In this document: positions 1 to 38,823 of the stretch, one piece after another
Position numbering within the stretch: position 1 is the first letter of the stretch
How the letters are laid out: each line of letters begins with the position of its first letter
Origin: Escherichia phage YZ1
Direction: 5' to 3' (one strand)
Sequence record: NC_047927.1
DNA length: 38,823 nucleotides
Position numbers and translations under genes: made by a program
The notes under the pieces: generated by a model
Databases searched by the model: none
What the model was told of the DNA's origin: nothing
The model's input: the letters and a program-made list of their open reading frames with translations, nothing else

Positions 1-217
1 TCTCACAGTTCAAGAACCTCAAGTCTCCCCATAGGCCCTCTTTAAGTCCAGACCAAAGGCCCTACCCCAGTCTATCATAAGGCTGGACCGATGGTCAAGA
101 CGTTAGGTCAACGATAGGTCTAGGCTATGGCTGGAGGTCAGGACGATAGGTAGGGACTATGGGTCTGCCTCTGAGTCCCTATCTGTATAGTGATATAGTA
201 TAACCATAGGTCCTACA

Positions 218-302
218 ACCTACAGTCTAACTAACCTACAGTCTAACTAACCTACAGTATCAACCATAAGACACTCACACCCTACAGTCAAAGACCTACA
301 GT
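218..302. repeat. Left-end array of five CCTACAGT octamers (first two copies inside a tandem 16-bp unit ACCTACAGTCTAACTA)
   Basis: Direct reading: CCTACAGT at 219, 235, 251, 281 and 295. Analogous in position to the short repeat arrays next to the T7 terminal repeat. Confidence 0.8.
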
Positions 303-556
303 TAATAGACACAAAGCTATAGACTTAAGGTCAAGGACATGTTAGTCAAAGACTATATCCTATTACTCACCATGGGGCCGACGATAGCTTCATCAATATT
401 ATTTAAGATTACCTATCGACTACAGGTCCAGACTATGGCTTCATCGCTTCCGTCAACACGACACGGCAACAACCGGATAGTGAAGACGCCGGGTCATCCC
501 GGTTCAGTAGACAGCCTGATAAGTCATACGAACAACAGGCAGATGACAGAAAGTAG

Positions 557-593
557 TTGACAAGATGTACCGACTTAAAGTAGTATGTACCAC
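557..593 (+). promoter_or_regulatory. Host sigma70-type early promoter (T7 A3-like): -35 TTGACA, 18-nt spacer, -10 TAGTAT
   Basis: TTGACA at 557-562 and TAGTAT at 581-586; the flanking sequence (GTAGACAGCCTGATAAGTC upstream, GTACCACAT downstream, GCTCTTTAACAATCTGG further on) resembles the T7 early promoter region as I remember it. Confidence 0.6.
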
Positions 594-716
594 ATCAACA
601 CGAAACAACGGTGACGACCAACACTGAAATGGTCTACCTGAAGTCCTCTGACTGAAGGGAATGCTCTTTAACAATCTGGATAAACTCTTAATGTGCGCCG
701 ATAGCGACTAACTACA

Positions 717-746
717 GGGTCTTTGAGTCTACATCTGAAGGCCCTG
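717..746 (+). promoter_or_regulatory. Stem-loop in the early leader (AGGGTC ... GGCCCT), possible RNase III site analogous to T7 R0.3
   Basis: 6-bp stem with one G-U pair immediately upstream of the first early gene; layout resembles the T7 R0.3 region. Confidence 0.3.
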
Positions 747-777
747 ACTGATAGTCACTAACTAAAGGATAAACAAG

Positions 778-1302
778 ATGAAACTGATAGGCAAAGGCAC
801 GTTCACTAAGTGCTACCTGAAGGACTGCGGGAAGCGTGTAATTCTGGTCTCTTCAGACCCAATCAAGGAGTGTATGGCGTGGGGATGGTTCCCTGAGTCT
901 CCACTGTTCCCTGAAGTCAAGATGATTGAGGTGGGCACGTATGAGATGGACTACATGCCACCAACACGAGGACTCAAGGCGCATTTAGATGACGACCAGT
1001 GGCAACTCTATCAGGTGCTGCGAGATTGCTTCTCACGGTCTCCGGTATTCTCTCGACCTGCTGACCTGTATCACAAGTGGTACGAGATATTCCAAGCTGC
1101 ACACGACAGGTCTGAGACCGAGACTGTGCGGGAAGGTCTGATGGATGTACTGATGGCGCTGGACGCTTGCGCTAACTTCGGGTCTGACATTCAGTTTGAG
1201 ATAAGCCCACGAAATGTACGGGCTGTGAACGGCAAGCTGATACTAGTGGATTGTTTCTTCCTTGTGTCCAAGCTGCAAGAGGTGAGGGCGTCAAGATGGT
1301 AA
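778..1302 (+). CDS. gp0.7-like protein kinase-domain protein (174 aa, minimal, lacks the T7 C-terminal host shut-off domain)
   Basis: Glycine-rich loop LIGKGTFTKCY near the N-terminus and a C-terminal segment EISPRNVRAVNGKLILVDCFF that aligns with the catalytic/activation segment of T7 gp0.7 ([23 protein letters not shown], from memory). First gene after the early promoter. Confidence 0.5.
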   Translation: MKLIGKGTFTKCYLKDCGKRVILVSSDPIKECMAWGWFPESPLFPEVKMIEVGTYEMDYMPPTRGLKAHLDDDQWQLYQVLRDCFSRSPVFSRPADLYHKWYEIFQAAHDRSETETVREGLMDVLMALDACANFGSDIQFEISPRNVRAVNGKLILVDCFFLVSKLQEVRASRW

Positions 1303-1445
1303 CTTATGGTCTCTGCCAGCACCACGTCACCAACGCCCGGCTTATGGTCAAGACCGGGCAGTTAAACCACGATGCGACTATGCGCCACCTGAAAGCGGTC
1401 TACGAGGGCCGCAAGCGCATACACGACAGTTTGCACGCTAAGTGA
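1296..1445 (+). CDS. Hypothetical 49-aa protein, start overlapping the kinase stop (alternatively a frameshifted continuation of the kinase gene)
   Basis: ATG at 1296 overlaps the stop of the 778..1302 ORF; GGTGAGGG upstream; open frame to 1445. Confidence 0.25.
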   Translation: MVTYGLCQHHVTNARLMVKTGQLNHDATMRHLKAVYEGRKRIHDSLHAK

Positions 1446-1512
1446 TAAACGAGAGGTCATCTAACTGATAGGTGGCCTCAAAGATTACCACTTAAATTGA
1501 TAGGGGTTAACT

Positions 1513-1617
1513 ATGAGCACTGCAATCATCTGGACTATCTCAGGCTTCGTAGCGTGGGGAATGTTTACTCTAGTCTGCAAACTACCGGTCCTTACTCAAC
1601 TGTTATGGGGCTTATGA
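1513..1617 (+). CDS. Hypothetical 34-aa hydrophobic protein (MSTAIIWTISGFVAWGMFTLVCKLPVLTQLLWGL)
   Basis: ATG at 1513 preceded by AGGGG; single predicted transmembrane helix; its TGA stop overlaps the next ATG (ATGA coupling). Below the ORF-track size cutoff. Confidence 0.3.
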   Translation: MSTAIIWTISGFVAWGMFTLVCKLPVLTQLLWGL

Positions 1618-1817
1618 CTATGAGTCTTGCACTATTGATAGCCATAGGCTATGGACTTATCGCCTACGTGCTGGTGAGAGACACCAACAAGGCACGTAAA
1701 GTCTACAAATTCAACTACGTACGTCTGGGCCGCTGGACTGTACGCCAACCTAACGGACGATTCATGCGCAATTTAGCGAACGTCTGTGATATAGCAACTC
1801 TTGGGAGCAAACTGTAA
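1614..1817 (+). CDS. Hypothetical 67-aa membrane protein (N-terminal TM helix, basic C-terminus)
   Basis: In-frame part of ORF 1497..1817; ATG at 1614 overlaps the upstream stop; hydrophobic segment SLALLIAIGYGLIAYVLV. Confidence 0.35.
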   Translation: MTMSLALLIAIGYGLIAYVLVRDTNKARKVYKFNYVRLGRWTVRQPNGRFMRNLANVCDIATLGSKL

Positions 1818-2080
1818 TGAAAACCACCGTATACACTCATAAAACATCAAGCCGTAGACGCATGGAGCAAGTCCAGCGTGATGAGTTCTTACACCGTCGA
1901 ATGATGGCAGAGGGCCATAAGTCCGAACTGAAGTGTCTGGCGTATGGTGGACGACCAATCACCGACGATGGTAAACTTCTGGTATCAGGCTGGAAGGCGA
2001 TAGACCAAAGGTCAACCATCAAGCACACGACTCATGGTGACTTCAGTCATCTTCACGCTAACCCTCTGATATGCAAGTAA
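1817..2080 (+). CDS. Hypothetical early protein (87 aa)
   Basis: ORF with TAATG stop-start overlap with the preceding ORF; no recognisable motif. Confidence 0.45.
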   Translation: MKTTVYTHKTSSRRRMEQVQRDEFLHRRMMAEGHKSELKCLAYGGRPITDDGKLLVSGWKAIDQRSTIKHTTHGDFSHLHANPLICK

Positions 2081-2085
2081 TTCTG

Positions 2086-2108
2086 ACTTAACTATCACTA
2101 TAGGACTC
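2086..2108 (+). promoter_or_regulatory. Phage RNAP promoter upstream of the RNA polymerase gene
   Basis: TTAACTATCACTATAGGACTCA; matches the window consensus TAAACTATCACTATAGG with predicted +1 G at 2103. Confidence 0.7.
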
Positions 2109-2177
2109 AAGGTCTAAGACTCCAAGTGAAAGACCAAAGAGACTTTAAGTGAAAGACTAATAACAAGGACTTTAAGT

Positions 2178-4859
2178 ATGAGCGTCATCTCTATTGACAA
2201 ACACGACTTCTCTGATGTGTCGAACGCCATTGAGCCGTTTAACCTGCTGGCTGACCACTACGGGCAAGACCTTGCAGTCAAACAGCTTCAGCTTGAGCAC
2301 GAGGCATACACTGAAGGCGAGCGACGTTTCATCAAGAACCTTGAGCGCCAGACTGAGCGCGGGGAACTGGCAGACAATCAGGTCGCCAAGCCTTTGATGC
2401 AGACTCTGGTGCCTAAGATTGCGCAAGCAGTCAAGGAGTGGCACGAAGGCCAAGACGGGAAGCTGTCAACCTCTCGTCCTAGCGTAGCGTTCATCATGTT
2501 GAGCACTGAAGAGAAGGCCGTCAAGGACCGCTCTATGCGCATCTCCTGTGAGTCCGCTGCGGTTATCATACTCAAGGTCATACTCTCCAAGCTGGTCAAG
2601 CCTGAAGGGATACCGATTACACCGATGGCCTCCGCGATAGGTCGCACACTTGAGGACGAAATCCGCTTCGGTCGCATCCGTGACAAAGAGAAGGAGCACT
2701 TCAAGAAGGCGATAGCTGAGAACCTGAACAAGCGAGCTGGGGCATCCTACAAGAAAGCCTACATGCAAGCGGTCGAGGCGTCCATGCTGGAGCAAGGCCA
2801 ACTGGAAGATGCATGGGGGACTTGGAGTCCTACAGAGGCTGTCCACGTTGGCATCAAGATGCTCGAGATTGTCATCCAGTCAACACAACTGGTCGAGCTT
2901 AAGCGGTACGGTGCTGGTAATGCAGCGGCTGACGTAGAGATGGTCCACCTGTCAGACTTCTGGGTCAAGAAGATGACACAACGAGGATTCAGCCTTGCGG
3001 GTATCGCTCCAGTCTACCAGCCTTGCGTCGTTCCACCTAAGCCGTGGACTGGTGTCGTAGGTGGTGGGTACTGGGCCAAAGGTCGCAGACCGTTACCAGT
3101 GATTCGCTTAGGGTCTAAGTCTGCGGTAGCACGTTATGAAGACGTATACATGCCTGAAGTCTATGACGCTGTGAATATCATCCAGAATACACCATGGAAA
3201 GTGAACAAGAAGGTATTGGACGTGGTGAACATGGTCGAGAAGCTGAACAACACGCCTATTGACGACATCCCTCAGATGGAACCGCTGAAGCCTGAGGACT
3301 ATGCTGGTGAGACCGAGGAGGAACTCAAGGCATGGAAGAAGACTGCTGCTGGTATCTATCGCCGCGAGAAGGCCAGACAGTCACGCAGATTATCACTGAG
3401 CTTTATCGTTAACCAAGCAAACAAGTTCTCTCAGTTCAAGGCCATCTGGTTCCCGTACAACATGGATTGGCGAGGTCGTGTCTACGCTGTCCCGATGTTC
3501 AACCCTCAGGGTAACGACATGCAGAAGGGTCTCCTGACTCTGGCAGTCGGCAAGCCTATTGGTGCTGACGGTTTCAAATGGCTGAAGGTCCACGGTGCAA
3601 ACTGTGCGGGTGTCGATAAAGTCACCTTCGAGGAGCGCATCAAGTGGGTGGAAGACAACCACGAAAACATCATGGCTGCTGCTAAGGCACCGATGGATAG
3701 TATTGAGTGGTGGGGCAAGTTAGACTCTCCGTTCTGTTTCCTCGCGTTCTGCTTCGAGTATGCTGGCGTAATGCACCACGGCCTGTCTTACTCCTGCTCG
3801 CTGCCGATAGCGTTCGATGGGTCCTGCTCTGGTATTCAGCACTTCAGTGCGATGCTTCGTGACCACATCGGTGGACATGCAGTAAACCTGACGCCATCCG
3901 GTAAGGTACAAGACATCTACCGCATTGTGTCTGACCGCATTGAGGAGGAGCTTAAAGTCCTGCTGATTAATGGTACTGACAACGAGATGGTCACTCACGA
4001 GGATAAGAAAACTGGTGAGATTACCGAACGTATCAAGCTGGGGACACGAGAGCTGGCCCGTCAGTGGCTGCAATTCGGTATGTCTCGCTCGGTCACTAAG
4101 CGCTCGGTCATGACTCTGGCCTACGGGTCGAAAGAGTATGGGTTCGCCGACCAAGTGTTCGAAGACACCGTGATGCCAGCGATTGACTCCGGTAAGGGAG
4201 CTATGTTCACTGAACCAAGCCAAGCGTCTCGCTTCATGGCTAAGATGATTTGGGAAGCTGTGAGTGTGACCGTAGTTGCTGCGGTTGACGCGATGAAGTG
4301 GCTTCAAGGTGCTGCCAAGCTGCTGGCTGCTGAAGTGAAGGACAAGAAGACTGGAGAAATCCTGAAGCCTTGCCTTCCGGTACACTGGGTCACACCTGAT
4401 GGTTTCCCGGTCTGGCAGGAATACCGCAAGAAGGATACCACTCGTCTGAACCTGATGTTCTTAGGGTCATTCAATCTTCAGCCTACCGTCAACAGAGGTA
4501 CGAAGAAAGAGCTGGACAAGCACAAGCAGGAGTCAGGCATTAGCCCGAACTTCGTCCACTCACAAGATGGTAGCCACCTCCGCAAGACTGTAGTCCACAC
4601 TCACCGCAAGTATGGCGTGATGTCGTTCGCAGTGATTCACGATAGCTTCGGGACCATCCCGGCTGACGCTGAGTATCTGTTCCGTGGCGTCCGTGAGACG
4701 ATGGTCGAGACCTACCGAGACAACGATGTGCTGCTTGACTTCTACGAGCAGTTTGAATACCAGCTTCACGAGAGCCAGCGCGATAAGTTGCCAGAGCTTC
4801 CGAAGAAAGGTAAACTGAATATCGAAGACATCTTGTCTTCAGATTTTGCATTCGCTTAA
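2178..4859 (+). CDS. Single-subunit DNA-directed RNA polymerase (T7 gene 1 homolog, 893 aa)
   Basis: Full-length colinear similarity to T7 RNAP: N-terminal DFSD...IEPFNLLADHYG, conserved blocks such as VHWVTPDGFPVWQEY and PNFVHSQDGSHLRKTVV, and the C-terminal FAFA. Confidence 0.97.
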   Translation: MSVISIDKHDFSDVSNAIEPFNLLADHYGQDLAVKQLQLEHEAYTEGERRFIKNLERQTERGELADNQVAKPLMQTLVPKIAQAVKEWHEGQDGKLSTSRPSVAFIMLSTEEKAVKDRSMRISCESAAVIILKVILSKLVKPEGIPITPMASAIGRTLEDEIRFGRIRDKEKEHFKKAIAENLNKRAGASYKKAYMQAVEASMLEQGQLEDAWGTWSPTEAVHVGIKMLEIVIQSTQLVELKRYGAGNAAADVEMVHLSDFWVKKMTQRGFSLAGIAPVYQPCVVPPKPWTGVVGGGYWAKGRRPLPVIRLGSKSAVARYEDVYMPEVYDAVNIIQNTPWKVNKKVLDVVNMVEKLNNTPIDDIPQMEPLKPEDYAGETEEELKAWKKTAAGIYRREKARQSRRLSLSFIVNQANKFSQFKAIWFPYNMDWRGRVYAVPMFNPQGNDMQKGLLTLAVGKPIGADGFKWLKVHGANCAGVDKVTFEERIKWVEDNHENIMAAAKAPMDSIEWWGKLDSPFCFLAFCFEYAGVMHHGLSYSCSLPIAFDGSCSGIQHFSAMLRDHIGGHAVNLTPSGKVQDIYRIVSDRIEEELKVLLINGTDNEMVTHEDKKTGEITERIKLGTRELARQWLQFGMSRSVTKRSVMTLAYGSKEYGFADQVFEDTVMPAIDSGKGAMFTEPSQASRFMAKMIWEAVSVTVVAAVDAMKWLQGAAKLLAAEVKDKKTGEILKPCLPVHWVTPDGFPVWQEYRKKDTTRLNLMFLGSFNLQPTVNRGTKKELDKHKQESGISPNFVHSQDGSHLRKTVVHTHRKYGVMSFAVIHDSFGTIPADAEYLFRGVRETMVETYRDNDVLLDFYEQFEYQLHESQRDKLPELPKKGKLNIEDILSSDFAFA

Positions 4860-4873
4860 CAGGAGAGAGAGTT

Positions 4874-5089
4874 ATGAAATTTGCACACAAGCAGACTGGC
4901 GTTAAGGGTGGGACTCAAATCGTGACCGTAACAGAACACAACGGCAAGGGTCTGGTGAAGACCACGGTCATTCCTACCGAGATGTCAAAGCAGCTTAACG
5001 TCCCATTCAAGACCCTCGTCTATCTTGTGGAATCCAGCCACGAGAAATACCTGAAAGACGCAGTGACCAAGCTGGAGCAGACCAAATGA
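4874..5089 (+). CDS. Hypothetical protein (71 aa) immediately after the RNAP gene
   Basis: ORF with a good AGGAGAGAG SD 5-7 nt upstream of the ATG. Confidence 0.55.
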   Translation: MKFAHKQTGVKGGTQIVTVTEHNGKGLVKTTVIPTEMSKQLNVPFKTLVYLVESSHEKYLKDAVTKLEQTK

Positions 5090-5163
5090 CAGACCTACAG
5101 TTACTGGCCTTGTGGCTGGGAGCACTCGCAGTATTCACTTTAATCCAACGCAGAAGAGGTTAA

Positions 5164-5186
5164 CCTAAACTATCACTATAGGATTA
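5164..5186 (+). promoter_or_regulatory. Phage RNAP promoter (T7 phi1.1-like position)
   Basis: CTAAACTATCACTATAGGATTAG, predicted +1 G at 5181. Confidence 0.75.
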
Positions 5187-5226
5187 GACTCAAGGTCATG
5201 ACCCAAAGTCGTGGCCTTCATGATTA
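5185..5226 (+). promoter_or_regulatory. Conserved hairpin copy 1 (putative RNase III site, T7 R1.1 position)
   Basis: TAGACTCAAGGTCAT-loop-GTGGCCTTCATGATTA; AAGGUCAU pairs with GUGGCCUU including G-U pairs. Same motif recurs at 12045 and 35468. Confidence 0.6.
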
Positions 5227-5263
5227 ACCCTAACCTAGCGTAAACTACTGGAGATTTAACAAC

Positions 5264-5443
5264 ATGTATCAGAACACTATCAACTTCGAGCGCATCCGTG
5301 AACGTCAGAAGACTGAAGGTTACATTCCGAAGGGCCGCAAGCTGAATAAGACCAAGCGTGGCGGTGGTGTCAAGGGTGCTTTCCGTAACGCTGAAGGCAA
5401 AGACTCTATGGTCAACCGAGAGAAGTATTTCGTAGGAGCGTAA
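5264..5443 (+). CDS. gp1.1-like small basic protein (59 aa)
   Basis: Not in the ORF track (<60 aa). Contains KGRKLNKTKR, matching T7 gp1.1 as I remember it; SD GGAG upstream. Confidence 0.6.
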   Translation: MYQNTINFERIRERQKTEGYIPKGRKLNKTKRGGGVKGAFRNAEGKDSMVNREKYFVGA

Positions 5444-5446
5444 GAC

Positions 5447-5698
5447 ATGAGCAGACGTTGGGTATTCGATGCGTCCACCAGCCAGTGGTCATCGTTAGGC
5501 CGGACACACCGCGAGATGAGAGAGGCAGGACTTGAGGTCAGAATGGATGTCCTGCCGTGCTCCGGAAAGACTCTGGTCAGAGTAATTGAAGCAGATGGTG
5601 GGAGGCTTCTGGTCTCCAGAGAATTTACCGAAGATGAAATCTTTAGCTGTGAGCAATGGTGCTTACAACAATTGAACGCTTATAGGAGCTGGAAATAA
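5447..5698 (+). CDS. gp1.2-like protein (83 aa; T7 gp1.2 is a dGTPase inhibitor)
   Basis: Position between gene 1.1 and ligase; C-terminal ...YRSWK resembles the T7 gp1.2 C-terminus ...LKDWK. Assignment is mainly by synteny. Confidence 0.5.
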   Translation: MSRRWVFDASTSQWSSLGRTHREMREAGLEVRMDVLPCSGKTLVRVIEADGGRLLVSREFTEDEIFSCEQWCLQQLNAYRSWK

Positions 5699-6771
5699 TG
5701 ACTACGACTATTAAAACTAACCCGCACCGCGCTGTAGATTACTCTGAGTCTGGCGTTAAGAAGGCACTGGATGCTGCCGGGTCTCTCGAAGCTGAAGTGA
5801 AGTACGACGGTGTTCGGTTGAATCTTCCGGTCTTCCCTACTGGTGAGACTCAATGGTTGAGCCGTGAGTCTAAACCTCTCCCAGCCCTTGAGTGGCTGTC
5901 AGTCCTTACCAACATCGACAACATCGTCGGGGACCAGCAAAAAGCTAGCGACTGGCGGTGGTTCCTGAAGCAGGCTGGCTACGAAGGCACTGGTCTGATG
6001 ATTGACGGTGAGGTCATGGTAAAAGGAGTGGACTTCAATACGTCTTCAGGTCTCATCCGAACGAAGTGGGTAAAGCAAAAGAACTTTGAGTTTTCAACTG
6101 GTGAGCACTGGGGTAAGGACCGGACGAAAGAGAAGCTACCATTCTGTCTGGACCAGAGGTTCATCAAGGTGGTCGTCTACGGTATAGTGGACCTTAACGT
6201 CATCCTTGACCCGAAATCCGAAGGTCCTATTCATAGCGTCACACGCCTGAAGGCCGAAGCTATAGTCCCTCTCCTCCAGAAATACTTCCCTGAAATCGAC
6301 TGGGTTCTGTCTGAGTCACACACGGTCTATGACCTTGAGTCGCTCAACTCCCTGTACGAAGAGAAGCGGCTGGAAGGACATGAGGGTCTGGTAGTCAAGG
6401 ACCCGCTGGGTAAGTGGAAGCGTGGTAAGAAGTCAGGCATGTGGAAAATGAAGCCTGAGGATACCATTGATGGGACTGTGTGTGGACTCGTGTGGGGGAC
6501 TCCGGGTAAGGCTAACGAAGGTAAGATCATCGGCTTTGAGGTCCTACTGGAAGATGGCATGGTGGTTAACGCCTGCGGCCTGACTGAAGCTCAGAAGGAC
6601 GAGTTCACGGAAGCCTGTAACACTGACACATATATCCTTGGTGGTGTCAATCCTTACGAGGGCTGGCAGTGCGAAGTATCCTACATGGAGCGATTCCCTG
6701 ACGGCTCACTGCGTCACCCTAGCTTCAAGTGCTGGCGCGGGACGGAAGATAACCCGACCATTAAGAGCTAA
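5698..6771 (+). CDS. ATP-dependent DNA ligase (T7 gene 1.3 homolog, 357 aa)
   Basis: N-terminus IKTNP..AV closely matches T7 ligase; KYDGVR adenylation motif (motif I lysine). Confidence 0.93.
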   Translation: MTTTIKTNPHRAVDYSESGVKKALDAAGSLEAEVKYDGVRLNLPVFPTGETQWLSRESKPLPALEWLSVLTNIDNIVGDQQKASDWRWFLKQAGYEGTGLMIDGEVMVKGVDFNTSSGLIRTKWVKQKNFEFSTGEHWGKDRTKEKLPFCLDQRFIKVVVYGIVDLNVILDPKSEGPIHSVTRLKAEAIVPLLQKYFPEIDWVLSESHTVYDLESLNSLYEEKRLEGHEGLVVKDPLGKWKRGKKSGMWKMKPEDTIDGTVCGLVWGTPGKANEGKIIGFEVLLEDGMVVNACGLTEAQKDEFTEACNTDTYILGGVNPYEGWQCEVSYMERFPDGSLRHPSFKCWRGTEDNPTIKS

Positions 6772-6780
6772 CTAAATGTC

Positions 6781-6820
6781 AACCCAGTGGTCTCATGACT
6801 GCTGGGTTTCTTTGCTTTGT
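6781..6820 (+). terminator. Putative intrinsic terminator after the ligase gene (T7 TE position)
   Basis: 7-bp stem AACCCAG/CTGGGTT with a 15-nt loop, followed by TCTTTGCTTTGT. Confidence 0.4.
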
Positions 6821-6854
6821 GCTAACAAGCTATCGTCTGGGCCACCAGCTAGAC

Positions 6855-6877
6855 CCTAAGCTATCACTATAGGACAA
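6855..6877 (+). promoter_or_regulatory. Phage RNAP promoter (variant, G at -12)
   Basis: CTAAGCTATCACTATAGGACAAC, predicted +1 G at 6872. Confidence 0.65.
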
Positions 6878-6901
6878 CCATCAACAACCTAAGGAGACTC
6901 T

Positions 6902-7156
6902 ATGTCTAAGAACTTAATGTTCAACCGTTATACCGATACCTTCCACCTGTCCAACAACCCGTTCGCTTGCATTAAGCGCAACGAGAAGCTGGGCTACTTC
7001 GGGAAGGCCGTTAAGCTGTCACCTACAGTCTACGCTCTGATTACTCCGGGTAAAGCTGAAGAGGCCCGCCAGAAGCGTGAGACCAACGTACCCGTGGTCC
7101 ACACCAAGTGGCCTCGCGTTCGTCTGTTCGTTGAGGTCGTGAAGGAGATGTTCTGA
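6902..7156 (+). CDS. Hypothetical protein (84 aa; T7 gene 1.4-1.6 region)
   Basis: ORF after a phage promoter with AAGGAG SD; stop overlaps the next start (TGATG). Confidence 0.5.
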   Translation: MSKNLMFNRYTDTFHLSNNPFACIKRNEKLGYFGKAVKLSPTVYALITPGKAEEARQKRETNVPVVHTKWPRVRLFVEVVKEMF

Positions 7157-7698
7157 TGGGATGTATAGCTTGCTTAGAGAAAGATGACCGTTACCCACAT
7201 ACATGCAATAAAGGAGCTAACAATATGAACGCACTTGAACAAGAGATTATCATTAAGTTGGTAGATAATAACGAAGGTCTCCCAGATGATTTGAATGGCT
7301 GCGGTATTTTCTGCCATAATGTCCCTTGCTACCTCTGCCCTGTAAATATCAATAAAAAGATAACCTTAGGTGAAATCCGAGCGATGGACATACGTAAGCC
7401 TAAACTGGAGAAACCAGAGGTAACTACTACAGACGACCAGCCTTACGCTAAGGCTATCGACGACGTACGCAAGCCGTCCCACTATCAGGTCTTTGACGAT
7501 GTGGAGTCCATTGAGATTATCGCTCGGTCCATGACTGTCAGCGAGTTCCGTGGGTTCTGCATGGGTAACGTCCTGAAGTATCGACTCCGAGCTGGTAAGA
7601 AGTCCGAGCTGGCGACTATGGAGAAGGACCTAAACAAAGCAGCCTTCTATCAGGAGCTGTTCGACCTGCATAAAGGTAAGTGTTATGACTCCAAGTAG
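7156..7698 (+). CDS. gp1.7-like protein (180 aa; T7 gp1.7 is a nucleoside monophosphate kinase)
   Basis: Cys-rich N-terminus (CIACLEKDDRYPHTCNKGAN) and colinear similarity to T7 gp1.7 as remembered; syntenic position. Confidence 0.6.
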   Translation: MGCIACLEKDDRYPHTCNKGANNMNALEQEIIIKLVDNNEGLPDDLNGCGIFCHNVPCYLCPVNINKKITLGEIRAMDIRKPKLEKPEVTTTDDQPYAKAIDDVRKPSHYQVFDDVESIEIIARSMTVSEFRGFCMGNVLKYRLRAGKKSELATMEKDLNKAAFYQELFDLHKGKCYDSK

Positions 7699-7776
7699 CT
7701 GGTGCTTTAGACAGTGGGTCTCAACCGGGAATGTGGACTACCTGTCCATGTACCATATGTGGAAGGAGAAAGGACT

Positions 7777-7935
7777 ATGAGCCTTGAAGAAAAGAAGTAC
7801 ATCGTGGAGCTTGAGGGTCGCGTTCAGTCCTTCGAGGTTCCGGTGTACGCAAAGTCTCTTGAAGAGGCTACCCTGAAGTCCCAAGAGTATGAGGACGCTG
7901 GTTTTGTGGTCGGTCGGATTCGTCCTGAGACCTAA
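7777..7935 (+). CDS. Gp2-like inhibitor of host RNA polymerase (52 aa)
   Basis: [33 protein letters not shown] aligns with T7 Gp2 [34 protein letters not shown] (from memory), including the conserved Arg in the (V/I)R(V/I)RP motif. SD GGAAGGAG upstream of ATG 7777; the longer track ORF from 7714 lacks an SD. Confidence 0.7.
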
Positions 7936-7953
7936 ACTATCACTGTAGGACAG
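7931..7953 (+). promoter_or_regulatory. Phage RNAP promoter (variant CACTGTAGG; T7 phi2.5 position)
   Basis: CCTAAACTATCACTGTAGGACAG, predicted +1 G at 7948; G instead of A at -3. Confidence 0.55.
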
Positions 7954-7993
7954 ACGTCCAGTTCGTAACTTTTAAATTAGGAGATTTACACCG

Positions 7994-8692
7994 ATGGCTA
8001 AAGAGCAACTGAAAACTTTCACCACTCCGGTCGCTGGTATTGTTGAGCCTTACGCATGGCTGAACAAAGCAGACACCAAGTTCAACGAGCGTGGTGAGCA
8101 TAAGGTTAACTTGACATTCGACCTGAGCAACCCGAAGGCCCGTAAGATGATTGATGTCTTACAGAAGATTCACGACGATGCGTATGCGAAAGCACTTGCA
8201 GACCACGAGAAGAACCCACCTCAGGTTCAGCGTGGCAAGAAGCCTATTGAACCACGAGAAGGCGACATGCCGTGGATTGAGAATGGTGACGGTACTGTTA
8301 CCATGAAGTTTAAATGCTTCGCGTCTTACCTGAAGGATGGTAAGTCAGAGCCTATCATATTACGGTTCTACGACACCGATGCTAAGTTAATCCGTGACGT
8401 CCCGAATATTGGCGCTGGCTCCAAACTGAAGGTCAAGTTTAAAGTCCTGCCGTTCAAGTGGAACGCTGCGACTGGCGCAAGTGTTAAGCTACAGCTTGAG
8501 TCCTGCCTTCTGGTAGAACTGAAGGAGTGGAAAGGTGATGGTGCTGGTGGCGATGGTGGCTGGGGTGATGATGAAGACCTCGGTACTGGCTACAAAGCGT
8601 CAACCGATGGTGACTTCGGGTCTGATGACTTCGGTGACGATGGTTCCGAAGGTGGGGATGACTCCAACTCTGGTGGCGATTACGACTTCTAA
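7994..8692 (+). CDS. Single-stranded DNA-binding protein (T7 gene 2.5 homolog, 232 aa)
   Basis: Same length as T7 gp2.5; conserved GSKLKVKFKVLPFKWNAATGASVKLQLES block; Gly/Asp-rich acidic tail ending in F. Confidence 0.93.
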   Translation: MAKEQLKTFTTPVAGIVEPYAWLNKADTKFNERGEHKVNLTFDLSNPKARKMIDVLQKIHDDAYAKALADHEKNPPQVQRGKKPIEPREGDMPWIENGDGTVTMKFKCFASYLKDGKSEPIILRFYDTDAKLIRDVPNIGAGSKLKVKFKVLPFKWNAATGASVKLQLESCLLVELKEWKGDGAGGDGGWGDDEDLGTGYKASTDGDFGSDDFGDDGSEGGDDSNSGGDYDF

Positions 8693-9144
8693 TGGCCCAA
8701 TGGTCTGCAAAACGGGGGCACTCTGTGGGTGCCTACCGCTCTGGACTTGAAGCCAAGAACCAGCAGTGGCTGGAACAGAACGGCGTCAAAGCGGAGTACG
8801 AAAGCCATTATATCAACTATGTGATTCCGGCTTCCGACCACAAGTACACACCAGATTTTATCCTTCCTAACGGTATCATCGTGGAGACCAAAGGTATCTT
8901 CGATAGTGATGACCGTAAGAAGCACCTTCTGGTACGGGAACAGCACCCTGAGTTAGACATTCGGTTCGTGTTCTCAAGTTCCCGCTCCAAGTTATACAAA
9001 GGGTCTCCGACCACGTATGGCGCATGGTGCGAAAAGAACGGCTATAAGTATGCCGATAAGTTCATCCCGGTTGAGTGGCTGCGAGAGGCGACTGTACGTC
9101 TGCCTTCAGGTATACTCATCCCCAAGAAGAAAGGAGTTAAGTGA
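8692..9144 (+). CDS. Endonuclease I, Holliday-junction resolvase (T7 gene 3 homolog, 150 aa)
   Basis: YVIPASDHKYTPDFILPNGIIVETKG and DDRKKHLLVREQHPELDIRFVFSSSRSKLYKGSPTTYG are near-identical to the T7 gp3 catalytic core (PD...E.K). Confidence 0.93.
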   Translation: MAQWSAKRGHSVGAYRSGLEAKNQQWLEQNGVKAEYESHYINYVIPASDHKYTPDFILPNGIIVETKGIFDSDDRKKHLLVREQHPELDIRFVFSSSRSKLYKGSPTTYGAWCEKNGYKYADKFIPVEWLREATVRLPSGILIPKKKGVK

Positions 9145-9368
9145 TGACTCAAGAAGTTAAGGTCGTTCGTAAGCGTCTGACCATTGATAAAATCCCGGTA
9201 GGCTATGCGTTCATCGTCCACGGTAAGCCTGACGAAGTGTACGTGAAGATTAGTAACTCTCACGTCTTCAACCATAAGTTACTCCAGATGCACACCACGG
9301 ATGCTAACCGTTTCCAACGTCATCTGAACCTAGTAGCTGTAGAGCTGGTGGTGTACGATGGTGAGTAA
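9144..9368 (+). CDS. Hypothetical protein (74 aa) between endonuclease I and lysozyme
   Basis: ATG at 9144 overlaps the gene 3 stop (TGATG) with AAGGAG 7 nt upstream; the 3' end overlaps the lysozyme start. Confidence 0.55.
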   Translation: MTQEVKVVRKRLTIDKIPVGYAFIVHGKPDEVYVKISNSHVFNHKLLQMHTTDANRFQRHLNLVAVELVVYDGE

Positions 9369-9816
9369 AGTTCAGTTCAACCCACGGTCCCGGACTGACG
9401 CTATCTTCGTTCACTGTTCGGCTACCAAGCCAGAGATGGACATCGGGGTAGAGACCATCCGTATGTGGCACAAGCAGCAAGGCTGGCTGGACGTAGGATA
9501 CCACTTTATCATCAAGCGAGATGGCACTGTGGAAGAGGGTCGCCCGGTCAATGTCGTAGGGTCACACGTTAAGGACTGGAACTCACGGTCTGTAGGCGTC
9601 TGCCTTGTAGGTGGAATTGACGCTAAGGGCAAGTTTGAAGCTAACTTCACTCCGGCCCAGATGAACTCCCTGCGCAACAAGCTGGAGGAGCTTATGAGTA
9701 AGTACCCTAATGCAGAGCTAATGGCCCATCATTCAGTAGCAGCCAAAGCCTGTCCGAGTTTCGACGTGAAGCGCTGGTGGACTACCAACGAATTAGTCAC
9801 TTCCGACCGTGGTTAA
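9358..9816 (+). CDS. N-acetylmuramoyl-L-alanine amidase / T7 lysozyme (gene 3.5 homolog, 152 aa)
   Basis: Near-colinear identity with T7 lysozyme: TDAIFVHCSATKP, WLDVGYHFIIKRDGTVEEGR, GVCLVGGID, KACPSFD, NELVTSDRG. Confidence 0.95.
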   Translation: MVSKVQFNPRSRTDAIFVHCSATKPEMDIGVETIRMWHKQQGWLDVGYHFIIKRDGTVEEGRPVNVVGSHVKDWNSRSVGVCLVGGIDAKGKFEANFTPAQMNSLRNKLEELMSKYPNAELMAHHSVAAKACPSFDVKRWWTTNELVTSDRG

Positions 9817-9840
9817 TAAACTCTAAAGGAGAACAACTCA

Positions 9841-10056
9841 ATGATTAAACTTATTGAATTTCTTGGTCGTCTGGTGGTGCGTGGTTATCGTCGTGCTGCG
9901 GTACTGGAACGAAAGGTAGAAAAGAAGACTGCTGACAGTGCGGCTGATGCTGCTGCTCTGGCTGACAAGCTGACCATCGCGTCACTGGAAGCTGGCATGA
10001 AGGCACGTCAAGCTGACACCAAAGCTGACCAGTTGGCTCAGTTCTTCAAAGCCTAA
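9841..10056 (+). CDS. Hypothetical protein (71 aa, Ala-rich, predicted coiled coil)
   Basis: ORF with AAGGAGAA SD 8 nt upstream. Confidence 0.5.
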   Translation: MIKLIEFLGRLVVRGYRRAAVLERKVEKKTADSAADAAALADKLTIASLEAGMKARQADTKADQLAQFFKA

Positions 10057-10075
10057 ACTATCACCTTAGGGATGG
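10053..10075 (+). promoter_or_regulatory. Phage RNAP promoter-like sequence (degenerate, CACCTTAGG) upstream of the primase-helicase gene
   Basis: GCCTAAACTATCACCTTAGGGATG; two core mismatches at -4/-3, so probably weak. Confidence 0.4.
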
Positions 10076-10121
10076 GACCATTAGTCCTGTCCCTTTGTTC
10101 GCATTTGTGACTAAGGAGTGA

Positions 10122-11825
<1,704 letters not shown>

Positions 11826-11876
11826 ATGTCAATGCCCTGAGTGCGACTGGAAGTCCCCATACGGAGGACATCATTA

Positions 11877-12041
11877 GTGTTTAAGAAACTTAAAGCTCGC
11901 TACCATCGGTTCATGTACAAATGGTGGAGTGATGAAGCAACCTGCCTGTCCAACATTCTGGGAGACCAGAGGTTCGACTCTAAGGCATGGAAGAAAGCTA
12001 ACCGGAAGTTTATGTATCACTTCTTGCGTACAGACTTCTAG
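11877..12041 (+). CDS. Hypothetical small basic protein (about 54 aa, GTG start)
   Basis: GGAGGA 9 nt upstream of GTG at 11877 (the track ORF begins at 11841); T7 gene 4.x region. Confidence 0.3.
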   Translation: MFKKLKARYHRFMYKWWSDEATCLSNILGDQRFDSKAWKKANRKFMYHFLRTDF

Positions 12042-12044
12042 GTC

Positions 12045-12084
12045 TAGACTCAAGGTCATTCACATCGAGTGGCCTTTATGATTA
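12045..12084 (+). promoter_or_regulatory. Conserved hairpin copy 2 (putative RNase III site, T7 R4.7 position)
   Basis: TAGACTCAAGGTCAT-loop-GTGGCCTTTATGATTA immediately upstream of the DNA polymerase gene. Confidence 0.6.
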
Positions 12085-12104
12085 GACTAAACGGAGGATT
12101 AACC

Positions 12105-14276
12105 ATGTTTGACCTTAAGAGTATCTGGGGTTCTGACATAGAGACCAACGGTCTCCTTGATACAGTCTCCCAGTTTCACTGTGGGGTCCTGATTAACGCC
12201 GAGTCGAATGAGACCCTTAAGTATGGGGTAGCTCCGATGGTCGGTATCGTCGGTGGCTTCAAAGAGTATGTACAGAAGGTGGAAGAGATTGCCGCATCAC
12301 CTGATGGTATGCTGGTATTCCACAACGGTATCAACTATGACGTCCCGTCTATTGACAAGCTGAAGCGTCTGTACTGTGGGAAACGCTTTAACTTCCCGAA
12401 ACACAAGATGATTGATACCTTGGTGCTGGGACGCTTGATGTATCCAAACATTAAGTTCTCAGACATGGGCGCAGTGAAAGCTGGTCGTCTGCCACCTAAG
12501 ATGATGGGACGCCAGTCTCTTGAGGCTTGGGGCTATCGTCTCGGTGAGATGAAAGGTGAGTACAAACACGATTACGTTGCCAAGTGCAAGGCTGAAGGTA
12601 TCGAATATAAGGCTGGGGACGAATGGTTGTTCCCATCTCAGGAGATGCTAGACTATAACGTTCAAGACGTTGTGGTCACACTGGCGTTGTTCAAGAAGTT
12701 CCTGACTGACAAGTATTACTTCCAGTCTGAACAGTTCGCTTTCGACCAGATTTATGCGTTGCGTCTGGAACATGATGCTGCGTGGACCTGTGCGAAGATG
12801 GAACGTAACGGCTATCCGATGAACACCGAGATGGTCGAAGGCTTATATCGTGAACTCACCGTCAAACGTGCAGAGTTGTTGGACAAGCTGCGTTCGACTT
12901 TCGGCAGCTGGTACGCACCAAAGGGAGGCAAGGAGTTCTTCAAGCACCCACGGACAGGCAAGGACCTTCCGAAGTATCCGCGAGTCGTGTATCCTAAGGT
13001 CGGGTCAGTATTCAAGAAGCCGAAGAACAAAGCTCAACGCTTAGGTCTGGAACCTTGCGAGTTCGACTCACGAGACACGATGGAGGGAGCGCCGTTCACA
13101 CCTATCACTTACGTTGAGTTTAATCCGGGAAGCGGAGACCACTTAGCGAAAGTCTTGATGGAGCGTGGTTGGGAGCCTGTGGACTTCACTGACACTGGGA
13201 AACCTGTAGTCGATGACGAGACGTTAGAACACGTTAAGCTACCAGACGCAGAGGCTCAGGCTTGCGTAGAGCTGGTCCGTGAGTATCTGGTAGTCCAGAA
13301 GCGCATAGGTCAGGCGGCTGAAGGTAAGAACGCATGGTTGAAACTTGTAGGTCCAGACGGACGTATGCACGGTTCAATCAACCCATGCGGTGCAGTAACA
13401 GGACGTGCGACTCATAGTTCACCAAACATGGCTCAGGTCCCTGCTAACGGTGCTCCGTATGGTGAGATTTGCCGTGGTGCTTTCGGTGCAGCTTGGAACA
13501 AGACGGATGGTAAGCCAGACCCTTGGATTCAAGTGGGTGTGGATGCTTCAGGTCTTGAGCTTCGTTGTCTGGGGAACCGAGCAGCTCCGTTTGATGGTGG
13601 TGCCTATGCGAAGACTGTGGTCGAAGGTGACATCCACTGGGCCAACGCAGTAAACGCTGGTTTAGCACCTAACGTCCCACGCGATAAATCGAACCACGAC
13701 CATGATGCTTTCCGTAACAACGCTAAGACGTTCATCTATGCGTTCCTGTATGGTGCAGGGGCCGCTAAGATTGGACTGATAGTCGGCGGTGGTAAGAAGG
13801 AAGGTTCAGCTCTCATGAAGAAATTCATTGAGGGTACACCAGCCATCAAGGACCTCAGGGAAGCTGTGAGTAATACGTTAATCTCAGACTCTAAGTGGGT
13901 GGACGGAGAGAACATCGTCAAGTGGAAACGCCGTTGGTTGCGTGGACTTGATGGTCGCCGTATCCACATCCGGTCGCCACACTCAGCACTGAACGCCTTA
14001 CTTCAAGGTGACGGTGCGGTAGTCTGTAAGCACTGGATTGTCGAGACTGAACGTATGCTTGAAGAGGCAGGGTATGTTCACGGCTGGGAGGGAGACTTTG
14101 CGTACATGGCTTGGGTGCATGATGAATTGCAGATTGCGTGTCGTACTCAGGAGATTGCCGAAGAAGTCGTCAAGATTGCGCAACTTGCTATGCGTAAGGT
14201 GGGTGAGTTCTATAACTTTAAATGTGTCCTTGATACGGAGGGTAAGATTGGACCAACGTGGAAAGAATGCCATTGA
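12105..14276 (+). CDS. DNA polymerase, family A (T7 gene 5 homolog, 723 aa from ATG 12105)
   Basis: Exonuclease motif DIETNGL, polymerase motifs NPCGAVTGRATHSSPN, AKTFIYAFLYGAG, YMAWVHDE, C-terminal GPTWKECH; colinear with T7 gp5. Start set at ATG 12105 (SD ACGGAGGA) rather than the track GTG 12069, which lies inside the upstream hairpin. Confidence 0.96.
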   Translation: MFDLKSIWGSDIETNGLLDTVSQFHCGVLINAESNETLKYGVAPMVGIVGGFKEYVQKVEEIAASPDGMLVFHNGINYDVPSIDKLKRLYCGKRFNFPKHKMIDTLVLGRLMYPNIKFSDMGAVKAGRLPPKMMGRQSLEAWGYRLGEMKGEYKHDYVAKCKAEGIEYKAGDEWLFPSQEMLDYNVQDVVVTLALFKKFLTDKYYFQSEQFAFDQIYALRLEHDAAWTCAKMERNGYPMNTEMVEGLYRELTVKRAELLDKLRSTFGSWYAPKGGKEFFKHPRTGKDLPKYPRVVYPKVGSVFKKPKNKAQRLGLEPCEFDSRDTMEGAPFTPITYVEFNPGSGDHLAKVLMERGWEPVDFTDTGKPVVDDETLEHVKLPDAEAQACVELVREYLVVQKRIGQAAEGKNAWLKLVGPDGRMHGSINPCGAVTGRATHSSPNMAQVPANGAPYGEICRGAFGAAWNKTDGKPDPWIQVGVDASGLELRCLGNRAAPFDGGAYAKTVVEGDIHWANAVNAGLAPNVPRDKSNHDHDAFRNNAKTFIYAFLYGAGAAKIGLIVGGGKKEGSALMKKFIEGTPAIKDLREAVSNTLISDSKWVDGENIVKWKRRWLRGLDGRRIHIRSPHSALNALLQGDGAVVCKHWIVETERMLEEAGYVHGWEGDFAYMAWVHDELQIACRTQEIAEEVVKIAQLAMRKVGEFYNFKCVLDTEGKIGPTWKECH

Positions 14277-14664
14277 CGGAAAGTCCCAGCACTTCACTGG
14301 TGCTGCTAGTGAGTTATATGTAAGCTATAGACTGACAGCCAAAGGGCATCAAGTATTCCTCCCAGCATTCACGCAGTCAAAGGCAGACTTGGTGGTCGAT
14401 ATAGACGGGACCCTTACGAGGGTTCAGGTCAAGACCGGAACGAAGCTGAAGAACTGTAATAGCATACAGGTAAGACTGGGAGGATGCGGTAAGCCAACTT
14501 ACAGTCCTGGAGACATAGACCTACTAGCGGTTGTCTATCAGGATTTACTCTGGCTTATACCGTTCACTGAAGAGGTTAGAGTCAAGACCTCTATGTGTAT
14601 AAACTTAACGTCTGACAAGAAGTACGGACAATTTAAACAGGAGAAGACTAATGGCTATTACTAA
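14248..14664 (+). CDS. Putative nuclease-like protein, PD-(D/E)xK / Hjc-like motif arrangement (about 138 aa, proposed TTG start)
   Basis: Open frame continues past the polymerase stop with no ATG; TTG at 14248 has GGAGGG 5 nt upstream. Motifs ASELYV ... KADLVVDIDG ... VQVKTG resemble the E...D...(E/Q)xK layout. Contains AGA/AGG Arg codons, unlike the core genes. Confidence 0.35.
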   Translation: MDQRGKNAIDGKSQHFTGAASELYVSYRLTAKGHQVFLPAFTQSKADLVVDIDGTLTRVQVKTGTKLKNCNSIQVRLGGCGKPTYSPGDIDLLAVVYQDLLWLIPFTEEVRVKTSMCINLTSDKKYGQFKQEKTNGYY

Positions 14665-14938
14665 ACGTATTCGTGTAAGTTTCGACCTGAAGATGGTTGT
14701 TAGCTCAAAGAAAGAAGAGACCATGTGTCACCAACTGGCTGAGGTGACTAAAGCCTACGCTAAGGGTGAGAAGCTGGATGGATTTCAGTTGGCTCTGGTC
14801 AAAGCAGCAATCGAGTCAGGCCCTGAGTCTGCCCTCGAGATTGCCACCAAGAAGGCCATCAAGGAGGGGCTGGTGGCCGCCTTTGATGACTACCAGGTCA
14901 GCGGTGTGTCCAACCTGCGATTCGAGGTCAAGCAATGA
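14651..14938 (+). CDS. gp5.5-like protein (95 aa; T7 gp5.5 binds host H-NS)
   Basis: N-terminus MAITKRIRVSFDL resembles T7 gp5.5 MAMTKKFKVSFDV (from memory); syntenic. Confidence 0.65.
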   Translation: MAITKRIRVSFDLKMVVSSKKEETMCHQLAEVTKAYAKGEKLDGFQLALVKAAIESGPESALEIATKKAIKEGLVAAFDDYQVSGVSNLRFEVKQ

Positions 14939-15144
14939 GTGAATACTTACGGGTCCTAGCGGCCCTTAAGTCCTGCCCGAAGACCTTCCAGTCCAACTAT
15001 GTGCGCAACAACGCTGCACTGGTGGCTGAGGCTGCGAGCCGTGGGCATCTAAGCTGCCTGTCTATGGATGGGCGTAACAACGGTGCGTGGGAGATTACCG
15101 CTGCTGGCACCAAGTTCCTGAACCAACACGGAGGCTGTCTATGA
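14935..15144 (+). CDS. gp5.7 homolog (69 aa)
   Basis: MSEYLRVLAALKSCPKTFQSNYVRNNAALVAEAASRGH is near-identical to T7 gp5.7 as remembered; same length. Confidence 0.8.
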   Translation: MSEYLRVLAALKSCPKTFQSNYVRNNAALVAEAASRGHLSCLSMDGRNNGAWEITAAGTKFLNQHGGCL

Positions 15145-15590
15145 AGATACCTGAAAGTCTGAAAGAGCTGATCCTTGAAATTGGCGAGTGCGATATGGAG
15201 CACCGCAAGTACGCTGAGTTCTACGCCTCTTGGTCATTCACCCTGACTGAGAAGGATGTTGAGGCCTACGCCGAGTCTCACGCTGAGGCCTATGAGTGGC
15301 GTCCATTCATCGGGCTGACCATCGTAGCCAGTGGTATGTGGAGTGACAGCCATGGTTCAGAGGTAAATGACTGGGGCGTATATCGCCAAGTTGAGAAGGA
15401 GACCGAAATGTCTTCCAACTTCTGGAGCCTGATGTCACACCTAAACTCAGAGGACAACGACATGGCCCATGAGTTCGCCAACAAATGGCTGAAGCCTGAG
15501 GTGACTCTCGAACGTATTGAGGAGCCGAAAGTGCCCTTGATGCCATATGCAGTCGCTATGGCTACAGGAGGTCTGGACGATGGGTGCTGA
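15141..15590 (+). CDS. Hypothetical acidic protein (149 aa) in the gp5.9 slot
   Basis: ATG at 15141 overlaps the gp5.7 stop (ATGA); strongly acidic composition; overlaps the start of the exonuclease gene as T7 5.9 does. Confidence 0.55.
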   Translation: MKIPESLKELILEIGECDMEHRKYAEFYASWSFTLTEKDVEAYAESHAEAYEWRPFIGLTIVASGMWSDSHGSEVNDWGVYRQVEKETEMSSNFWSLMSHLNSEDNDMAHEFANKWLKPEVTLERIEEPKVPLMPYAVAMATGGLDDGC

Positions 15591-16449
15591 GAAGAAGATA
15601 GCTCTTGTTCTTGATGGCGATTACCTAGTATTCTCTTCTATGGCTGCTGCCGAGGACGAGACAGACTGGGGTGATGACATCTGGACCCTTATCTGCGACC
15701 ATGAGAAGGCTCGCCGTATCCTTGAGAACACCATCGCTGAAATCGTTAAGAAGCGCAAGGCGTGGAAAGACGCTAAGATTGTGATGTGCTTTACTGACGA
15801 TAATAACTGGCGTAAGGATATTCTTCCTACCTATAAGGCCAACCGTAAAGGTTCTCGCAAGCCTGTAGGTTACAAGAAGTTCGTAGCCGAAGTGATGGCT
15901 GACCAACGGTTCAATAGCTTCCTGCGTCCTACGCTTGAGGGTGATGACTGTATGGGTATCATCGGTACCCGACCCCAGATTGTCGGATGTGACCATGCGG
16001 TTCTGGTGTCCTGTGATAAGGACTTCAAGACAATCCCGAACTGTGAGTTCTTCTGGTTAACCACTGGTGAAATCCTGAGTCATACGACTGCTGAGGCAGA
16101 CTACTGGCACATGGAGCAGACCATCAAGGGAGATACTACAGATGGCTACGGTGGCATTCCTGGAATGGGTGAGGACACCACTCGTGTGTTCCTTGACGAG
16201 CCGTACTACTTCGTGCAGGAGAGCCGTGAGCTTAAGACTGGCAAGAACAAAGGCCAGATTAAGACTGGGTGGAAGAAGTATCCGAAGCGTGAAGACATGA
16301 CGCTGTGGGACTGCATGGTTACACTGGCTGCTAAGGCTGGCATGACCGAGGAGGAACTTCTGGTCCAAGCTCAGGTCGCTCGTATTTGTCGAGCATCTGA
16401 CTATGACCCTAAGTCCAAGGAGGTCATCCTATGGACACCACCCATGTAA
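15580..16449 (+). CDS. 5'-3' exonuclease (T7 gene 6 homolog, 289 aa from ATG 15580)
   Basis: LVLDGDYLVF, NWRKDILPTYKANRK, LEGDDCMGIIG, SCDKDFKTIPNC, TIKGDTTDGYGGIPG, SGKNKGQ, TLWDC..AKAGMTEEE colinear with T7 gp6; SD CAGGAGG 8 nt upstream of 15580. Confidence 0.93.
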   Translation: MGAEKKIALVLDGDYLVFSSMAAAEDETDWGDDIWTLICDHEKARRILENTIAEIVKKRKAWKDAKIVMCFTDDNNWRKDILPTYKANRKGSRKPVGYKKFVAEVMADQRFNSFLRPTLEGDDCMGIIGTRPQIVGCDHAVLVSCDKDFKTIPNCEFFWLTTGEILSHTTAEADYWHMEQTIKGDTTDGYGGIPGMGEDTTRVFLDEPYYFVQESRELKTGKNKGQIKTGWKKYPKREDMTLWDCMVTLAAKAGMTEEELLVQAQVARICRASDYDPKSKEVILWTPPM

Positions 16450-16575
16450 TTTACTGGGTCGGACTTCTTGCCCTTTACTGCATGTACAAGTGGTTCGGGT
16501 CGAACAACCGCCCTAAACACTGAGTCTAGCCGATAGTCATATCCTATCAATCCAACAGTCATCCATAGGTGAAAC

Positions 16576-16598
16576 ACTAAACTATCACTATAGGGACT
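16576..16598 (+). promoter_or_regulatory. Phage RNAP promoter (T7 phi6.5 position)
   Basis: CTAAACTATCACTATAGGGACTT, predicted +1 G at 16593. Confidence 0.75.
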
Positions 16599-16659
16599 TT
16601 AGGACCTAAGATATGACTATAAGATAGACTTTAGTCTTAACTTAAAGAGGAGATTCAAG

Positions 16660-16932
16660 ATGGCGATTAATGCTATTGAAAACGTTGTTAAGCAGTTACA
16701 GGAAGAAAGACTTGATGTCCCGAACATCTCACAGTCTGCTATCCAGTTCCTGCACGTATTGTTCAACGCAAGCTACGCTGAGAAGATGGGAGCTATCAGT
16801 CTCCTCAAGCAGCAAGGTTACAGCGATGCGTTCATTGCCGGGTTCATCAAGGGTCTCCAGTATTGTTCTGACACTCTCGACTCTGCGATTGCTATGCGTC
16901 GTGAGCTGAAAGATACCGTTCAGTTTGATTAA
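16660..16932 (+). CDS. gp6.5-position hypothetical protein (90 aa)
   Basis: ORF with AAGAGGAG SD downstream of a phage promoter. Confidence 0.6.
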   Translation: MAINAIENVVKQLQEERLDVPNISQSAIQFLHVLFNASYAEKMGAISLLKQQGYSDAFIAGFIKGLQYCSDTLDSAIAMRRELKDTVQFD

Positions 16933-16946
16933 CTGTAGGAGGGACT

Positions 16947-17171
16947 ATGTGTTTCAGTCCGAAGATTAGCACTCCGAAGCCTTCGGTCCAAGCACCTGAA
17001 CCAGCACCTCTGAGTGAGGAAGTTGCGTCAGTTGACATCGGGGCTGAATCAGATGTGGACACCAACGAGGCCAAAGGTATCAAAGACCTCAAGGTCAAGA
17101 AGGAGTCTGCACCTAAAGATAAATCGTCAGTGAGTCGCGCTATGCGAGCCTCTGGCGTCAACATGGGGTAA
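16947..17171 (+). CDS. gp6.7 homolog, small virion protein (74 aa)
   Basis: N-terminus MCFSPKI and EPAPL motif as in T7 gp6.7 (from memory). Confidence 0.7.
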   Translation: MCFSPKISTPKPSVQAPEPAPLSEEVASVDIGAESDVDTNEAKGIKDLKVKKESAPKDKSSVSRAMRASGVNMG

Positions 17172-17175
17172 GACA

Positions 17176-17580
17176 ATGCTACCATATCTCAACTCACGCG
17201 AAGGTCGCCACATGTGCGCTTGTCGCCTCTGGGAAGACGGGCAGTCTAACTTCAAGTCATTCGAGGACTTCAAGGCTCATACTTACCGTATGGCTGACGA
17301 GTTCGACGGTGAAGAGTACACAATCTACGATGTCTCAGGTCAACCAGTAGCGTATCTCTACATGCTGGCTACCGCATCTTGGCACCGACCGACTCCCGGT
17401 CTTGACCTTTCAATCGTCGCTATTCGTCGTGACTCGCAGTCCTCCCGCAAGGTTCTTGAGACTGTCAGGCACATCATAGACGAAGAGTGCAAGCGTTGGG
17501 GTCTTGGCTGGTATTCTCGTGTCAAGCATGTTTCTGGGTCGGTAGACATCGTAACAACTAAGGAGATTAATCGTGGGTAA
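17176..17580 (+). CDS. gp7-position protein (134 aa)
   Basis: Size and position match T7 gene 7 (133 aa); no motif verified. Confidence 0.55.
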   Translation: MLPYLNSREGRHMCACRLWEDGQSNFKSFEDFKAHTYRMADEFDGEEYTIYDVSGQPVAYLYMLATASWHRPTPGLDLSIVAIRRDSQSSRKVLETVRHIIDEECKRWGLGWYSRVKHVSGSVDIVTTKEINRG

Positions 17581-17824
17581 ATCAATCAGTAAGGCTTTCA
17601 AGAAAGTAGTAAAAGGTGCGTTAGGGACAGTTGGTCTTGGAGCTAACGATGCACCTAAGGTTGTTGAGGCTCAGACCCCAGCAGCAGCACCAGTGGAAGT
17701 CCCGAACGACAAAGTTGAAGATGTGGATACCGAAGTGACTGCATCTGACGAGAAGAAAGTGAAGCGTTCCGGTAAGCGTAGCCTTCAGGTCTCTCGCACC
17801 TCTGGTGGCGGTATTTCTATTTAA
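17573..17824 (+). CDS. gp7.3 homolog, tail-associated virion protein (83 aa)
   Basis: MGK...KK..K basic N-terminus and C-terminal SRTSGGGISI match T7 gp7.3 (SVARSSGGGINI, from memory). Confidence 0.75.
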   Translation: MGKSISKAFKKVVKGALGTVGLGANDAPKVVEAQTPAAAPVEVPNDKVEDVDTEVTASDEKKVKRSGKRSLQVSRTSGGGISI

Positions 17825-17835
17825 GGAGGTGACGA

Positions 17836-19404
17836 ATGGCTGAACGTGAAGGGTTCGCTGCTGAAGGAGCCAAAGCGGTCTATGACCGACTGAAGAACGG
17901 TAGACAGCCATATGAGACACGCGCTCAGAACTGTGCTGCTGTCACTATCCCGTCACTGTTTCCTAAGGAGTCAGACAACTCGTCTACTGAGTACACAACT
18001 CCGTGGCAAGCTGTAGGTGCTCGTTGTTTGAACAACTTGGCTGCAAAGCTGATGTTGGCGTTATTCCCTCAGTCACCATGGATGAGACTGACAGTCTCCG
18101 AATATGAGGCCAAGACCTTGAGTCAGGACTCAGAGGCAGCTGCTCGTGTTGACGAAGGGCTGGCTATGGTCGAGCGTGTGTTGATGGCCTACATGGAGAC
18201 CAACAGTTTCCGTGTGCCATTGTTCGAAGCTCTGAAGCAGCTTATCGTCTCCGGTAACTGTCTGCTTTACATTCCAGAGCCTGAACAGGGTACTTACAGT
18301 CCTATGCGAATGTACCGCTTAGTGTCCTACGTTGTTCAACGTGATGCTTTCGGTAACATCTTGCAGATTGTGACTCTCGACAAGGTAGCGTTTAGTGCTC
18401 TACCGGAAGACGTGAAGTCTCAACTCAATGCAGACGACTATGAGCCTGACACAGAGCTGGAAGTGTATACGCACATCTACCGTCAGGACGACGAGTATCT
18501 GCGCTACGAGGAAGTGGAAGGAATTGAGGTAGCAGGGACAGAGGGTTCTTACCCACTGACTGCATGTCCGTACATCCCGGTACGAATGGTTCGACTGGAT
18601 GGTGAAGACTATGGTCGTTCTTACTGCGAGGAGTATCTGGGAGACCTGAACTCGCTGGAGACGATTACAGAAGCTATCACCAAAATGGCTAAGGTAGCCT
18701 CCAAGGTGGTGGGCCTCGTTAACCCGAACGGTATCACGCAACCTCGTCGTCTGAACAAGGCGGCTACAGGTGAGTTCGTGGCTGGTCGCGTTGAGGACAT
18801 CAACTTCCTGCAACTGACGAAAGGTCAGGACTTTACGATTGCCAAGTCGGTGGCTGATGCTATCGAGCAACGTTTAGGCTGGGCCTTCCTTCTTAATAGT
18901 GCTGTTCAGCGTAATGCCGAGCGAGTCACTGCTGAAGAGATTCGTTATGTTGCTGGCGAACTGGAGGCGACCCTAGGTGGCGTGTACTCAGTACAGTCAC
19001 AAGAGCTTCAGTTACCTATAGTCCGTGTGCTGATGAACCAGCTTCAGTCTGCTGGCATGATTCCTGACCTTCCGAAAGAAGCGGTAGAGCCTACGGTCTC
19101 CACTGGTCTGGAAGCTCTGGGTCGTGGTCAGGACTTGGAGAAGCTAACTCAGGCAGTCAACATGATGACAGGACTACAGCCTCTGCAACAGGACCCAGAC
19201 ATTAACTTGCCTACCCTTAAGCTGCGACTGCTGAATGCCTTAGGCATTGATACTGCTGGCCTTCTGCTGACTCAGGACGAGAAGATGCAACGTATTGCTG
19301 AACAATCCGCTCAAGGAGCTGTGGTCAACGGTGCGTCTGCCGCTGGTGCTAACATGGGTGCCGCTGTAGGTCAGGGAGCTGGTGAGGACATGGCTCAAGC
19401 CTAA
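17836..19404 (+). CDS. Head-to-tail connector (portal) protein (T7 gene 8 homolog, 522 aa)
   Basis: Long colinear identity with T7 gp8: PYETRAQNCA, PWQAVGAR, YRLVSYVVQRDAFGN, RMVRLDGEDYGRSY, ERVTAEEIRYVA. Confidence 0.96.
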   Translation: MAEREGFAAEGAKAVYDRLKNGRQPYETRAQNCAAVTIPSLFPKESDNSSTEYTTPWQAVGARCLNNLAAKLMLALFPQSPWMRLTVSEYEAKTLSQDSEAAARVDEGLAMVERVLMAYMETNSFRVPLFEALKQLIVSGNCLLYIPEPEQGTYSPMRMYRLVSYVVQRDAFGNILQIVTLDKVAFSALPEDVKSQLNADDYEPDTELEVYTHIYRQDDEYLRYEEVEGIEVAGTEGSYPLTACPYIPVRMVRLDGEDYGRSYCEEYLGDLNSLETITEAITKMAKVASKVVGLVNPNGITQPRRLNKAATGEFVAGRVEDINFLQLTKGQDFTIAKSVADAIEQRLGWAFLLNSAVQRNAERVTAEEIRYVAGELEATLGGVYSVQSQELQLPIVRVLMNQLQSAGMIPDLPKEAVEPTVSTGLEALGRGQDLEKLTQAVNMMTGLQPLQQDPDINLPTLKLRLLNALGIDTAGLLLTQDEKMQRIAEQSAQGAVVNGASAAGANMGAAVGQGAGEDMAQA

Positions 19405-19422
19405 ACTATCACTATAGGAACA
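19400..19422 (+). promoter_or_regulatory. Phage RNAP promoter (T7 phi9 position)
   Basis: CCTAAACTATCACTATAGGAACA, predicted +1 G at 19417. Confidence 0.75.
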
Positions 19423-19512
19423 ACACAGCTTGGGTGAGAGAAAGCACAACCAGCCGTAACTGGCGGGCAGGTTGCTGTGTTACCTATTAACGACTTAAAG
19501 GAGAATGACTCA

Positions 19513-20397
19513 ATGTCTCAATCAGTTTATGCCGAGTTCGGCGTTAGCTCTAATGCAATCACTGGTTCCGTTGAGGACCTGAACGAACACCATAAGTCTA
19601 TGCTTGAACAGGACGTAGCTGTTCGTGATGGCGATGACGCTATTACATTCAAGCAACTGGAAGCCGAAAACGAAGAGGCGACCGAAGAAGACGAGAACGT
19701 CGAAGAGACTGAAGGTGAAGAAGACCACGAGTCCGATGACGAAGAGTCTGAGACCGATGGTGAGCAGCCTGAGTTCATCGAACTAGGTGATGCACCGAAA
19801 GAGCTGACTGAAAGTGTCACCGCTCTGGATGAAAACGAAGCTGCATTTGACGACATGGTGTCTTCTGCTGTAGAAGCTGGTAAGGTCACTGCTGATGAAA
19901 TTACCGCTATCAAGGCTGAATACGCCAAGGACGGTAAGCTGTCTGACGCATCCTACGCTAAGTTGCAGGAAGCAGGTTACACCAAGCGTTTCGTAGATTC
20001 GTTTGTCCGTGGTCAGGAAGCTCTTGCTGAACAGTATGCTGCTGGTGTGGTTCGCTACGCTGGTGGTGCTGAACAGTTTAATCGCATCCTGTCACACCTT
20101 GAGTCCAACGACCCGTCAACTCGTGAAGCACTTGAAGCTGCTATCGTTCGTAAGGACATTGCGACTACCAAAGCTCTGCTGAATCTGGCTGGCAAGACTC
20201 TGGGTAAAGCTGTAGGTGTTAAACCTCAGCGAACCGTCACCACTCAGGCTAAACCTGTGGTCGCACCTAAGGCTCCTCAGACCGAAGCATTCAGCTCCAA
20301 GGCTGACATGATTAAGGCTATGAGTGACCCGCGATACCTGCGTGATGCTAAGTACACGATGGAAGTTCGCGCTAAGGTAGCTGCCTCAAGCCTGTAG
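19513..20397 (+). CDS. Capsid assembly (scaffolding) protein (T7 gene 9 homolog, 294 aa from ATG 19513)
   Basis: VYAEFGV, VAVRDGDDAI, acidic central region, KAMSDPRY near the C-terminus as in T7 gp9; SD AAAGGAG 8 nt upstream of 19513 (the track ORF begins at a GTG at 19477). Confidence 0.9.
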   Translation: MSQSVYAEFGVSSNAITGSVEDLNEHHKSMLEQDVAVRDGDDAITFKQLEAENEEATEEDENVEETEGEEDHESDDEESETDGEQPEFIELGDAPKELTESVTALDENEAAFDDMVSSAVEAGKVTADEITAIKAEYAKDGKLSDASYAKLQEAGYTKRFVDSFVRGQEALAEQYAAGVVRYAGGAEQFNRILSHLESNDPSTREALEAAIVRKDIATTKALLNLAGKTLGKAVGVKPQRTVTTQAKPVVAPKAPQTEAFSSKADMIKAMSDPRYLRDAKYTMEVRAKVAASSL

Positions 20398-20398
20398 G

Positions 20399-20421
20399 AC
20401 TAAACTATCACTATAGGGAGA
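20399..20421 (+). promoter_or_regulatory. Phage RNAP promoter upstream of the capsid gene (T7 phi10 position, best consensus match)
   Basis: ACTAAACTATCACTATAGGGAGACC, predicted +1 G at 20416. Confidence 0.85.
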
Positions 20422-20523
20422 CCAAGAGACAGACTCAAGGTTCCACTATTACTTCAGTCCATACGGATTGGGCGTACAGCAAGTAATAAACTTTATCTTT
20501 CAATTGAATAGGAGAATTATCAT

Positions 20524-21567
20524 ATGGCAAACGTTCCGGGTCAGAAAATTGGTACAGACCAAGGTAAAGGCAAATCTGGTTCCGACGCTCTGGCGTTGTT
20601 CCTGAAGGTCTTTGCTGGTGAAGTCCTGACCGCATTCACTCGCCGCTCTGTAACTGCTGACAAGCATATTGTCCGTACCATTCAGAACGGTAAGTCTGCT
20701 CAGTTCCCGGTCATGGGTCGCACCTCTGGTGTGTATCTGGCTCCGGGTGAGCGACTGTCCGATAAGCGTAAAGGTATTAAACATACCGAGAAAGTGATTA
20801 CCATTGATGGTCTGCTGACTGCCGATGTGATGATTTTCGACATTGAAGACGCAATGAACCACTATGACGTGGCTGGCGAGTATTCCAACCAGTTGGGTGA
20901 AGCTCTTGCTATCGCTGCTGATGGTGCGGTGCTGGCTGAAATGGCTATCCTGTGTAACCTACCGGCTGCATCCAACGAGAATATTGCTGGTCTGGGCACT
21001 GCGTCCGTACTTGAAGTAGGCAAGAAAGCTGACCTCAACACCCCGGCTAAACTGGGCGAAGCAATCATCGGTCAACTGACCATTGCTCGTGCGAAGCTGA
21101 CCTCCAACTACGTTCCTGCTGGCGACCGTTACTTCTACACCACGCCGGACAACTACTCTGCAATCCTAGCGGCTCTGATGCCGAACGCTGCTAACTATGC
21201 TGCGCTGATTGACCCAGAGACTGGTAACATCCGTAACGTAATGGGCTTCGTGGTTGTTGAAGTTCCACACTTGACTCAGGGTGGTGCTGGTGAAACTCGT
21301 GGTGACGATGGTATCACTATTGCGACTGGTCAGAAGCACGCCTTCCCAGCTACTGCTGCTGATGATGTTAAAGTTGCTCTGGACAACGTTGTGGGCCTGT
21401 TCTCTCACCGTTCTGCTGTTGGTACTGTTAAGCTGCGCGACTTGGCGCTGGAACGTGACCGTGACGTCGATGCTCAGGGCGACCTGATTGTTGGTAAATA
21501 CGCTATGGGTCACGGTGGTCTGCGTCCTGAAGCAGCTGGCGCACTGGTTTTCAGCCCAGCGGCGTAA
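20524..21567 (+). CDS. Major capsid protein (T7 gene 10A homolog, 347 aa)
   Basis: LALFLKVF, GEVLTAF, GKSAQFPV, DKRKGIKHTEKVITIDGLLTADV, MPNAANYAALIDPE, HRSAVGTVKLRDLALER, KYAMGHGGLRPEAAGA colinear with T7 gp10A. Confidence 0.97.
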   Translation: MANVPGQKIGTDQGKGKSGSDALALFLKVFAGEVLTAFTRRSVTADKHIVRTIQNGKSAQFPVMGRTSGVYLAPGERLSDKRKGIKHTEKVITIDGLLTADVMIFDIEDAMNHYDVAGEYSNQLGEALAIAADGAVLAEMAILCNLPAASNENIAGLGTASVLEVGKKADLNTPAKLGEAIIGQLTIARAKLTSNYVPAGDRYFYTTPDNYSAILAALMPNAANYAALIDPETGNIRNVMGFVVVEVPHLTQGGAGETRGDDGITIATGQKHAFPATAADDVKVALDNVVGLFSHRSAVGTVKLRDLALERDRDVDAQGDLIVGKYAMGHGGLRPEAAGALVFSPAA

Positions 21568-21698
21568 GCACCTTTAGCCAACCTAACGTCGCTACAGTAG
21601 CGGCTGCACCTGAAGAGGAGACTCTAACTCCCCAACAGAAAGCTGCGCGTACTCGTGCTGCGAACAGGGCCGCTAAACTGGCTGAGTCCAACAACTAA
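20524..21698 (+). CDS. Minor capsid protein 10B, predicted product of a -1 ribosomal frameshift at GGTTTTC (21546-21552)
   Basis: The slip heptamer G GUU UUC lies 4 codons before the 10A stop; the -1 frame stays open for 50 codons to TAA at 21696-21698. Confidence 0.55.
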
Positions 21699-21701
21699 TT
21701 G

Positions 21702-21742
21702 AAACCCCTTGGGTGCCTTCGGGTGCTTGAGGGGTTTTTTTT
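21702..21742 (+). terminator. T-phi-like terminator for phage RNAP (also intrinsic-terminator-like)
   Basis: AACCCCTTGGGTGCC-TTCG-GGTGCTTGAGGGG followed by eight T residues; resembles T7 T-phi. Confidence 0.85.
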
Positions 21743-21790
21743 CGGAGGATTAATGAAGATACGTATACGCTACCTTAAAGGAGATTAGTA

Positions 21791-22357
21791 ATGGCTCAAT
21801 ACATTCCACTGAATGCTAACGATGACTTAGACGCCATCAACGATATGTTAGCTGCTATCGGTGAACCAGCAGTCCTACAGCTTGACGAGGGGAACGCTGA
21901 CGTCTCGAACGCTCAACGTATACTGCATCGTGTCAATCGTCAGGTCCAAGCTAAAGGCTGGAACTTTAACATCAACGAAGCTGCTGTCCTGACACCTGAT
22001 GTCCAAGACAATAGGATTCGATTCTTGCCGTCATACCTTCGTGTAATGACCGCTGGGGCCACCAGCTACTACAGCAACATGGGTGGATACCTGTACGACC
22101 TGTCCACTCAGTCAACCACTTTCACCGACCCTATCACGGTAGAGCTTGTGGAGATGAAGCCATTCTCCGAGATGCCTGTGGTCTTCAGGGACTACATCGT
22201 CACTAAAGCCAGCCGTGAGTTCAACGCTAAGTTCTTCGGTAGCCCAGAGTCAGAGCTATACCTTCGTGAGCAGGAAGCAGAACTCTATCAGCAGGTTATG
22301 GAGTACGAGATGGACACTGGTCGCTACAACATGATGTCTGACATCGGGAGGGACTAA
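21791..22357 (+). CDS. Tail tubular protein A / gatekeeper (T7 gene 11 homolog, 188 aa)
   Basis: AIGEPAV, NAQRILHRVNRQVQAKGWNFNI, IVTKASREFNAKFFG, EYEMD.G.YNM match T7 gp11. Confidence 0.9.
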   Translation: MAQYIPLNANDDLDAINDMLAAIGEPAVLQLDEGNADVSNAQRILHRVNRQVQAKGWNFNINEAAVLTPDVQDNRIRFLPSYLRVMTAGATSYYSNMGGYLYDLSTQSTTFTDPITVELVEMKPFSEMPVVFRDYIVTKASREFNAKFFGSPESELYLREQEAELYQQVMEYEMDTGRYNMMSDIGRD

Positions 22358-24714
22358 TGCCGCTTATTACGCAAAGCATAAAAAATCTTAAGGGTGGCAT
22401 TAGCCAGCAGCCTGATATACTGAGGTTCTCAGACCAAGGCGAGGCGCAGGTTAACTGCTGGTCATCCGAGAGTGATGGCCTCCAGAAGCGCCCACCTACA
22501 GTCTTCAAGCGACGTCTTAACATCGACGTTGGGAGCAACCCTAAGTTCCACCTGATTAACCGTGACGAGCATGAGCAGTATTACATCGTGTTCAATGGGT
22601 CAAACATTCAGGTAGTTGACTTGAGTGGAAATCAATACTCAGTGTCAGGTGCGGTAGACTACGTTAAGTCCTCCAGCCCACGAGATGACATCCGTGTCGT
22701 TACCGTGGCAGACTATACGTTCGTCGTTAACCGTAAGGTTGTCGTCAAAGGTGGAAGCGAGAAGTCACACTCTGGTTATAACCGCAAAGCACGAGCTTTA
22801 ATTAACCTGCGTGGTGGACAGTATGGTCGAACCCTTAAGGTGGGAATCAACGGTGGCGTTAAGGTCTCGCATAAGCTACCAGCAGGTAATGATGCAGAGA
22901 ATGACCCACCTAAGGTGGACGCTCAAGCCATTGGTGCAGCTCTGAGAGACCTTCTTGTTACTGCCTATCCTTCTTTCACGTTTGACCTTGGGTCTGGCTT
23001 CCTGCTAATCACAGCTCCTTCAGGGACCGATATTAACTCAGTGGAGACGGAGGATGGCTACGCTAACCAGCTAATAAGCCCAGTCCTAGACACTGTGCAG
23101 ACAATCTCTAAACTACCTCTTGCAGCTCCTAATGGGTATATCATTAAGATTCAAGGTGAGACAAACAGTAGCGCCGATGAATACTACGTGATGTATGACT
23201 CCAACACTAAGACGTGGAAGGAGACAGTGGAGCCGGGAGTTGTCACTGGGTTCGATAACACCACAATGCCACACGCTCTGGTACGACAATCTGATGGCTC
23301 CTTTGAGTTCAAGACTCTGGATTGGTCCAAGCGCGGTTCTGGTAACGATGACACAAACCCTATGCCTAGCTTCGTGGATGCTGTGATTAATGATGTGTTC
23401 TTCTACAGGAACAGGCTTGGGTTCTTGTCGGGTGAGAACGTAATCATGAGCCGTTCAGCCAGCTACTTTTCGTTCTTCCCTAAGAGTGTGGCGACACTGA
23501 GCGATGATGACCCTATTGATGTAGCTGTAAGTCACCCTCGAATCTCAATCCTTAAGTATGCCGTTCCGTTTAGTGAGCAGTTACTACTTTGGTCGGATGA
23601 GGTTCAGTTCGTGATGACAAGCTCTGGGGTACTTACCTCGAAGTCTATCCAGCTTGATGTAGGCTCAGAGTTTGCCTTAGGTGATAATGCCAGACCGTTC
23701 GCTGTAGGACGCTCAGTCTTCTTCTCAGCTCCTCGTGGGTCATTCACCAGCATTAAGCGATACTTCGCTGTAGCTGATGTGTCTGATGTGAAGGATGCTG
23801 ATGATACAACCGGTCACGTATTGTCCTACATCCCTAACGGGGTGTTTGATATTCAAGGTACAGGGACTGAGAACTACATCTGCGTCAACTCTACAGGTGC
23901 ATACAACCGTATCTACATCTACAAGTTCTTGTTTAAGGACGGCGTACAGCTTCAAGCCTCTTGGTCACACTGGGAGTTCCCTAAAGATGATAAGATTCTG
24001 GCGTCTGCTTCTATTGGCTCTACCATGTTCATCGTTCGTCAGCACCAAGGAGGGGTAGACATTGAGCACCTTAAGTTCATCAAGGAGGCAACTGACTTCC
24101 CGTCAGAGCCGTATAGACTCCACATTGACTCCAAGGTGTCTATGGTAATTCCAATTGGCTCATATAATGCTGACACCTATAAGACTACGGTTGACATTGG
24201 TGCTGCTTATGGTGGCAACGCTCCGTCTCCCGGTCGGTACTATCTGATTGACAGTCAGGGTGCTTATGTGGACATTGGGGACTTGACCAGTATCTCTACT
24301 GTGATTACCCTCAACGGCGATTGGTCAGGACGCACAGTGTTCATCGGACGGTCCTATCTTATGTCCTACAAGTTCTCACGGTTCCTGATTAAGATTGAAG
24401 ATGATAGTGGAACTCAGTCTGAAGACACTGGTCGCCTACAGCTTCGTCGGGCTTGGGTCAACTACAAGGACACTGGCGCTCTGAGACTCATTGTCAGAAA
24501 CGGTGAGCGGGAGTTCGTGAACACCTTTAATGGGTACACCCTTGGTCAGCAAACCATCGGTACTACAAACATTGGTGACGGGCAGTATCGCTTCGCTATG
24601 AATGGTAACGCATTAACCACTAGTCTAACCTTAGAGTCCGATTATCCTACCCCAGTGTCAATCGTTGGGTGTGGCTGGGAGGCGTCATACGCTAAGAAAG
24701 CTCGTTCCGTCTAA
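22357..24714 (+). CDS. Tail tubular protein B (T7 gene 12 homolog, 785 aa)
   Basis: N-terminal ITQSIKNLKGGISQQPDILR, HLINRDEHEQYY, MPHALVR, FFYRNRLGFLSGEN, LKYAVPFSE, RLQLRRAWVNY and C-terminal IVGCGWE; colinear with T7 gp12. Confidence 0.95.
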   Translation: MPLITQSIKNLKGGISQQPDILRFSDQGEAQVNCWSSESDGLQKRPPTVFKRRLNIDVGSNPKFHLINRDEHEQYYIVFNGSNIQVVDLSGNQYSVSGAVDYVKSSSPRDDIRVVTVADYTFVVNRKVVVKGGSEKSHSGYNRKARALINLRGGQYGRTLKVGINGGVKVSHKLPAGNDAENDPPKVDAQAIGAALRDLLVTAYPSFTFDLGSGFLLITAPSGTDINSVETEDGYANQLISPVLDTVQTISKLPLAAPNGYIIKIQGETNSSADEYYVMYDSNTKTWKETVEPGVVTGFDNTTMPHALVRQSDGSFEFKTLDWSKRGSGNDDTNPMPSFVDAVINDVFFYRNRLGFLSGENVIMSRSASYFSFFPKSVATLSDDDPIDVAVSHPRISILKYAVPFSEQLLLWSDEVQFVMTSSGVLTSKSIQLDVGSEFALGDNARPFAVGRSVFFSAPRGSFTSIKRYFAVADVSDVKDADDTTGHVLSYIPNGVFDIQGTGTENYICVNSTGAYNRIYIYKFLFKDGVQLQASWSHWEFPKDDKILASASIGSTMFIVRQHQGGVDIEHLKFIKEATDFPSEPYRLHIDSKVSMVIPIGSYNADTYKTTVDIGAAYGGNAPSPGRYYLIDSQGAYVDIGDLTSISTVITLNGDWSGRTVFIGRSYLMSYKFSRFLIKIEDDSGTQSEDTGRLQLRRAWVNYKDTGALRLIVRNGEREFVNTFNGYTLGQQTIGTTNIGDGQYRFAMNGNALTTSLTLESDYPTPVSIVGCGWEASYAKKARSV

Positions 24715-24721
24715 CTTATTG

Positions 24722-24771
24722 AAGGGCCTATAGATTTACCTTAACTATCACTATAGGGACTATAGGCCCTT
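24722..24771 (+). promoter_or_regulatory. Perfect 12-bp inverted repeat (AAGGGCCTATAG / CTATAGGCCCTT) enclosing the next phage promoter
   Basis: Arms at 24722-24733 and 24760-24771 are exact reverse complements with a 26-nt loop that contains the promoter core; possible RNase III site or terminator analogous to T7 R13. Confidence 0.5.
24739..24761 (+). promoter_or_regulatory. Phage RNAP promoter (T7 phi13 position)
   Basis: CTTAACTATCACTATAGGGACTA, predicted +1 G at 24756. Confidence 0.75.
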
Positions 24772-24790
24772 AAGGTTATAAGGAGACTTT

Positions 24791-25261
24791 ATGTATATTC
24801 GCAAAGCTACGGAACCAGATGTCCACTACTTTCTGGGGCATCTTTCAGCAGATGATGTTAATGAGTGCAAAGCAAACTATGGGTCAACCGTTGGTCTCTC
24901 TGAAAGACTGCTTAAGCACCTATCTCCGTCATCTGTGGTTTTAACGAACGGTGTAGGCGAAGTGTTTTCCTATGGTGGGAACCAAGGGGATAACGTGTGG
25001 TTCTTGACTTCCGGTCTTGTCTACAAGCTGAGACCTAAAGAGAAGAGAGAGTTCACAAAGCGTATCTCTGAGTACAGGGACTTAATGTTAGACCAATACG
25101 GGACCATCTGGAACTACGTGTGGTCAGGCAATAAGTCTCACATTAAATTCTTGAAGCTGCTTGGGGCTAAGTTCCATGATGATTGGACTATCAGCCCGGT
25201 AACTGGTGAGCGTTTTCAACTATTCACTATCTCTAAGGAGGACGTATGTGTGAACCCGTAA
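24791..25261 (+). CDS. Protein in the gene 13 slot (156 aa); homology to T7 internal virion protein A not verified
   Basis: ORF after a phage promoter with TAAGGAG SD; overlaps the gp14 start; no motif I can confirm. Confidence 0.55.
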   Translation: MYIRKATEPDVHYFLGHLSADDVNECKANYGSTVGLSERLLKHLSPSSVVLTNGVGEVFSYGGNQGDNVWFLTSGLVYKLRPKEKREFTKRISEYRDLMLDQYGTIWNYVWSGNKSHIKFLKLLGAKFHDDWTISPVTGERFQLFTISKEDVCVNP

Positions 25262-25833
25262 GTATCGGCATGGGTATCATGGCTGTAGCCGGGGCCACTA
25301 TGTCCGCATCCCAGCAGGCCAAGGCCGAAGGTGCAGCAATTGACGCTCAGAATCGACAGGCTCAGGAAATGGTTAAGCAGATGAACTACTCTGACGCCAA
25401 CCTGAAGATGCAGGAGCGAGACCTGAAGGAGCAGCAGATGGCTGAACTGACAGAGACCACGCTCAACGGTATACGAAATCATGGTATGGTCCGAGCTGCG
25501 GTGGCTGAGTCAGGTCTGGAAGGTAACTCTATGGACAGGATTGAACGTCAGGTCGAAGGAGATACAGTCAAGGAGCGAGCAGGGATTACCGAAAGTTACA
25601 ACCGCGACTATGCGGCTATCTTCGGGAACCGTATCGCCAACATTGAGAACACAAAGTCTGCTATCCGTGGTCAAGGTAAAATTATCAAGACCAGCCCACT
25701 GGCTCATGCACTTAATGTTGTTACCGTAGGGATGCAAGGTTACGCCGCTGGTAAGTCAATCTCTGGAGCGTCAAGCTCTGGTGGTGCTGCACCAATTAGT
25801 GCTGCTAAAGGCACACCTACAGGTCATAGCTAA
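25246..25833 (+). CDS. Internal virion protein B (T7 gene 14 homolog, 195 aa)
   Basis: N-terminal MC, central GLEGNSMDRI and NYRRDY-like ESYNRDYAAIF, C-terminal AAKGT.TG; same length as T7 gp14. Confidence 0.88.
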   Translation: MCEPVSIGMGIMAVAGATMSASQQAKAEGAAIDAQNRQAQEMVKQMNYSDANLKMQERDLKEQQMAELTETTLNGIRNHGMVRAAVAESGLEGNSMDRIERQVEGDTVKERAGITESYNRDYAAIFGNRIANIENTKSAIRGQGKIIKTSPLAHALNVVTVGMQGYAAGKSISGASSSGGAAPISAAKGTPTGHS

Positions 25834-25844
25834 GAGGAGGACTA

Positions 25845-28127
25845 ATGGCTAGTAATATTGAATCAGCTCTGGCTAATCGGACTATGGGTCGTGGCAGAGC
25901 GCCGGGTAAAACTATCGCCGTCAACTATCAAGCAGCAAACGTTCAGGCTCCAACTGGGGACTCCGGGCTGGCTCGTGCATTAACTAACTTCGTTGAGTCT
26001 GGGACAGGATTGTATAAGCAGTTCAAGGACGATGAGAAGACCAGAGCTGACGAGCGGTCTAACGAGATTATCCGTAAGTTGACACCTCAGCAAAGACGTG
26101 AGGCTATCCAGAACGGCACACTGCTGTATCATGACGACCCTTACGCTATGGAAGCACTTCGAGTCAAGACTGGTCGTAATGCTGCCTTTGCTGTAGACGA
26201 CGAGATTAACGTTAAGATTCAGAACGGTGAGTTCCGTACACGTCAGGACATGGAAGAGTATCGCCACCAGCGACTTCAGGACGCCGCTAAGTCCTATGCT
26301 GAAGAGGCAGGTATTAACCCTACAGACGAGTTCTTCCAGCGTGGGTTCAACGATAACATCACAGACCGCAACATCGCTATCTATGGGTCTTTCAATAAGT
26401 ATTTCAGCAAGCAGTCTGAAGAGACAGCAATGTTGAACACTCGTATTGAGATGAACTCATTCCTGAACGATGGTGACCTGATGCGTTCACCTGAGTCTGG
26501 CAAGACATTCATGGCCTACCTTCGTGATGGACTGACTACTGCTGCTATCCCCTCGGACCAGCGAGCGCGGGAGGTCATTACCCAGACGGTCCGTGACGCA
26601 ATCCAGAAGTCAGGCGGCTCAAACTTCCTACAGCAAGTACGAGGCGAGCGAATCACCCTTAACGGCGTGGATGCTACAGTCGAAGAGATTGTAGGACCTG
26701 ATGTCTTCAATGCTGCTATGGTTGAGGCCCAAGGTACTGAGTATAAACTGGTGGCTAAGTATCAGGAAGACTTGTCGTTAGGCGTTCAGTCTGCGATTCT
26801 TCAGGATGACCCAACCATCGGTCTGGCCCAGATTCAGAAACTCAAGGAGCAGAACAACCTGCTTCAGCCGGGTGAAGAACTAACGCCTCAGCGTCAGATG
26901 CTTATTAATGCCGAAGCCAGCTTACTGGAAGCGGTCAAGCGTAAGTCCGCTGAACAGGCTAAGGAGAACACTAAGTTAATCCAGACCCAGAATAAGCAAC
27001 TGGTCATTGACCAAGTTTATCAGCGACGTCTGGCTGGAGACAACGTGTCCACCAACTATGAGGACCTTCCGGTCTCTGAAGCCACAGGAGAGTTCAAGCG
27101 TTCAGACATGAACAACTATGCGTCTGCCAAGCTACAGCAGATTGACCAGATGGACATCCCTGAGGCTGCTAAAGACGCGCAGAAGGTGGCATTGTTAAGG
27201 GCTGACACTAACAATGGTCCGTTCCGTAATGCCTTCCAGACTCTGACTCAGGACGCTGCTGGTGAGTGGCAAGCTGCGGTCATCCGTGGGCAGTACGACC
27301 CAGACAAGATGCAACGCTTCGAGTCTCTTCGTCGTGCCTACACTCAGGACCCTTCAAGTTTCGCTGCTCTGTATCCTGACCAAGCTCAGTTGTTCTCTAC
27401 GTTCGACCAGATGGACAAGATGGGTCTGGACCCTCAGACGATGATTGAAGCTGATAAGCAAGCTGCAAGTCAAAGCCGTGAGATGCGCATGGAGTCAGAC
27501 AAGGCGTGGCAGGAGTTGAAGAACGACTCTCGGAATAAGGACCTTTCGCGTCTTCCTACGTCTCTGGACTCAAGTGCTCGTAAGGTCTGGGACTCATGGT
27601 ACTATCGTACAGGTAACGCTGACGCTGCAACTCAGCAGACTCAACGCTGGCTGAATGAGAACACCGTAACGTTCCAGTCTGAAGGTTCTGACGGTAAGTC
27701 CATCGGCATGGTGTCCAAGCACCAGCTTATGGTCGGGGATAACCCAGAGTCGTGGCAGGTAGGTCGAGACATTATCGACACCGCTCGTAAGCAGCTCATT
27801 AAGGCTAACCCTTGGGTAGTTAACTCTCAGTTGTCCGTTGTTGAACAGAACGGCTCTATCTTCCTCCAAGACGCTACAGGGACTATTCGTATTCGCTACG
27901 ATAAAGAACTTGTAGGTAAACTCTACCGCGAACAACAGCAGAAGGCACAAGATGCCGCATACGCTCAGGCAGAACGTGACGCTAACAAGCGAGCGCGTAT
28001 CGTCGGGACTAAAGCTGCTGGTGACAAACGTCGAGCTGACCGAGAGGCCAACATCGAGAAGCGCGGAGGGATGTACAATGACGTCTCATTGGAGGGTATC
28101 GCAAACGTACTAATCGGTAAGGAGTAA
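25845..28127 (+). CDS. Internal virion protein C (T7 gene 15 homolog, 760 aa)
   Basis: ADERSNEIIRKLTPQQRREAIQNGTLLYHDDPYAMEALRVKTGRNAA is near-identical to T7 gp15; colinear similarity through the C-terminus. Confidence 0.95.
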   Translation: MASNIESALANRTMGRGRAPGKTIAVNYQAANVQAPTGDSGLARALTNFVESGTGLYKQFKDDEKTRADERSNEIIRKLTPQQRREAIQNGTLLYHDDPYAMEALRVKTGRNAAFAVDDEINVKIQNGEFRTRQDMEEYRHQRLQDAAKSYAEEAGINPTDEFFQRGFNDNITDRNIAIYGSFNKYFSKQSEETAMLNTRIEMNSFLNDGDLMRSPESGKTFMAYLRDGLTTAAIPSDQRAREVITQTVRDAIQKSGGSNFLQQVRGERITLNGVDATVEEIVGPDVFNAAMVEAQGTEYKLVAKYQEDLSLGVQSAILQDDPTIGLAQIQKLKEQNNLLQPGEELTPQRQMLINAEASLLEAVKRKSAEQAKENTKLIQTQNKQLVIDQVYQRRLAGDNVSTNYEDLPVSEATGEFKRSDMNNYASAKLQQIDQMDIPEAAKDAQKVALLRADTNNGPFRNAFQTLTQDAAGEWQAAVIRGQYDPDKMQRFESLRRAYTQDPSSFAALYPDQAQLFSTFDQMDKMGLDPQTMIEADKQAASQSREMRMESDKAWQELKNDSRNKDLSRLPTSLDSSARKVWDSWYYRTGNADAATQQTQRWLNENTVTFQSEGSDGKSIGMVSKHQLMVGDNPESWQVGRDIIDTARKQLIKANPWVVNSQLSVVEQNGSIFLQDATGTIRIRYDKELVGKLYREQQQKAQDAAYAQAERDANKRARIVGTKAAGDKRRADREANIEKRGGMYNDVSLEGIANVLIGKE

Positions 28128-28131
28128 CATA

Positions 28132-31100
28132 ATGGCGACTCGTGGTATTCGCAATAACAATCCTGGTAACATCCGGGTAAGTAAGGACCAATGGGAAGGA
28201 ATGACTGGAGATGATGGCTCATTCGTCACCTTCGATAGCCCAGAGTCTGGCGTCCGAGCTTTAGGTAAAAACCTGCTGTCCTACGGTCGCCAAGGCTATG
28301 ACTCCATCGAGAAGATTATCAACCGATGGGCACCTCCTAACGAGAACGACACTAAGGCTTATATCGACTCAGTGGTGGCTGCAACTGGTATTCCAGCTAC
28401 CCAGAGTCTCGACCTATCGGACCCTGACACCCTGTCTTCTCTGGCTCAAGCTATCAGCTTCCATGAGACAGGCTCCCGGTACGACCCTGAAGTCTATCAG
28501 AAGGGAGTCGCACGAGCACTCAATGGCATAACCCCAAAGACTCCACCAGTAAGCGCTAACGTATTTGACGCACTCACGGAAGGACTCAAGGCTAAACCTA
28601 AAGTAGCTCTGGGCGAGAACCTTCCGACCGCTGCTGGTCTAAACATTGAGGGTCAAGCACCTGAAGCTCCCAACGAATCGTTCGGTGAGATGTTCTATAA
28701 GTCTACTGGCGAGACCATGCAGGAACGAGAGGATCGCTCTACGTGGTTCGGTTTCGGCTCGGCTACAGAAGCTGAAGTGAAGAACTCTATGGTCGGCGTG
28801 GCTATCCGGGCTGGTCAGACCGAGGACTCACTTGATGTCATTGGCGATGTGTTCAACCCTACCCGCTGGAACAACCATAAGTGGTCTCGTGAGGAGCTGG
28901 ACCAGATTCGTAACGCTGGAGTTCTCCCTCAGTATTACGGTGTCATTACTGGTGGCTCCCCTCAGAACCTGACCGAGCTTATTAACTTGGCGCTTGAGAA
29001 CCAGAAGTTGGACCAAGAGAAGGCCAAGGCCGGGACTGGCGCTCAACTGGCGGCTGGTGTGATTGGCGCTGGCGTGGACCCTCTGACCTACGTTCCTATT
29101 GCTGGGCAGGTAGGTAAAGGTGGGAAGCTAGTCAACAAGATGTTCACTGTGGCTGCTCAGTCTGGTGCTCTGGCTGGGGCATCCGAGATTGCTCGAACCT
29201 CAGTTGCTGGTGGGGACGCTCATGTGGCTGAAGCTATCCTTGGTGGTGCGCTATTTGGTGGTGGCATGACTGCTATCGCTGATGGGCTAGGCAGGGCCTT
29301 AGGTCGCAACACTAACGAGTTCGCTGGTCCAGCAACACGCCTAGAAGCCCGTGAGACCGCTCGTAACGTTGATGGTCAGGACCTGTCTCGTCTCCCTATT
29401 CAGGAAGGTGAGCAGACCTTTAGTCATCAAGGAGTTAAGTTCGCTGACGTTCCGAATGAGCCGGGTAGTGTACGGCTTGAAGACGGCTCAATCCTGATTG
29501 GTGAGAACCCTCTGAACCCTAAGACACGTCAGGTCTTTGACGAAGTGATTGAGCCTGAACGTGCCGCTGCTGGTGTGAACCTTGGCGGACTTACCGAGAT
29601 TGGCCTGAAGCTGCTTCGGTCTGAGAACCCCGAGATTCGTGGAGTAGCTGCTGACTTAGTGCGTTCACCGACTGGCATGCAGTCTGGGGCCTCAGGTAAA
29701 ATCGGGACAACTGCGTCAGACGTGTTCGAGAGACTTCGTGCTGTGGACCATCGGTTCTACAACGATATCGACGATGCGGTTACTGAGGCACTAAAGGACC
29801 CGTACTTCCAGACAGCATTCTGGCGAGACTCTGGAGCATTCCGTCAGGACATCTACCAGCGCGTGTCTATGGCTATCGAAGATGGTAGCGGAAATCTGAA
29901 GGCTGAACTGACTCCGGGAGAACTGAAAGTCTATGACCTACTGAAGAACCAGTTTGACGCCAAGCGTGAGATGATGGAGAATCCAGCTATGTTTGGTCGG
30001 CCCGACGCTCAGTCTATCTTTCCGGGTAGCCGCTTCAAGGGAACCTACGTCCCTCATGTGTACAGCAAACAGATGAAGGAGCTGTACATCAAGGAGCTTG
30101 GGAGCCCAGAGTCGTTGCAGGAGGCCATCAAGAAGTCATGGTTGACCAGCTATGCGTCTCGACCTGAAGTCAAGAAACGCGTGGACGAGGCACTCTTAGA
30201 GGCTGACCCTACGTTGACTCCAGAGGGACTTGCTGCTGCGGTCGATAAGTACGCCAACGATAAGGCTTACGGTATCTCTCACACCGAGCAGTTCGAACGT
30301 TCATCCGTAATGGAAGAGAACATCAACGGTCTGGTTGGGCTGGAGAACAACAGCTTCCTTGAGGCTCGTAACCTGTTCGATAGCGATATGTCAATCGTCT
30401 TACCTAACGGTCAGACATTCAGTGTCAACAACCTGCGTGAGTGGGACATGGACAAGATTGTCCCGGCCTACAACCGTCGAGTTAATGGCGATATTGCTAT
30501 CATGGCTGGTACAGGCAAAACCACGAAGGACATGAAGGATTTGGTTGAGACCATGATGAACAAGGCTGGGGATGACGGTAAGTTGAAAGGTGAAGTATCT
30601 ACCTTACGTGACACCTTGAAGATTCTAACTGGTCGTGCTCGACGTGATGGTGCTGATGATGCAGCCCTCTCTACCGTGATGCGCACAATGACAGACCTAT
30701 CGTTCTTCGCTAAGAATGCCTACATGGGTGTTCAGAACCTGACGGAGATTGGTGGTATGCTGGCTAGGGGCAACGTTCGTGCAATGCTGCATGGAGTCCC
30801 TATTTTCCGTGACCTAGCCTTCCGTAACAAGAAGGTAGGGGCCTCAGAGATTAAGGACCTGCACAATGTTATCTTCGGTAAGGAACTTGATGACTCAATC
30901 CGTCCGTCTAAACAGGATGTCATTGACCGTCTGCGATCTTACAGTGACCTCGGTCGTGGTACAGCTACAGCTCTGGGGACTGCCAAGTATTACACTGGCG
31001 AACTTGCAGTACGCTCTCCGTTCACTAAAGTCCTCAACGGTACGACCAACTACCTGTTAGATGCTGGACGTCAAGGCTTCCTATCTGACATCGTGGAGCA

Positions 31101-32019
31101 TAGCCTGACTGGTAGTAAGCGTAAGTTCGATGACCGCTGGCTTAAGACCGCTGGTATCTCTGATGAGCAGTGGAAGGGCATTAAGTCCCTCATCCGAGAG
31201 TCAGTGACTCGTGGTCCAGACGGGAAGTACACCATCAAGGATAAGAAGGCGTTCAGTCAGGACCCAAGGGCTATGGACCTGTGGCGTATGGGTGACATCA
31301 TCGCTGATGAAACGTTACTACGACCTCATAAGCTGTCTAACATGGATGCCAAGGCTTATGGCCCTCTAGCTAAGACTGTCCTTCAGTTTAAGAACTTCGT
31401 CATCAAGTCCATCAATGGGCGAACCATGCGTACCTTCTATAACGCCACGAAGAACAACCGAGCGATGGATGCTGCTCTATCTACCGTGATGTCTATGGGT
31501 CTGGCTGGAATGTACTACATGGCGCAGGCGCACATCAAGGCTTACGCTATGCAGGATGGTCGCGACCGAGAGTATCTGAAGCAAGCCCTTAACCCGACAA
31601 TGATTGGCTATGCGGCTCTGTCCCGTAGCTCCCACTTGGGTGGACCACTTGGGGTCGCCAACATTCTGGGCGGCATCGCTGGGTATGAGGACACTAAGCT
31701 GCTCCGTTCGTCTATCCTGCCACGTTCACCAACAGAGAAACCTGAACGCGCCATCTCGTATGGTGCAGCTACAAGTGACCCTGTGATGAATGTAGTCGGC
31801 AACTTCCTTGAGCAGGTTCCGGCTTTCGGATATGCCGCTAACGTGGGGGCTTCGGCTTACAACTTGGCTGGATACCTGAAGGCTGACACCCGTGTGAATG
31901 AGCGAGACTACATGACCGGGATGTATAACACTTTCCGCGAACTGGTTCCGAACGACCCCATTACCCAGAAGCTGATTCTGGGAACATTTGAGGAACAAGG
32001 CATCCACATCAAGGACTAA
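28132..32019 (+). CDS. Internal virion protein D (T7 gene 16 homolog, 1295 aa) with a divergent N-terminal domain
   Basis: Strong colinear similarity to T7 gp16 from about residue 200 (TWFGF, VTGGSP.NL, GAGVDPL.YVP, RLEARETARN, VRSPTGMQSGASGK, GTYVPHVY, AYGISH, NGLVG.ENNSFLEARNLFDSD, ILTGRARR, RPHK, C-terminal NDP.TQ). The N-terminal 130 aa carry an NNPGNIR motif rather than the T7 transglycosylase signature. Confidence 0.95.
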   Translation: MATRGIRNNNPGNIRVSKDQWEGMTGDDGSFVTFDSPESGVRALGKNLLSYGRQGYDSIEKIINRWAPPNENDTKAYIDSVVAATGIPATQSLDLSDPDTLSSLAQAISFHETGSRYDPEVYQKGVARALNGITPKTPPVSANVFDALTEGLKAKPKVALGENLPTAAGLNIEGQAPEAPNESFGEMFYKSTGETMQEREDRSTWFGFGSATEAEVKNSMVGVAIRAGQTEDSLDVIGDVFNPTRWNNHKWSREELDQIRNAGVLPQYYGVITGGSPQNLTELINLALENQKLDQEKAKAGTGAQLAAGVIGAGVDPLTYVPIAGQVGKGGKLVNKMFTVAAQSGALAGASEIARTSVAGGDAHVAEAILGGALFGGGMTAIADGLGRALGRNTNEFAGPATRLEARETARNVDGQDLSRLPIQEGEQTFSHQGVKFADVPNEPGSVRLEDGSILIGENPLNPKTRQVFDEVIEPERAAAGVNLGGLTEIGLKLLRSENPEIRGVAADLVRSPTGMQSGASGKIGTTASDVFERLRAVDHRFYNDIDDAVTEALKDPYFQTAFWRDSGAFRQDIYQRVSMAIEDGSGNLKAELTPGELKVYDLLKNQFDAKREMMENPAMFGRPDAQSIFPGSRFKGTYVPHVYSKQMKELYIKELGSPESLQEAIKKSWLTSYASRPEVKKRVDEALLEADPTLTPEGLAAAVDKYANDKAYGISHTEQFERSSVMEENINGLVGLENNSFLEARNLFDSDMSIVLPNGQTFSVNNLREWDMDKIVPAYNRRVNGDIAIMAGTGKTTKDMKDLVETMMNKAGDDGKLKGEVSTLRDTLKILTGRARRDGADDAALSTVMRTMTDLSFFAKNAYMGVQNLTEIGGMLARGNVRAMLHGVPIFRDLAFRNKKVGASEIKDLHNVIFGKELDDSIRPSKQDVIDRLRSYSDLGRGTATALGTAKYYTGELAVRSPFTKVLNGTTNYLLDAGRQGFLSDIVEHSLTGSKRKFDDRWLKTAGISDEQWKGIKSLIRESVTRGPDGKYTIKDKKAFSQDPRAMDLWRMGDIIADETLLRPHKLSNMDAKAYGPLAKTVLQFKNFVIKSINGRTMRTFYNATKNNRAMDAALSTVMSMGLAGMYYMAQAHIKAYAMQDGRDREYLKQALNPTMIGYAALSRSSHLGGPLGVANILGGIAGYEDTKLLRSSILPRSPTEKPERAISYGAATSDPVMNVVGNFLEQVPAFGYAANVGASAYNLAGYLKADTRVNERDYMTGMYNTFRELVPNDPITQKLILGTFEEQGIHIKD

Positions 32020-32037
32020 ACTATCACTATAGGAACC
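32015..32037 (+). promoter_or_regulatory. Phage RNAP promoter (T7 phi17 position)
   Basis: GACTAAACTATCACTATAGGAACC, predicted +1 G at 32032. Confidence 0.75.
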
Positions 32038-32084
32038 GGGAGGCGCTACCACAGGTCTCCCATTAATTCACAACAGGAGGTATA

Positions 32085-35003
32085 ATGGCTAGAACAACTA
32101 TCACTCAGTTCCCCGCTGGAAGCTCTCAGTACCGAATTGAGTTCGACTATCTGGCACGACCTTTCGTCGTTGTTACGTTGGTTAACAGTTCAAACATGAC
32201 TCAGAACAAGGTCTTAGACGTAGGTAGTGACTATCGGTTCATGAGCGCAACGGTCATTGAGATTCTTATCGACCAGACGGGATTTGATATCGTGCGCATC
32301 CAGCGTCAGACTGACACAGACTTGGTGGTATCCTTCCGCGATGGTTCGGTTCTGACCGCTAACGACCTGACTAACGCTGAACTTCAAGCCATTCATATAG
32401 CTGAAGAGGGCCGAGAACAGACACTCATAACGGCGGCTGAGTTTGTATTGGCTGCACAGCGTTATTCTGAGGCTTCAGCAAGTTCAGCAGCAGAAGCAAG
32501 GGCCGCAAGGGACAGGGTGGAGCTATTAATGTCTTCTGGCCTATACGGATATGTACTGGTAACATCTTTCCAGACAGGAGCAACACTTACTCTTCCTAAC
32601 CAAGCACTTAAGGACGAGTCGACTGGCGAATACTTCAGGTGGGACGGTTCTCTTCCTAAGTCTGTTCCAGCAGGCTCCACCCCTAGCTCTTCCGGTGGTG
32701 TCGGACCTGGGGCGTGGGTTAGCGTAGGTGATGCATCGTTACGCGGCAACCTTAAGAGCGAGGACAGCGACAAGGGTGATTCCCTGTATACCGTGAAGCA
32801 GCCGTACGTAGGCTCTATCGGTCTTACCGGAAAGGCTAACAACGCACTGTTCATTAACGTGAAGCAGTTTGGTGCTGTAGGCTCTGGCAGCTATCACCCT
32901 CTGTCTGAACGGTATGGAACCCTTGCTGAGGCTCAGGCTCATTACCCATTTGTCACAAGTCTTGCTGAGTCTATAGACTATGCTGCGTGGCAGGCGGCTC
33001 TCAACACTGGTAAGGTTGTGTATGGGACCGATAACGCCTACGTGATTACCCAGACCCTGCTGCCAGTATCTGGTGGTGGGATTATTGGACTCGGCGTCAA
33101 CAAGTGGGTGTCTGGTTTCACAGCGACCTTTAACCCTGACCTTGAGACCGGTACTACATTCCTCATGTATGGCTCTGGTCCGAAGAACTACACGCTTGAC
33201 TGCGTGTCAAACATGGACGTGTCAGGAGGGGTAGTTGCAAACCCATCGGCCTCGGACCCTTATACAGCCACCTCTCCAGCCCCATCGTATGACCTTCTGG
33301 ACTTCACCAACGGCGATGCCAGTGGTACTACACGAGCTACCTTGAAGCCCTTCTCAGTGGCAATCCTAATGCCTGAGACTGGTTGTGTGCGCTTGGAGAA
33401 CTTCCGCATCGTACCATACTTCAACGGACTTGATGGGTACAAGAGCCTAACTAATACTGGTCTTGGAGATAACTGGGACGTAGGCATCTGGTCAAGGGCA
33501 TCGTTTGGCAACGAGTATCGAAACCTACAGGTTGTAGGCTACTGGCGTATGACCGCGCTGCTGAAGACAAACGTTCCACTGTCTGGCACTATCGCGGCTC
33601 AAGGCGAGGATGAGAACTACTACCACTGCCGCTTCCAAGGATATAAAGGCGTTTCAATACGTGCGCACGACGTGTTCAGGATAACGGCTGTTACTGACAC
33701 TACGATAGAAATACCGTGGTCAGCCAGTCATACATTCAACGCAACTGGCACTCTGCGAGCTAGAGGTCATAACTTCGTGTACACGTCTCTGTCAGTATCT
33801 GGCGACAAGCTCATCTTTAACGGTGTGTCTAACGCTTCGTTGGCGACCGTTGGTTCGACCATACGTCGCAACGATATTGACAACTTCGGCATAGCGGGTA
33901 CTCAGTTCTTTGACTGCTACATTACCAGCCTTTACCATCACACCAGACTAATGTCCACCTCCCAATATCTCGACCAGCCTTTCAGTAGGCCGTCTGAGTG
34001 CATGGAGGTTTCTGGTGAGCCTGTTAGGGGTGTACAGGTTCATGGCAGTACAATACAGGGGTGGGACGACGTTCTTCTTCACCTGCATGATTGTGGGAAC
34101 ATGAACTTTTATAGCACCTACTTTGAGAGTCAGCCCCCTTACGAGACAATTGGTGGCGGTAATGCCTCATTTGGCTATGGTGCTCGCATGCTTGCTTCAA
34201 GACAATCAACAAGTTCCCTACCTTATGCTGCCGGGAATACTCGCGTATTGCGGATGATTGGCTGCACCGAGGGGAACGGGGTTGATTGGGGTCCAGAATA
34301 TACAACTTACACAGGCGGTCGATACACAACTACTGGCGGTGTATTCAATCCCAGAGAGAGCTATATAGACCATAAAGCGTTCCCTGAGCAGGCCGATAGT
34401 GAAGTGCGTCTGGTATCGGAGAAAGGGAACGTTAGGGTGTCACCTTATACCGGAGGTTTTGTGTATGTTGGTCCTGCTTCAGGGGATGCCAACTTACAGT
34501 CAGCCTCAGGGTCTTTGAACCTGCTGTCTGGTCTTAGGGTACGATTTGGTACACCTTCGGCATACTGGGCCTTGATTGATTCCGCTAAGTTTGCCCCTAC
34601 AACAGACAACGTGTTGGCTATTGGTCAGCCGTCTAAAAGGGTGTCAGTAGTCTATGCTGGTACAGGTACAATCAATACTTCAGATGAAAGACTTAAGGTT
34701 CGCGATGGGATAACTAGCGAGGAGCGGGCCGCTGCTTTAGAGATTAAGGCTAACATCTGGAAGTACCGCTTCTCGGACTCGCTAGAGCGGAAGAAGGATG
34801 GTGCCAGACTCCACTTCGGTGTTGGGGCGCAGACTGTAGGTGAAATATTGCGCAAGCATGGACTGGACCCTGATTGCTACGCCTTCTGGTGCTACGATGA
34901 GTGGCCCGACAGTACCGATGAGGATGGGGCGTTTACTCCGGCTGGGAACCGTTATGGCATCAGGTATGACGAGCTGCTGTGCTTCTTGATGGCAGCGATT
35001 TAA
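32085..35003 (+). CDS. Tail fiber / tailspike protein (972 aa): T7 gp17-like N-terminal adaptor, large central domain, C-terminal chaperone-like domain
   Basis: N-terminal 150 aa align with the T7 gp17 particle-binding domain (FDYLARPFVVVTL, DYRF, FRDGSVLTANDL, IAEE.R); the central region begins with a pectate-lyase-like FGAVG motif; the C-terminus carries SDERLK ... HFGVGAQTVGEIL, typical of the intramolecular chaperone (peptidase S74-type) domain. Confidence 0.92.
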   Translation: MARTTITQFPAGSSQYRIEFDYLARPFVVVTLVNSSNMTQNKVLDVGSDYRFMSATVIEILIDQTGFDIVRIQRQTDTDLVVSFRDGSVLTANDLTNAELQAIHIAEEGREQTLITAAEFVLAAQRYSEASASSAAEARAARDRVELLMSSGLYGYVLVTSFQTGATLTLPNQALKDESTGEYFRWDGSLPKSVPAGSTPSSSGGVGPGAWVSVGDASLRGNLKSEDSDKGDSLYTVKQPYVGSIGLTGKANNALFINVKQFGAVGSGSYHPLSERYGTLAEAQAHYPFVTSLAESIDYAAWQAALNTGKVVYGTDNAYVITQTLLPVSGGGIIGLGVNKWVSGFTATFNPDLETGTTFLMYGSGPKNYTLDCVSNMDVSGGVVANPSASDPYTATSPAPSYDLLDFTNGDASGTTRATLKPFSVAILMPETGCVRLENFRIVPYFNGLDGYKSLTNTGLGDNWDVGIWSRASFGNEYRNLQVVGYWRMTALLKTNVPLSGTIAAQGEDENYYHCRFQGYKGVSIRAHDVFRITAVTDTTIEIPWSASHTFNATGTLRARGHNFVYTSLSVSGDKLIFNGVSNASLATVGSTIRRNDIDNFGIAGTQFFDCYITSLYHHTRLMSTSQYLDQPFSRPSECMEVSGEPVRGVQVHGSTIQGWDDVLLHLHDCGNMNFYSTYFESQPPYETIGGGNASFGYGARMLASRQSTSSLPYAAGNTRVLRMIGCTEGNGVDWGPEYTTYTGGRYTTTGGVFNPRESYIDHKAFPEQADSEVRLVSEKGNVRVSPYTGGFVYVGPASGDANLQSASGSLNLLSGLRVRFGTPSAYWALIDSAKFAPTTDNVLAIGQPSKRVSVVYAGTGTINTSDERLKVRDGITSEERAAALEIKANIWKYRFSDSLERKKDGARLHFGVGAQTVGEILRKHGLDPDCYAFWCYDEWPDSTDEDGAFTPAGNRYGIRYDELLCFLMAAI

Positions 35004-35018
35004 TTAACAGGAGGCTTT

Positions 35019-35213
35019 ATGATTGAGTTAGACTTTAAGAACGAAGTCCTTAAGGCCTCCCCTATCGTTGGAACCGCTGCGGCTGATGGTGCCAGTCGGT
35101 TCTTCTTTGGACTCACACTGAACGAATGGTTCTACGTTGCAGCTATTGCGTACACCGTTGTCCAGATTGGTGTTCTGGTATACAAAACGATTAAAGGGGG
35201 AGGAAAGTCATGA
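35019..35213 (+). CDS. Class II holin (T7 gene 17.5 homolog, 64 aa)
   Basis: KASPIVGTAAADGASRFFFGLTLNEWFYVAAIAYTVVQIG is near-identical to T7 gp17.5. Confidence 0.9.
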   Translation: MIELDFKNEVLKASPIVGTAAADGASRFFFGLTLNEWFYVAAIAYTVVQIGVLVYKTIKGGGKS

Positions 35214-35473
35214 CACAAATGGACTTAGAGAAGTTCTTACTGATGCTGGATACGGAGCGTGCTCGCCTCATGTTGCAAGACTTGAGGGATGACACTAAGC
35301 GCTCGCCACAGCTCTACAACGCCATTGAGAAGCTACTTGCTCGTCACAACTTTGTGTTAAGCAAGGTGTCTGTGGACGAGAAGACACTGGCTGATATGGA
35401 GGCCCTGAACGCAGAGTACGATAAGGTGCTTTCAGCGACTGAGGATAATGACACCGGGTATGGTGTTCAATAA
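35210..35473 (+). CDS. Small terminase subunit / DNA maturase A (T7 gene 18 homolog, 87 aa)
   Basis: LLMLDT, RSPQLYNAIEKLLARH conserved with T7 gp18; lies before the large terminase as in T7. Confidence 0.85.
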   Translation: MTQMDLEKFLLMLDTERARLMLQDLRDDTKRSPQLYNAIEKLLARHNFVLSKVSVDEKTLADMEALNAEYDKVLSATEDNDTGYGVQ

Positions 35474-35504
35474 GTGTTAGACTCAAGGTCATCGTCAGGT
35501 GGCC
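35468..35504 (+). promoter_or_regulatory. Conserved hairpin copy 3 (putative RNase III site, T7 R18.5 position)
   Basis: TAGACTCAAGGTCAT-loop-GTGGCCTTTATGATTA directly after gene 18. Confidence 0.6.
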
Positions 35505-35535
35505 TTTATGATTAACACTAACTAGTGGAGGTTAT

Positions 35536-35937
35536 ATGGAAGGCGCATATATAAGTGGAGGATACTGGAAGGTTACTCGCAATGGTAAGGTGCATGGAGT
35601 TCACAGATTACTATGGGAGGAAGCCAACGGTCCTATCCCAGAGGGTTACGTCATAGACCACATTGACAGGAACCCTATGAATAACGAGCTGTCAAACCTT
35701 AGGTGTATACCCAAAGGAGCAAACAAGGCTAACACAGAATCATCTAGGGAACTACCTAAGGGTGTATACTCTAGGCTTGCTAAACGTCAAGGTGTGACTG
35801 TATATTATGGTGACATTAGGATTGGTGGTAAGAAAGAAACTCACGCTCCTACTAAGAATCTGATGGAAGTCGTGGAATGGGCTAAGTCAACTCACAGCAG
35901 AATGCTGAAGGAGACATATGGTATTTCAAATGTTTAA
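35536..35937 (+). CDS. HNH endonuclease (133 aa), likely a free-standing homing endonuclease
   Basis: HNH signature in HRLLWEEANGPIPEGYVIDHIDRNPMNNELSNLRCIP; codon usage rich in AGG/AGA and lower GC than the flanking core genes; no counterpart at this position in T7. Confidence 0.85.
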   Translation: MEGAYISGGYWKVTRNGKVHGVHRLLWEEANGPIPEGYVIDHIDRNPMNNELSNLRCIPKGANKANTESSRELPKGVYSRLAKRQGVTVYYGDIRIGGKKETHAPTKNLMEVVEWAKSTHSRMLKETYGISNV

Positions 35938-36370
35938 GAGAGCGGCTCCGTGGTTACTTGCAGCAGTGATGTTTGCTGGTGGCTACCACACCGCTAACAA
36001 TAAGTGGGAGGCTAAGGTAAATGCAGAATACACCTCGAATCTTAAGGCATCGGAGGATACAAGACTTGCTGTCCAAGCTGAAGTCAACAAAGTGTCCAAA
36101 CGGTTCCAGGACGAAATGTCCTCGTTGGAAGGCAGCACTGATAGGATTATTGCTGACCTTAAGTCTGACAATAAGCGGCTGCTCATCCGAGTCAAACCAA
36201 CGAGTGGAACCACGCAAAGTGACGGTCGATGCGTCATTGATGGTAGAGCCGAACTTGACGAACGAGATGCTAAACGTCTTATCGCCATCGGAGTGAAAGG
36301 AGACAAGTGGATTAAGGCCCTTCAAGACACTGTGAGAGCCTTACAGCAAGAGAAGGAGGTGAAACCTTGA
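35918..36370 (+). CDS. Rz-like i-spanin (T7 gene 18.5 homolog, 150 aa; start may be the second ATG at 35930)
   Basis: N-terminal TM segment, then [18 protein letters not shown] ... [16 protein letters not shown] ... [17 protein letters not shown], colinear with T7 gp18.5. Confidence 0.85.
36021..36296 (+). CDS. Rz1-like o-spanin lipoprotein embedded in the +1 frame of Rz (T7 gene 18.7 homolog, 91 aa)
   Basis: [21 protein letters not shown] with lipobox cysteine, then [18 protein letters not shown], matching T7 gp18.7 as remembered; wholly inside the Rz ORF. Confidence 0.7.
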   Translation: MQNTPRILRHRRIQDLLSKLKSTKCPNGSRTKCPRWKAALIGLLLTLSLTISGCSSESNQRVEPRKVTVDASLMVEPNLTNEMLNVLSPSE

Positions 36371-38130
36371 GTAAAGACTTAGTGGCGCGTCAGGCGCTAA
36401 TGACAGCACGTATGAAGGAAGACTTCGTGTTCTTCCTGTTCGTCCTGTGGAAAGCTCTGTCACTCCCGGTCCCGACTCGCTGTCAGATTGACATGGCGAA
36501 GAAACTATCGGCTGGTGACAACAGGCGTTTCATCCTACAGGCGTTCCGTGGTATCGGGAAGTCCTTCATTACGTGTGCATTCGTGGTCTGGAAACTATGG
36601 AACAACCCAGACCTGAAGTTCATGATTGTGTCGGCCTCAAAGGAACGAGCCGATGCGAACTCCATCTTCATCAAGCGAATCATCGACCTCATGCCTCAGC
36701 TTCAGGAACTCAAACCTAAGCAGGGACAGCGAGATGCGGTTATCAGCTTCGACGTTGGGCCAGCCAAACCAGACCACTCACCCTCGGTTAAGTCCGTTGG
36801 TATCACTGGTCAGTTGACTGGTAGTCGTGCTGACATCCTGATTGCCGATGACGTGGAGGTTCCGAACAACTCAGCGACTCAGTCTGCACGAGACCGTCTG
36901 TCAGAGCTTGTGAAAGAGTTCGACGCTATCCTGAAGCCGGGAGGTACAATCATCTATCTGGGTACTCCTCAGAACGAGATGACCTTGTATCGTGAGCTGG
37001 AAGGCCGTGGATACACCACTACCATCTGGCCTGCTCGTTATCCACGCGACAGGAAGGACTGGCAGTCTTACGGCGACCGTCTGGCACCGATGCTTCAGGC
37101 AGAGCTTGAAGATGACCCTGAGTCCTTCTACTGGCGTCCGACCGATGAAGTACGATTCGATGATACGGACCTGAAGGAACGTGAGCTGTCCTATGGTAAA
37201 GCTGGCTTCTCTCTACAGTTCATGCTTAACCCTAACCTGAGTGATGCTGAGAAGTACCCTCTGAAGCTCCGTGACCTTATCGTAGCCGACTTGGACCCAG
37301 CGTCTAGCCCAATGGTATACCAATGGCTTCCTAACCCTCAGAACAAGCGTGAGGACGTTCCTAACGTTGGACTCATGGGTGACTCATACCACACGTATCA
37401 GACTGTAGGTTCTGCCTTCAGTTCGTACACCCAGAAGATTCTAGTCATTGACCCTAGTGGTCGTGGTAAGGATGAAACTGGTTATGCGGTACTGTACCAG
37501 CTCAACGGCTACATCTTCGCTATGGAAGTTGGCGGTATGCGAGGTGGCTATGAAGACTCTACGCTGGAAGCCTTGGCTAAGATTGGTCGTAAGTGGAAGG
37601 TCAACGAATACGTCATTGAGGGTAACTTCGGTGATGGTATGTACCTTGAGCTATTCAAGCCTGTAGCTTCCCGTATTCATCCTGCTGCTGTAACTGAAGT
37701 GAAGAGTAAGGGTCAGAAGGAACTCCGCATCTGTGACGTTCTGGAGCCTATCATGGGGTCTCACCGACTTATCGTTAACGCTGCTGCTATCGTCCAAGAT
37801 TACCAGTCTGCCTCTGATAAGGATGGTGTTCGTAATCCTATCTACTCTCTCTTCTACCAGATGACACGCATCTCTCGTGAACGTGGAGCATTGGCACACG
37901 ATGACCGACTTGATGCGCTGGCTATCGGTGTACAGTTCTTCGTTGAGTCTATGGCGAAGGATGCCAACAAAGGCGAACGTGAAGTCACTGAGGAGTGGCT
38001 GGAGGAACAGATGGAGAACCCACGGAAAGGCTTCGAGTCCATCCGCACTGAGTTCTGGGACAATGGGGTCCGGGTAACTCACGATACGGACGACGAGCTG
38101 GGGCTAGGGTCCTACGTTACGTTCCACTAG
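36367..38130 (+). CDS. Large terminase subunit / DNA maturase B (T7 gene 19 homolog, 587 aa; apparent TTG start)
   Basis: Colinear near-identity with T7 gp19 ([41 protein letters not shown] Walker [76 protein letters not shown]). TTG at 36367 has AAGGAGG 7 nt upstream; the first ATG is 11 codons in. Confidence 0.95.
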
Positions 38131-38224
38131 CTGAATGAATAACTATAGGCGAAAACTGAATTAATACGCAGTTAGTAACCTATAGTTACTACCAGTCTAA
38201 CCTACTGTTTTATAAGGAGTTTGG

Positions 38225-38247
38225 ACTTAACTATCACTATAGGAAGA
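38225..38247 (+). promoter_or_regulatory. Phage RNAP promoter near the right end (T7 phiOR position)
   Basis: ACTTAACTATCACTATAGGAAGAC, predicted +1 G at 38242. Confidence 0.7.
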
Positions 38248-38426
38248 CTCCCGGTTACTTATAGTATTACTGTAGTGAATATACATATGCAGACTTTATG
38301 CAAGACCTTAGGAGGAAGACTCCGAGTTCTTACCTAAGGCTTGCACCGATGGAAGGAGGGTGATATTAATCATAATCCCTCCAATACAGATAGTCACCGA
38401 CCATAGATACAGGAGGTATGTAGCAT

Positions 38427-38585
38427 ATGGCAAAGACCAAAGCTGTACTTAAAGCTCTGGCGACCAATCGAGCTACATACAGGTTTCTTGCTGCTGTTCT
38501 ACTTGCTGCTGGCGTTACTGCTGGAAGTAAGTGGGTCGGGTGGGTCGAGACTCTCGTATGTTCTCTGGTGTCTCAGTGTAATTAA
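38427..38585 (+). CDS. Hypothetical small membrane protein (52 aa; T7 gene 19.5 position)
   Basis: Not in the ORF track. AGGAGG upstream of ATG 38427; hydrophobic stretch FLAAVLLAAGVTAG. Confidence 0.4.
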   Translation: MAKTKAVLKALATNRATYRFLAAVLLAAGVTAGSKWVGWVETLVCSLVSQCN

Positions 38586-38618
38586 CGCAATCATGGTAAC
38601 GATTCATGAGCGGAAGAC

Positions 38619-38661
38619 CTAAGGTCAGTACGTGGATAAAGACTCACTCTACTGACCTTAG
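38619..38661 (+). repeat. Perfect 12-bp inverted repeat (CTAAGGTCAGTA / TACTGACCTTAG) with a 19-nt loop near the right end
   Basis: Direct reading; the arms are exact reverse complements. Confidence 0.7.
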
Positions 38662-38748
38662 CTACTGTAGTCAAGGACTTTAGGTAACACCTTAATAGAA
38701 GCTCACTTAGGGTCATCCTACTTATTGGTCTATCCTAGTGTCGCCTGA

Positions 38749-38786
38749 CCTACGGTCCTTGACCTACAGTAGCTGCCACCTACGGT
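38749..38786. repeat. Right-end array of three CCTAC(A/G)GT octamers
   Basis: CCTACGGT at 38749, CCTACAGT at 38763, CCTACGGT at 38779; same octamer family as the left-end array at 218-302. Confidence 0.75.
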
Positions 38787-38823
38787 CACTCGATGAGTTT
38801 TGGACCAAAAGTTTGAGACCACA

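Follow-up and report, generated by a model that had tools for sequence, protein, structure and literature searches.

Just inside the left end of the phage genome studied here, one octamer, CCTACAGT, is repeated several times on the same strand, and the locus raises the question of what kind of element such an array is and which molecule, if any, reads it. The window, by which we mean the whole 38,823-bp stretch of DNA that was analysed, is a complete genome of a Kayfunavirus (K1F-like; Studiervirinae, Autographiviridae). A comparison of its first 1,200 bp gives matches in 418 phage records, headed by Escherichia phage ZG49 (93.7%) and then Penshu1, GA2A, SH4 and K1F; the closest records all belong to Kayfunavirus. 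The original prediction, made from the letters of the DNA, had placed the array next to a presumed terminal region, and that region is indeed a real terminus. The window and all five aligned relatives open with TCTCACAGTT, of which T7 has the first nine bases in common (terminal bases TCTCACAGT), and in the ZG49 record, which is circularly permuted, ...GAGACCACA is followed directly by TCTCACAGT..., that is, the end of the window and then its start. It follows that the window extends from the genuine left end of the genome to its final unique base, with the direct terminal repeat (TR) present once.

The boundary of the TR was set by homology to relatives with mapped ends, the second copy being absent from the record. 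Both the PhageTerm-predicted repeat of Penshu1 (1-179) and the annotated repeat of SH4 (1-191) end at the base that corresponds to window position 180, where the sequence reads ...GAGTCCCT on the TR side and ATCTGTATA... beyond it. By sequence, position 179 of K1F coincides with the same homologous boundary, and the 160-bp repeat of T7 has its homologous end at CCCT/ATCTGTT, the slash marking the boundary. The ends of SH4 and SH5 were located by run-off sequencing, and the K1F repeat is cited as 179 bp (PMC4925675). A boundary at window position 164, where the annotated GA2A repeat (1-165) would put it, was considered and taken as an annotation difference, because Penshu1, SH4, K1F and T7 concur on CCCT/ATCTGT. 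The array lies, as had been proposed, just inside the terminal region, in unique DNA that adjoins the TR and not within it; the first host-type promoter (557-586) and the first gene (from 778) come further in. The coordinates of the features discussed here are collected in Table 1.

Table 1. Features of the two genome ends and of the gene products considered as possible readers of the arrays (positions are those of the window).
Feature	Position	Strand	Remarks
Direct terminal repeat (TR)	1..180	+	Single copy in record, right-hand copy not duplicated; placed by homology to relatives' ends
ATCTGTA, counterpart of the T7 class II pause/termination signal ATCTGTT	181..187	+	Exactly at TR boundary
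Left array (SRL counterpart), 7 lattice sites	204..302	+	Starts 204, 219, 235, 251, 265, 281, 295
Octamer copy 1, exact	219..226	+	In 16-bp tandem unit
Octamer copy 2, exact	235..242	+	In 16-bp tandem unit
Octamer copy 3, exact	251..258	+	In partial third tandem unit
Octamer copy 4, exact	281..288	+	Position kept in nearly all relatives
Octamer copy 5, exact	295..302	+	Position kept in nearly all relatives
Single-subunit phage RNA polymerase	2178..4859	+	Pfam PF00940, E 6e-105; PF14700
gp18-type small terminase subunit	35210..35473	+	Pfam PF11123 DNA_Packaging_2, E 3e-12
gp19-type large terminase subunit	36367..38130	+	Pfam PF22530 Terminase-T7_RNaseH-like, E 5e-38; relatives' homologue annotated terminase large subunit
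Imperfect inverted repeat, 26-nt arms	38660..38774	.	Arms 38660-38685 and 38748-38774
Right array (SRR counterpart)	38749..38786	+	CCTACGGT 38749, exact CCTACAGT 38763, CCTACGGT 38779
Right-terminal unique segment (...CGATGAGTTTTGGACCAAAAGTTTGAGACCACA)	38787..38823	+	Abuts TR in concatemers; context of left-end cut site

The five exact copies of CCTACAGT that had been reported within 85 bp are all present and all on the plus strand (Table 1). The first two had been assigned to a tandem 16-bp unit; such a unit does exist, but it spans the first three octamers and not merely the first two, since Tandem Repeats Finder counts 2.6 perfect copies of the 16-bp unit AACCTACAGTCTAACT over 217-258. Genome-wide we count 13 copies of CCTACAGT. 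Shuffles that preserve dinucleotides give 1.62 +/- 1.19, and none of 100 had as many as 13. For five copies in 85 bp a rough Poisson estimate gives ~1e-16 per interval of that size, and when the tandem unit is taken as one event, so that three independent copies are counted, the estimate is ~1e-9, with ~900 such intervals in the genome. The clustering is far beyond chance even with the tandem unit as a single event. Allowing up to one mismatch on the plus strand, only the two genome ends hold at least three copies per 100 bp, and exact copies occur at 8.3 per kb at the ends and 0.08 per kb in the interior, a difference of ~100-fold. The seven interior copies of CCTACAGT compare with ~1.2 expected under an order-3 model and 5.1 under an order-6 model, and they are scattered in coding DNA on both strands; we considered them as functional sites and, given the order-6 expectation, the use of both strands and the scatter in coding DNA, treat them as compositional.

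The gaps between exact copies are filled by two degenerate sites, CCATAGGT at 204 and CCATAAGA at 265, and from start to start the seven sites of the left array are spaced 15, 16, 16, 14, 16 and 14 bp apart, a period of ~15 bp. Measured from the TR boundary, the array begins after 24 bp with the degenerate copy at 204, or after 39 bp with the first exact copy at 219. The conserved core extends one base beyond the octamer on each side, to A-CCTACAGT-C, the 10-mer ACCTACAGTC, which is about one turn of the helix in length. The region as a whole is strongly C/A-rich on the plus strand (GC skew -0.61). We rejected a coding or RNA function of the array on the ORF scan, in which a 21-aa minus-strand frame was the only ORF to overlap it and none was credible, and on an Rfam search of the region that gave no match at E <= 1. 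A hairpin role was rejected for the left array too, as inverted copies are absent: it has neither an inverted partner nor copies on the minus strand.

At the right end the octamer recurs, also as predicted, in the form of one exact CCTACAGT with a one-mismatch variant, CCTACGGT, on either side, at spacings of 14 and 16 bp and in the same orientation as the left array. In a concatemer this right array stops 37 bp short of the TR. Among relatives, every junction-spanning record has right-hand copies at about -75 and -61 relative to where the TR begins, and most have a third at about -45, all on the same strand and at a spacing of 12-16 bp; the third copy is absent in L011, ST64, ST56 and CHRF_30111. 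The last ~31 bases of the genome (GATGAGTTTTGGACCAAAAGTTTGAGACCACA) are nearly identical among all junction-spanning Kayfunavirus records, and a related ..AAAnnTCTGAnTG.. segment precedes the TR in T7, T3, K11 and gh-1.

How the left array behaves over evolutionary time can be read from 19 distinct Kayfunavirus left flanks, taken from GenBank records and IMG/VR contigs. The array comes directly after ATCTGTAT in all 19, and 18 of them have 3-7 exact copies of CCTACAGT; the other, L011, is truncated at the contig end and has three CCATAAGT variants only. Every examined Kayfunavirus record that covers a given end carries an array at that end. Thus, rather than lying elsewhere with the arrays internal and unconserved, the termini map beside the arrays, and arrays at both ends are kept in relatives. 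Across 57 distinct 20-nt contexts of the octamer, A stands at -1 in 53 and C at +8 in 49, and the positions outside the 10-mer ACCTACAGTC carry ~0.1-0.7 bit, mostly ~0.3. Start-to-start intervals fall at 13-17 bp in 79 of 97 cases and most of the others are about double that, which points to a ~15-bp lattice with occasional lost sites. SFP20 and KKP_3263 have spacers unrelated to those of the window and octamers that are intact. Tandem expansions are found in the window (spacer ctaactaa, x2.6), GA2A (ctaaccaa, x4), KE05 (ctcactaa, x5), ZG49 (a 15-bp unit, x5) and CHRF_30111 (caataga, x4), always with a period of 15-16 bp; they are built on different spacers and are independent between lineages. 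The number of exact left copies is loose (3-7) and the third right copy is missing from four relatives, so that no single copy is essential.

Turnover of this kind could mean that the arrays are simply neutral, slippage-prone repeats, regenerated and homogenised by slippage and unequal recombination at the junction and serving no function in cis. Close relatives do vary in copy number, tandem expansion has happened at least five times independently, single copies can disappear, as the third one at the right end has in L011, ST64 and ST56, and the two arrays lie ~250 bp apart in concatemers, where homogenisation is possible. Yet the 10-bp core stays the same over the 57 contexts even where the spacers have become unrelated, the non-tandem copies at 281 and 295 are conserved in position, and position, polarity and a period of ~13-16 bp are kept in five genera whose motifs have diverged, with minus-strand copies absent in seven genomes. 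We therefore think it unlikely that the arrays are neutral.

The comparison with other genera bears on both the identity of the array and its possible reader. T7 has, in order, the TR, ATCTGTT, left CCTAAAG repeats with a ~13-bp period and, before the right TR copy, CCTAAAG-type repeats; the left side holds 8 exact and 13 near copies and the right side 2 exact and 7 near, in agreement with the earlier statement that such arrays flank the terminal repeats in T7. An unbiased count of repeated 7-mers over 220 bp to either side of the TR put the same one at the top on both sides in T7 and T3 (CCTAAAG), K11 (CCTGAGG) and gh-1 (CCATAGG), and in Kayfunavirus the top 7-mers were close variants, CCTACAG right of the TR and CTAC[A/G/T]GT left of it. 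Kayfunavirus genomes have 6-7 exact plus-strand copies of CCTACAG; T7 has 10 and T3 has 6 of CCTAAAG, K11 has 4 of CCTGAGG, and gh-1 has 6 of CCATAGG. The resulting copy table is diagonal, its sole off-diagonal entry being a single CCATAGG in each Kayfunavirus genome, and no exact copy was found on the minus strand across the seven genomes compared. Interior 220-bp intervals of the present genome and of T3 hold 0.45 near-copies on average and never as many as five. CCTACAGT and CCTAAAGT differ by one base.

Arrays flanking the TR have been known for decades, since the T7 genome was sequenced; Dunn and Studier are said to have described the T7 arrays, SRL and SRR, on either side of the 160-bp terminal repeat in 1983. 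By its collinear landmarks, position, polarity, motif similarity and right-end partner, the array studied here is almost certainly the Kayfunavirus member of this class. The genome is linear and T7-like (Studiervirinae) with a short direct terminal repeat, the left array sits in unique non-coding DNA just inside the left TR (the boundary being placed by homology), a counterpart array with the same motif precedes the right TR, and the core is short, CCTAAAG-like and in one orientation, with a main spacing of 13-17 bp. The arrays also share common descent with those of T7 rather than having converged on them, because the terminal bases, the CCCT/ATCTGT boundary and the right-terminal segment come in the same order and can be aligned; the arrays proper change too quickly to be aligned with those of T7. 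Window and T7 agree in genome type, terminal bases TCTCACAGT and TR boundary, in an array that begins within tens of bp of the TR, in unique and non-coding sequence, and has a partner before the TR at the right end, and in a core of the form CCTAnAG found on the plus strand only. They differ in the core itself (CCTACAGT, or the 10-mer ACCTACAGTC, here; CCTAAAG in T7), in period (~15-16 bp here; ~13 bp in T7) and in copy number (5-7 left and 3 right here; about 12-13 left and about 7 right in T7), and, unlike in T7, no phiOL-type phage promoter follows the array here. We are thus dealing with a known class in a fresh variant, of different core and period, and not with a novel type of element.

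As T7 and the K1F group have the same host, E. coli, and different motifs, a host protein is an unlikely reader of the arrays and a phage-encoded one is favoured. A host-based explanation would be that the array binds an E. coli protein or serves as a leftward sigma-70 promoter of the A0 type. A leftward promoter A0 is annotated at 224 in T7, within SRL, and the window has a weak leftward sigma-70-like match within its array, with a -35 element TTGACT at 291-286 and a -10 element TATGGT at 268-263 (9/12 positions). However, the 900-bp region has 3 promoter-like matches where shuffles have 1.6 +/- 1.6, the -35 element is altered in most relatives (AGTCAT or AGTCAG for AGTCAA), A0 of T3 lies inside the TR and not in the array, and the motif differs between phages of this one host. 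We rejected the sigma-70 promoter as a weak match that is unconserved and not above shuffle expectation, and we consider a host-based explanation in general to be very improbable.

The nearest neighbour of the left array is the heptamer ATCTGTA, which stands 17-32 nt before it at the edge of the TR. In every Kayfunavirus junction examined this boundary is occupied by ATCTGTAT, and the equivalent boundary reads ATCTGTT in T7, T3 and K11 and ATCTGTA in gh-1, so that the order TR, ATCTGT, array is common to these four phages; in the K11 record, positions 180-188 bear the label 'concatemeric junction'. The class II signal ATCTGTT has been described at the concatemer junction (CJ) of T7 (bioRxiv 10.1101/2021.01.11.426313; 10.64898/2026.02.12.705533), where T7 RNA polymerase halts 6-8 nt past the signal and any base change in it is reported to abolish termination (bioRxiv 10.1101/2021.01.11.426313). 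The heptamer of the window is like the CJ signal of T7 in lying right next to the array, where the TR ends, a relation kept across the compared genera, and differs from it in the seventh base, A here and T in T7. The CJ signal is unlike the array in being single-copy, read by RNA polymerase and outside the repeat family.

This proximity suggests a different role for the left array, namely that together with ATCTGTA it prolongs or stabilises a pause or roadblock of the phage RNA polymerase, and that the terminase is then recruited by the paused polymerase and not by the array. The array does lie 17-32 nt downstream of the pause-type motif, near the place where T7 RNA polymerase stops, all of its copies face the direction of transcription, and the order of TR, ATCTGT and array recurs in T7, T3, K11 and gh-1. 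But the right array, with the same core, precedes the TR and is ~225 bp away from the pause-type motif on its upstream side; the octamer is unlike the phage promoter consensus CTAAACTATCACTATAGG derived from nine copies; and T7 and T3, whose RNA polymerases differ in promoter specificity, share CCTAAAG. A pause-related role of this kind is, in our judgement, rather unlikely. We also considered the array as a promoter fragment or decoy and discarded that idea for its lack of resemblance to the same consensus.

What position and conservation favour, by a little, is that the arrays are cis-acting sites for a phage-encoded junction-processing protein and mark the junction for cutting and packaging. 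A fixed 10-bp core with free spacers, a regular lattice and a single polarity point to such a reader, as do motifs that are matched between the ends, different between genera and kept through turnover. The sequences show the anatomy, the placement against mapped ends, the constant core, the single polarity and the genus-specific motifs matched at the two ends; binding by a protein, its identity and the two roles discussed below are inferred, and so is the link to concatemer processing and packaging made in the original prediction. In head-to-tail joined genomes the right array (3 sites) is followed by 37 bp, the TR (180 bp), ATCTGTA and the left array (7 sites), and the ACCTACAGTC cores, on one strand and on a ~15-bp lattice, would be protein-binding sites. 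We propose that the sites flag both sides of the junction, upon which the terminase would cut at the TR boundaries and package one genome length. The prime candidate for the reader is the small terminase gp18, alongside gp19 and the RNA polymerase paused at the junction motif. Of these, the gp19-type subunit is the predicted nuclease and motor, whose cuts would fall on the TR boundaries. An alternative candidate reader is the phage RNA polymerase, which is expected to pause at 181-187. Pausing of RNA polymerase at the junction signal is part of T7 processing, and T7 is packaged right end first. If the right end is packaged first here too, the right array might act at initiation, like lambda cosB, and the left array might be the last signal before the final cut, like lambda cosQ.

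Repeated sites beside a terminase cut have precedents. In lambda, the R1-R3 sites of cosB are bound by the small terminase gpNu1, and the arrays described here lie where cosB- or pacB-type sites would be expected, 37 bp and 24-39 bp outside the TR boundaries, at which the mature ends form. Lambda resembles the proposed model in having repeated short sites beside the terminase cut and separate elements for initiation and termination. It differs in that its cohesive ends arise at one nicking site, whereas T7-like phages make two cuts, 180 bp apart here, and duplicate the TR; in that its R sites are in mixed orientation, with an IHF site among them, and have no sequence similarity to the arrays; and in that binding has been demonstrated for lambda, whereas for the Kayfunavirus arrays it is proposed. 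In the pac site of P1, the cut region divides seven TGATCA/G hexamers into a group of four and a group of three, and the site is alike in placing clusters of a short motif on both sides of cleavage; unlike the present arrays, it works in headful packaging, through palindromic hexamers regulated by Dam methylation, and involves no terminal-repeat duplication.

Several points weigh on how far this can be taken. Deletion of the gene 19.5/'m' region, close to the right end, reportedly leaves T7 viable, which counts against a packaging role and would suggest that the right-hand array is at most stimulatory. The loose copy number, with no single copy essential, counts against it as well. T3 gp18 is reported to bind DNA without clear sequence specificity, which counts against gp18 as the reader. 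Since the arrays lie so close together in concatemers, left and right motifs might also come to match by gene conversion or slippage, without a shared reader. In the literature we retrieved, to which the primary T7 and T3 packaging papers did not belong, we found no experimental role for TR-flanking arrays of the T7 type; deletion analyses of T7 and T3 are said to have been published by Chung and Hinkle and by Hashimoto and Fujisawa, in 1990 and 1992 respectively. Weighing these points, we place a packaging or processing role of the arrays at just under an even chance on the present sequences, and recognition by gp18 in particular lower still. A published model for T7 has gp18 recognise pacB and gp19 cut pacC (PMC9860248).

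A more far-reaching but doubtful reading, to which we would give perhaps one chance among several, is that the arrays form a genus-specific 'packaging address', a phased lattice of 10-bp cores with a ~15-bp period and one polarity, placed to either side of the concatemer junction and read by the terminase complex of the phage itself. On this reading, the motif would co-evolve between the two ends and with its reader, the left array would signal on the termination side and the right array on the initiation side, and T7 (CCTAAAG) and the K1F group (CCTACAGT), when co-infecting a cell, might be spared from cutting and packaging each other's concatemers. If true, the address would supply a concrete and testable function for SRL and SRR, a puzzle of 40 years' standing.

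To a specialist the presence of the feature itself will not be surprising. What the comparison adds to the T7-like arrays is a clean variant, of the same architecture, and a sharper question: the motif is genus-specific, matched at the two ends, one-stranded and kept through turnover of spacers and copies, which is the pattern expected of sites read by a phage-encoded factor. The matching of left and right motifs across genera makes the old question of function testable by motif swaps. The arrays also locate the TR boundary and the true ends in the many Kayfunavirus records that have been deposited permuted or with spurious ORFs crossing the junction, and in transducing particles and synthetic genomes based on K1F or T7 they are probably best retained.

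The right end has one further property, in that the 3' arm of its 26-nt imperfect inverted repeat (Table 1) holds the first two right-end octamers. The repeats could accordingly be viewed as arms of a hairpin or cruciform serving duplication of the TR, along the lines of the hairpin-end intermediate that Chung, Nardone and Hinkle reportedly proposed in 1990 for the right end of T7. The segment 38610-38790, folded as single-stranded DNA, reaches -31.5 kcal/mol with a z of -4.4, and K11 has at the same place an inverted repeat of 23 nt and 87% complementarity, with its own motif inside it, where T3 and T7 have 12-nt ones. Against structure as the general explanation stand the left array, which as noted above has no inverted partner, gh-1, in which inspection found no such right-end repeat, and ST56 and CHRF_30111, in which the long inverted repeat is partly eroded; close relatives are too alike for compensatory changes to show. 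We regard DNA structure as an improbable account of the arrays as a whole, a structural role being possible at the right end only, and on slender evidence the inverted repeats there may relate to the T7 hairpin-end intermediate. The 26-nt imperfect repeat of the window comprises matches of 16 nt at 88% and 11 nt at 100%. It is the second of two adjacent inverted repeats in the stretch from the last small ORF (38427-38585) to the junction, and the first of the two has perfect 12-nt arms at 38619-38630 and 38650-38661.

The direct terminal repeat (TR, 1-180), beside which the left short-repeat array lies, is itself made up of degenerate motifs of the form nnTAnGGTC, related to the array core and spaced at a period of roughly 11-13 bp; Tandem Repeats Finder (TRF) detects an 11-bp period at 100-120. 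Since the TR of T7 likewise holds array-like units (CCTAAAG-like), the entire concatemer junction looks, from its sequence, like a single old and decayed repeat field. The array region (201-300) also has extreme strand asymmetry (GC skew -0.61, AT skew +0.32), with a plus strand almost devoid of G except in the cores. Copies of the octamer CCTACAGT away from the ends number seven, on both strands and all within coding DNA, where an order-3 model expects ~1.2 and an order-6 model 5.1, and this interior excess is probably compositional.

Features at the genome ends and related sites
Feature	Position	Strand	Details
TR motifs	within 1-180		CGATAGGTC, GCTATGGCT, ACTATGGGTC, CCATAGGCC
Sigma-70-like site in left array	263-291	-	TTGACT-17-TATGGT, 9/12; weak, leftward
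Interior CCTACAGT	5094, 7022, 22495		
Interior CCTACAGT	7942, 16932, 34833, 37402	-	
phiOR-like promoter	~38219-38243		
Inverted repeat 1	38619-38661		perfect 12-nt stem, 19-nt loop
Inverted repeat 2	38660-38774		imperfect, 26-nt arms, 62-nt spacer
CDSs over the ends in relatives' records	L001 336-551; junction regions of L025, L026, L028, L029, L031		hypothetical proteins

T7, T3 and K11 carry phiOL at ~370-500, whereas YZ1 has no counterpart there and lacks any phage-polymerase promoter from the TR up to the early genes (1-2095); the first of the nine CTAAACTATCACTATAGG phage promoters is at 2096 (CACTATAGG start). The leftward promoter A0 of T7 is annotated at 224, within T7's own array. 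The -35 hexamer of the leftward sigma-70-like site in YZ1 is not kept in most relatives. The junction pause-type motif, ATCTGTA (181-187), is common to all Kayfunavirus genomes examined and to gh-1, whereas T7, T3 and K11 have ATCTGTT. Any change to the heptamer reportedly abolishes termination by T7 RNA polymerase (bioRxiv 10.1101/2021.01.11.426313). Either the variant is tolerated by the K1F-type polymerase, or pausing is not conserved.

The stretch from the last small ORF to the junction holds two neighbouring inverted repeats. The 26-nt one includes the right-end octamers of 38749 and 38763 in its 3' arm, and 38610-38790 folded as single-stranded DNA gives z = -4.4. K11 carries a 23-nt inverted repeat resembling the 26-nt one, which is partly eroded in the relatives ST56 and CHRF_30111. 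A 'hairpin end' intermediate has been proposed for the right end of T7, and these inverted repeats may be linked to it.

Many GenBank Kayfunavirus records are circularly permuted as deposited, and the arrays together with ATCTGTAT could serve to re-orient them. Many also annotate short 'hypothetical protein' CDSs over the TR, arrays and junction, which are probably spurious. An HNH endonuclease ORF (35536-35937; PF13392, E 3e-18) sits between the small terminase gene and a gp18.5-like gene, and is probably a mobile, homing-type insertion.

Follow-up and report, generated by a model that had tools for sequence, protein, structure and literature searches.

Layout of the early region

The window, that is, the whole stretch of DNA analysed here (38,823 nucleotides of Escherichia phage YZ1, NC_047927.1), is from the genome of a Kayfunavirus, a K1F-like relative of T7. 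Five plus-strand ORFs, denoted A to E in their order, lie between a host promoter and the first promoter of the phage RNA polymerase, at the positions given by the original prediction (Table 1).

Table 1. Features of the early region (positions refer to the window)
Feature	Position	Strand	Evidence
Host promoter, sigma-70 type	557..587	+	TTGACA, 18-nt spacer, TAGTAT; 10/12 matches in a consensus scan
Leader with stable hairpin, then ORF A ribosome-binding site	690..777	+	RNA fold
ORF A, 174 aa, minimal protein-kinase-like protein (phrog_11084), gene 0.3 slot	778..1302	+	Predicted fold and motifs
ORF B, 49 aa, T7 gp0.4 homologue (FtsZ inhibitor family)	1296..1445	+	BLASTP, PHROG, hhalign
11-bp hairpin in the ORF B–ORF C spacer	1453..1479	+	Fold and DNA conservation in relatives
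ORF C, 34 aa, hydrophobic, one predicted membrane helix	1513..1617	+	ATG after AGGGG at a fixed position past the hairpin
ORF D, 67 aa, N-terminal membrane helix and basic tail, T3 gp0.6 family (phrog_2385)	1614..1817	+	PHROG, tblastn
ORF E, 87 aa, basic, EcoDS1 gp0.38 (phrog_7066), core early gene	1817..2080	+	PHROG, E 1e-42
First phage-RNA-polymerase promoter, ACTTAACTATCACTATAGGACTC	2086..2108	+	23/23 bases identical to the 'phi' promoter annotated in EcoDS1
Gene 1, T7-type RNA polymerase, 893 aa	2178..4859	+	ORF; RNA polymerase annotation in all relatives

The host promoter shares 28 of 31 bases with a host RNA polymerase promoter annotated in EcoDS1. A weaker counterpart of the first host promoter of EcoDS1 is found at about 418–452. 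The segment from 560 to 777 is a non-coding leader that holds no gene. Its hairpin is predicted to be stable (−24.5 kcal/mol, z = −3.0 relative to shuffled sequences), and the equivalent position in T3 is annotated as R0.3; the hairpin is probably the counterpart of this T7/T3 RNase III site. The leader also contains, at 744–762, the boundary element CTGACTGATAGTCACTAAC, which is present in one copy in the window. In relatives, a matching element of 19–20 nt stands before the 81-aa gene, ORF A, or Ocr.

A second hairpin occupies the spacer between ORFs B and C, where the segment 1443–1512 folds with −20.2 kcal/mol (z = −3.5). The DNA of this hairpin is kept in all relatives examined, and in the annotation of some records it is part of a GTG-start ORF. 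T3 has R0.5 annotated at the equivalent position, and it is probable that the hairpin corresponds to this RNase III site.

The stop codon of ORF A overlaps the start codon of ORF B (ATGGTAA), and that of ORF C the start of ORF D (ATGA), which links the members of each pair. Host transcription of the early block ends at the first phage promoter, which is among nine exact CACTATAGGR sites, all on the plus strand. The order of the elements is that of T7 and T3, namely promoter, hairpin, slot 0.3, gene 0.4, hairpin, small membrane genes, and gene 1. The segment 557–2108 of this Kayfunavirus is best explained as its class I early operon, transcribed by the host, and we accept the original view that such a region is a sensible hunting ground for host-takeover and anti-defence functions. 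An additional ORF at 339–560 (73 aa) was considered and treated as non-coding: it has no family match, it overlaps the host promoters, and its sole similarity to T7 and T3 falls on the promoter region of these phages.

The pN/pS values obtained against related Kayfunavirus loci are 0.12, 0.26, 0.31, and 0.36 for ORFs A, B, D, and E, respectively, and 0.54 for ORF C, the latter from four comparisons only. Among 50,697 phage records, ORFs A to E recur in 80, 179, 34, 241, and 222 of them, respectively. The pN/pS values indicate that all five ORFs are under purifying selection, and together with this recurrence show them to be genuine genes rather than chance frames.

Absence of Ocr and SAMase, and the small ORFs B to E

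The claim that the early region has no recognisable Ocr or SAMase gene is borne out by the profile scans, the translated searches, and the compositions of the encoded proteins. None of the five ORFs gave an Ocr or SAMase match when scanned with Pfam, NCBIfam, and PHROG; the same profiles pick up Ocr in relatives with E values of 1e-26 and 8e-51. When T7 Ocr, K1F Ocr, T3 SAMase, and the T7 and T3 kinases were searched by tblastn against the whole window in six frames, only noise was obtained (E of at least 0.38), the T3 gp0.3 SAMase giving no match at E ≤ 1. The pI values of ORFs A to E are 5.9, 10.0, 8.0, 10.7, and 9.9, respectively, compared to 4.05 for T7 Ocr, which carries a charge of −28, and the acidic composition of a DNA mimic is seen in none of the five.

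The four small ORFs had been described as matching neither Ocr nor SAMase, which holds, and as unassigned, which does not, since three of the four have relatives in T7, T3, K1F, or EcoDS1. Nor do they form an unusual set in place of Ocr. ORFs B, D, and E are found in 179–241 records whatever the first slot holds, and for the position of ORF C, which is fixed, two alleles exist, ORF C being one of them. Moreover, ORFs B to E coexist with a true Ocr in relatives, and they are therefore not its replacement. Small early proteins diverge fast, and on this ground one of the four could be imagined to be a highly diverged Ocr or SAMase, but nothing was found in favour of this. ORFs B, D, and E belong to other families, all four ORFs are basic or hydrophobic (pI 8.0–10.7 versus 4.05 for Ocr), and they occur side by side with Ocr, which leaves the proposal extremely improbable and effectively refuted.

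ORF B is the same gene as EcoDS1 gp0.35 and CR44b gene 0.4. BLASTP aligns it to T7 gp0.4 with 39% identity over 41 aa (E 1.7e-5), the PHROG cross-matches of the two proteins are reciprocal (5058, 7202, and 25044), and hhalign pairs the two families with a probability of 96.3% and an E value of 1.7e-9 over 42 columns (42 of the 49 residues). The two proteins are similar in length (51 aa for gp0.4 and 49 aa for ORF B) and take the same place right after slot 0.3, which ORF B directly follows in 19 of the 19 Kayfunavirus loci having it. They differ in that the identity is only 39% and that gp0.4 is acidic (pI 4.75), whereas ORF B is basic (pI 10.0). Homology, length, and position assign ORF B, at the level of sequence, to the T7 gp0.4 family, and because it is a gp0.4 homologue its family is one of known function. 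T7 gp0.4 inhibits FtsZ according to Kiro et al. 2013, as cited in PMC9372555 and PMC13423816. By analogy, ORF B would bind FtsZ and block cell division. During K1F infection FtsZ is mislocalised and the cells filament (PMC9372555), and the same 2022 study states that K1F blocks FtsZ but "lacks gene 0.4", the responsible peptide being not known there (PMC9372555). The K1F homologue of ORF B, YP_338091, has 78% identity to it, and the homology to gp0.4 now names a specific 49-aa candidate for the FtsZ-blocking peptide of K1F.

ORF C, which is gene 0.41 of CR44b, occupies the position of T7 gene 0.5 with no sequence similarity to it. Two alleles starting from the same ATG are found in relatives (MSTAIIW... 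and MNIGYWV...), and the distant CR8 holds a copy with 47% identity. The best 19-residue hydropathy is 1.82, and a PHROG scan of ORF C gave no match. In the annotation of U8 and Penshu1, a GTG-start ORF of 118–124 aa (1449–1817 in the window) appears here, which we reject as a real gene. Its N-terminal half consists of the conserved hairpin and ribosome-binding-site DNA, and it is broken by stops or frame changes in relatives, while the short hydrophobic ORF always begins at the same ATG.

ORF D is gp0.6 of K1F and EcoDS1. The phrog_2385 profile matches ORF D and T3 gp0.6 with E values of 1.3e-31 and 9e-30, respectively, and tblastn against T3 gives 40% identity over 63 aa (E 5e-7). The build is also common to the two, with a membrane helix (hydropathy of 2.32 for residues 3–21 of ORF D versus 1.95 for T3 gp0.6) followed by a basic tail, so that both sequence and build identify ORF D as a member of the T3 gp0.6 family. 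ORFs C and D would be small inner-membrane proteins.

ORF E shares 75% identity with EcoDS1 gp0.38, and each of the 26 Kayfunavirus early regions in the comparison has it immediately before gene 1. It lacks the N-terminal extension of 20–50 residues that many relatives have. An exhaustive profile search retrieved 14 clusters among 1.84 billion representatives, all small phage proteins save one, a long protein with seven short matched stretches that was taken as spurious. An AlphaFold2 model built with 36 homologues was poor and unusable (pLDDT 51). As a core early protein, ORF E probably acquires its fold on a partner from the host. The basic tail of ORF D shows a weak BLAST match to residues 267–293 of the T7 gp0.7 kinase (T7K), which suggested a detached T7K shutoff domain; hhalign probabilities of 2% and 0.7% for ORFs D and E, respectively, led to rejection of this idea.

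Fold, motifs, and family of ORF A

The original description of the first gene as kinase-like is supported by both its predicted fold and its motifs. The model of ORF A (pLDDT 96.3, pTM 0.90) has a bilobal kinase fold, with a five-stranded N-lobe containing one helix and a short helical C-lobe, and ends just past the DFG-type strand. It has neither an activation segment nor the substrate-binding helices of protein kinases. Across 45 diverse members of the family, no variation is seen at G5, G7, K30-E31, E141, N146, and D158. G5 and G7 are part of a glycine-rich nucleotide loop (G5-K-G7-x-F-T), E141 and N146 are spaced as in HRD-x4-N, and D158 lies 12 residues past N146, as for DFG. The putative base position of the catalytic loop is an invariant Glu (E141) and not Asp, an equivalence derived from hhalign and the spacing. 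The beta-3 lysine (VAIK) is replaced by Val24, and across the family this position is Lys in about half of the members and Val, Glu, Asp, Asn, or His in the others. The invariant K30-E31, located on the helix after the beta-3 position, might provide a substitute for this lysine. In the hhalign comparison with the T7-kinase domain alignment, 135 columns are in register (E 0.011, probability 4%), with GKGxFT paired to GNGHFS, FEISPRN to FDMHSGN, and LLDC to ITDP.

No Pfam or NCBIfam model covers ORF A, and neither Pfam searches with all 45 family members nor PDB sequence searches returned anything meaningful. The sole PHROG match is phrog_11084, and a literature search for this kinase family found none. 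The members occur in phages of unrelated hosts (Enterobacteria, Pseudomonas, Aeromonas, and Cellulophaga), and 185,579 bacterial and archaeal genomes yielded two matches; judged from these sequence searches, the family is phage-restricted. The possibility that ORF A itself is a diverged Ocr was also considered and rejected, as BLASTP against UKE1 Ocr gave no alignment.

We know of no characterised kinase that combines a Glu base with a missing beta-3 Lys, and for this reason ORF A could be a pseudokinase, i.e., a kinase-shaped protein that binds nucleotides or serves as a scaffold and disables its host target through binding, without phosphotransfer. The beta-3 Lys is not only missing here (Val24) but also not conserved in the family, Glu stands in place of the catalytic Asp, and no kinase HMM matches ORF A. 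However, the Gly-loop, E141, N146, D158, and K30 are invariant across members that are only 30–50% identical, and these invariant residues, together with the pN/pS of 0.12, form the pattern expected for a working active site. In WNK-type kinases the lysine is relocated, which shows that such a change is possible. We consider a pseudokinase unlikely.

In Foldseek searches of viral models, ORF A retrieves its own family first and then members of the T7-kinase family; the matches include A0A7L7SMK1 (E 1.6e-5), listed as a T7K homologue (PMC13645617), and the 'Protein kinase' of phage NahiliMali (E 6e-5). In the PDB, APH(2'') and corramycin phosphotransferases rank highest (E 4e-4 to 5e-3); kinases of choline and ethanolamine are also among the fold matches. 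These PDB matches, the absence of the activation segment and of the protein-kinase substrate-binding helices, and the spread over phages of unrelated hosts are consistent with a kinase for small molecules, of the type that acts on aminoglycosides or choline. In place of proteins, its substrate would be a metabolite, a toxic compound, or a signal nucleotide. Nevertheless, ORF A lacks the large helical substrate-binding C-terminal domain of the APH and choline kinases, with TM-scores of only ~0.4, and equally minimal protein kinases of the T7K type are among the viral folds nearest to it beyond its own family. In addition, the neighbourhoods of ORF A contain no conserved partner gene pointing to a pathway. 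A small-molecule kinase is distinctly unlikely.

Exchange with Ocr and proposed role of ORF A

The comparison covered 26 early regions, against a total of roughly 220 Kayfunavirus genomes. Of these 26, eight have ORF A and the 0.4 homologue, 11 have Ocr and the 0.4 homologue, six have a 244-aa T7K-like kinase with neither Ocr nor ORF A, and one has Ocr and T7K. K1F and EcoDS1 likewise carry Ocr. In the first slot, Ocr and ORF A alternate and are never found together among the 26. Ocr is a trigger of the PARIS defence system, and escape from PARIS might account for the alternation. The homology to the Ocr-bearing UKE1 extends over positions 1–784 of the window and again from 1295 onward, while 785–1294, i.e., ORF A, has no counterpart, such that the borders of the exchange coincide with the gene boundaries. 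Since the homology to Ocr-bearing relatives breaks at these borders, it is the kinase-like ORF A, rather than the small ORFs as originally proposed, that replaces Ocr.

The alternation within Kayfunavirus is no general rule, as some larger phages have ORF A in the vicinity of Ocr, and Dickeya phages have it alongside T7K. Four contigs, of which the longest measure 77 and 141 kb, carry an ORF A homologue two genes downstream of an Ocr homologue. In Aarhusvirus and Molineuxvirinae phages, an ORF A homologue is among the early genes that precede the RNA polymerase gene. The shared slot shows that the cassettes can be exchanged, which does not amount to evidence of equal function.

The best explanation of these observations, which includes the reading of the region as an early operon and which we hold with moderate confidence, is that ORF A is a stand-alone early phosphotransferase acting on host or defence proteins. 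We infer that it would have entered the Ocr slot by cassette exchange at the repeated leader element, and that it would be an ATP-dependent phosphotransferase made within minutes of DNA entry. Its substrates would be host proteins, most plausibly defence or nucleic-acid-handling proteins.

We have also considered that the phage has no active anti-restriction and relies on site avoidance and host choice, in which case ORF A would be a takeover factor unrelated to defence, with targets in, for example, transcription, translation, or the RNases, which is the role originally ascribed to T7 gp0.7. The window contains no EcoKI site (5.3 expected) and no EcoRI site (7.4 expected), only 4 GATC (153 expected) and 6 CCWGG (80 expected), and six Kayfunavirus early regions are without both Ocr and ORF A. 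However, the avoidance of type I sites is not general, because the sites of EcoBI (11), EcoAI (11), and EcoR124I (15) are at or above expectation. Furthermore, ORF A fills exactly the Ocr slot and adjoins Ocr in other phages, and the six phages without either gene have the T7K-like kinase instead. Such a defence-unrelated role is possible rather than probable.

The phosphotransferase reading can be taken further, though only tentatively. In this bolder form, phrog_11084 would constitute a new class of stand-alone phage kinases of ~170 residues, with a Glu base, a relocated lysine, and no regulatory or targeting domain, encoded by the very first gene and inactivating one or more host defence systems by phosphorylation. 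If true, Kayfunaviruses would choose among three interchangeable first-line counter-defence modules, namely Ocr, the mini-kinase, and the T7K-like kinase.

A second, smaller kinase-like family, to which ORF A belongs, swaps cleanly with Ocr in otherwise near-identical genomes, such as those of U8 and UKE1, and the exchange therefore offers a natural isogenic comparison. With 0.5 kb, ORF A is a compact candidate for testing and for the engineering of phage host range. In several deposited Kayfunavirus genomes, likely misannotations are also set right by the present results.

As to known systems, minimal effector kinases of the HopBF1 type and the small Rio/Bud32 kinases match ORF A no better than ordinary kinases do; they have no sequence relation to it and belong to other biology (a type III effector and ribosome biogenesis, respectively). 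Like ORF A, the Ocr of T7 and K1F (gp0.3, PF08684, phrog_2568) comes first or second behind the host promoters, with the same leader element at its border and the gp0.4 homologue right after it. The two proteins, however, have no resemblance in sequence or composition, Ocr being a DNA mimic and ORF A having a kinase-like fold.

T7K and its homologues, JSS1_004 among them (phrog_2828), resemble ORF A in build: like it, they are encoded by early genes of T7-group phages and have a kinase core of ~170 residues without an activation segment. The motifs of T7K can be aligned to those of ORF A, namely the Gly-loop (G-x-G-x-F-[ST]) and the putative catalytic loop (F-[DE]-x4-N), with the presumed metal-binding Asp 12–13 residues on, and T7K relatives are among the nearest viral folds of ORF A. 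On the other hand, there is no significant sequence match between the two (hhalign E 0.011), they fall into separate PHROGs, and ORF A does not belong to the phrog_2828 family. ORF A is without the 68-residue N-terminal extension and the C-terminal shutoff/DNA-binding domain of T7K, ending at residue 174; it has Glu for the catalytic Asp and DCF for the DPV motif, and the beta-3 Lys is absent. Dickeya phages carry both an ORF A homologue and T7K, and the two are therefore not simple orthologues. Both T7K (PMC13645617) and the JSS1_004 kinase (PMC12345140) disarm several defence systems, which has recently made phage kinases known as broad counter-defence tools, and these studies defined the family by the T7K profile (PMC13645617, PMC12345140), outside of which ORF A lies. 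As a phosphotransferase of host proteins, ORF A would represent a stand-alone counterpart of the T7 gp0.7 kinase that is devoid of the shutoff domain, and a functional alternative to Ocr.

Layout of the early region

With its 38,823 bp, the window is the complete genome of a T7-group podophage from the genus Kayfunavirus (K1F-like). Its first 2.2 kb have matches in 233 phage records, led by Escherichia phages U8, SD6, and TH16 (~92% identity). ORFs A-E (174, 49, 34, 67, and 87 aa) were all found where the original prediction had placed them. They lie between a host promoter and the first phage promoter and therefore constitute a host-transcribed class I block, in which stop and start codons overlap at A/B and at C/D. 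The hairpins before ORFs A and C occupy places equivalent to the RNase III sites R0.3 and R0.5 of T3 and T7 and, by this analogy, may themselves be RNase III sites. The exact core CACTATAGGR occurs nine times, always on the plus strand (2096, 5174, 6865, 16586, 19410, 20409, 24749, 32025, and 38235); these sites are presumably phage-polymerase promoters, the first lying upstream of gene 1 itself.

Features of the early region and annotated GTG-start ORFs (window coordinates unless a compared locus, L, is named)
Feature	Position	Strand	Remark
Sigma-70-type promoter	557-587		counterpart of the host promoter curated in EcoDS1
Stable hairpin before ORF A	690-777		z = -3.0
ORF A	778-1302	+	
ORF B	1296-1445	+	
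GTG-start ORF	1449-1817 region		annotated in deposited genomes
GTG-start ORF, L001	2089-2463		annotated in deposited genomes
GTG-start ORF, L003	2050-2406		annotated in deposited genomes
GTG-start ORF, L108	1493-1636		annotated in deposited genomes
Stable hairpin before ORF C	1453-1479		z = -3.5
ORF C	1513-1617	+	
ORF D	1614-1817	+	
ORF E	1817-2080	+	
First phage promoter	2086-2108		identical to the first phage promoter of EcoDS1
Gene 1, RNA polymerase	2178-4859		

As originally predicted, none of ORFs A-E matches Ocr (the anti-restriction DNA mimic, T7 gp0.3) or the T3-type SAM hydrolase (SAMase) in Pfam, PHROGs, or NCBIfam. Searches with tblastn using T7 Ocr, K1F Ocr, T3 SAMase, and the T7 and T3 kinases gave no match in the six frames of the entire window, and none of the five ORFs has the acidic composition of a DNA mimic. 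The absence of Ocr is ordinary for the group of YZ1. The ORFs are real genes, as follows from their pN/pS values against related loci (A 0.12, B 0.26, C 0.54, D 0.31, E 0.36) and from the recurrence of each in tens to hundreds of phage genomes.

A 73-aa ORF at 339-560, considered as a further gene, has no family match and overlaps the host promoter region; its sole similarity to T7 and T3 is to the DNA of their promoters A1/A2, and it is probably not a gene. Its counterpart is carried as a CDS in relatives, e.g., Penshu1 (336-551). Short direct repeats (AACCTACAGTCTAACT and its variants) form an array at 205-305, just inside the left end, a feature typical for concatemer-junction regions in T7-like genomes.

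Assignment of the small ORFs

Three of the four small ORFs, initially described as unassigned, fall into families known from T7, T3, or EcoDS1. Judging by its sequence, ORF B is a homologue of T7 gp0.4: the two are 39% identical over 41 residues (BLASTP), both match phrog_5058, 7202, and 25044, and their families align in profile-profile comparison with a probability of 96.3% (E 1.7e-9, 42 columns). T7 gp0.4 is described as binding and inhibiting FtsZ (Kiro et al. 2013, as cited in PMC9372555 and PMC13423816). The same phenotype has been reported for K1F, which nevertheless "lacks the 0.4 genes", the inhibitor being left unnamed (PMC9372555). ORF B shares 78% identity with an unnamed 49-aa gene of K1F (1623-1772), which makes that gene the obvious candidate for the FtsZ inhibitor. 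The gp0.4 homology of ORF B is a new point and would, by homology, answer the open question in K1F.

ORF C, a hydrophobic peptide of 34 aa, has the same position as T7 gene 0.5, but the two sequences are not similar. The ATG of ORF C, after the hairpin, is in relatives always the start of a short hydrophobic ORF, which comes in two unrelated-looking alleles, and the distant phage CR8 retains a copy that is 47% identical. The GTG-start ORF (47-124 aa, beginning VIDERSSTDRWPQRLPL...) runs across the conserved hairpin and the ribosome-binding site that precede ORF C and seems to be an annotation artefact; the genes actually present across its span appear to be a membrane peptide of 29-34 aa (two alleles) and then gp0.6.

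ORF D, a single membrane helix with a basic tail, shares one PHROG with T3 gp0.6, to which it is 40% identical. In phage UKE1 (2568-2769), the gp0.6 homologue is frameshifted near 2666-2668 and annotated as a 39-aa stump. ORF E corresponds to gp0.38 of EcoDS1, and its product is identical to the hypothetical protein HOS81_gp05 of Escherichia phage YZ1 (NCBI). It is present in all 26 compared Kayfunavirus early regions and in 222 phage records, but a search of 1.84 billion representative proteins yielded just 14 clusters. Despite the poor model of ORF E (pLDDT 51), conservation is strong over its 40 C-terminal residues, a hint that the protein may fold on a partner. ORFs D and E were also considered as the shutoff domain of the T7 kinase, to which hhalign revealed no relation.

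Alternation and proposed exchange at the first early-gene position

The contents of the first early-gene position (the gene 0.3 slot) were compared across the 26 Kayfunavirus early regions. ORF A followed by a gp0.4 homologue is found in 8 of them and Ocr followed by a gp0.4 homologue in 11, the Ocr being genuine (PF08684 at E 1e-26); K1F and EcoDS1 are Ocr carriers too. Six regions (L099, L101-L105) have a 244-aa kinase like T7 gp0.7 (T7K) without the C-terminal shutoff domain, with Ocr, ORF A, and the gp0.4 homologue all missing together, while one, that of CR8, combines Ocr, gp0.4, and T7K. DNA homology to the Ocr phage UKE1 covers window positions 1-784 and returns from 1295, the gap being exactly ORF A. 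Such clean alternation of ORF A and Ocr is new.

A leader element of 19-20 nt (CCTGACTGATAGTCACTAAC) precedes every slot gene in every relative and could provide a simple route for cassette exchange by homologous recombination. Ahead of the slot, an extra 81-aa gene (phrog_10124) is seen in U8 and UKE1 and a 62-aa gene (phrog_336) in Penshu1. The window has no extra pre-slot gene, and the junction falls within the leader element (743-784, compared with 1020-1062 and 1337-1378 of L001), consistent with loss of such a gene by recombination between leader repeats. In an IMG/VR contig (L095/L118, 40,291 bp), the cassette is in tandem partial duplication at 1310-2359, in the order full ORF A, B codons 1-28, A residues 71-174, full B.

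Fold, distribution, and proposed role of ORF A

The ORF A family (phrog_11084) counts at least 139 members in a large protein collection, and no Pfam domain is assigned to any of them. The AlphaFold2 model, built with 45 diverse members (pLDDT 96.3, pTM 0.90), consists of a five-stranded N-lobe with one helix, three helices, and two short beta hairpins, the chain ending ~15 residues past the last conserved Asp. Foldseek matches include APH(2''), CK2, CDK2, and Rio2; among viral models, the family itself comes first, directly followed by proteins of the T7-kinase family, and one viral match, A0A7L7SMK1, appears among the T7K homologues given in PMC13645617. G5, G7, K30, E141, N146, and D158 are invariant, with the last three spaced E-x4-N-x11-D, as in the catalytic loop and DFG motif of kinases. 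The alignment to the T7K kinase-domain profile is collinear over 135 columns with the motifs paired, at an hhalign E of 0.011 that is not significant.

Two canonical features are missing: Val24, at a position variable in the family, stands in place of the beta-3 lysine, and Glu replaces the catalytic Asp. ORF A, originally called kinase-like, is therefore placed by its predicted fold in the kinase-like superfamily and not in the T7K family, and catalysis is probable, a pseudokinase being the rival reading. The recognition of phrog_11084 as a minimal, non-canonical kinase-like family is new.

Just 2 matches were found in 185,579 bacterial and archaeal species genomes, and the family is therefore essentially confined to phages. 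In Dickeya Aarhusviruses, the homologue is an early-region gene located ahead of the RNA polymerase gene and annotated as a serine/threonine kinase, with a T7K gene also present; in Klebsiella Molineuxvirinae it is likewise early and upstream of that gene. In Seurat and phiPsa374, homologues lie amid small genes of no assigned function, and in four contigs (longest 77 and 141 kb) the homologue is two genes downstream of an Ocr homologue. Contigs L136, L137, L139, and L140 (9-141 kb) hold, at ~2400-5000, a single-strand cluster of T7 gp0.6A, Ocr, and ORF A homologues and small unknowns. This cluster, outside the T7 group, resembles an island devoted to host takeover or anti-defence.

The window contains no EcoKI or EcoRI site, but those of EcoBI, EcoAI, and EcoR124I are at or above expectation. 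Such counts do not decide between a phosphotransferase acting on host proteins and the three rival readings, in which ORF A would be a pseudokinase, a kinase of small molecules, or a factor of host takeover without relation to defence. GATC (4 vs ~153 expected) and CCWGG (6 vs ~80) are strongly depleted in the window, and CAGCAG (74 vs 30) and AGACC (152 vs 98) are enriched. In the most economical reading, ORF A would be a minimal early phosphotransferase acting on host proteins, and may represent a first-line module alternative to Ocr and to the T7K-type kinases, which disable several defence systems (PMC13645617, PMC12345140).

Follow-up and report, generated by a model that had tools for sequence, protein, structure and literature searches.

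The best overall explanation for gp02 of Escherichia phage YZ1, a 174-aa protein encoded near the left end of the genome (positions 778–1302, plus strand, stop codon included), is that it is a stand-alone mini-kinase enzyme that occupies the gene 0.3 slot, is distinct from the gp0.7 kinase of T7 (T7K), and phosphorylates one or more host components. We regard this reading as probable. YZ1 is a Kayfunavirus (T7-like, Studiervirinae), and the window analyzed here is its complete 38,823-bp genome, starting at the left end. The gp02 ORF begins with the ATG at 778, 8 nt downstream of a Shine-Dalgarno-like AAAGGA read from the sequence (764–769, plus strand), and stops with the TAA at 1300–1302 to yield a product of approximately 20 kDa. 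A second ORF of 49 aa (gp03; 1296–1445, plus strand) starts in another frame with the ATG at 1296–1298, and the two genes share 7 nt (ATGGTAA). RefSeq annotates both products as hypothetical proteins. The first-pass annotation, made from the sequence alone, described gp02 as a gp0.7-like kinase without its two ends and offered a pseudokinase, a split or frameshifted kinase gene, or two genuine small genes as explanations for the pair.

The last of these options is the one that the searches bear out. gp02 matches PHROG 11084 from end to end (E 1.7e-95, residues 1–174 on positions 2–170 of the 170-position profile) and gp03 matches PHROG 5058 (E 4e-28), so neither ORF arose by chance. Both are conserved across independent assemblies, with 90%-identity clusters of 150 members for gp02, nearly all of them 174 aa long, and 338 members for gp03. 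A word-indexed search with gp02 recovered 139 homologues, nearly all of about 156–206 aa, and its distant relatives also matched PHROG 11084. A profile search run exhaustively against 1.84 billion representatives extended the family to 779 clusters (50% identity) at E ≤ 1e-3, of which 209 reached E ≤ 1e-30, and proteins of 155–210 aa make up nearly all of them. The 263 sequences collected range from 104 to 297 aa, with a median length of 173 aa; lengths of 160–189 aa account for 227 of them. gp02 is the complete gene of a separate, large, stand-alone phage family and not, as first supposed, a gp0.7 that has lost its ends. The annotated function of PHROG 11084 is "unknown", and a literature search for characterization or experimental work on the family found none. 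GenBank records of Dickeya phages already call some homologues "serine/threonine kinase".

PHROG 11084 extends well beyond the Autographiviridae. Its members are found in Kayfunavirus, Aarhusvirus, Molineuxvirinae, Seuratvirus, Otagovirus and Baltivirus, in an Aeromonas phage, in Pseudomonas phages and in a phage of Cellulophaga (Bacteroidota), and the carriers include podo-, sipho- and myoviruses of Proteobacteria and Bacteroidota. The gene is invariably surrounded by small early or accessory genes, in Molineuxvirinae, Seuratvirus, Otagovirus and Baltivirus too. Conserved gene neighbors were sought outside the Autographiviridae and none were found. The gene behaves as a cassette that has moved by horizontal transfer between unrelated phages. 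No recognizable fused domain was detected in the longer members of the family. One of these, the 297-aa P0302, whose gene closely precedes that of an RNA polymerase, was considered as a candidate for a gp0.7-like architecture. We rejected it, as Pfam recognizes nothing in its last 138 residues, and these lack the richness in basic residues of the shut-off domain.

The single-subunit RNA polymerase gene of YZ1 lies at 2178–4859. This location, together with the start of the window at the left end of the genome, places 778–1302 among the class I early genes, whose transcription depends on the host RNA polymerase. We identified a candidate sigma70-like early promoter (TTGACA-18-TAGTAT, 10/12 matches; 557–586, plus strand) at a position like that of the T7 promoters A1–A3. 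Position and match quality are what speak for this site, since the total of such sites in the region is not above that of shuffled sequences. The sole ORF upstream of gp02 (339–560) precedes this promoter, the best of its type, and the earlier description of the 174-aa gene as the first early gene is therefore correct for YZ1. Close relatives carry an extra gene of 81 aa ahead of the cassette with the 174-aa gene or Ocr, and this gene is missing from YZ1.

Between the promoter and the ORF lies a hairpin-forming leader element (TAACTACAGG...GGCCCTGACTGATAGTCACTAAC; 709–762, plus strand) that is conserved and precedes every early cassette in the relatives of YZ1. In phages U8 and 101118UKE1, copies stand before the 81-aa gene, the 174-aa gene and Ocr. 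The element folds (z -1.95) and its sequence appears RNase III-site-like. It is also a probable recombination joint, as the upstream homology breakpoint falls there.

Comparison with 101118UKE1 (MZ234021), a Kayfunavirus that carries Ocr, identified the 174-aa gene as an occupant of the gene 0.3 slot, for which this close relative carries Ocr in an exact ORF-for-ORF exchange. Nucleotide homology between the two genomes covers positions 1–784 of YZ1, is lost 7 nt into the ORF and is back at 1295, one base before the ATG of the 0.4 homologue, so that the body of the ORF alone is exchanged. The slot of 101118UKE1 encodes a genuine Ocr (PHROG 2568, E 8e-51), and the same 0.4 homologue comes after it. 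Ocr followed by 0.4 is also the order in T7 and in GenBank KX689784 ("JSS1"), and no kinase was found in the early region of the latter. Among phage records, Ocr homologues number 573 and members of the 174-aa family 80. gp02 shares with Ocr (T7 gp0.3) the slot, the upstream leader, the downstream gene 0.4 and the status of first protein made after DNA entry. The two proteins differ in sequence, fold and charge, Ocr being a highly acidic DNA mimic (pI 4.05, 34 acidic and 6 basic residues) and gp02 a near-neutral protein with a predicted kinase-like fold (pI 5.9, 24 acidic and 22 basic residues). gp02 has no match to PHROG 2568.

The overlapping 49-aa ORF invites the reading that the kinase gene is split, truncated or frameshifted, or carries an indel near 1290–1300, with the ORF as its displaced C-terminus. 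The only observation in favor of such a scenario is the appearance of an out-of-frame ORF that overlaps the stop. gp03 has PHROG 5058 as its main match and weaker ones to PHROGs 7202 and 25044; T7 gp0.4 matches the same three profiles in the reverse order. The two proteins are 39% identical (BLASTP E 4e-4), and 16 columns are invariant in an alignment of four sequences. A 0.4 gene follows the 0.3 slot in T7, U8, 101118UKE1 and KX689784. Since 0.4 homologues follow Ocr in T7 and its relatives too, gp03 is not a displaced kinase tail. Furthermore, U8, a related phage, has the same two ORFs with the same 7-nt overlap, members of the 174-aa family end at the same point across the 779 clusters, and the 150 and 338 near-identical cluster members come from independent assemblies, conservation that rules out an indel artifact. 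The split-gene reading is already refuted and has practically no chance of being correct.

gp03 is simply the gene 0.4 homologue of YZ1 and plays no part in the kinase. T7 gene 0.4 belongs to the same length class, directly follows the 0.3 slot and has a start that overlaps the upstream stop. It differs in its best profile (PHROG 7202 versus 5058 for gp03) and in the extent of the overlap, which is 1 nt (the last base of gene 0.3) in T7 and 7 nt in YZ1. T7 Gp0.4, whose gene adjoins gene 0.3, is a division inhibitor that binds FtsZ (PMC13423816), and binding to FtsZ and the block in division are known for T7 Gp0.4 alone (PMC13423816, PMC4944311). A Shine-Dalgarno-like GAGGTGAGGG (1279–1288, plus strand), read from the sequence, lies within the 3′ end of the 174-aa coding region, and gp03 is predicted to be translationally coupled to the gene upstream.

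A highly confident AlphaFold2 model of gp02 built on 39 diverse family members (pLDDT 96.3, pTM 0.90) predicts a minimal protein-kinase-like fold. The chain is modeled as beta1-beta2-beta3, a short helix (residues 28–34), beta4-beta5, three long helices, further strands and a terminal helix, with beta strands flanking the motifs FEISPRN and LLDCFF. The model thus has the bilobal organization of the PKL superfamily, in which the catalytic and Mg-binding loops come after an N-lobe beta-sheet with an alphaC helix. In the BFVD, the first match was a family member (E 1e-19) and the next an uncharacterized protein of Acinetobacter phage Presley (TMq 0.69). The nearest annotated neighbors were T7K-type kinases of Autographiviridae (A0A7L7SMK1, NahiliMali and RSB1; E about 1e-5, TMq 0.47–0.55), which outrank every solved kinase. 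Searches of Pfam (in a copy without PF27024), NCBIfam and PDB-sequence profiles gave no kinase match for gp02. PF27024 is the Pfam family of T7K. The Pfam result says nothing about kinship with T7K, because T7K itself matches no Pfam kinase model and PF27024 was outside the copy searched.

Matches to solved structures in the PDB (Foldseek) were kinase-like but weak, with APH(2'') as the best (E 5e-4, TMq about 0.4) and corramycin phosphotransferase, choline kinase and SAICAR synthetase among the others. These matches favor an alternative in which gp02 uses a kinase scaffold to phosphorylate small molecules or for another nucleotide-transfer reaction, with a metabolite, a signaling nucleotide or a nucleic-acid end as its substrate instead of a protein. 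Models for such activities are the aminoglycoside and choline kinases and the "atypical kinases" that AMPylate or glutamylate. The presence of the family in phages of very different hosts would fit a universal small-molecule target. We judge this alternative less likely than the mini-kinase that we favor, but a serious competitor to it.

gp02 is probably a distant relative of T7K. BLASTP gave no significant match to gp0.7 (E 1.7), and none of the T7K PHROGs (2828, 15752 and 18305) was matched at E ≤ 1. A profile–profile alignment (hhalign) of the gp02 family with the T7K kinase domain returned 134 colinear columns (score 30.6, P 5.7e-4), and both reversed controls scored 11 (P 0.63). The signal is weak, with a probability of 11% from small alignments and 30% from large ones (P 3e-3 to 6e-4, 134–144 columns). 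The register pairs one glycine loop with the other, FEISPRN with FDMHSGN and LVDC with ITDP, which is the pairing of the glycine loop and of EISPRN with DMHSGN that had been proposed in the first-pass annotation. PHROG 3809 was weakly matched from the gp02 side and the T7K side alike. A structure model of T7K has the same order of elements as gp02, at a pLDDT of only 66.5 that makes it good for element order alone.

The decisive evidence for two separate families comes from Dickeya phage Mysterion, which carries both. Its gp02 lies in the early slot and is 55% identical to YZ1 gp02, and its gp05 is a 352-aa two-domain homologue of T7K (E 8e-46) encoded just upstream of the polymerase gene. gp02 and T7K probably have a common fold and a distant shared origin, with gp02 outside the T7K family. 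Both are early genes of T7-like phages read by the host RNA polymerase. Both have a minimal kinase core of about 150–170 residues that ends just past the DFG-equivalent Asp, with the Gly-loop, the catalytic-loop Asn and the Mg-binding Asp in the same order and at nearly the same spacing. T7K has in addition an N-terminal helical region of about 70 residues and a C-terminal DNA-binding shut-off domain. No such basic domain is present in gp02, whose chain ends 16 residues past Asp158. JSS1_004, a candidate for membership in the gp02 family, proved to be a true two-domain gp0.7 homologue and was rejected.

The residues invariant in T7K are K93 (in VIK), D195 (in FD-H-GN), N200 and D213-P214-V215. 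gp02 has no more in common with T7K than the Gly-loop, the Asn and the last Asp; it has no VIK lysine, has Glu141 for the catalytic Asp and reads D-C/V-F in place of DPV. Nor does gp02 hold the position of gene 0.7 (last class I gene before gene 1, sole kinase): it sits in the 0.3 slot, upstream of 0.4. Together with the missing T7K PHROG matches, the presence of a true gp0.7 in Mysterion and the occurrence of the family in siphoviruses and myoviruses, these differences make it very unlikely that gp02 is a pared-down gp0.7 orthologue with the function of the T7 kinase. In favor of orthology are the colinear motifs, the T7K-type kinases as nearest annotated viral folds and a tblastn search of the whole YZ1 window that found no gp0.7 homologue (best E 4.1). 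What stands of the original "gp0.7-like kinase" is the kinase-like fold with T7K-type proteins as its closest annotated viral relatives; the identity with gp0.7 does not, given the different slot and the coexistence in Mysterion.

Conservation of the predicted active site was assessed in an alignment of 264 PHROG 11084 members (gp02 numbering). The two motifs singled out from the sequence are both present, IGKGTFTKCY at residues 4–13 and FEISPRN at residues 140–146. The first is the glycine-rich loop (787–816, plus strand), which aligns to LGNGHFSAAY of T7K and has glycines at positions 5 (251/264) and 7 (261/264). Gly7 is the counterpart of Gly76 of T7K, and the T7K G76F mutant is catalytically dead (PMC13645617). 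FEISPRN (1195–1215, plus strand) is the equivalent of the catalytic loop and aligns to FDMHSGN of T7K. Glu141 sits where kinases have their catalytic Asp, and 263 of the 264 members carry it, which makes the substitution noted earlier a fixed property of the family. Asn146, the equivalent of the Mg-binding Asn, is kept in 261 members, and F140 (259), S143 (252) and P144 (258) are also conserved. In LILVDCFF (residues 154–161; 1237–1260, plus strand), which aligns to ITDP(V) of T7K, Asp158 is the equivalent of the DFG Asp (262/264) and is followed by a conserved F160 (257/264). The spacing of 5 residues from E141 to N146 and 12 from N146 to D158 compares with 5 and 13 in T7K. Thus, G5 and G7, N146 and D158 stand at kinase spacing, each in at least 95% of the 264 members, while an HRD-type catalytic Asp and the pair formed by the beta3 Lys and the alphaC Glu are absent.

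No lysine is conserved on beta3. Positions 20 and 24 are variable, the latter being Lys in 89 of the 264 members and Val in gp02. A near-invariant lysine is found instead in the PIKE motif (residues 28–31; 859–870, plus strand) at the start of the alphaC-like helix, where Lys30 is present in 259 of the 264 members (Arg in three more) and the alphaC-Glu-like Glu31 in 243. By analogy, the K30-E31 pair may replace the pairing with the beta3 lysine, with Lys30 as a candidate relocated ATP-contacting residue. The WNK kinases provide a precedent for a relocated lysine. A strongly conserved loop (GWFPESPLFP, residues 36–45; 883–912, plus strand) connects the alphaC-like helix to beta4. The canonical Lys and catalytic Asp, absent from gp02, are both retained by OspG and NleH1, minimal bacterial effector kinases with only 14–16% identity to it; they come from bacterial pathogens and have their targets in eukaryotic hosts. 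HopBF1 is a further minimal effector kinase of this type. Mini-kinases of the OspG type require a partner from the host to become active.

The glutamate and the missing beta3 lysine can be read in more than one way. They suggest non-canonical chemistry, which would also suit the small-molecule enzyme considered above. They are, furthermore, what would be expected of an inactive pseudokinase, a scaffold that binds nucleotides or proteins and thereby ties up or blocks a factor of the host, much as Ocr acts through mimicry. The slot is otherwise held by Ocr, a stoichiometric binder. Pseudokinases usually lose such residues erratically. The glutamate of PHROG 11084 is no sporadic loss, and it goes together with an equally fixed Asn146, Asp158, Gly-loop and Lys30, a pattern typical of active sites; in addition, gp02 is neither acidic nor DNA-mimic-like. 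A pseudokinase, as initially suggested, is therefore quite unlikely. The fixation of Glu141 throughout the family within an otherwise intact Mg-ATP site points to a working enzyme whose catalytic base is unusual, as opposed to a decayed pseudokinase. The residue pattern argues for catalysis by gp02, as judged from sequence conservation.

In the mini-kinase reading, gp02 is transcribed by the host RNA polymerase as the first gene entering the cell. The modeled product has an N-lobe (beta1–3, the short alphaC-like helix and beta4–5), then three helices, and after these the loops for catalysis and Mg binding; it lacks an activation segment and a substrate-binding C-lobe. In the proposed site, G5 and G7 would form the loop, Lys30 would stand in for the beta3 lysine, Glu141 would serve as the catalytic base, and Asn146 and Asp158 would bind Mg-ATP. 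Phosphorylation of one or more host components, probably proteins, would then disarm a defense or help take over the cell. gp02 is most likely an early host-takeover or anti-defense phosphotransferase, the anti-defense part being suggested by its position alone. The phage kinases T7K and JSS1_004 are anti-defense factors (PMC13645617, PMC12345140). The minimal effector kinases act in a comparable way on their eukaryotic hosts.

Depletion of Ser, Thr and Tyr is a reported signature of phages with a hyperpromiscuous kinase. The early proteins of YZ1 show no such depletion (0.148 versus 0.159, a small sample with low power), so any protein-kinase activity of gp02 would more probably be directed at particular targets than be hyperpromiscuous, as far as so small a sample can tell. 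The same observation would be expected of an enzyme acting on small molecules. Further points weigh against the mini-kinase reading, among them the lack of a kinase match in the Pfam, NCBIfam and PDB-sequence searches. The family is found in phages of hosts as unlike as Bacteroidota and Pseudomonas, which have no known common defense target. Two of the kinase residues are non-canonical (Glu for Asp and no beta3 Lys), and the hhalign probability is 11–30%.

A bolder proposal, which we put forward as a speculation with modest prospects, is that PHROG 11084 constitutes a counter-defense class of Glu-based, lysine-relocated mini-kinases that takes over the function of Ocr as the earliest protein to be made in the cell. 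Phosphorylation would neutralize restriction, BREX-type or other DNA-sensing defenses, or a host factor that they need, independently of gp0.7 and in addition to it.

The analysis corrects the logic of annotation in this region, where it is wrong to call the 174-aa gene a damaged gp0.7 and where the small ORF that adjoins it is gene 0.4. The ORF-precise alternation with Ocr allows a cheap and direct comparison of isogenic phages that differ only in the cassette of the 0.3 slot. Phage kinases such as T7K and JSS1_004 have newly been recognized as broad anti-defense weapons. gp02 points to a second kinase-like family with a much smaller protein, a far wider distribution and no Pfam model, whose predicted active site departs from two rules of kinases, with a Glu for the catalytic Asp and no beta3 Lys.

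A hairpin-forming element of ~54 nt precedes each early gene cassette in the Kayfunavirus relatives and resembles the RNase III sites between T7 genes. The YZ1 copy of this conserved element (TAACTACAGG...GGCCCTGACTGATAGTCACTAAC) lies at positions 709-762 of the window; other copies are present at 1503-1556 and 1187-1240 in the genome of phage U8 and at the equivalent positions in phage 101118UKE1. The site of the element is also the upstream breakpoint of the cassette exchange. Unlike YZ1, these two close relatives have an additional early gene that separates the 0.3 slot from the promoter region (1256-1501 in U8 and 1262-1507 in 101118UKE1). The gene, which is absent from the window, codes for an 81-aa protein of unknown function (PHROG 10124) and is flanked on both sides by a duplicated leader.

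Near the left end of YZ1, 5' of the early promoter, we identified two families of short direct repeats, ACCTACAGTCTAAC (three copies, 215-292) and ACGATAGGT-type (five copies, 100-162). An ORF of 73 aa (339-560), probably corresponding to RefSeq gp01, follows. Its product has an odd composition (27% Ser/Thr/Tyr) and the ORF is located upstream of the best sigma70-like promoter, so that this ORF is unlikely to be a genuine gene. In the remainder of the early region (1513-2080), three more small genes of unknown function have products of 34 aa, 65 aa (PHROG 2385) and 87 aa (PHROG 7066). A sequence similar to T7-type phage promoters (ttaactatcactataggact, ~2088-2108) is positioned directly 5' of the RNA polymerase gene (2178), with two 21-nt direct repeats downstream of it (2117-2160).

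Some Kayfunaviruses encode a short kinase of the T7 gp0.7 type. For example, the early region of Shigella phage SFP21A codes for a 236-aa kinase (PHROG 15752) without the long shut-off domain. Thus, early-region kinase content is polymorphic across the genus. The early region of GenBank record KX689784.2 ('Escherichia phage JSS1') encodes Ocr and a homologue of gene 0.4, along with small ORFs. It lacks a gp0.7-like kinase, whereas published work describes JSS1_004 as a gp0.7 homologue. The published phage and the record may not be the same phage.

The stand-alone mini-kinase family (PHROG 11084) also includes a 297-aa protein from a metagenomic contig (P0302) with a FEIQPRN variant and an unrelated C-terminal extension of 138 aa. 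A T7-like RNA polymerase is encoded two genes downstream. This architecture is reminiscent of gp0.7, although the shut-off domain of gp0.7 is not recognizable in P0302. Both a T7 gp0.7-like kinase (E 1.4e-4) and a member of PHROG 11084 (E 0.04) gave weak matches to another uncharacterized phage family, PHROG 3809. Furthermore, the closest fold outside PHROG 11084 in the Foldseek search of the viral structure library BFVD was a 212-aa protein of Acinetobacter phage Presley (U5PZN2; TMq 0.69). PHROG 3809 and the Presley protein may represent evolutionary intermediates among phage mini-kinases.

Follow-up and report, generated by a model that had tools for sequence, protein, structure and literature searches.

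Two accessory early genes for predicted small membrane proteins and a variable peptide slot in the K1F-like phage YZ1

Do two small, closely joined ORFs in the early region of Escherichia phage YZ1 form a functional unit, and do they resemble the T7 early proteins that interfere with host cell division? In phage T7, Gp0.4 inhibits FtsZ and Gp0.6 inhibits MreB (PMC5624674; PMC6965359). The initial annotation of the YZ1 genome (NC_047927.1; the whole stretch of 38,823 nucleotides is referred to below as the window) described a hydrophobic ORF of 34 aa (ORF1) followed by an ORF of 67 aa with an N-terminal transmembrane (TM) helix and a basic C-terminus (ORF2). It proposed that the two were translationally coupled small membrane-protein genes and that, like some small T7 early proteins, they may target the host membrane or the division machinery. 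We examined these proposals by comparing the locus with its relatives. The positions of the features are given in the table, together with those of the next ORF downstream (ORF3).

The window is a complete T7-like genome of the Kayfunavirus (K1F-like) group, and its early region was 88-95% identical to those of Kayfunavirus phages. A sigma-70-like early promoter was predicted from the sequence. ORF1 and ORF2 lay downstream of a hairpin of the R0.5 type and upstream of the RNA polymerase gene, in agreement with the early-region placing originally given to them. The hairpin had a folding energy of -22.2 kcal/mol (z -3.5). It aligned both with the site that the T3 record annotates as 'RNase III recognition site R0.5' and with the T7 element immediately 5' of gene 0.5. 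The consensus fold of 12 variants contained 18 pairs, 4 of which showed compensatory changes. The mRNA segment carrying ORF1, ORF2 and ORF3 probably has its 5' end at this hairpin, with RNase III cleaving there. Directly after the hairpin stands the block ATTGATAGGAGTTAACTATG, comprising a ribosome-binding site and a start, which was conserved before three unrelated types of small ORF.

At the other end of the pair, the start of ORF3 overlaps the stop of ORF2 as TAATG (1815-1819). This junction was nearly invariant in relatives, as was ttGGGAGcaaactgTAATG, at the Shine-Dalgarno sequence of ORF3, among the 21 K1F-type loci examined. In relatives, ORF3 usually came next after ORF2; it had a conserved C-terminal half and a variable N-terminal part, and it showed no similarity to T3 gp0.65. 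In four loci an HNH endonuclease gene was inserted directly 3' of ORF2. The RNase III-bounded segment and the tight junctions within it suggest that ORF1, ORF2 and ORF3 form a chain of three coupled ORFs.

Table. Features in and around the ORF1-ORF2 locus of phage YZ1 (positions in the window)
Feature	Position	Strand	Basis or detail
Sigma-70-like early promoter (predicted)	557-586		Sequence prediction
gp0.4-like gene	1296..1445		Similarity to T7 gp0.4
Hairpin of the RNase III processing type, homologous to T7/T3 site R0.5	1439..1494	+	Fold, alignment and covariation; cleavage inferred
Shine-Dalgarno of ORF1, AUAGGGGU (TAGGAGT in most relatives)	1500..1507	+	SD/anti-SD duplex -5.9 kcal/mol, 5-nt spacing
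ORF1, predicted 34-aa single-pass hydrophobic peptide, CR8 gp0.705 type (T1)	1513..1617	+	ATG 1513, TGA 1617; sequence MSTAIIWTISGFVAWGMFTLVCKLPVLTQLLWGL
Shine-Dalgarno-like G run for ORF2, within the last codons of ORF1 (..W-G-L)	1605..1611	+	Duplex -4.7 kcal/mol
ORF2, 65-aa protein of the K1F gp0.37 / T3 gp0.6 family; predicted TM helix, then basic alpha/beta3/alpha domain	1620..1817	+	phrog_2385, T3 homology, AF2
Shine-Dalgarno of ORF3 (GGGAG), inside the C-terminal L-G-S-K-L codons of ORF2	1800..1808	+	Duplex -6.5 kcal/mol, 8-nt spacing
ORF3, 87-aa basic soluble protein, K1F gp0.38 family (phrog_7066)	1817..2080	+	ORF list, family match
RNA polymerase gene	2178..4859		

ORF1 had the highest GRAVY (1.39) among the 164 ATG-initiated ORFs of 30-80 aa in all six frames, and its best 19-residue window, residues 4-22, had a hydropathy of 1.82. 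A tblastn search located it in about 37 phage records, with identities of 47-100%. All nine distinct DNA versions kept the length of 34 codons and the tail motif K-L-P-V-x-T/S-Q. Compared with eight distinct relatives, substitutions were concentrated in third codon positions: for phage HHH, for example, the 30 differences were distributed 8/3/19 over the three codon positions, with a dN/dS of 0.08. The ratio was 0.12 against CtuP_B1 and 0.25 against CR8, whose protein is 47% identical, and it ranged from 0.05 to 0.29 among informative pairs (typically about 0.1), indicating purifying selection in the frame of ORF1. Homologues are annotated as CDS in ST0223, CtuP_B1, HHH and CR8, and the exact ORF1 sequence has already been deposited as a hypothetical protein. 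By these comparisons, the view that ORF1 is a genuine gene is well supported. The counterpart in the Citrobacter phage CR8, the 34-aa hypothetical protein gp0.705, has the same length (pairwise E 4e-10) and shares the motifs W..SG and KLPV.TQ, and each of the two genes stands directly before a gp0.6-like gene. In CR8, however, the small ORF and the gp0.6-like gene lie in one frame with a gap of 3 nt, whereas in the window their frames differ and the junction is either an overlap or 2 nt wide, depending on the start of ORF2.

That start needed revision. The 67-aa reading runs from ATG 1614 to TAA 1817 and overlaps the stop of ORF1 as ttATGAct at 1614-1617; the coordinates originally assigned (1513..1617 and 1614..1817) and the ATGA overlap were confirmed as such. 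The start common to all relatives, however, was ATG 1620 (MSLALL...), which gives a protein of 65 aa. From the G run within the last codons of ORF1, the distance is 8 nt to ATG 1620 but just 2 nt to ATG 1614. The upstream ATG was present only where the last codon of ORF1 ends in A; the corresponding junctions read TGATG in HHH, TAATG in 03_IJM and TAAcacATG in CR8. The deposited YZ1 protein YP_009798526.1 matched the 65-aa form exactly, and the 67-aa form was not found in the searched protein collection. The conserved start at 1620, the spacing of the Shine-Dalgarno-like run and the 65-aa deposit indicate that the literal ATGA overlap is probably incidental.

The junction itself was tight in a more general manner. 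The stop of ORF1 and ATG 1620 are 2 nt apart, the distance between the small ORF and ORF2 was -4, -1, +2 or +3 nt in every locus with a small upstream ORF, and every type of small ORF closed with a G-rich stretch, placed 7-10 nt ahead of the start of ORF2. Thus, the proposed coupling kept its structural basis, a stop and a start that overlap or are no more than 3 nt apart in every relative examined, and lost ATGA as the functional junction. From this geometry, ORF1 and ORF2 appear to be translationally coupled.

ORF2 matched phrog_2385 (E 1.3e-31, profile positions 5-69 of 70). It corresponds to K1F gp0.37, with identities of 92-97% to its K1F and SH4 counterparts and of 41% to T3 gp0.6 (BLASTP E 2e-9), so that it belongs with T3 gp0.6, K1F gp0.37 and EcoDS1 gp0.6, all of similar size. 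There were 117 close clusters, almost all of them from contigs about 40 kb long, and the family was found in 213 phage records. When a K1F-type profile was run against 1.84 billion protein representatives, only 15 clusters were retrieved, including the T3/phiYeO3-12 type (E 2e-5 to 6e-5), indicating that the gp0.6-like family is narrow. One protein (P0110) was a natural chimera joining K1F-type and T3-type sequences. A tblastn search with distant members added Era103 gp02 (Erwinia), which is annotated 'N-terminal transmembrane domain', and members in Nifs112 (Pantoea), PP99 (Pectobacterium) and Reminis (Ralstonia). On sequence evidence, the status of ORF2 as a real gene is well supported. Its T3 counterpart likewise follows the R0.5 RNase III site; unlike in the window, no small ORF precedes gene 0.6 in T3, and the downstream gene (0.65) is a different one.

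ORF2, T3 gp0.6 and K1F gp0.37 share one layout: an N-terminal TM helix, an R/K-D motif and a basic domain with an R[WF]TVR..NGRF core. In the 65-aa numbering, residues 1-19 of ORF2 had a hydropathy of 2.32, and the remaining 46 residues (20-65) contained 11 K+R against 2 D+E, a net charge of +9, in accord with the basic C-terminus noticed initially. AF2 modelling with a deeper alignment that included T3-type sequences (pLDDT 86) gave a helix at residues 2-28, strands at 30-35, 38-42 and 48-52, and a second helix at 55-64; the hydrophobic anchor falls within the first helix. An earlier model from a shallow alignment, a low-confidence helix-loop-helix, was discarded. TMHMM or transmembrane annotations accompany the homologues CR8_08 and Pipis, AP5 gene 0.6 has been annotated with a single transmembrane domain and no function (PMC4283147), and the same holds for further homologues (PMC4925675). 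The claim that both ORFs encode small membrane proteins passed the TM prediction that the initial annotation had named as its check, with the GRAVY of ORF1, the hydropathy of the ORF2 anchor and the AF2 helix in agreement, and a membrane location of both products is well supported by prediction.

Over 33 loci, pN/pS was 0.21 in the C-terminal domain of ORF2 and 0.55 in the membrane helix. The family core residues Y11, D21, G46-R47-F48 and A59 were all present in the window. The YZ1 copy departs from the family at two sites: it has Cys at position 56 in place of the near-invariant aromatic residue of N-V-W-D-I-A (the column contained W in 31 loci, F in 1 and C in 1), and Thr at the conserved Ile/Val after the RD motif. 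The Cys for a near-invariant Trp is a point difference and no reason to deny ORF2 its family membership; with changes at both conserved sites, the YZ1 copy may be impaired.

Searches for a function gave little. Pfam, NCBIfam and PADLOC scans of ORF1, ORF2, ORF3 and two upstream genes returned no matches, and a Pfam scan of 35 family members gave only weak ones (best E 0.011, each confined to 7 members or fewer). A sequence-profile search of the PDB found no relative, no solved structure matched the ORF2 model above noise, and the BFVD matches to this model were uncharacterised Autographiviridae proteins only. A fold of the HicA or dsRBD-like alpha-beta3-alpha kind, which the topology and two weak Foldseek hits had raised for ORF2, was rejected by hhalign, and a 910-aa repeat protein in the profile search (P0118) was judged spurious, its score being the sum of ten weak repeats. 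The literature searched contained no functional study of the gp0.5, gp0.6 or gp0.36-0.38 families or of Kayfunavirus early genes, and no translation, membrane insertion or topology data for ORF1, ORF2 or their relatives.

To place ORF1 among its alternatives, we compared the space between the ribosome-binding site after the R0.5 hairpin and ORF2, here called the slot, in 38 related loci. Tiny hydrophobic ORFs of at least five unrelated types alternated there among close relatives: the 34-aa type (T1), carried by the window, ST0223, CR8 and further loci; a 29-aa type (T2, MNIGYWVCLSPVIFLIAWGLLDAIKRGSF), found in about 95 records and usually unannotated; the 55-aa K1F gp0.36 (slot type T3), in about 44 records; a 45-aa T7 gp0.5-like type (slot type T4, E 5e-7 to T7 gp0.5) at locus L024; and a 40-aa type (Rem47) in the Ralstonia phage Reminis. 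The K1F gp0.36 type and the 29-aa type also occurred stacked, and the slot was empty in phage T3, at loci L025-27 and in Era103 and PP99. All slot ORFs were hydrophobic, and all ended within 3 nt of the ORF2 start or overlapped it. The flanks of the slot in SH4 were about 95% identical to those of the window, yet the SH4 slot held gp0.36. The possibility that the 34-aa type is a frame-shifted version of the 29-aa type was ruled out, as their DNA similarity was not above that of shuffled sequences (z about 1-2). In CR44b, ORF1 was retained and ORF2 was lost, and the sequence type of the ORF2 TM helix did not track the type of the upstream ORF. The varied or empty slot, the CR44b arrangement and the untracked TM type indicate that ORF1 and ORF2 are independent modules and not an obligate pair.

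The comparison also related the slot to T7. Gene 0.5 of T7 (47 aa, hydrophobic) corresponds to ORF1 in position: it, too, is the first small ORF of hydrophobic character to follow R0.5. It overlaps the next gene by ATGA; that gene encodes the soluble gp0.6A, which is unrelated to ORF2. T7 gp0.5 is unlike ORF1 in sequence, and position alone is common to them. At locus L024, a true gp0.5 homologue stands in the slot before a T3-type gp0.6-like gene. Judged by gene order, the slot of ORF1 is positionally equivalent to T7 gene 0.5.

Other readings of the pair were weighed against two independent genes. An obligate two-component membrane complex of ORF1 and ORF2, such as pore and regulator or toxin and antidote with a stoichiometry set by coupling, would fit the predicted membrane nature of both products and their tight stop/start junction, and one record (P0112) has the two fused as a single 94-aa ORF. 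That fusion, however, resembles a 1-nt frame error in a 56-kb record, and an obligate complex is quite unlikely for an ORF2 whose upstream peptide can be any of five unrelated ones or missing, whose TM helix varies independently of the upstream type, whose steadier neighbour is ORF3, and without which ORF1 persists in CR44b. It is very unlikely, too, that ORF1 is a chance ORF or a leader that delivers ribosomes to ORF2 and not a functional protein. Such a role would agree with its length of only 34 aa, its absence from PHROGs, the unannotated counterparts in LM33_P1 and ZH4, and the direct expression of ORF2 from the same ribosome-binding site in phages without a small ORF. Phage 6925 has ATT where the ORF1 start should be, suggesting that ORF1 is losable or dispensable. 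A pure leader, however, would leave the peptide sequence unconstrained, whereas dN/dS was about 0.1 with synonymous sites saturated against HHH, IJM and CR8, and the 34-aa length and KLPV.TQ were kept across Kayfunavirus, CR8 (Caroctavirus) and HHH (filed under Teseptimavirus). A single long ORF in the ORF2 frame (TTG 1497..1817, 106 aa), with ORF1 as an overlapping artefact, is extremely unlikely. The frame is open from 1449, and some annotations give long forms: Penshu1 (118 aa), 6925 and phiHAO1-1 (87-88 aa), and CR44b 0.41. Yet CR8 has both ORFs in one frame with a stop between them, the upstream extension was wholly different among relatives and conserved only over the ribosome-binding site, the substitution pattern fitted the ORF1 frame, and the family N-terminus was the TM helix in 15 of the 15 profile-search clusters.

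Whether ORF1 and ORF2 inhibit the host division or cell-shape machinery, as small T7 early proteins do, is a separate matter. Both are early, small and non-structural, and membrane-anchored early division inhibitors occur elsewhere, such as gp56 of SPO1. T7 has Gp0.4 and Gp0.6, also small early-region proteins, in the same region (PMC5624674; PMC6965359). The analogy did not extend to sequence, however. ORF1 gave no alignment with T7 gp0.5 at E <= 100 and none with gp0.4, gp0.6A or the 0.6B extension, and ORF2 showed no similarity to gp0.4, gp0.5, gp0.6A or 0.6B, with only 3-4-residue noise against gp0.4 and gp0.6A/B. The T7 pair lacks a membrane span, and no long hydrophobic stretch was seen in the gp0.4 and gp0.6A sequences. 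The gp0.4-like gene of the window is a separate neighbour of the pair (39% identity over 41 aa, E 1e-6), and its CR44b counterpart was labelled 0.4 by the authors of that genome. Moreover, ORF2 is homologous to T3 gene 0.6 and has no similarity to T7 gp0.6A, indicating that nothing but the number connects 'gene 0.6' of T3 with that of T7. The link to the T7 inhibitors drawn in the initial annotation thus found no support in these comparisons, and we regard such a function as unlikely.

We consider it likely that ORF1 and ORF2 are two accessory early genes of a K1F-like relative of T7, independent modules that share an R0.5-bounded mRNA with ORF3; the part of this explanation that concerns the genes and their architecture is well supported. 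Both genes lie in the early region transcribed by host RNA polymerase, on an mRNA segment running from the R0.5-type hairpin through the three ORFs. ORF1 would be translated from its own Shine-Dalgarno sequence and ORF2 by coupling or re-initiation after ORF1, as the G run inside the last ORF1 codons and the 2-nt gap between stop and start suggest; ORF3 would follow likewise through TAATG. According to the positive-inside rule, ORF2 would be oriented N-out/C-in, with its basic domain facing the cytoplasm. Dispensability of the two genes is suggested by analogy with other T7 early-region genes: T7 Gp0.4 and Gp0.6 are non-essential (PMC5624674; PMC2680503 for gene 0.6), and T7 without genes 0.3-0.7 keeps wild-type plaques (10.1101/2021.08.23.457391).

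What the proteins do is a guess, which we offer tentatively and with low confidence. They may contribute, without being essential, to the takeover of the host or to competition between phages at the inner membrane. The tethered basic domain of ORF2 would sequester, by binding it, a partner in the cytoplasm or at the membrane periphery, perhaps jointly with ORF3, and ORF1 would act by itself on some inner-membrane component; as one of several alternative peptides, its action could be specific to a host or to a competitor.

ORF1 and ORF2 are ordinary, already-annotated hypothetical genes, and nothing found here is surprising in a T7-like early region. Their main use is in annotation: the start of ORF2 is fixed, the 34-aa gene is confirmed although several records omit it, its 29-aa sister gene is found to be missing from most records, and over-extended or wrong-frame CDS calls in relatives are flagged. 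Setting the T3 'gene 0.6' apart from the T7 'gene 0.6', the MreB inhibitor, means that no function should be transferred by name. More than 200 phage genomes carry a member of the gp0.6-like family, and many of these phages are candidates for therapy against E. coli, Salmonella and Enterobacter.

Only the interchangeable peptide slot is mildly new, and the conserved pairing of gp0.6-like and gp0.38 genes is of some interest as well. Because unrelated peptide types, sometimes stacked, have apparently been swapped between about 95% identical genomes through conserved ribosome-binding-site junctions, we put forward the speculative and rather doubtful idea that the slot is a diversity hotspot for interchangeable tiny membrane peptides, an arms-race locus, and that the gp0.6-like/gp0.38 pair could be a host-takeover module across Autographiviridae. 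If so, the slot peptides may, for example, neutralise membrane-embedded host defence effectors or exclude competing phages. The variable slot offers a defined and easily testable place to seek determinants of host range or anti-defence in these phages.

ORF3, a member of the K1F gp0.38 family, was a regular neighbour of the gp0.6-like gene ORF2, to which it was coupled through TAATG, the overlap of the ORF2 stop codon with the ORF3 start codon. Members of the gp0.38 family were conserved in the C-terminal half and variable in the N-terminal part (86, 108 or 130 aa). In Pectobacterium phage PP99, orf06 adjoins that phage's own gp0.6-like gene, and the only motif that it had in common with ORF3 was TT.GDFSHL (E 7e-4). 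This shared motif hints that the gp0.6-like and gp0.38-like genes form a deeper conserved pair. In related phage loci L011, L023, L027 and L030, an HNH ("endonuclease VII") gene of 140-144 aa was located at the TAATG junction directly 3' of the gp0.6-like gene, which looks like insertion of a homing endonuclease into a conserved junction.

The YZ1 copy of ORF2 differed from those of its relatives at two codons (65-aa numbering). Codon 22 (window 1683-1685) encodes Thr in the window versus Ile or Val in relatives, and codon 56 (window 1785-1787) encodes Cys, the residue at this position being Trp in 31 of 33 loci (NVWDIA). Both differences were also present in the deposited YZ1 protein. It is possible that the ORF2 allele of the window is impaired or adapted. 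ORF1, the 34-aa hydrophobic peptide gene, may be decaying in Escherichia phage 6925, in which ATT replaces ATG as its start codon (L036 601-603) and each of the three differences between its ORF1 and that of the window is nonsynonymous.

In several GenBank records, the CDS annotated in the frame of ORF2 was over-long and crossed the small-ORF slot, the space before ORF2. CR44b 0.41 was a wrong-frame ORF over an intact ORF1, and ORF2 was deleted in this phage. The 29-aa type of small ORF had no annotation in many records (features given as "none"). Among the proteins from the homologue searches, P0112 (94 aa; Enterobacter phage 01_vB_Eclo_IJM) had an ORF1-like N-terminus fused to ORF2, probably owing to a frame error of 1 nt in a record of unusual size (56,270 bases), and P0110 was a natural chimera with a T3-type C-terminus and a K1F-type N-terminal part. 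P0118, a metagenomic protein of 910 aa with ten near-identical repeats of ~90 aa each, matched the ORF2 profile (E 2e-16); the match was judged spurious, the score being a sum of weak matches (..YVRVRTWTGDDGCGN..).

Coordinates of features in the early region of YZ1 and in related loci
Feature	Location	Strand	Basis
Tandem copies of aacctacagtctaact	window about 225-262	+	read by eye
R-site-family hairpin, 5' of 174-aa ORF at 778	window about 712-765	+	partly read by eye
49-aa ORF, K1F gp0.35 family (phrog_5058)	window 1296-1445	+	profile family match
ORF3, gp0.38 family	window 1817-2080	+	
ttaactatcactataggact, a short way 5' of RNA polymerase gene	window 2088-2107	+	sequence appearance
PP99 orf06	L040 1034-1264		
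Over-long or wrong-frame CDS	L002 2050-2406 (Penshu1); L031 831-1049 (CR44b 0.41); L036, L037 642-905/908		

Further hairpins of the RNase III-type R-site family (..ACTACAGGTC...GGCCTGACTGATAGTCACT..) were found 5' of other early genes, both in the window and at several sites in related loci. These hairpins are consistent with multiple RNase III cuts of the early transcript, as likewise occur in T7. The ttaactatcactataggact element looks like a phage-type promoter, and a predicted promoter is annotated at the equivalent position in CR8 and CR44b. The tandem aacctacagtctaact copies lay close to the left end, with the terminal-repeat region on one side and the early promoters on the other.

T7 gp0.4 is an FtsZ inhibitor. 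In pairwise comparison, it showed 39% identity to the 49-aa ORF over 41 aligned residues (E 1e-6), and the counterpart of this ORF in CR44b was labelled 0.4 by the authors of that record. The initial annotation had raised the division machinery as a possible target of ORF1 and ORF2; if any gene of the region is a division inhibitor, the candidate would be the 49-aa ORF rather than ORF1 or ORF2.

Follow-up and report, generated by a model that had tools for sequence, protein, structure and literature searches.

The K1F-type polymerase-promoter pair is already known and is used in synthetic biology. The pair has reportedly been catalogued since publication of the K1F genome, the K1F hairpin has been an orthogonal synthetic-biology part since 2012, and work from 2025 mapped the rules by which promoter bases relate to residues 748, 756 and 758. 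In the T7 RNA polymerase (RNAP) the specificity loop comprises residues 739-770 (PMC8874028, PMC11617373) and promoter bases are contacted by R746, N748, R756 and Q758, with the contacts R756:G-9 (template strand), Q758:A-8 and R746:G-7. A published DCA covering K740-E768 found strong couplings only at positions 746, 748, 756, 757 and 758, with residue 756 coupled to promoter positions -10/-9. T7 residues 93-101 act at promoter positions -17 to -13. The C-terminal part of the loop (T7 763-771, here called the tail) is not far from the DNA, since in an MD study T7 K765 occasionally formed salt bridges with the non-template strand at -12 to -10.

The K1F hairpin has also been moved into the T7 enzyme. 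When Q744-I761 of T7 RNAP was replaced by the K1F hairpin, the resulting polymerase was active on ACTAT promoters (Temme et al. 2012), with 17-fold induction for this T7(K1F) graft compared with 42-fold for T7. The mutations introduced by the graft are 754S, 756N and 761V (Zhu 2025, Table 2). T7(K1F) was reported to be orthogonal to T7, T3 and N4 variant-promoter pairs, and according to Zhu et al. the orthogonality of the K1F graft is limited. In a split-polymerase context T7(K1F) needed the mutation M750R, which adds positive charge. Given that the graft is weaker than T7 and that M750R was needed, activity may also depend on residues outside 744-761.

The window examined here, i.e. the whole stretch of 38,823 nucleotides from Escherichia phage YZ1, is a Kayfunavirus genome (a K1F-like coliphage of the T7 family) with 95-98% nucleotide identity to many Kayfunavirus records. 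The product of its gene 1 (Table 1) could be aligned end to end with T7 RNAP (residues 1-893 against 1-883; E=0 in HMMER, PDB 1aro/1cez). Matches to the Pfam families PF00940 (RNA_pol, 352 bits) and PF14700 (RPOL_N, 53 bits) were both above the cut-offs. The catalytic motifs AFDGSCSGIQH and IHDSFGT were invariant in the alignment, and their aspartates are D547 and D822 in YZ1, equivalent to the catalytic aspartates D537 and D812 of T7, respectively. The initial annotation had described the C-terminal region as well conserved, and this holds, with 71% identity over T7 550-883. Near the loop, the YZ1 residue number minus 10 gives the T7 residue number. K1F gp1 (NC_007456) is likewise 893 aa long and is 98% identical to the YZ1 RNAP at the amino acid level; the two loops are identical over T7 739-762, including the hairpin. 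Identity to the YZ1 RNAP was complete over T7 715-800 in two Kayfunavirus contigs (L009 and L010, 100%) and across the C-terminal 193 aa in phage LNA3 (100%). With N758, S764, N766 and Q768 (T7 N748, S754, N756 and Q758) YZ1 fits the K1F-type specificity class, and the loop with which it recognises promoters is that of an ordinary RNAP from a K1F-like coliphage.

Eleven sites on the + strand of the window matched ACTATCACTATAGG (2 mismatches or fewer), and no promoter match was obtained on the - strand at the same threshold, the chance expectation in the window being about 3.3 loose matches. The final promoter lists contain strict matches (up to 2 mismatches in 14 nt); searches at loose thresholds let in weak false sites and were replaced, and seeding on the most frequent 10-mer was rejected, as it caught an unrelated short repeat (ACCTACAGTC) in several Kayfunavirus loci. 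As a control, the promoter finder recovered 16/17 annotated T7 promoters with the +1 position exact. The YZ1 consensus is c-CTAA ACTAT CACTATA GG, and the 11 sites confirm the distinct ACTAT element that the initial annotation had proposed. The element occupies positions -12 to -8, where T7 has CGACT; the T7 promoter is identical to that of YZ1 from -8 to +2 and differs at -17 to -14 and at -12 to -9. K1F has 11 promoters with ACTAT at -12 to -8, which are syntenic and correspond one-for-one to those of YZ1. For example, the promoter located 75 nt 5' of the RNAP start codon (2086..2108) has its syntenic counterpart in K1F at 2491. The region of the polymerase aligned to the AT-rich recognition loop of T7 carries a 13-aa insertion (STEEKAVKDRSMR) that is absent from T7, and it is divergent in step with the change at -17 to -13 from TAATA in T7 to CCTAA in YZ1.

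Table 1. Coordinates of the RNAP gene, its promoter-recognition segments and the phage promoters in the YZ1 window.
Coordinates	Strand	Feature	Sequence or residues	Basis
2178..4859	+	Gene 1, T7-like single-subunit DNA-dependent RNA polymerase, K1F type	893 aa	ORF
2454..2540 (approximate)	+	Region aligned to T7 AT-rich recognition loop (T7 93-101), with insertion		Alignments
4422..4517	+	Specificity loop, aa 749-780 (T7 739-770)	YRKKDTTRLNLMFLGSFNLQPTVNRGTKKELD	Translation, T7 alignment
4437..4490	+	Beta-hairpin core, aa 754-771 (T7 744-761)	TTRLNLMFLGSFNLQPTV	K1F swap segment
4443..4451	+	Codons R756-L757-N758 (T7 R746, L747, N748)	Base-contact residues as in T7	Alignments
4467..4475	+	Codons S764-F765-N766 (T7 Q754, F755, R756)	tca ttc aat	Q754S, R756N
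4479..4481	+	Codon Q768 (T7 Q758)	Base-contact residue as in T7	Alignment
4494..4520	+	Substitution cluster at loop C-terminal base, aa 773-781 (T7 763-771 TNKDSEIDA)	RGTKKELDK	
2086..2108	+	Promoter, +1 at 2103	ACTTA ACTAT CACTATA GGACTC	
5164..5186	+	Promoter, +1 at 5181	CCTAA ACTAT CACTATA GGATTA	
6855..6877	+	Promoter, +1 at 6872	CCTAA GCTAT CACTATA GGACAA	
7931..7953	+	Promoter, +1 at 7948	CCTAA ACTAT CACTGTA GGACAG	
10052..10074	+	Promoter, +1 at 10069	CCTAA ACTAT CACCTTA GGGATG	
16576..16598	+	Promoter, +1 at 16593	ACTAA ACTAT CACTATA GGGACT	
19400..19422	+	Promoter, +1 at 19417	CCTAA ACTAT CACTATA GGAACA	
20399..20421	+	Promoter, +1 at 20416	ACTAA ACTAT CACTATA GGGAGA	
24739..24761	+	Promoter, +1 at 24756	CCTTA ACTAT CACTATA GGGACT	
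32015..32037	+	Promoter, +1 at 32032	ACTAA ACTAT CACTATA GGAACC	
38225..38247	+	Promoter, +1 at 38242	ACTTA ACTAT CACTATA GGAAGA	

The specificity-loop insertion is present in the YZ1 RNAP without gaps, and fold and length are the same as in the T7 loop (PDB 1cez/1qln), with no indel. Of its 32 residues 19 are identical between YZ1 and T7; 14 substitutions were counted in T7 739-771, 13 of them inside 739-770, with Q754S and R756N among them. At the contact positions 746, 748, 756 and 758 YZ1 has R, N, N and Q, i.e. R746, N748 and Q758 are conserved and R756 is replaced by asparagine (N766, codon 4473-4475), and two residues upstream Q754 is replaced by serine (S764). The unchanged Q758 fits the T at -8 in T7 and YZ1 promoters alike, and position -7 is C in both promoters, beside the unchanged R746/L747/N748. 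Position -11 differs (G in T7, C in YZ1) even though N748 is unchanged, and for this the three-residue model gives no simple account.

The initial annotation had singled out a peptide in this loop, LQPTVNRGTKKELDKHKQESG, and had proposed that its substitutions cluster in the loop contacting promoter positions -12 to -8 and match the ACTAT element. The peptide is present in the translated RNAP (aa 767-787, nt 4476-4538; positions 4422-4538 of the window translate to YRKKDTTRLNLMFLGSFNLQPTVNRGTKKELDKHKQESG), and the T7 counterpart given for it, LQPTINTNKDSEIDAHKQESG, is correct (T7 757-777; HMMER against PDB T7 RNAP; NC_001604). The range assigned to the segment, 4486-4540, begins 10 nt late for this peptide but covers every substituted codon (V771 at 4488 to K781 at 4520). 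The substitutions are eight in number, namely I761V, T763R, N764G, K765T, D766K, S767K, I769L and A771K. The alignment with T7 did not place them outside the loop, given that 7/8 fall inside T7 739-770 (761, 763-767 and 769) and A771K lies just beyond it, but the cluster at 763-771 forms the C-terminal base of the loop, outside the 744-761 hairpin. Only I761V belongs to the 744-761 segment, and 763-771 was not transferred in the published graft. The base-contacting or strongly coupled positions 746, 748, 756, 757 and 758 include none of the eight that are substituted; L757 and Q758 within the peptide are both as in T7, Q758 being the one known base-contact residue that it contains. The proposed match between loop and promoter is therefore supported for the loop as a whole, which diverges in step with ACTAT versus CGACT, but not for the flagged substitutions, since the changed contact residue R756N and its neighbour Q754S lie just upstream of both the peptide and the range assigned to it.

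Comparison with related phages indicated that the tail tracks clade rather than promoter. Between YZ1 and K1F it differs by one residue (R773 in YZ1, K in K1F), and inside Kayfunavirus it is polymorphic with promoters unchanged, having R/K at position 763 and T/S/M/G at position 765; the variants NRGTKK, NKGTKK, NKGSKK and NKGMKK all occur with ACTAT (4/4). Ro103C3lw, which belongs to the same genus as YZ1, combines a K1F-clade backbone and the tail NKGSSKELDK with D748/T754/R756 and 12 syntenic promoters that carry ACCCT, and this tail is 1 residue away from NKGSKKELDK, a tail of ACTAT-using Kayfunaviruses. Relative to the YZ1 tail, only one or two residues are changed in Ro103C3lw-type phages with ACCCT promoters. 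In L018 the tail NLGKSKEMDK is found with AGGTA promoters. The K1F-type tail thus occurs with ACTAT, ACCCT and AGGTA, T7-type tails (NT.KDS.IDA) are found with CGACT, ACCCT, ACCCA and GGGCA, and ACTAT itself is found with both K1F-type and PPWS4-type tails. Pectobacterium phage PPWS4/PP81 (Pektosvirus) shares the ACTAT element (12 ACTAT-bearing promoters in PPWS4) as well as N748, S754 and Q758 with YZ1, but PPWS4 differs in having H756, the unrelated tail NTYETVGIDA, an overall identity of about 61% and AATTA rather than CCTAA at -17 to -13. Similarly, engineered T7(K1F) (Temme et al. 2012; K1FR sigma fragment, Segall-Shapiro et al. 2014) has the hairpin substitutions of YZ1 and uses the ACTAT element, and unlike YZ1 it retains the tail (763-771, TNKDSEIDA), the N-flank (740-743) and the AT-rich loop of T7, with lower activity.

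In the hairpin, two unrelated clades combine ACTAT with S754 and either N756 or H756, and C at -9 is accompanied by R756. T3 RNAP, the T7 N748D switch and the Ro103C3lw and Cronobacter GW1-type enzymes resemble YZ1 in that a few hairpin residues retarget -11 to -9, whereas the T3, Ro103C3lw and GW1-type RNAPs differ from it in having D748 and R756 with ACCCT promoters. Raw mutual information was dropped as a discriminator since, owing to shared ancestry, position 756 (0.69 with -9) was inseparable from positions 763-767 (0.65-0.78) in the sample of 37 unique loop/promoter combinations from 80 loci; the same shared-ancestry problem was reported by Zhu et al. Position 756 and positions 763-767 were instead told apart by the sister-clade contrasts and the published graft.

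From the loop and promoter sequences, the contrasts among natural phages and the outcome of the published graft, it is very probable that Q754S and R756N retarget recognition to ACTAT and that the flagged cluster is a clade marker and not the determinant. The segment would constitute the C-terminal half of a K1F-type specificity loop, in which the hairpin tip would enter the major groove and read promoter positions -11 to -7. With R746, N748 and Q758 retained, S764 and N766 would most likely switch the preference at -10/-9 from A-C to T-A and thereby yield the ACTAT element of the YZ1 promoters. How N766 and S764 make contact at the atomic level in the K1F enzyme is inferred. The RGTKKELDK stretch would be the proximal base of the loop, drifting within the genus; it would be neither required for ACTAT recognition nor a predictor of it, and would at most tune non-specific affinity. 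Use of ACTAT by the native YZ1 enzyme is predicted from its sequence, the published activity data being those of engineered T7(K1F) only.

There is an even chance that the cluster lacks functional meaning and has arisen by neutral drift, in a linker exposed on the surface. With 3/11 identical residues, T7 761-771 is the second-poorest 11-aa window within T7 550-883, another C-terminal window (T7 576-586) being still more divergent, and the clustering was not beyond what is expected by chance, as 32% of 20,000 shuffles of the identity vector held an 11-aa window that was as poor or poorer. The variability of 763 and 765 within the genus points in the same direction. However, no variation was seen at K767, E768, D770 or K771 anywhere in the K1F clade, not even in members with other promoters, and this suggests some constraint. 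Drift in the linker is compatible with a promoter switch caused by Q754S and R756N, and not opposed to it.

It is unlikely that the basic tail acts as a non-specific affinity module that partly offsets the lost Arg756-G(-9) bond while leaving base preference unset, although several observations fit: its net charge is +2 in YZ1 compared with -2 in T7, the whole K1F clade retains K767 and K771, K765 forms the salt bridges to the non-template strand described above, and the loop is part of the exit-channel lid in elongation. A more specific version, in which R773, K776, K777 and K781 touch the backbone at about -12 to -10 or the nascent transcript in the exit channel, thereby offsetting the Arg756-G(-9) loss, is quite doubtful. 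If true, an affinity role would account for the weakness of the minimal K1F graft and for its rescue by the positive charge of M750R, and addition of the K1F tail to engineered orthogonal polymerases would improve them. Compensation of charge for the loss of R756 showed no consistent relation across clades, however, and was kept as a low-probability alternative: the tails of K11 (N756) and PPWS4 (H756) have a charge of -2 and that of Ro103C3lw (R756) has +1. The basic tail therefore looks clade-inherited rather than compensatory.

That the ACTAT switch is due to the flagged changes at T7 761-771 (V, R, G, T, K, K, L, K) and to their own contacts with -12 to -8 is highly improbable and already largely refuted, for although these residues lie mostly within the 739-770 loop, covary with -9 as well as 756 does in the raw data and include a position (K765) near the non-template strand at -12 to -10 in simulations, ACTAT is read with three unrelated tails (K1F type, NTYETVGIDA and the T7 tail in T7(K1F)), a near-identical K1F-type tail stands beside ACCCT promoters in Ro103C3lw, no strong coupling was found at 761-771 in the published DCA (K740-E768), and the tail varies within the genus at constant promoters.

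The assignment of the switch to Q754S and R756N carries little weight as a discovery, and its practical lesson concerns annotation. Substitutions that occur in a run within a "specificity loop" do not by themselves show that specificity has changed. What is informative is a set of four or five residues at the tip of the hairpin, of which the decisive ones in YZ1, S764 and N766, lie just outside the peptide that had been flagged. Within a single genus, a set of 11-12 syntenic promoters has switched between ACTAT and ACCCT, in one direction or the other, together with three residues of the hairpin. This co-switch of promoter and hairpin is of some evolutionary interest and is consistent with known principles.

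The 893-aa product of gene 1 aligned over its full length with T7 RNA polymerase (RNAP; PDB 1aro/1cez; E=0) and contained both Pfam RNAP domains, the gene was 95-98% identical in nucleotide sequence to those of dozens of Kayfunavirus (K1F-like) coliphages and the protein was 98% identical to K1F gp1. From this homology the window was assigned to the K1F-type members of the T7 family. Several RefSeq phage records, including NC_007456 and NC_047819, call the T7-like RNAP an 'N4-like RNA polymerase', a misleading name given the end-to-end alignment with T7 RNAP.

Promoters were listed as matches to ACTATCACTATAGG with at most two mismatches on both strands of the window, which gave 11 matches on the plus strand and none on the minus strand, in one-for-one correspondence with the eleven of K1F. 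Applied to T7, the promoter-discovery procedure found 16 of its 17 annotated promoters, each with +1 exact. In T7 register the window consensus is c-CTAA ACTAT CACTATA GG. It departs from the T7 promoter (TAATA CGACT CACTATA GG) at -17..-14 and -12..-9, with every base from -8 to +2 the same, which confirms that the -12..-8 element is distinct from that of T7, as the initial annotation had it. At RNAP aa ~93-121, DGKLSTSRP stands where the T7 AT-rich recognition loop has KAKRGKRPT and is followed by a 13-aa insertion, STEEKAVKDRSMR (K11 RNAP has a longer, different insertion at this site); these changes parallel the -17..-13 change from TAATA to CCTAA.

Features of the window discussed in the text
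Feature	Position	Strand	Basis or remark
RNAP gene (gene 1)	2178..4859	+	ORF, 893-aa product
AT-rich-loop region of RNAP	about 2454-2540		
Flagged peptide, aa 767-787 of RNAP	4476-4538		
Phage promoters, +1 positions	2103, 5181, 6872, 7948, 10069, 16593, 19417, 20416, 24756, 32032, 38242	+	ACTATCACTATAGG match
Full-consensus promoter upstream of gene 1	2086-2108		+1 at 2103
Promoters with additional upstream similarity	2058-2105, 24711-24758, 38197-38244		
21-nt repeat, 3 copies	5179-5199, 12039-12059, 35472-35492		
Direct-repeat array (short repeats), core CCTACAGT	219-303		copies at 219, 235, 251, 281, 295
Further CCTACAGT copy	38763		near right end

Since a phage promoter lies directly 5' of gene 1 (75 nt from its start), the phage RNAP could transcribe its own gene in a positive feedback. 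This promoter is kept in K1F (+1 at 2491), Escherichia phage Ro103C3lw (2487) and the compared locus L018 (3373), and gh-1 likewise has an annotated phage promoter upstream of its RNAP, whereas in T7 the only promoter at this place is an E. coli one. Three promoters, the ones with T instead of A at -14 (ACTTA or CCTTA at -17..-13), shared ~20-25 nt of additional upstream similarity (CTAACC...) and may be a distinct subclass. The first copy of a 21-nt repeat, TAGG(A/T)(T/C)TAGACTCAAGGTCAT, begins at -2 of the promoter with +1 at 5181; the repeat may serve as an RNase III site or as a leader element. The CCTACAGT-core repeat, more numerous than promoters in other Kayfunavirus loci, is probably the counterpart of the repeat arrays close to T7-family genome ends.

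The initial annotation had also singled out an RNAP peptide whose substitutions it placed in the specificity loop and matched to ACTAT. The peptide is present, its start having been put 10 nt late with all substituted codons inside the range, and the T7 counterpart given for it, LQPTINTNKDSEIDAHKQESG (T7 757-777), is exact by alignment. Window positions 4422-4538 translate to YRKKDTTRLNLMFLGSFNLQPTVNRGTKKELDKHKQESG. Relative to T7 735-780 the changes (T7 numbering, window residue minus 10) are K740R, P742K, I743D, Q744T, Q754S, R756N, I761V, T763R, N764G, K765T, D766K, S767K, I769L, A771K and A779S. The C-terminal third is otherwise conserved, as claimed (71% identical to T7). Only 3/11 residues are identical at T7 761-771, the second-poorest 11-aa window of this third, but 32% of shuffles yielded one as poor, so the clustering is real yet statistically unremarkable. 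With the loop conventionally defined as T7 739-770 (PMC8874028, PMC11617373), seven of the eight flagged substitutions fall inside it and the remaining one outside.

Base-specific contacts in T7 RNAP are made at the hairpin tip by R746, N748, R756 and Q758 (R756:G-9, Q758:A-8, R746:G-7). In the window these positions are occupied by R, N, N and Q. Among them only R756N (window N766, codon 4473-4475) is a change, and it lies, like Q754S close by (window S764), immediately 5' of the flagged peptide. The only contact residue within the peptide, Q758, is the same as in T7, consistent with the T at -8 common to both promoters. The proposed match of the flagged substitutions to ACTAT was not supported. 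N748 is also unchanged although -11 differs (G to C), for which there is no simple account.

The suggested loop swap has already been published. Temme et al. put the K1F hairpin in place of T7 Q744-I761 and exchanged promoter -12..-7 for the K1F consensus, and the resulting T7(K1F) was active (17-fold) and orthogonal (PMC3458549); Table 2 of Zhu et al. gives the graft as R632S plus Q754S, R756N and I761V with ACTAT as cognate element (PMC11880802). Since T7(K1F) uses ACTAT while keeping the T7 tail TNKDSEIDA (T7 763-771; RGTKKELDK in the window), recognition of ACTAT does not require the flagged cluster. The minimal graft was less active than T7 (PMC3458549), and in a split enzyme the K1F graft required M750R. 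In a direct-coupling analysis of K740-E768 against promoters, the dominant couplings were confined to 746, 748, 756, 757 and 758 (PMC11880802).

A comparison of loop sequences and of promoter sets found de novo took in T7, T3, K11, gh-1, K1F, 80 IMG/VR loci and two further complete genomes. Kayfunaviruses with four different tails (NRGTKKELDK, NKGTKKELDK, NKGSKKELDK and NKGMKKELDK) all have ACTAT promoters. Ro103C3lw (L086, MN067430), of the same genus, has the tail NKGSSKELDK, a single residue from an ACTAT-associated one, but D748/T754/R756 and 12 promoters with ACCCT, syntenic with those of the window and matching down to the +1..+6 bases. In Pectobacterium phage PPWS4 (L087, NC_047819; Pektosvirus; identity about 61%) the tail (NTYETVGIDA) is unrelated, yet the RNAP has N748/S754/H756/Q758 and ACTAT stands in 12 promoters. 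L018 combines a K1F-like tail (NLGKSKEMDK) with AGGTA promoters, and T7-type tails (NT.KDS.IDA) were found with CGACT, ACCCT, ACCCA and GGGCA promoters. Taken together, these contrasts show that the tail tracks clade and the promoter element tracks residues 748, 754, 756 and 758. Raw mutual information with -9 was about 0.7 for both 756 and 763-767, not separated in this small sample because of shared ancestry.

Kayfunavirus contains two promoter specificities (window versus L086; also locus L020). At all 11-12 syntenic promoters -10/-9 is TA in the window and CC in Ro103C3lw, with no promoters intermediate between the ACTAT and ACCCT types in either genome, and RNAP residues 748, 754 and 756 are N/S/N versus D/T/R (codons AAC>GAC, TCA>ACT, AAT>CGT). 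The distant Pektosvirus (L087; also loci L047 and L051) has ACTAT and S754 in common with the window, with H756 replacing N756, a likeness at the hairpin tip suggestive of convergence or of an old state common to both.

The tail may contribute to non-specific affinity, being markedly more basic than that of T7 (net charge +2 versus -2); a published MD study of T7 reported occasional salt bridges of K765 to the non-template strand at -12..-10, but across clades basic tails did not correlate with loss of R756. The original observation was correct and its interpretation holds for the loop as a whole, but not for which residues matter. The polymerase and promoters of the window form an unexceptional K1F-type pair that has been characterised before.

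Follow-up and report, generated by a model that had tools for sequence, protein, structure and literature searches.

Genome organization and location of the hairpins

The DNA analysed here (hereafter the window) is the whole 38,823-nt sequence of Escherichia phage YZ1 (NC_047927.1), a complete T7-like genome of the genus Kayfunavirus (K1F-like, Studiervirinae), in which all genes are transcribed from the + strand and are ordered as in T7. A 10-kb segment shared ~95% identity with phage IME177 and 92-96% identity with many other Kayfunavirus records. The window contains 11 matches to the phage promoter sequence AACTATCACTATAGG, a sigma-70-like early promoter at 557-586 and, as located by a terminator scan, an early terminator at 6781-6808. 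Since no ORF upstream of gene 1 (window 1-2177) is longer than 174 aa, there is no room for a T7 gp0.7-like kinase.

A preliminary description of this genome had reported three copies of a conserved hairpin motif, at the positions of the T7 RNase III sites R1.1, R4.7 and R18.5. Searching both strands of the window with the exact pattern CTCAAGGTC-N(4-20)-GGCCTTYATGATTA, we found exactly three matches, all on the + strand, at 5189-5226, 12049-12084 and 35482-35514, compared with no match in 100 dinucleotide shuffles. With the leading TAGA included, the copies extend over 5185-5226, 12045-12084 and 35478-35514; the first two agree with the coordinates originally given, whereas the third had been placed ~10 nt too low, at 35468-35504. 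The count of three holds for the tight consensus only, since two divergent copies and one hairpin of the R3.8 type, described below, are also present.

All three copies occupy short gaps between genes, behind a stop codon and ahead of the following Shine-Dalgarno sequence; their gene neighbours were assigned via PHROGs. Copy 1, a predicted RNase III hairpin at the R1.1 position (5179-5232, + strand; identified by its fold, a T7/T3 model and alignment with T7 R1.1), comes after gene 1 and a small ORF, with a phage promoter immediately upstream; next come an ORF at the 1.1 position and a homologue of the gene 1.2 dGTPase inhibitor. This promoter (AACTATCACTATAGG, 5168-5182, + strand, with +1 probably at G5181) overlaps the 5' strand of the copy 1 lower stem. 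Copy 2, a predicted RNase III hairpin at the R4.7 position (12041-12088, + strand; identified by its fold, the T7/T3 model and its neighbouring genes), lies between a small ORF and the DNA polymerase gene (ATG at 12105), starting at the last base of the upstream stop codon and ending 16 nt before the polymerase ATG. Copy 3, a predicted RNase III hairpin at the R18.5 position (35473-35519, + strand; identified by its fold, the T7/T3 model and orthologous loci), starts at the stop codon that ends gene 18 (small terminase). These junctions, after gene 1, before gene 5 and after gene 18, agree with the PHROG assignments and with the maps of T7, T3 and K1F.

Copy 3 is followed by a free-standing HNH endonuclease ORF (133 aa, 35536-35937), and this in turn by the Rz-like spanin gene (35918-36370). 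The HNH ORF was absent from the corresponding site in K1F and in 23 of the 23 IMG/VR Kayfunavirus relatives compared, with similarity to the relatives breaking at ~35531 and resuming at ~35926, and it would be the first cistron of the predicted RNase III-processed downstream mRNA. In the relative IMGVR_UViG_3300045988_000029 (L021 1464-1940), an insertion of ~475 bp separates the end of gene 18 from the hairpin at the R18.5 position, indicating that the gene 18/hairpin junction carries an insertion in another lineage too.

Secondary structure of the three copies

RNA folding, put forward in the preliminary description as a check, showed that all three copies fold on the + strand with similar energies (-19.3 to -19.5 kcal/mol; z = -3.4 to -5.0). 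From base to tip, the common fold has a lower stem, an internal loop that is asymmetric (5' ACUC / 3' YAUGA), 9-11 bp of upper stem and a terminal loop of 4-5 nt, and the MFE and centroid folds of the copies agree with those of T7 sites folded in parallel. As had been claimed, the arms AAGGUCAU and GUGGCCUU pair with each other, two of the pairs being G·U, and each copy has its own loop (CCAAA, ACAUC and GUCA).

Specifically, in copy 1 (-19.3 kcal/mol, z -3.4) the lower stem is formed by 5179-5182/5229-5232 and 5184-5187/5224-5227 (UAGG-UUAG/UUAA-CCUA), the internal loop by ACUC at 5188-5191 and CAUGA at 5219-5223, and the 11-bp upper stem by 5192-5202/5208-5218, which encloses the loop CCAAA at 5203-5207. 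In copy 2 (-19.4 kcal/mol, z -4.05), the corresponding elements are the lower stem 12041-12047/12082-12088 (GGUCUAG/UUAGACU), the internal loop with ACUC at 12048-12051 and UAUGA at 12077-12081, and the 10-bp upper stem 12052-12061/12067-12076 with the loop ACAUC. Copy 3 (-19.5 kcal/mol, z -5.0) has a lower stem at 35473-35480/35512-35519 (AGUGUUAG/UUAACACU), an internal loop with ACUC at 35481-35484 and UAUGA at 35507-35511, and a 9-bp upper stem at 35485-35493/35498-35506 with the loop GUCA. The lower stems of the three copies thus differ in sequence, but all of them are paired.

Folds of the - strand were weaker, at -10.8 kcal/mol for copy 2 and -10.1 kcal/mol for copy 3 (z about -1), and somewhat weaker for copy 1 (-17.6 kcal/mol). 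Such weakness is expected because the RNA element uses G·U pairs.

Similarity to the RNase III sites of T7 and T3

The motif in the window is nearly identical to that at R0.5, R1.1, R1.3 and R4.7 of T7 (NC_001604). In assigning the T7 occurrences of the box we took them to be these four sites, with close variants presumably at R0.3, R1 and R18.5. Common to the window copies and T7 are the box ACUCAAGGUC...GGCCUUYAUGAUU, the architecture of stem, asymmetric loop and stem, and the strand. The proximal 7 bp of the upper stem in the copies are identical to those of T7 R1.1, the RNA of which is the model substrate of the Nicholson laboratory, and copy 2 shares its entire upper-stem sequence with T7 R1.1, whereas the loops, the distal stems and the lower stems differ between the window and T7. 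The three strong copies are closer to each other and to T7 R0.5 than to their positional T7 counterparts.

The T3 record (NC_003298) annotates ten stem-loops as 'RNase III recognition site', seven of which (R0.3, R0.5, R1, R1.1, R1.3, R4.7 and R18.5) have the same motif and fold as the window copies. For example, T3 R0.5 (GUGUUAAACUCAAGGUCAU...GUGGCCUUUAUGAUUAACA) is almost identical to copy 3, and T3 R4.7 (12970-13018) is located immediately upstream of gene 5, exactly like copy 2, although T3 belongs to another genus (Teetrevirus) and has promoters different from those in the window.

We built a covariance model, R1, from 14 sites of T7 (seven) and T3 (seven) only and searched the window with filters off. 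In the training alignment, 92% of the cells pair and 9 of the 16 pairs show double changes, with 30-49% pairing for a slid partner, so that pairing in the training set is well above the shuffled and slid controls. The three best matches in the window were copy 3 (35466-35529, 61.9 bits, E 4e-11), copy 2 (12033-12098, 49.0 bits, E 3e-8) and copy 1 (5173-5238, 41.5 bits, E 1e-6), compared with at most 13.7 bits for the best non-site. The same model recovered R6.5 of both T7 and T3, which are outside its training set. However, equivalents of R1, R1.3, R6.5 and R13 were not found in the window by this search with E values up to 10, and the folds around the promoters at 16580 and 24743 were unremarkable. 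A scan of the whole window at Rfam gathering thresholds gave no matches, a result uninformative on function either way. By these comparisons, the three copies are homologues, in sequence and in structure, of the T7/T3 RNase III sites and lie at the same genome positions.

Conservation and covariation in related phages

An orthologue of the R18.5-position hairpin was present after gene 18 in all 23 of the 23 Kayfunavirus loci, and a site before gene 5 in 22 of the 23 close-relative loci. In more distant relatives (~52-56% gp18 identity), the model, run with default filters, gave no match behind gene 18. Of 80 T7-group loci, nearly all contained at least one site downstream of the RNA polymerase gene, giving 93 matches, all on the + strand and representing 72 distinct sequences; the C-terminus of the RNA polymerase served as the anchor for these relatives, since a gene 1.2 anchor yielded only 5 loci. 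In addition, a 49-nt query spanning copy 3 matched 602 phage records, from phages of Klebsiella, Escherichia, Yersinia, Enterobacter, Salmonella and other hosts, and almost none of the 60 records listed among the 602 carried an annotation at the match.

Variation within Kayfunavirus alone is too small for a test of covariation. In the lower stem, compensatory double changes were seen at seven of nine pairs across the 93 matches from behind the RNA polymerase gene, with a covariation score of 0.25 compared with 0.13 for shuffled and at most 0.08 for slid alignments. The seven core pairs of the upper stem were essentially invariant, with the U·G pair present in 71 of the 72 distinct sequences. 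Sequence and length (10-20 nt) vary freely in the distal upper stem and the loop. The distal stem occurs in ~50 distinct variants (49 once 10 regex mis-parses in the A4 set are removed), which lengthen the nested hairpin by 3-8 bp; in one of them, only the outermost pair stays open.

K1F (NC_007456), the type phage of Kayfunavirus, has model matches at 5561-5626, 12848-12914 and 36441-36509, positions orthologous to the sites in the window. Its early region contains three further matches (702-775, 1025-1089 and 1761-1828), of which that at 1025-1089 is an extra site absent from the window. The K1F record has no RNase III annotation.

Additional predicted sites in the window

Two divergent early sites, missing from the preliminary description, were found by the model in the region transcribed by the host polymerase, and both have the same architecture as copies 1 to 3. 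The first, at the R0.3 position (702-760, + strand, core CUACAGGGUC...GGCCCUGACUGAU), is located just before an early gene of 174 aa at 778-1302. It was matched by model R1 at 696-769 (30.4 bits, E 3e-4), has a fold of -22.9 kcal/mol (z -2.9) and is 97% conserved in K1F, where a change from U·G to C-G keeps the pair. The second, at an R0.5-like position (1439-1494, + strand, core ACGAGAGGUCAUC...GGUGGCCUCAAAGAUUA), was matched at 1434-1502 (30.9 bits, E 2.5e-4), has a fold of -22.2 kcal/mol (z -4.8) and is conserved in K1F with pair-preserving changes. Just after this second hairpin there is a 34-codon ORF (1513-1617) for a hydrophobic peptide (MSTAIIWTISGFVAWGMFTLVCKLPVLTQLLWGL), with its ATG behind a G-rich stretch; it is in another frame than the listed ORF 1497-1817, the PHROG match of which spans only residues 37-105.

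A hairpin of another class, without the AAGGUC box and likewise missing from the preliminary description, was identified at 10068-10096 (+ strand) by its fold and by alignment with T7, T3 and K1F. This R3.8-type hairpin has an 11-bp stem (AGGGAUGGGAC/GUCCUGUCCCU) and lies right after the promoter at 10056-10070, before the primase/helicase gene, that is, in the initially transcribed region of the pre-gene 4 promoter, and is followed by CCCUUUGUUCGCAUU. Its 3' flank, CCCTTTGTTCGCATT, is identical to that of T7 R3.8, whereas the stem differs from T7 R3.8 and from the annotated T3 R3.8 by compensatory changes. By homology with these sites, a cut is predicted after U10096.

Near the right end of the genome, after a gene 19.5-like ORF, we observed a perfect 12-bp hairpin (CTAAGGTCAGTA / TACTGACCTTAG) with a 19-nt loop at 38619-38661 (-26.3 kcal/mol, z -3.2). 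The loop contains, by eye, AAGACTCACTCTAC, which resembles a T7-type promoter core and is unlike the promoters of this phage. This hairpin may represent another processing hairpin or a relic.

Half-motifs and enrichment of short words

The preliminary description also mentioned shorter elements resembling the 5' arm behind two promoters. Such strings do exist, at 2103-2113 and 20431-20441, but they lack a 3' arm, a significant fold and a match to the model, so they do not qualify as related sites. The element at 2103-2113 (GGACTCAAGGT) overlaps the last bases of the promoter at 2090-2104, and that at 20431-20441 lies 14 nt after the promoter at 20403-20417; neither fold is significant (z = -0.3 and -1.8, respectively). 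As an RNase III site, 2103-2113 was rejected because it has no significant fold and no model match; its surroundings are 99% identical in K1F, which makes covariation uninformative. The element at 20431-20441 was rejected as well, since K1F has CAATGTT instead and the element is not conserved; its segment CAAGGUUCC pairs with the upstream GGGAGACC of the gene-10 leader, at the position of the T7 phi10 5' stem-loop.

A direct repeat, AGACTYYAAGTGAAAGAC, can be seen twice by eye at 2117-2160, in the RNA polymerase gene leader that follows the promoter at 2090-2104; this whole leader is 99% identical in K1F.

The 11-mer AGACTCAAGGT alone gave 17 matches, compared with ~1 expected from shuffles. 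We rejected this enrichment, however, as evidence for extra sites. The excess can be traced to the short word CTCAAGG, common in coding DNA on both strands, for which a maximal-order Markov model expects 18.7 occurrences compared with 25 observed (13 on the + strand and 12 on the - strand). Most of these fall in a single frame on each strand (frame-0 CTC AAG on + and CTT GAG on -), which we read as an effect of codon usage; the shuffle statistic for the 11-mer therefore overstates its significance.

Proposed processing by RNase III

The three hairpins are very probably signals for processing of polycistronic mRNAs by host RNase III, orthologous to R1.1, R4.7 and R18.5 of T7 and T3. We observed homology of sequence and structure, synteny, strand specificity, covariation and conservation. 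Cleavage, the exact position of the cuts and their stabilising effect we infer from T7 biochemistry, by analogy with which the + strand transcript would fold into a quasi-continuous helix of ~20 bp, and E. coli RNase III would bind this helix via the conserved AAGG/CCUU box beside the loop and via base pairs close to its upper end. The internal loop would limit cutting to one strand, on the 3' side, within CCUUYAU^GAUUA; by homology, single cuts are predicted at U5221/G5222, U12079/G12080 and U35509/G35510. The upstream mRNA would be left with a stable 3' hairpin, the upper stem, just behind its stop codon, which would protect it from 3' exonucleases, and the downstream mRNAs would start 42, 25 and 26 nt before their start codons (copies 1, 2 and 3, respectively). 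In T7, Dunn and Studier reportedly placed RNase III cuts in 1983 at 5887, 13892 and 36856, all of which fall at CCUUYAU^G.

Published data on the T7 sites are in line with such a mechanism. The T7 early precursor contains five processing signals (PMC3867540), R0.5 and R1.1 are efficient RNase III sites in vivo (PMC3643576), and R3.8, R4.7, R6.5 and R18.5 are strong sites (bioRxiv 10.1101/106799). Internal loops limit RNase III to a single phosphodiester, leaving 3' hairpins that protect against 3'-5' exonucleases (PMC1540722). As measured on a minimal substrate, ~11 bp are needed between the cut and the terminal loop, and a 1-bp deletion in that substrate lowered reactivity 50-fold (PMC1540722). 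The upper stem of copy 3 has 9 bp and a tetraloop and is 1 bp shorter than that of T7 R1.1, a point against its processing, but the same 9-bp geometry is found in T7 R0.3 and T3 R4.7. Our literature search returned no RNase III experimental data on this phage or on any Kayfunavirus and no paper pairing 'RNase III' with 'Kayfunavirus'.

The element is a textbook RNase III site of the T7 group, present here as unannotated orthologues, and the finding leaves the understanding of its mechanism unchanged. RNase III processing influences how stable T7-group mRNAs are and how they are translated, and sites of this kind serve as insulator parts in synthetic biology. The practical value lies in annotation, with six predicted processing sites and cut predictions at the nucleotide level.

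Alternative explanations

A core of ~30 nt, comprising ACUC, AAGGUC with its fixed U·G wobble, GGCCUU and YAUGAUUA, is conserved as sequence at 3-7 positions per genome in >600 phage records of several genera. E. coli RNase III, whose sequence preferences are loose, would not seem to need conservation anywhere near as tight, and the box might therefore carry a second constraint, for example a second RNA-binding partner from phage or host, or the sites might be recombination-homogenised junction 'linkers' for module exchange and for the landing of mobile HNH genes such as that beside copy 3. We consider this improbable.

It is very unlikely that the hairpins act only in RNA stability or translation, or that they bind RNase III without being cleaved, for example as stem-loops protecting 3' ends made by termination or by some other processing, or as 'uncoupled' sites. 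Stable hairpins directly behind stop codons would suit such roles, and R1.1 variants that are competent in binding but resistant to cleavage are known (PMC1540722). However, the internal loop and its flanking pairs are identical to those of cleaved T7 sites, making a non-cleaved stabiliser unlikely, and the copies bear no resemblance to the bulge-helix-bulge uncoupling motif. In addition, a 3' end at the hairpin would require either cleavage or termination, and none of the copies is followed by a T-run terminator.

Still less probable is an element acting at the DNA level, such as a binding site for a phage or host protein, part of a replication origin or a recombination-promoting 'linker' between gene modules. 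The copies are found on the transcribed strand only, and their pairing relies on G·U pairs, whose complements are A·C mismatches and which would be meaningless in duplex DNA; one such U·G pair is retained in 71 of the 72 sequences, and for copies 2 and 3 the - strand gives a far weaker fold. The lower and distal stems have also changed in a compensatory manner that keeps the pairing in RNA. Conservation of the core box as sequence, beyond pairing, in >600 phage records would be compatible with a role in DNA, as would the location of the primary origin, which in T7 and T3 adjoins R1.1 and in T3 is annotated at 5682-5758, ~250 bp upstream of R1.1. The mobile HNH gene inserted ~20 nt downstream of copy 3 might suggest a linker, but its breakpoint at ~35531 is away from the hairpin edge.

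Least probable of all is a role in pausing or terminating the phage or host RNA polymerase: although the hairpins are intergenic, G+C-rich and on the transcribed strand, they are followed by AUGAUUA with no U-run after any copy, the scan found only the early terminator at 6781-6808 and one other site, none of these hairpins, and transcription must read through copy 2, since there is no promoter between it and the essential DNA polymerase gene.

Comparison with known RNase III substrates

As predicted RNase III processing sites, the hairpins share their gene junctions with T7 for R1.1, behind a phage promoter after gene 1, and for R18.5, after gene 18, and the overlap of the promoter at 5168-5182 with copy 1 is the arrangement of phi1.1A/R1.1 in T7 and phi1.1/R1.1 in T3. 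T7 R4.7 precedes gene 4.7, whereas copy 2 directly precedes gene 5. The window has five sites of the R1.1 class, compared with seven in T7, and lacks the canonical R1 and R1.3; T3 has both of these plus R6.5 and R13, all absent from the window. T7 also has a gene for the gp0.7 kinase, whereas the window has none; this type of protein kinase stimulates RNase III during T7 infection (work cited among the references of PMC3867540), and its absence is a point against RNase III processing in this phage.

The same enzyme acts on the E. coli rRNA precursor and on other fully double-stranded substrates, for which about two helical turns of double-stranded RNA are needed (PMC1540722, PMC3867540). In such substrates both strands are cut with a 2-nt stagger, whereas an internal loop of the T7 type, as predicted for the three copies described here, restricts cutting to one strand and leaves a 3' hairpin.

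Follow-up and report, generated by a model that had tools for sequence, protein, structure and literature searches.

The open reading frame (ORF) at 14248..14664 on the forward strand of Escherichia phage YZ1 (NC_047927.1; the whole 38,823-nt stretch analysed is referred to as the window) is a genuine gene, the Kayfunavirus version of T7 gene 5.3, and encodes a predicted 138-aa PD-(D/E)XK endonuclease (PDDEXK_5 / I-Ssp6803I-like), as assigned from Pfam, profile searches, a structural model and dN/dS. From its sequence and those of its relatives, the product is probably a free-standing homing-type endonuclease carried as a mobile, "selfish" cassette. Three readings had been offered in the first-pass annotation (a mobile homing-type nuclease, a degenerate or inactive nuclease-fold protein, and a frameshift-dependent extension of the DNA polymerase), and it is the first of these that the comparative evidence favors. 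The gene 5.3 system belongs to an already known kind, and is not a new one.

Reading frame, family and relatives of gene 5.3

Gene 5, encoding the T7-type DNA polymerase, occupies 12069..14276 on the forward strand when the ORF is taken mechanically from GTG 12069, and its relatives begin with MFDLK, corresponding to ATG 12105 in the window. The polymerase stop codon, TGA, lies at 14274-14276, behind a C-terminus (...KECH*) shared by all loci, and the last 29 nt of gene 5 overlap gene 5.3, which covers the final 9 polymerase codons (IGPTWKECH). No stop codon interrupts the +1 frame, relative to gene 5, between 14038 and the TAA at 14662-14664. Initiation was assigned to the TTG at 14248..14250 (forward strand) from the sequence, from two relatives with an upstream in-frame stop and from the GenBank annotation of relatives, with a Shine-Dalgarno sequence, GGAGGG, at 14237..14242 (forward strand) inside the polymerase codons Thr-Glu-Gly, and a 5-nt spacer, TAAGA, between the two; this spacing and the 9-codon overlap, both described previously, can be read directly from the sequence. 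The open frame described in the first-pass annotation was also found, but not its supposed lack of an ATG, as one in-frame ATG is present (M116, 14593-14595), which lies too far downstream to be fit as the start. Similarly, TTG 14248 was retained as the start but not as the sole plausible one, as GTG 14224 and TTG 14230 are in frame 5' of it. Two genomes, HC12 and SAKp10309, have an in-frame TAG immediately before the TTG, which is therefore the earliest canonical start possible in them. The identical TTG was picked in the GenBank annotations of SFPH2, HC12 and SAKp10309, and gene 5.3 was left unannotated in Zappy and NS1. Folding of 14205-14300 showed RNA structure over the Shine-Dalgarno sequence and TTG that was not above that of shuffled sequences (z = +1.2).

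Searching a representative library with the gene 5.3 product returned 266 homologues at E ≤ 0.001. Comparison of gene 5.3 alleles gave dN/dS values of 0.03–0.08 at dS of 0.5–1.7, and the gene is under strong purifying selection. The divergent codon usage claimed from inspection of the sequence was borne out, with a codon adaptation index (CAI) of 0.566 against a mean of 0.705 for the core (reference, 15 core genes), a value exceeded by 99.9% of 138-codon core chunks, and with AGA (three) and ATA (five) codons enriched about 8-fold. GC content was 45.6%, versus 50.4% for the window.

Residues 14-124 were assigned to Pfam PF11645 (PDDEXK_5) with 42.3 bits against a gathering cut-off of 26.1 (E = 9.4e-11), a threshold likewise passed by gp5.3 of T7, Kvp1 and KP32, while an NCBIfam search gave no model matching the window protein or T7 gp5.3. 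A profile of 81 homologues matched I-Ssp6803I (PDB 2OST) at E = 1.1e-15, the family profile being needed for this match because a single-sequence PDB search gave a marginal one (E = 0.16). An AlphaFold model of the 138-aa protein (pLDDT 87.9, pTM 0.81) was searched using Foldseek, and the top four matches were 2OST chains (E = 2e-8 to 2e-7, TM 0.67–0.74), the best with E = 2e-8 and TM 0.74/0.70, in agreement with the nuclease fold proposed earlier. I-Ssp6803I is the founding member of the same Pfam family, is of comparable size (about 130–150 aa), and carries the same D...VQVK signature, but has about 20% identity to the window protein, and is encoded within the Synechocystis tRNA-fMet group I intron, whereas the window ORF is free-standing and intergenic. 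It is an experimentally active homing endonuclease, acting as a tetramer on a long pseudo-palindromic target (PMC3384342). The archaeal Holliday-junction resolvase Hjc, to which the first-pass annotation had likened the product, was the next-best structural match and has the same core restriction-endonuclease-like fold. Its Foldseek matches were far weaker than those of 2OST (E about 1e-3, TM 0.37–0.52), its motif is ExK rather than the QxK of the window protein, and a resolvase, endonuclease I, is already encoded by YZ1; an Hjc-type Holliday junction resolvase was rejected on the fold match and the QxK motif. All PADLOC matches were sub-threshold, including one at E = 0.027 to a "homing endonuclease" model, and they were excluded from the evidence.

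By position and sequence, the window ORF is the orthologue of T7 gene 5.3 (NP_041983; gp5.3), with 48% identity over 106 residues (E = 4e-24); T7 gene 5.3 is also a PF11645 member placed directly between gene 5 and gene 5.5. The first-pass annotation had named the same ORF at this position in related phages, with an ordinary start, as a result that would count against its reading, and such ORFs do occur, in the sense that the window ORF is the usual gene 5.3 found in the T7 group. In T7, Kvp1 and KP32, gene 5.3 has its own Shine-Dalgarno sequence and ATG 15–19 nt past the polymerase stop, in differing frames, whereas in the Kayfunavirus form this spacer is lost and the TTG start lies within gene 5. 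Protein length also differs, from 118 aa in T7 gp5.3 and 132 aa in most Kayfunavirus alleles to 138 aa in the window, where 6 extra codons relative to most Kayfunavirus alleles reach into gene 5.5. Homologues in Kvp1, KP32 and Ghunavirus each lie directly 3' of gene 5, and metagenomic relatives with 52% and 38% identity likewise lie directly after it. A literature search found no paper describing T7 gp5.3 as a homing endonuclease, and we know of no demonstration of cleavage, a target site or homing for this protein.

Occupied and empty slots between gene 5 and gene 5.5

DNA of the ORF was present in 25 of 232 related (flank-matching) GenBank phages, in 6 of 80 IMG/VR loci, and in 3 of 21 Kayfunavirus-like IMG/VR loci. 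Three loci (L007–L009) have a polymerase C-terminus with 100% protein identity to the window, yet are without the ORF; these three were used for comparison, the polymerase gene of a further locus, L003, having an indel relative to the window. Identity between the window and SFPH2 was 95–100% within the ORF and 77–90% in the polymerase gene, and the affinity of the window changes at 14236 and again at about 14645, with phiYIO1-1-like flanks surrounding an SFPH2-like cassette. This pattern would equally be produced by ordinary recombination, through which mosaicism is common among T7-like phages, and the neighboring gene 5.5 is likewise highly variable. Decayed or incomplete copies were found in Penshu1 (about 270 bp deleted between two TTCACTG repeats) and NS1 (a partial copy), and two proteins, P0007 and P0010, are truncated.

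The left boundary of the cassette was placed at the 3' end of the polymerase gene, at 14236..14276 (forward strand), where an "occupied-slot" haplotype (ACG GAG GGT ... AAA GAA TGC CAT TGA) has 7 differences, synonymous or in the stop codon, within the final 41 nt of gene 5 (14237, 14240, 14264, 14267, 14270, 14273 and 14275) relative to the nearest ORF-lacking relatives. GGAGGG was kept in 10 of 10 loci whose endonuclease or endonuclease remnant uses the TTG, and was replaced by CGAAGG in 15 Kayfunavirus-like loci with an empty slot or a small ORF, and by CGAGGG in L026, which has an HNH endonuclease with its own start. In empty genomes, the Shine-Dalgarno sequence at the polymerase end is AAGGAG and serves gene 5.5, versus GGAGGG for the TTG in occupied genomes. 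Since this relocation of a Shine-Dalgarno sequence largely explains the 7 differences, they are not clean evidence of target-site immunity, and that candidate interpretation was downgraded. The right boundary was placed at the gene 5.5 Shine-Dalgarno sequence, GGAG, at 14640..14643 (forward strand), within the 3' end of gene 5.3. Gene 5.5 (Gp5.5-like H-NS inhibitor) follows at 14651..14938 (forward strand), its first 14 nt overlapping the end of gene 5.3. Where the slot is empty, gene 5.5 directly adjoins gene 5 (TAATG), the junction in an empty-site relative being ...GGAAGGAGTGTCACTAATGGCTAT..., and in occupied genomes this gene 5/gene 5.5 junction is interrupted by the insertion. Scanning of the empty junction for a pseudo-palindromic target, as for I-Ssp6803I, gave nothing above shuffled controls.

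In two loci (L022 and L025), the gene 5/5.5 slot holds an HNH_3 endonuclease that starts from the same Shine-Dalgarno sequence and TTG, and has 83% identity to the product of the gene adjoining the T3 polymerase gene. The HNH protein of these loci and of SH3, all Kayfunavirus relatives, has the Shine-Dalgarno sequence, the TTG and the first 10 codons in common with the window ORF. T3 gene 5.3 (F-TslI type) resembles the window gene in its slot adjoining gene 5 and in its presumed lifestyle, but is unrelated in fold and motif (HNH_3 rather than PD-(D/E)XK). The T3 gene 5.3-type HNH protein is reportedly a proven free-standing homing endonuclease, a result credited to Bonocora and Shub in 2009. 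We suggest tentatively, and with somewhat less than even confidence, that the last ten codons of the Kayfunavirus polymerase may serve PD-(D/E)XK and HNH occupants alike as a common translation "dock" (GGAGGG and a +1-frame TTG), with gp5.3 an active free-standing homing endonuclease whose target would be the gene 5/5.5 junction. The signal of such a dock would be carried by synonymous positions of the polymerase codons, and two unrelated endonuclease families would plug into it interchangeably, with their first approximately 10 residues in common.

Proposed homing function and alternative readings of the product

For a homing endonuclease in this position, translation from TTG 14248 would be driven by the GGAGGG in synonymous positions of the final polymerase codons, and the level of the nuclease is probably held low by the weak start codon. 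In a mixed infection, the nuclease would cut the gene 5/gene 5.5 region of a relative lacking the ORF, and repair off the nuclease-carrying genome would bring the cassette into the empty site together with some 40 bp from the end of the polymerase gene. For the gene 5.3 product, cleavage of DNA, the target of cleavage and homing are what we infer, and homing is favored because of the patchy distribution, the mosaic history, the atypical codons and GC content, the decayed copies and the rival HNH endonuclease in the slot, and because the closest solved relative, I-Ssp6803I, is a homing endonuclease. Other PF11645-type relatives were found at the polymerase end of a Bruynoghevirus and in tRNA arrays of Vibrio T5-like phages, which are classic homing-endonuclease niches.

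A gene that benefits the phage would likewise be consistent with the very low dN/dS at dS > 1, and there is a smaller, though appreciable, chance that the product is an active PD-(D/E)XK nuclease retained for the phage's own benefit (for example, cutting of competitor-phage or host DNA, help against defence, or processing of replication or recombination intermediates) and not a selfish homing element, its patchiness being ordinary accessory-gene turnover via recombination. Such a role is in keeping with strong purifying selection across large synonymous divergence, with the presence of the gene at the same site in several T7-like phage genera, with a fold whose relatives include Hjc resolvases (Foldseek) and DREN, the non-specific nuclease of SPARDA (bioRxiv 10.1101/2025.04.08.647717), and with its neighbors (5.5, 5.7 and the ORF at 15141-15590), which are variable host-takeover or accessory genes too. 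It fits less well with T7, in which gene 5.3 is non-essential and disruption of gp5.3 rose to dominance during serial laboratory passage (PMC9825161, PMC12153263), or with YZ1 itself, which already has endonuclease I (8692-9144) and gene 6 exonuclease; the T3 gene 5.3-type HNH endonuclease as an alternative occupant of the slot and the homing endonuclease as nearest solved structure also weigh against it.

The motifs ASELYV, KADLVVDIDG and VQVKTG were all found in the gene 5.3 product, in the arrangement first noticed, and contain Glu22 in helix 1 (14311..14313), Asp47 (14386..14388), which is the invariant "D" in the PD motif and is aligned with the YDLV Asp of I-Ssp6803I, and Gln60-Val61-Lys62, a QxK form of (D/E)xK (14425..14433), for which I-Ssp6803I has an identical VQVK; all three are encoded on the forward strand. 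Among 81–84 homologues, D47 and Q60 were invariant and V61 and K62 at least 90% conserved, and Glu22 is kept in 90% or more of family members. Glu22 is aligned opposite a Gln in I-Ssp6803I, so catalytic roles are not transferable one-to-one between the two proteins. The first-pass annotation had taken the Gln in place of the expected catalytic acid as a possible sign of degeneracy, and a nuclease-fold protein that is degenerate or has lost catalysis, either a relic or a DNA-binding protein, would account for the QxK motif, the weak start codon, the poor codons and the truncated or deleted copies in some relatives. We consider this improbable: Gln60 is no sign of decay because it is invariant in the family and present in I-Ssp6803I, an active enzyme (PMC3384342), the other active-site residues D47, K62 and E22 are conserved, the dN/dS range given above is incompatible with a relic, and the window copy is full length, with a high-confidence model.

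Least probable is that the ORF has no initiation of its own and extends the DNA polymerase through +1 frameshifting (or stop bypass). The ORF does sit in the +1 frame of gene 5 with a 29-nt overlap, and the UGA-C at which the polymerase ends in ORF-carrying genomes is a weak context for termination. Against this reading, 14233-14276 contains neither a slippery nor a prfB-like site, the GGAGGG lies 26 nt and not 3 nt upstream of the P-site codon CAU, which cannot re-pair on AUU, the polymerase ends in ...CH* in 86 of 86 loci, with or without the downstream ORF, the T7, Kvp1 and KP32 orthologues start independently in varying frames, family members are stand-alone proteins, about 130 aa long, with N-termini that match ORF residues 10–14 in the alignment, and GGAGGG 5 nt from the TTG is a canonical initiation site that is lost in the empty slot.

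Significance for T7-like phages

T7 gene 5.3, a long-known orphan of a model phage, gains a concrete and testable candidate function. If the homing reading is true, a function would be given to a 40-year-old orphan gene, and gp5.3 would be, to our knowledge, the first free-standing PD-(D/E)XK homing endonuclease shown in a phage. The Gln that appears to be the "wrong" catalytic residue is the norm of the family. Gene 5.3 is easily missed or mis-started, given its TTG start, its overlap with gene 5 and the genomes in which it is unannotated, and caution is warranted in annotation of this interval. The T7-like gene 5/5.5 junction emerges as a landing site for which two unrelated families of endonuclease compete, and for phage engineering and therapy it matters that nucleases of this sort can cause co-infecting phages to recombine and to exclude one another's markers.

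Layout, start codon and orthology

The window belongs to a T7-group phage of Kayfunavirus type; its region 13800-15200 matches 232 phages in GenBank, most of them listed under Escherichia, Salmonella or Kayfunavirus. On the + strand, gene 5 (DNA polymerase) stops at a TGA (14274-14276), and the ORF, in the +1 frame of gene 5, runs from a TTG (14248-14250), placed 5 nt after a GGAGGG Shine-Dalgarno motif (14237-14242), to a TAA (14662-14664), sharing the nine final polymerase codons. The mechanically called polymerase ORF starts at GTG 12069; relatives start with MFDLK, corresponding to ATG 12105 in the window, which is probably the true gene 5 start.

The first-pass annotation had described the frame as free of ATG codons and the TTG as the only plausible initiator. 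One in-frame ATG exists (Met116, 14593-14595), useless as a start, and GTG 14224 and TTG 14230 lie upstream in frame in the window; the TTG start itself is supported by relatives. In HC12 and SAKp10309 an in-frame TAG immediately precedes the TTG, which is therefore the first possible canonical start there, and GenBank annotators chose the same position in SFPH2, HC12 and SAKp10309. At the 3' end (14640-14664), a 1-nt indel (GGAG-AAGAC in the window and HC12 vs GGAGTAACAC in SFPH2) abolishes the stop codon that normally follows Glu132, so that the window allele is 138 aa long and reaches 14 nt into gene 5.5; on its right side, the cassette formed by the ORF and the polymerase 3' end has its recombination boundary at this junction.

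The 138-aa product matched PF11645 (PDDEXK_5; 42.3 bits vs a curated threshold of 26.1) and PHROG 5018, and an exhaustive HMMER scan returned 266 homologues at E<=0.001, most of them stand-alone proteins, about 130 aa long, that begin opposite ORF residues 10-14 in the alignment. Among Kayfunavirus alleles, dN/dS was 0.03-0.08 at dS 0.5-1.7; judged from these comparisons, the ORF is a real gene whose protein is under strong purifying selection.

By tblastn against phage genomes, identity was 48% to T7 gene 5.3 (E=4e-24), 52-55% to Kvp1 gene 5.3 and the KP32 group, and 47% to a Ghunavirus gene, all likewise PF11645 members lying directly 3' of gene 5 and 5' of gene 5.5; metagenomic relatives (52% and 38% identity) occupy the same position. 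By sequence and position, the ORF is the T7 gene 5.3 counterpart. The T7, Kvp1 and KP32 genes start from an ATG of their own with a separate Shine-Dalgarno, 15-19 nt past the polymerase stop, whereas the Kayfunavirus gene has lost this spacer and would initiate inside gene 5.

Fold and active site

All motifs named in the first-pass annotation were found in the sequence. A profile of 81 homologues matched I-Ssp6803I (PDB 2OST) at E=1.1e-15, and an AlphaFold model built on the 81-homologue alignment (pLDDT 87.9, pTM 0.81) returned four 2OST chains as its top Foldseek matches (E=2e-8 to 2e-7, TM up to 0.74), with archaeal Hjc resolvases, EcoRV and the SPARDA DREN domain far behind. The initial Hjc / PD-(D/E)xK guess was right in kind (PF11645, 2OST fold), but the family proper is a homing endonuclease's (I-Ssp6803I), Hjc matching far more weakly.

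I-Ssp6803I is a homing endonuclease with a 23-bp target and one bound catalytic metal ion (PMC3384342). Three residues, G18, D47 and Q60, never vary across the aligned family, and E22, G33, P39, V61 and K62 are conserved in at least 90% of it. I-Ssp6803I has the same D...VQVK signature, as YD...VQVK; Glu22, however, aligns with Gln in I-Ssp6803I, so residue roles are not carried over one-to-one. Gln60 had been taken as an oddity in place of a catalytic Glu; since it is invariant in the family and present in I-Ssp6803I, it is a normal family residue and no sign of decay.

Distribution, decay and the gene 5/5.5 slot

ORF DNA was present in only 25 of the 232 flank-matching phages and, among 80 IMG/VR loci recovered by polymerase C-terminus, in 3/21 Kayfunavirus-like and 3/59 more distant loci; three loci (L007-L009) lack it even though their polymerase C-termini match the window's at every residue (100% protein identity). 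Over the final 1.4 kb of the polymerase gene, SFPH2 and the window diverge by 16%, vs an ORF 97% identical; the window resembles phiYIO1-1 up to 14236, SFPH2 from there to ~14645, at the gene 5.5 GGAG, and phiYIO1-1 again beyond. The atypical codon usage noted earlier was borne out, with a codon adaptation to phage core genes of 0.566, below 99.9% of equal-sized core chunks; GC content is 45.6% vs 50.4% for the window.

Escherichia phage Penshu1 (L090, 685-790) carries a decayed gene 5.3 remnant with the gene ends alone kept, having lost ~270 bp between two TTCACTG copies (flanking the corresponding stretch at 14293-14299 and 14563-14569 in the window) and a further 1 nt. Citrobacter phage NS1 (L091) has a partial, unannotated copy, and truncated gene 5.3-type proteins were found in metagenomes. 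Distant PF11645 genes lie within tRNA gene arrays of T5-like Vibrio phages (River4, L089, 2495-2887), and one in Pseudomonas phage BUCT640 (a Bruynoghevirus with split polymerase, L087, 231-638) overlaps 'DNA polymerase part III' at its end; both are typical homing-endonuclease niches.

Where the gene 5/5.5 slot is empty, gene 5.5 overlaps the polymerase stop as TAATG. In phiYIO1-1 (L003:1477-1635), L007 and L011 it holds a 52-aa ORF (phrog_20928, no known function) beginning at an ATG that overlaps the polymerase stop. In the Citrobacter phage SH3-like loci L022 (2832-3173) and L025 the occupant is an endonuclease of the HNH_3 family (Pfam E=5e-19), with 83% identity to the gene adjoining the phage T3 polymerase gene. 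Bonocora and Shub are said to have proven in 2009 that T3 gene 5.3 is a free-standing homing endonuclease. The L022/L025 HNH protein has GGAGGG, TTG and the first ten codons (LDQRGKSAID) in common with the window PD-(D/E)XK protein, with no other canonical start upstream of its conserved TLRFH segment; in T3 and a further locus, L026, this HNH gene starts from a separate Shine-Dalgarno and ATG.

The polymerase end reads ACG GAG GGT AA(G/A) ATT GG ... AAA GA(A/G) TG(C/T) CAT TGA in 10/10 loci with a TTG-using endonuclease or remnant, Penshu1 included, and ACC GAA GG(T/G) ... AAG GAG TG(T/C) CA(C/T), then TAA, TAG or TGA, in the Kayfunavirus-like loci with an empty slot or small ORF (n=15), all these loci being phylogenetically non-independent; L026 matches neither pattern. 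Occupied genomes use GGAGGG as a translation signal for the TTG, and empty ones use AAGGAG for the next gene's ATG. Because such signals explain most of the differences, the haplotype supports the TTG start and is ambiguous evidence for target-site immunity.

Another gene that comes and goes is a 149-aa ORF (15141-15590; phrog_4382, no known function), which lies between gene 5.7 and the exonuclease gene; SFPH2, phiYIO1-1 and L007 carry it, and most other aligned relatives lack it (e.g. HC12, SAKp10309, L008, L009, L021, L022). Alleles of gene 5.5 (H-NS inhibitor; window 14651-14938 vs L008-L018) have protein identities of 28-97%, and phages with divergent gene 5.5 have flanking polymerase and exonuclease >90% identical. 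The gene 5 to gene 6 interval is, on these alignments, a hot spot of allele replacement.

A probable homing-type endonuclease

The ORF product is probably a free-standing homing-type endonuclease, the best supported of the readings first proposed, given its patchy and mosaic distribution, decayed copies and 2OST family. Expression from the TTG, coupled to the gene 5 3' end, would be low, the nuclease would cut relatives lacking the ORF near the gene 5/5.5 junction, and recombinational repair would copy the ORF into the cut genome. An accessory nuclease maintained for the phage's own benefit would fit the very low dN/dS, but is unlikely: T7 gp5.3 is dispensable, its disruption even taking over during serial passage (PMC12153263, PMC9825161), the phage already encodes endonuclease I (8692-9144), and a homing endonuclease fills the same slot in relatives. 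A degenerate or inactive nuclease-fold protein is very improbable, being contradicted by the conserved residues and the purifying selection on the protein. A frameshift-dependent polymerase extension can practically be dismissed, as there is no re-pairing site, 86/86 polymerases end in ...CH*, and orthologues start independently, in differing frames.

The PDDEXK_5 family was already known (Pfam; Steczkiewicz et al. 2012, PMC3424549), and the gene is T7 gene 5.3, catalogued long ago and already annotated in relatives as 'hypothetical protein' or 'endonuclease'. Of modest interest are T7 gp5.3, for which no test as a homing enzyme appears to have been reported, and an initiation site common to two unrelated endonuclease families and written into the final polymerase codons.
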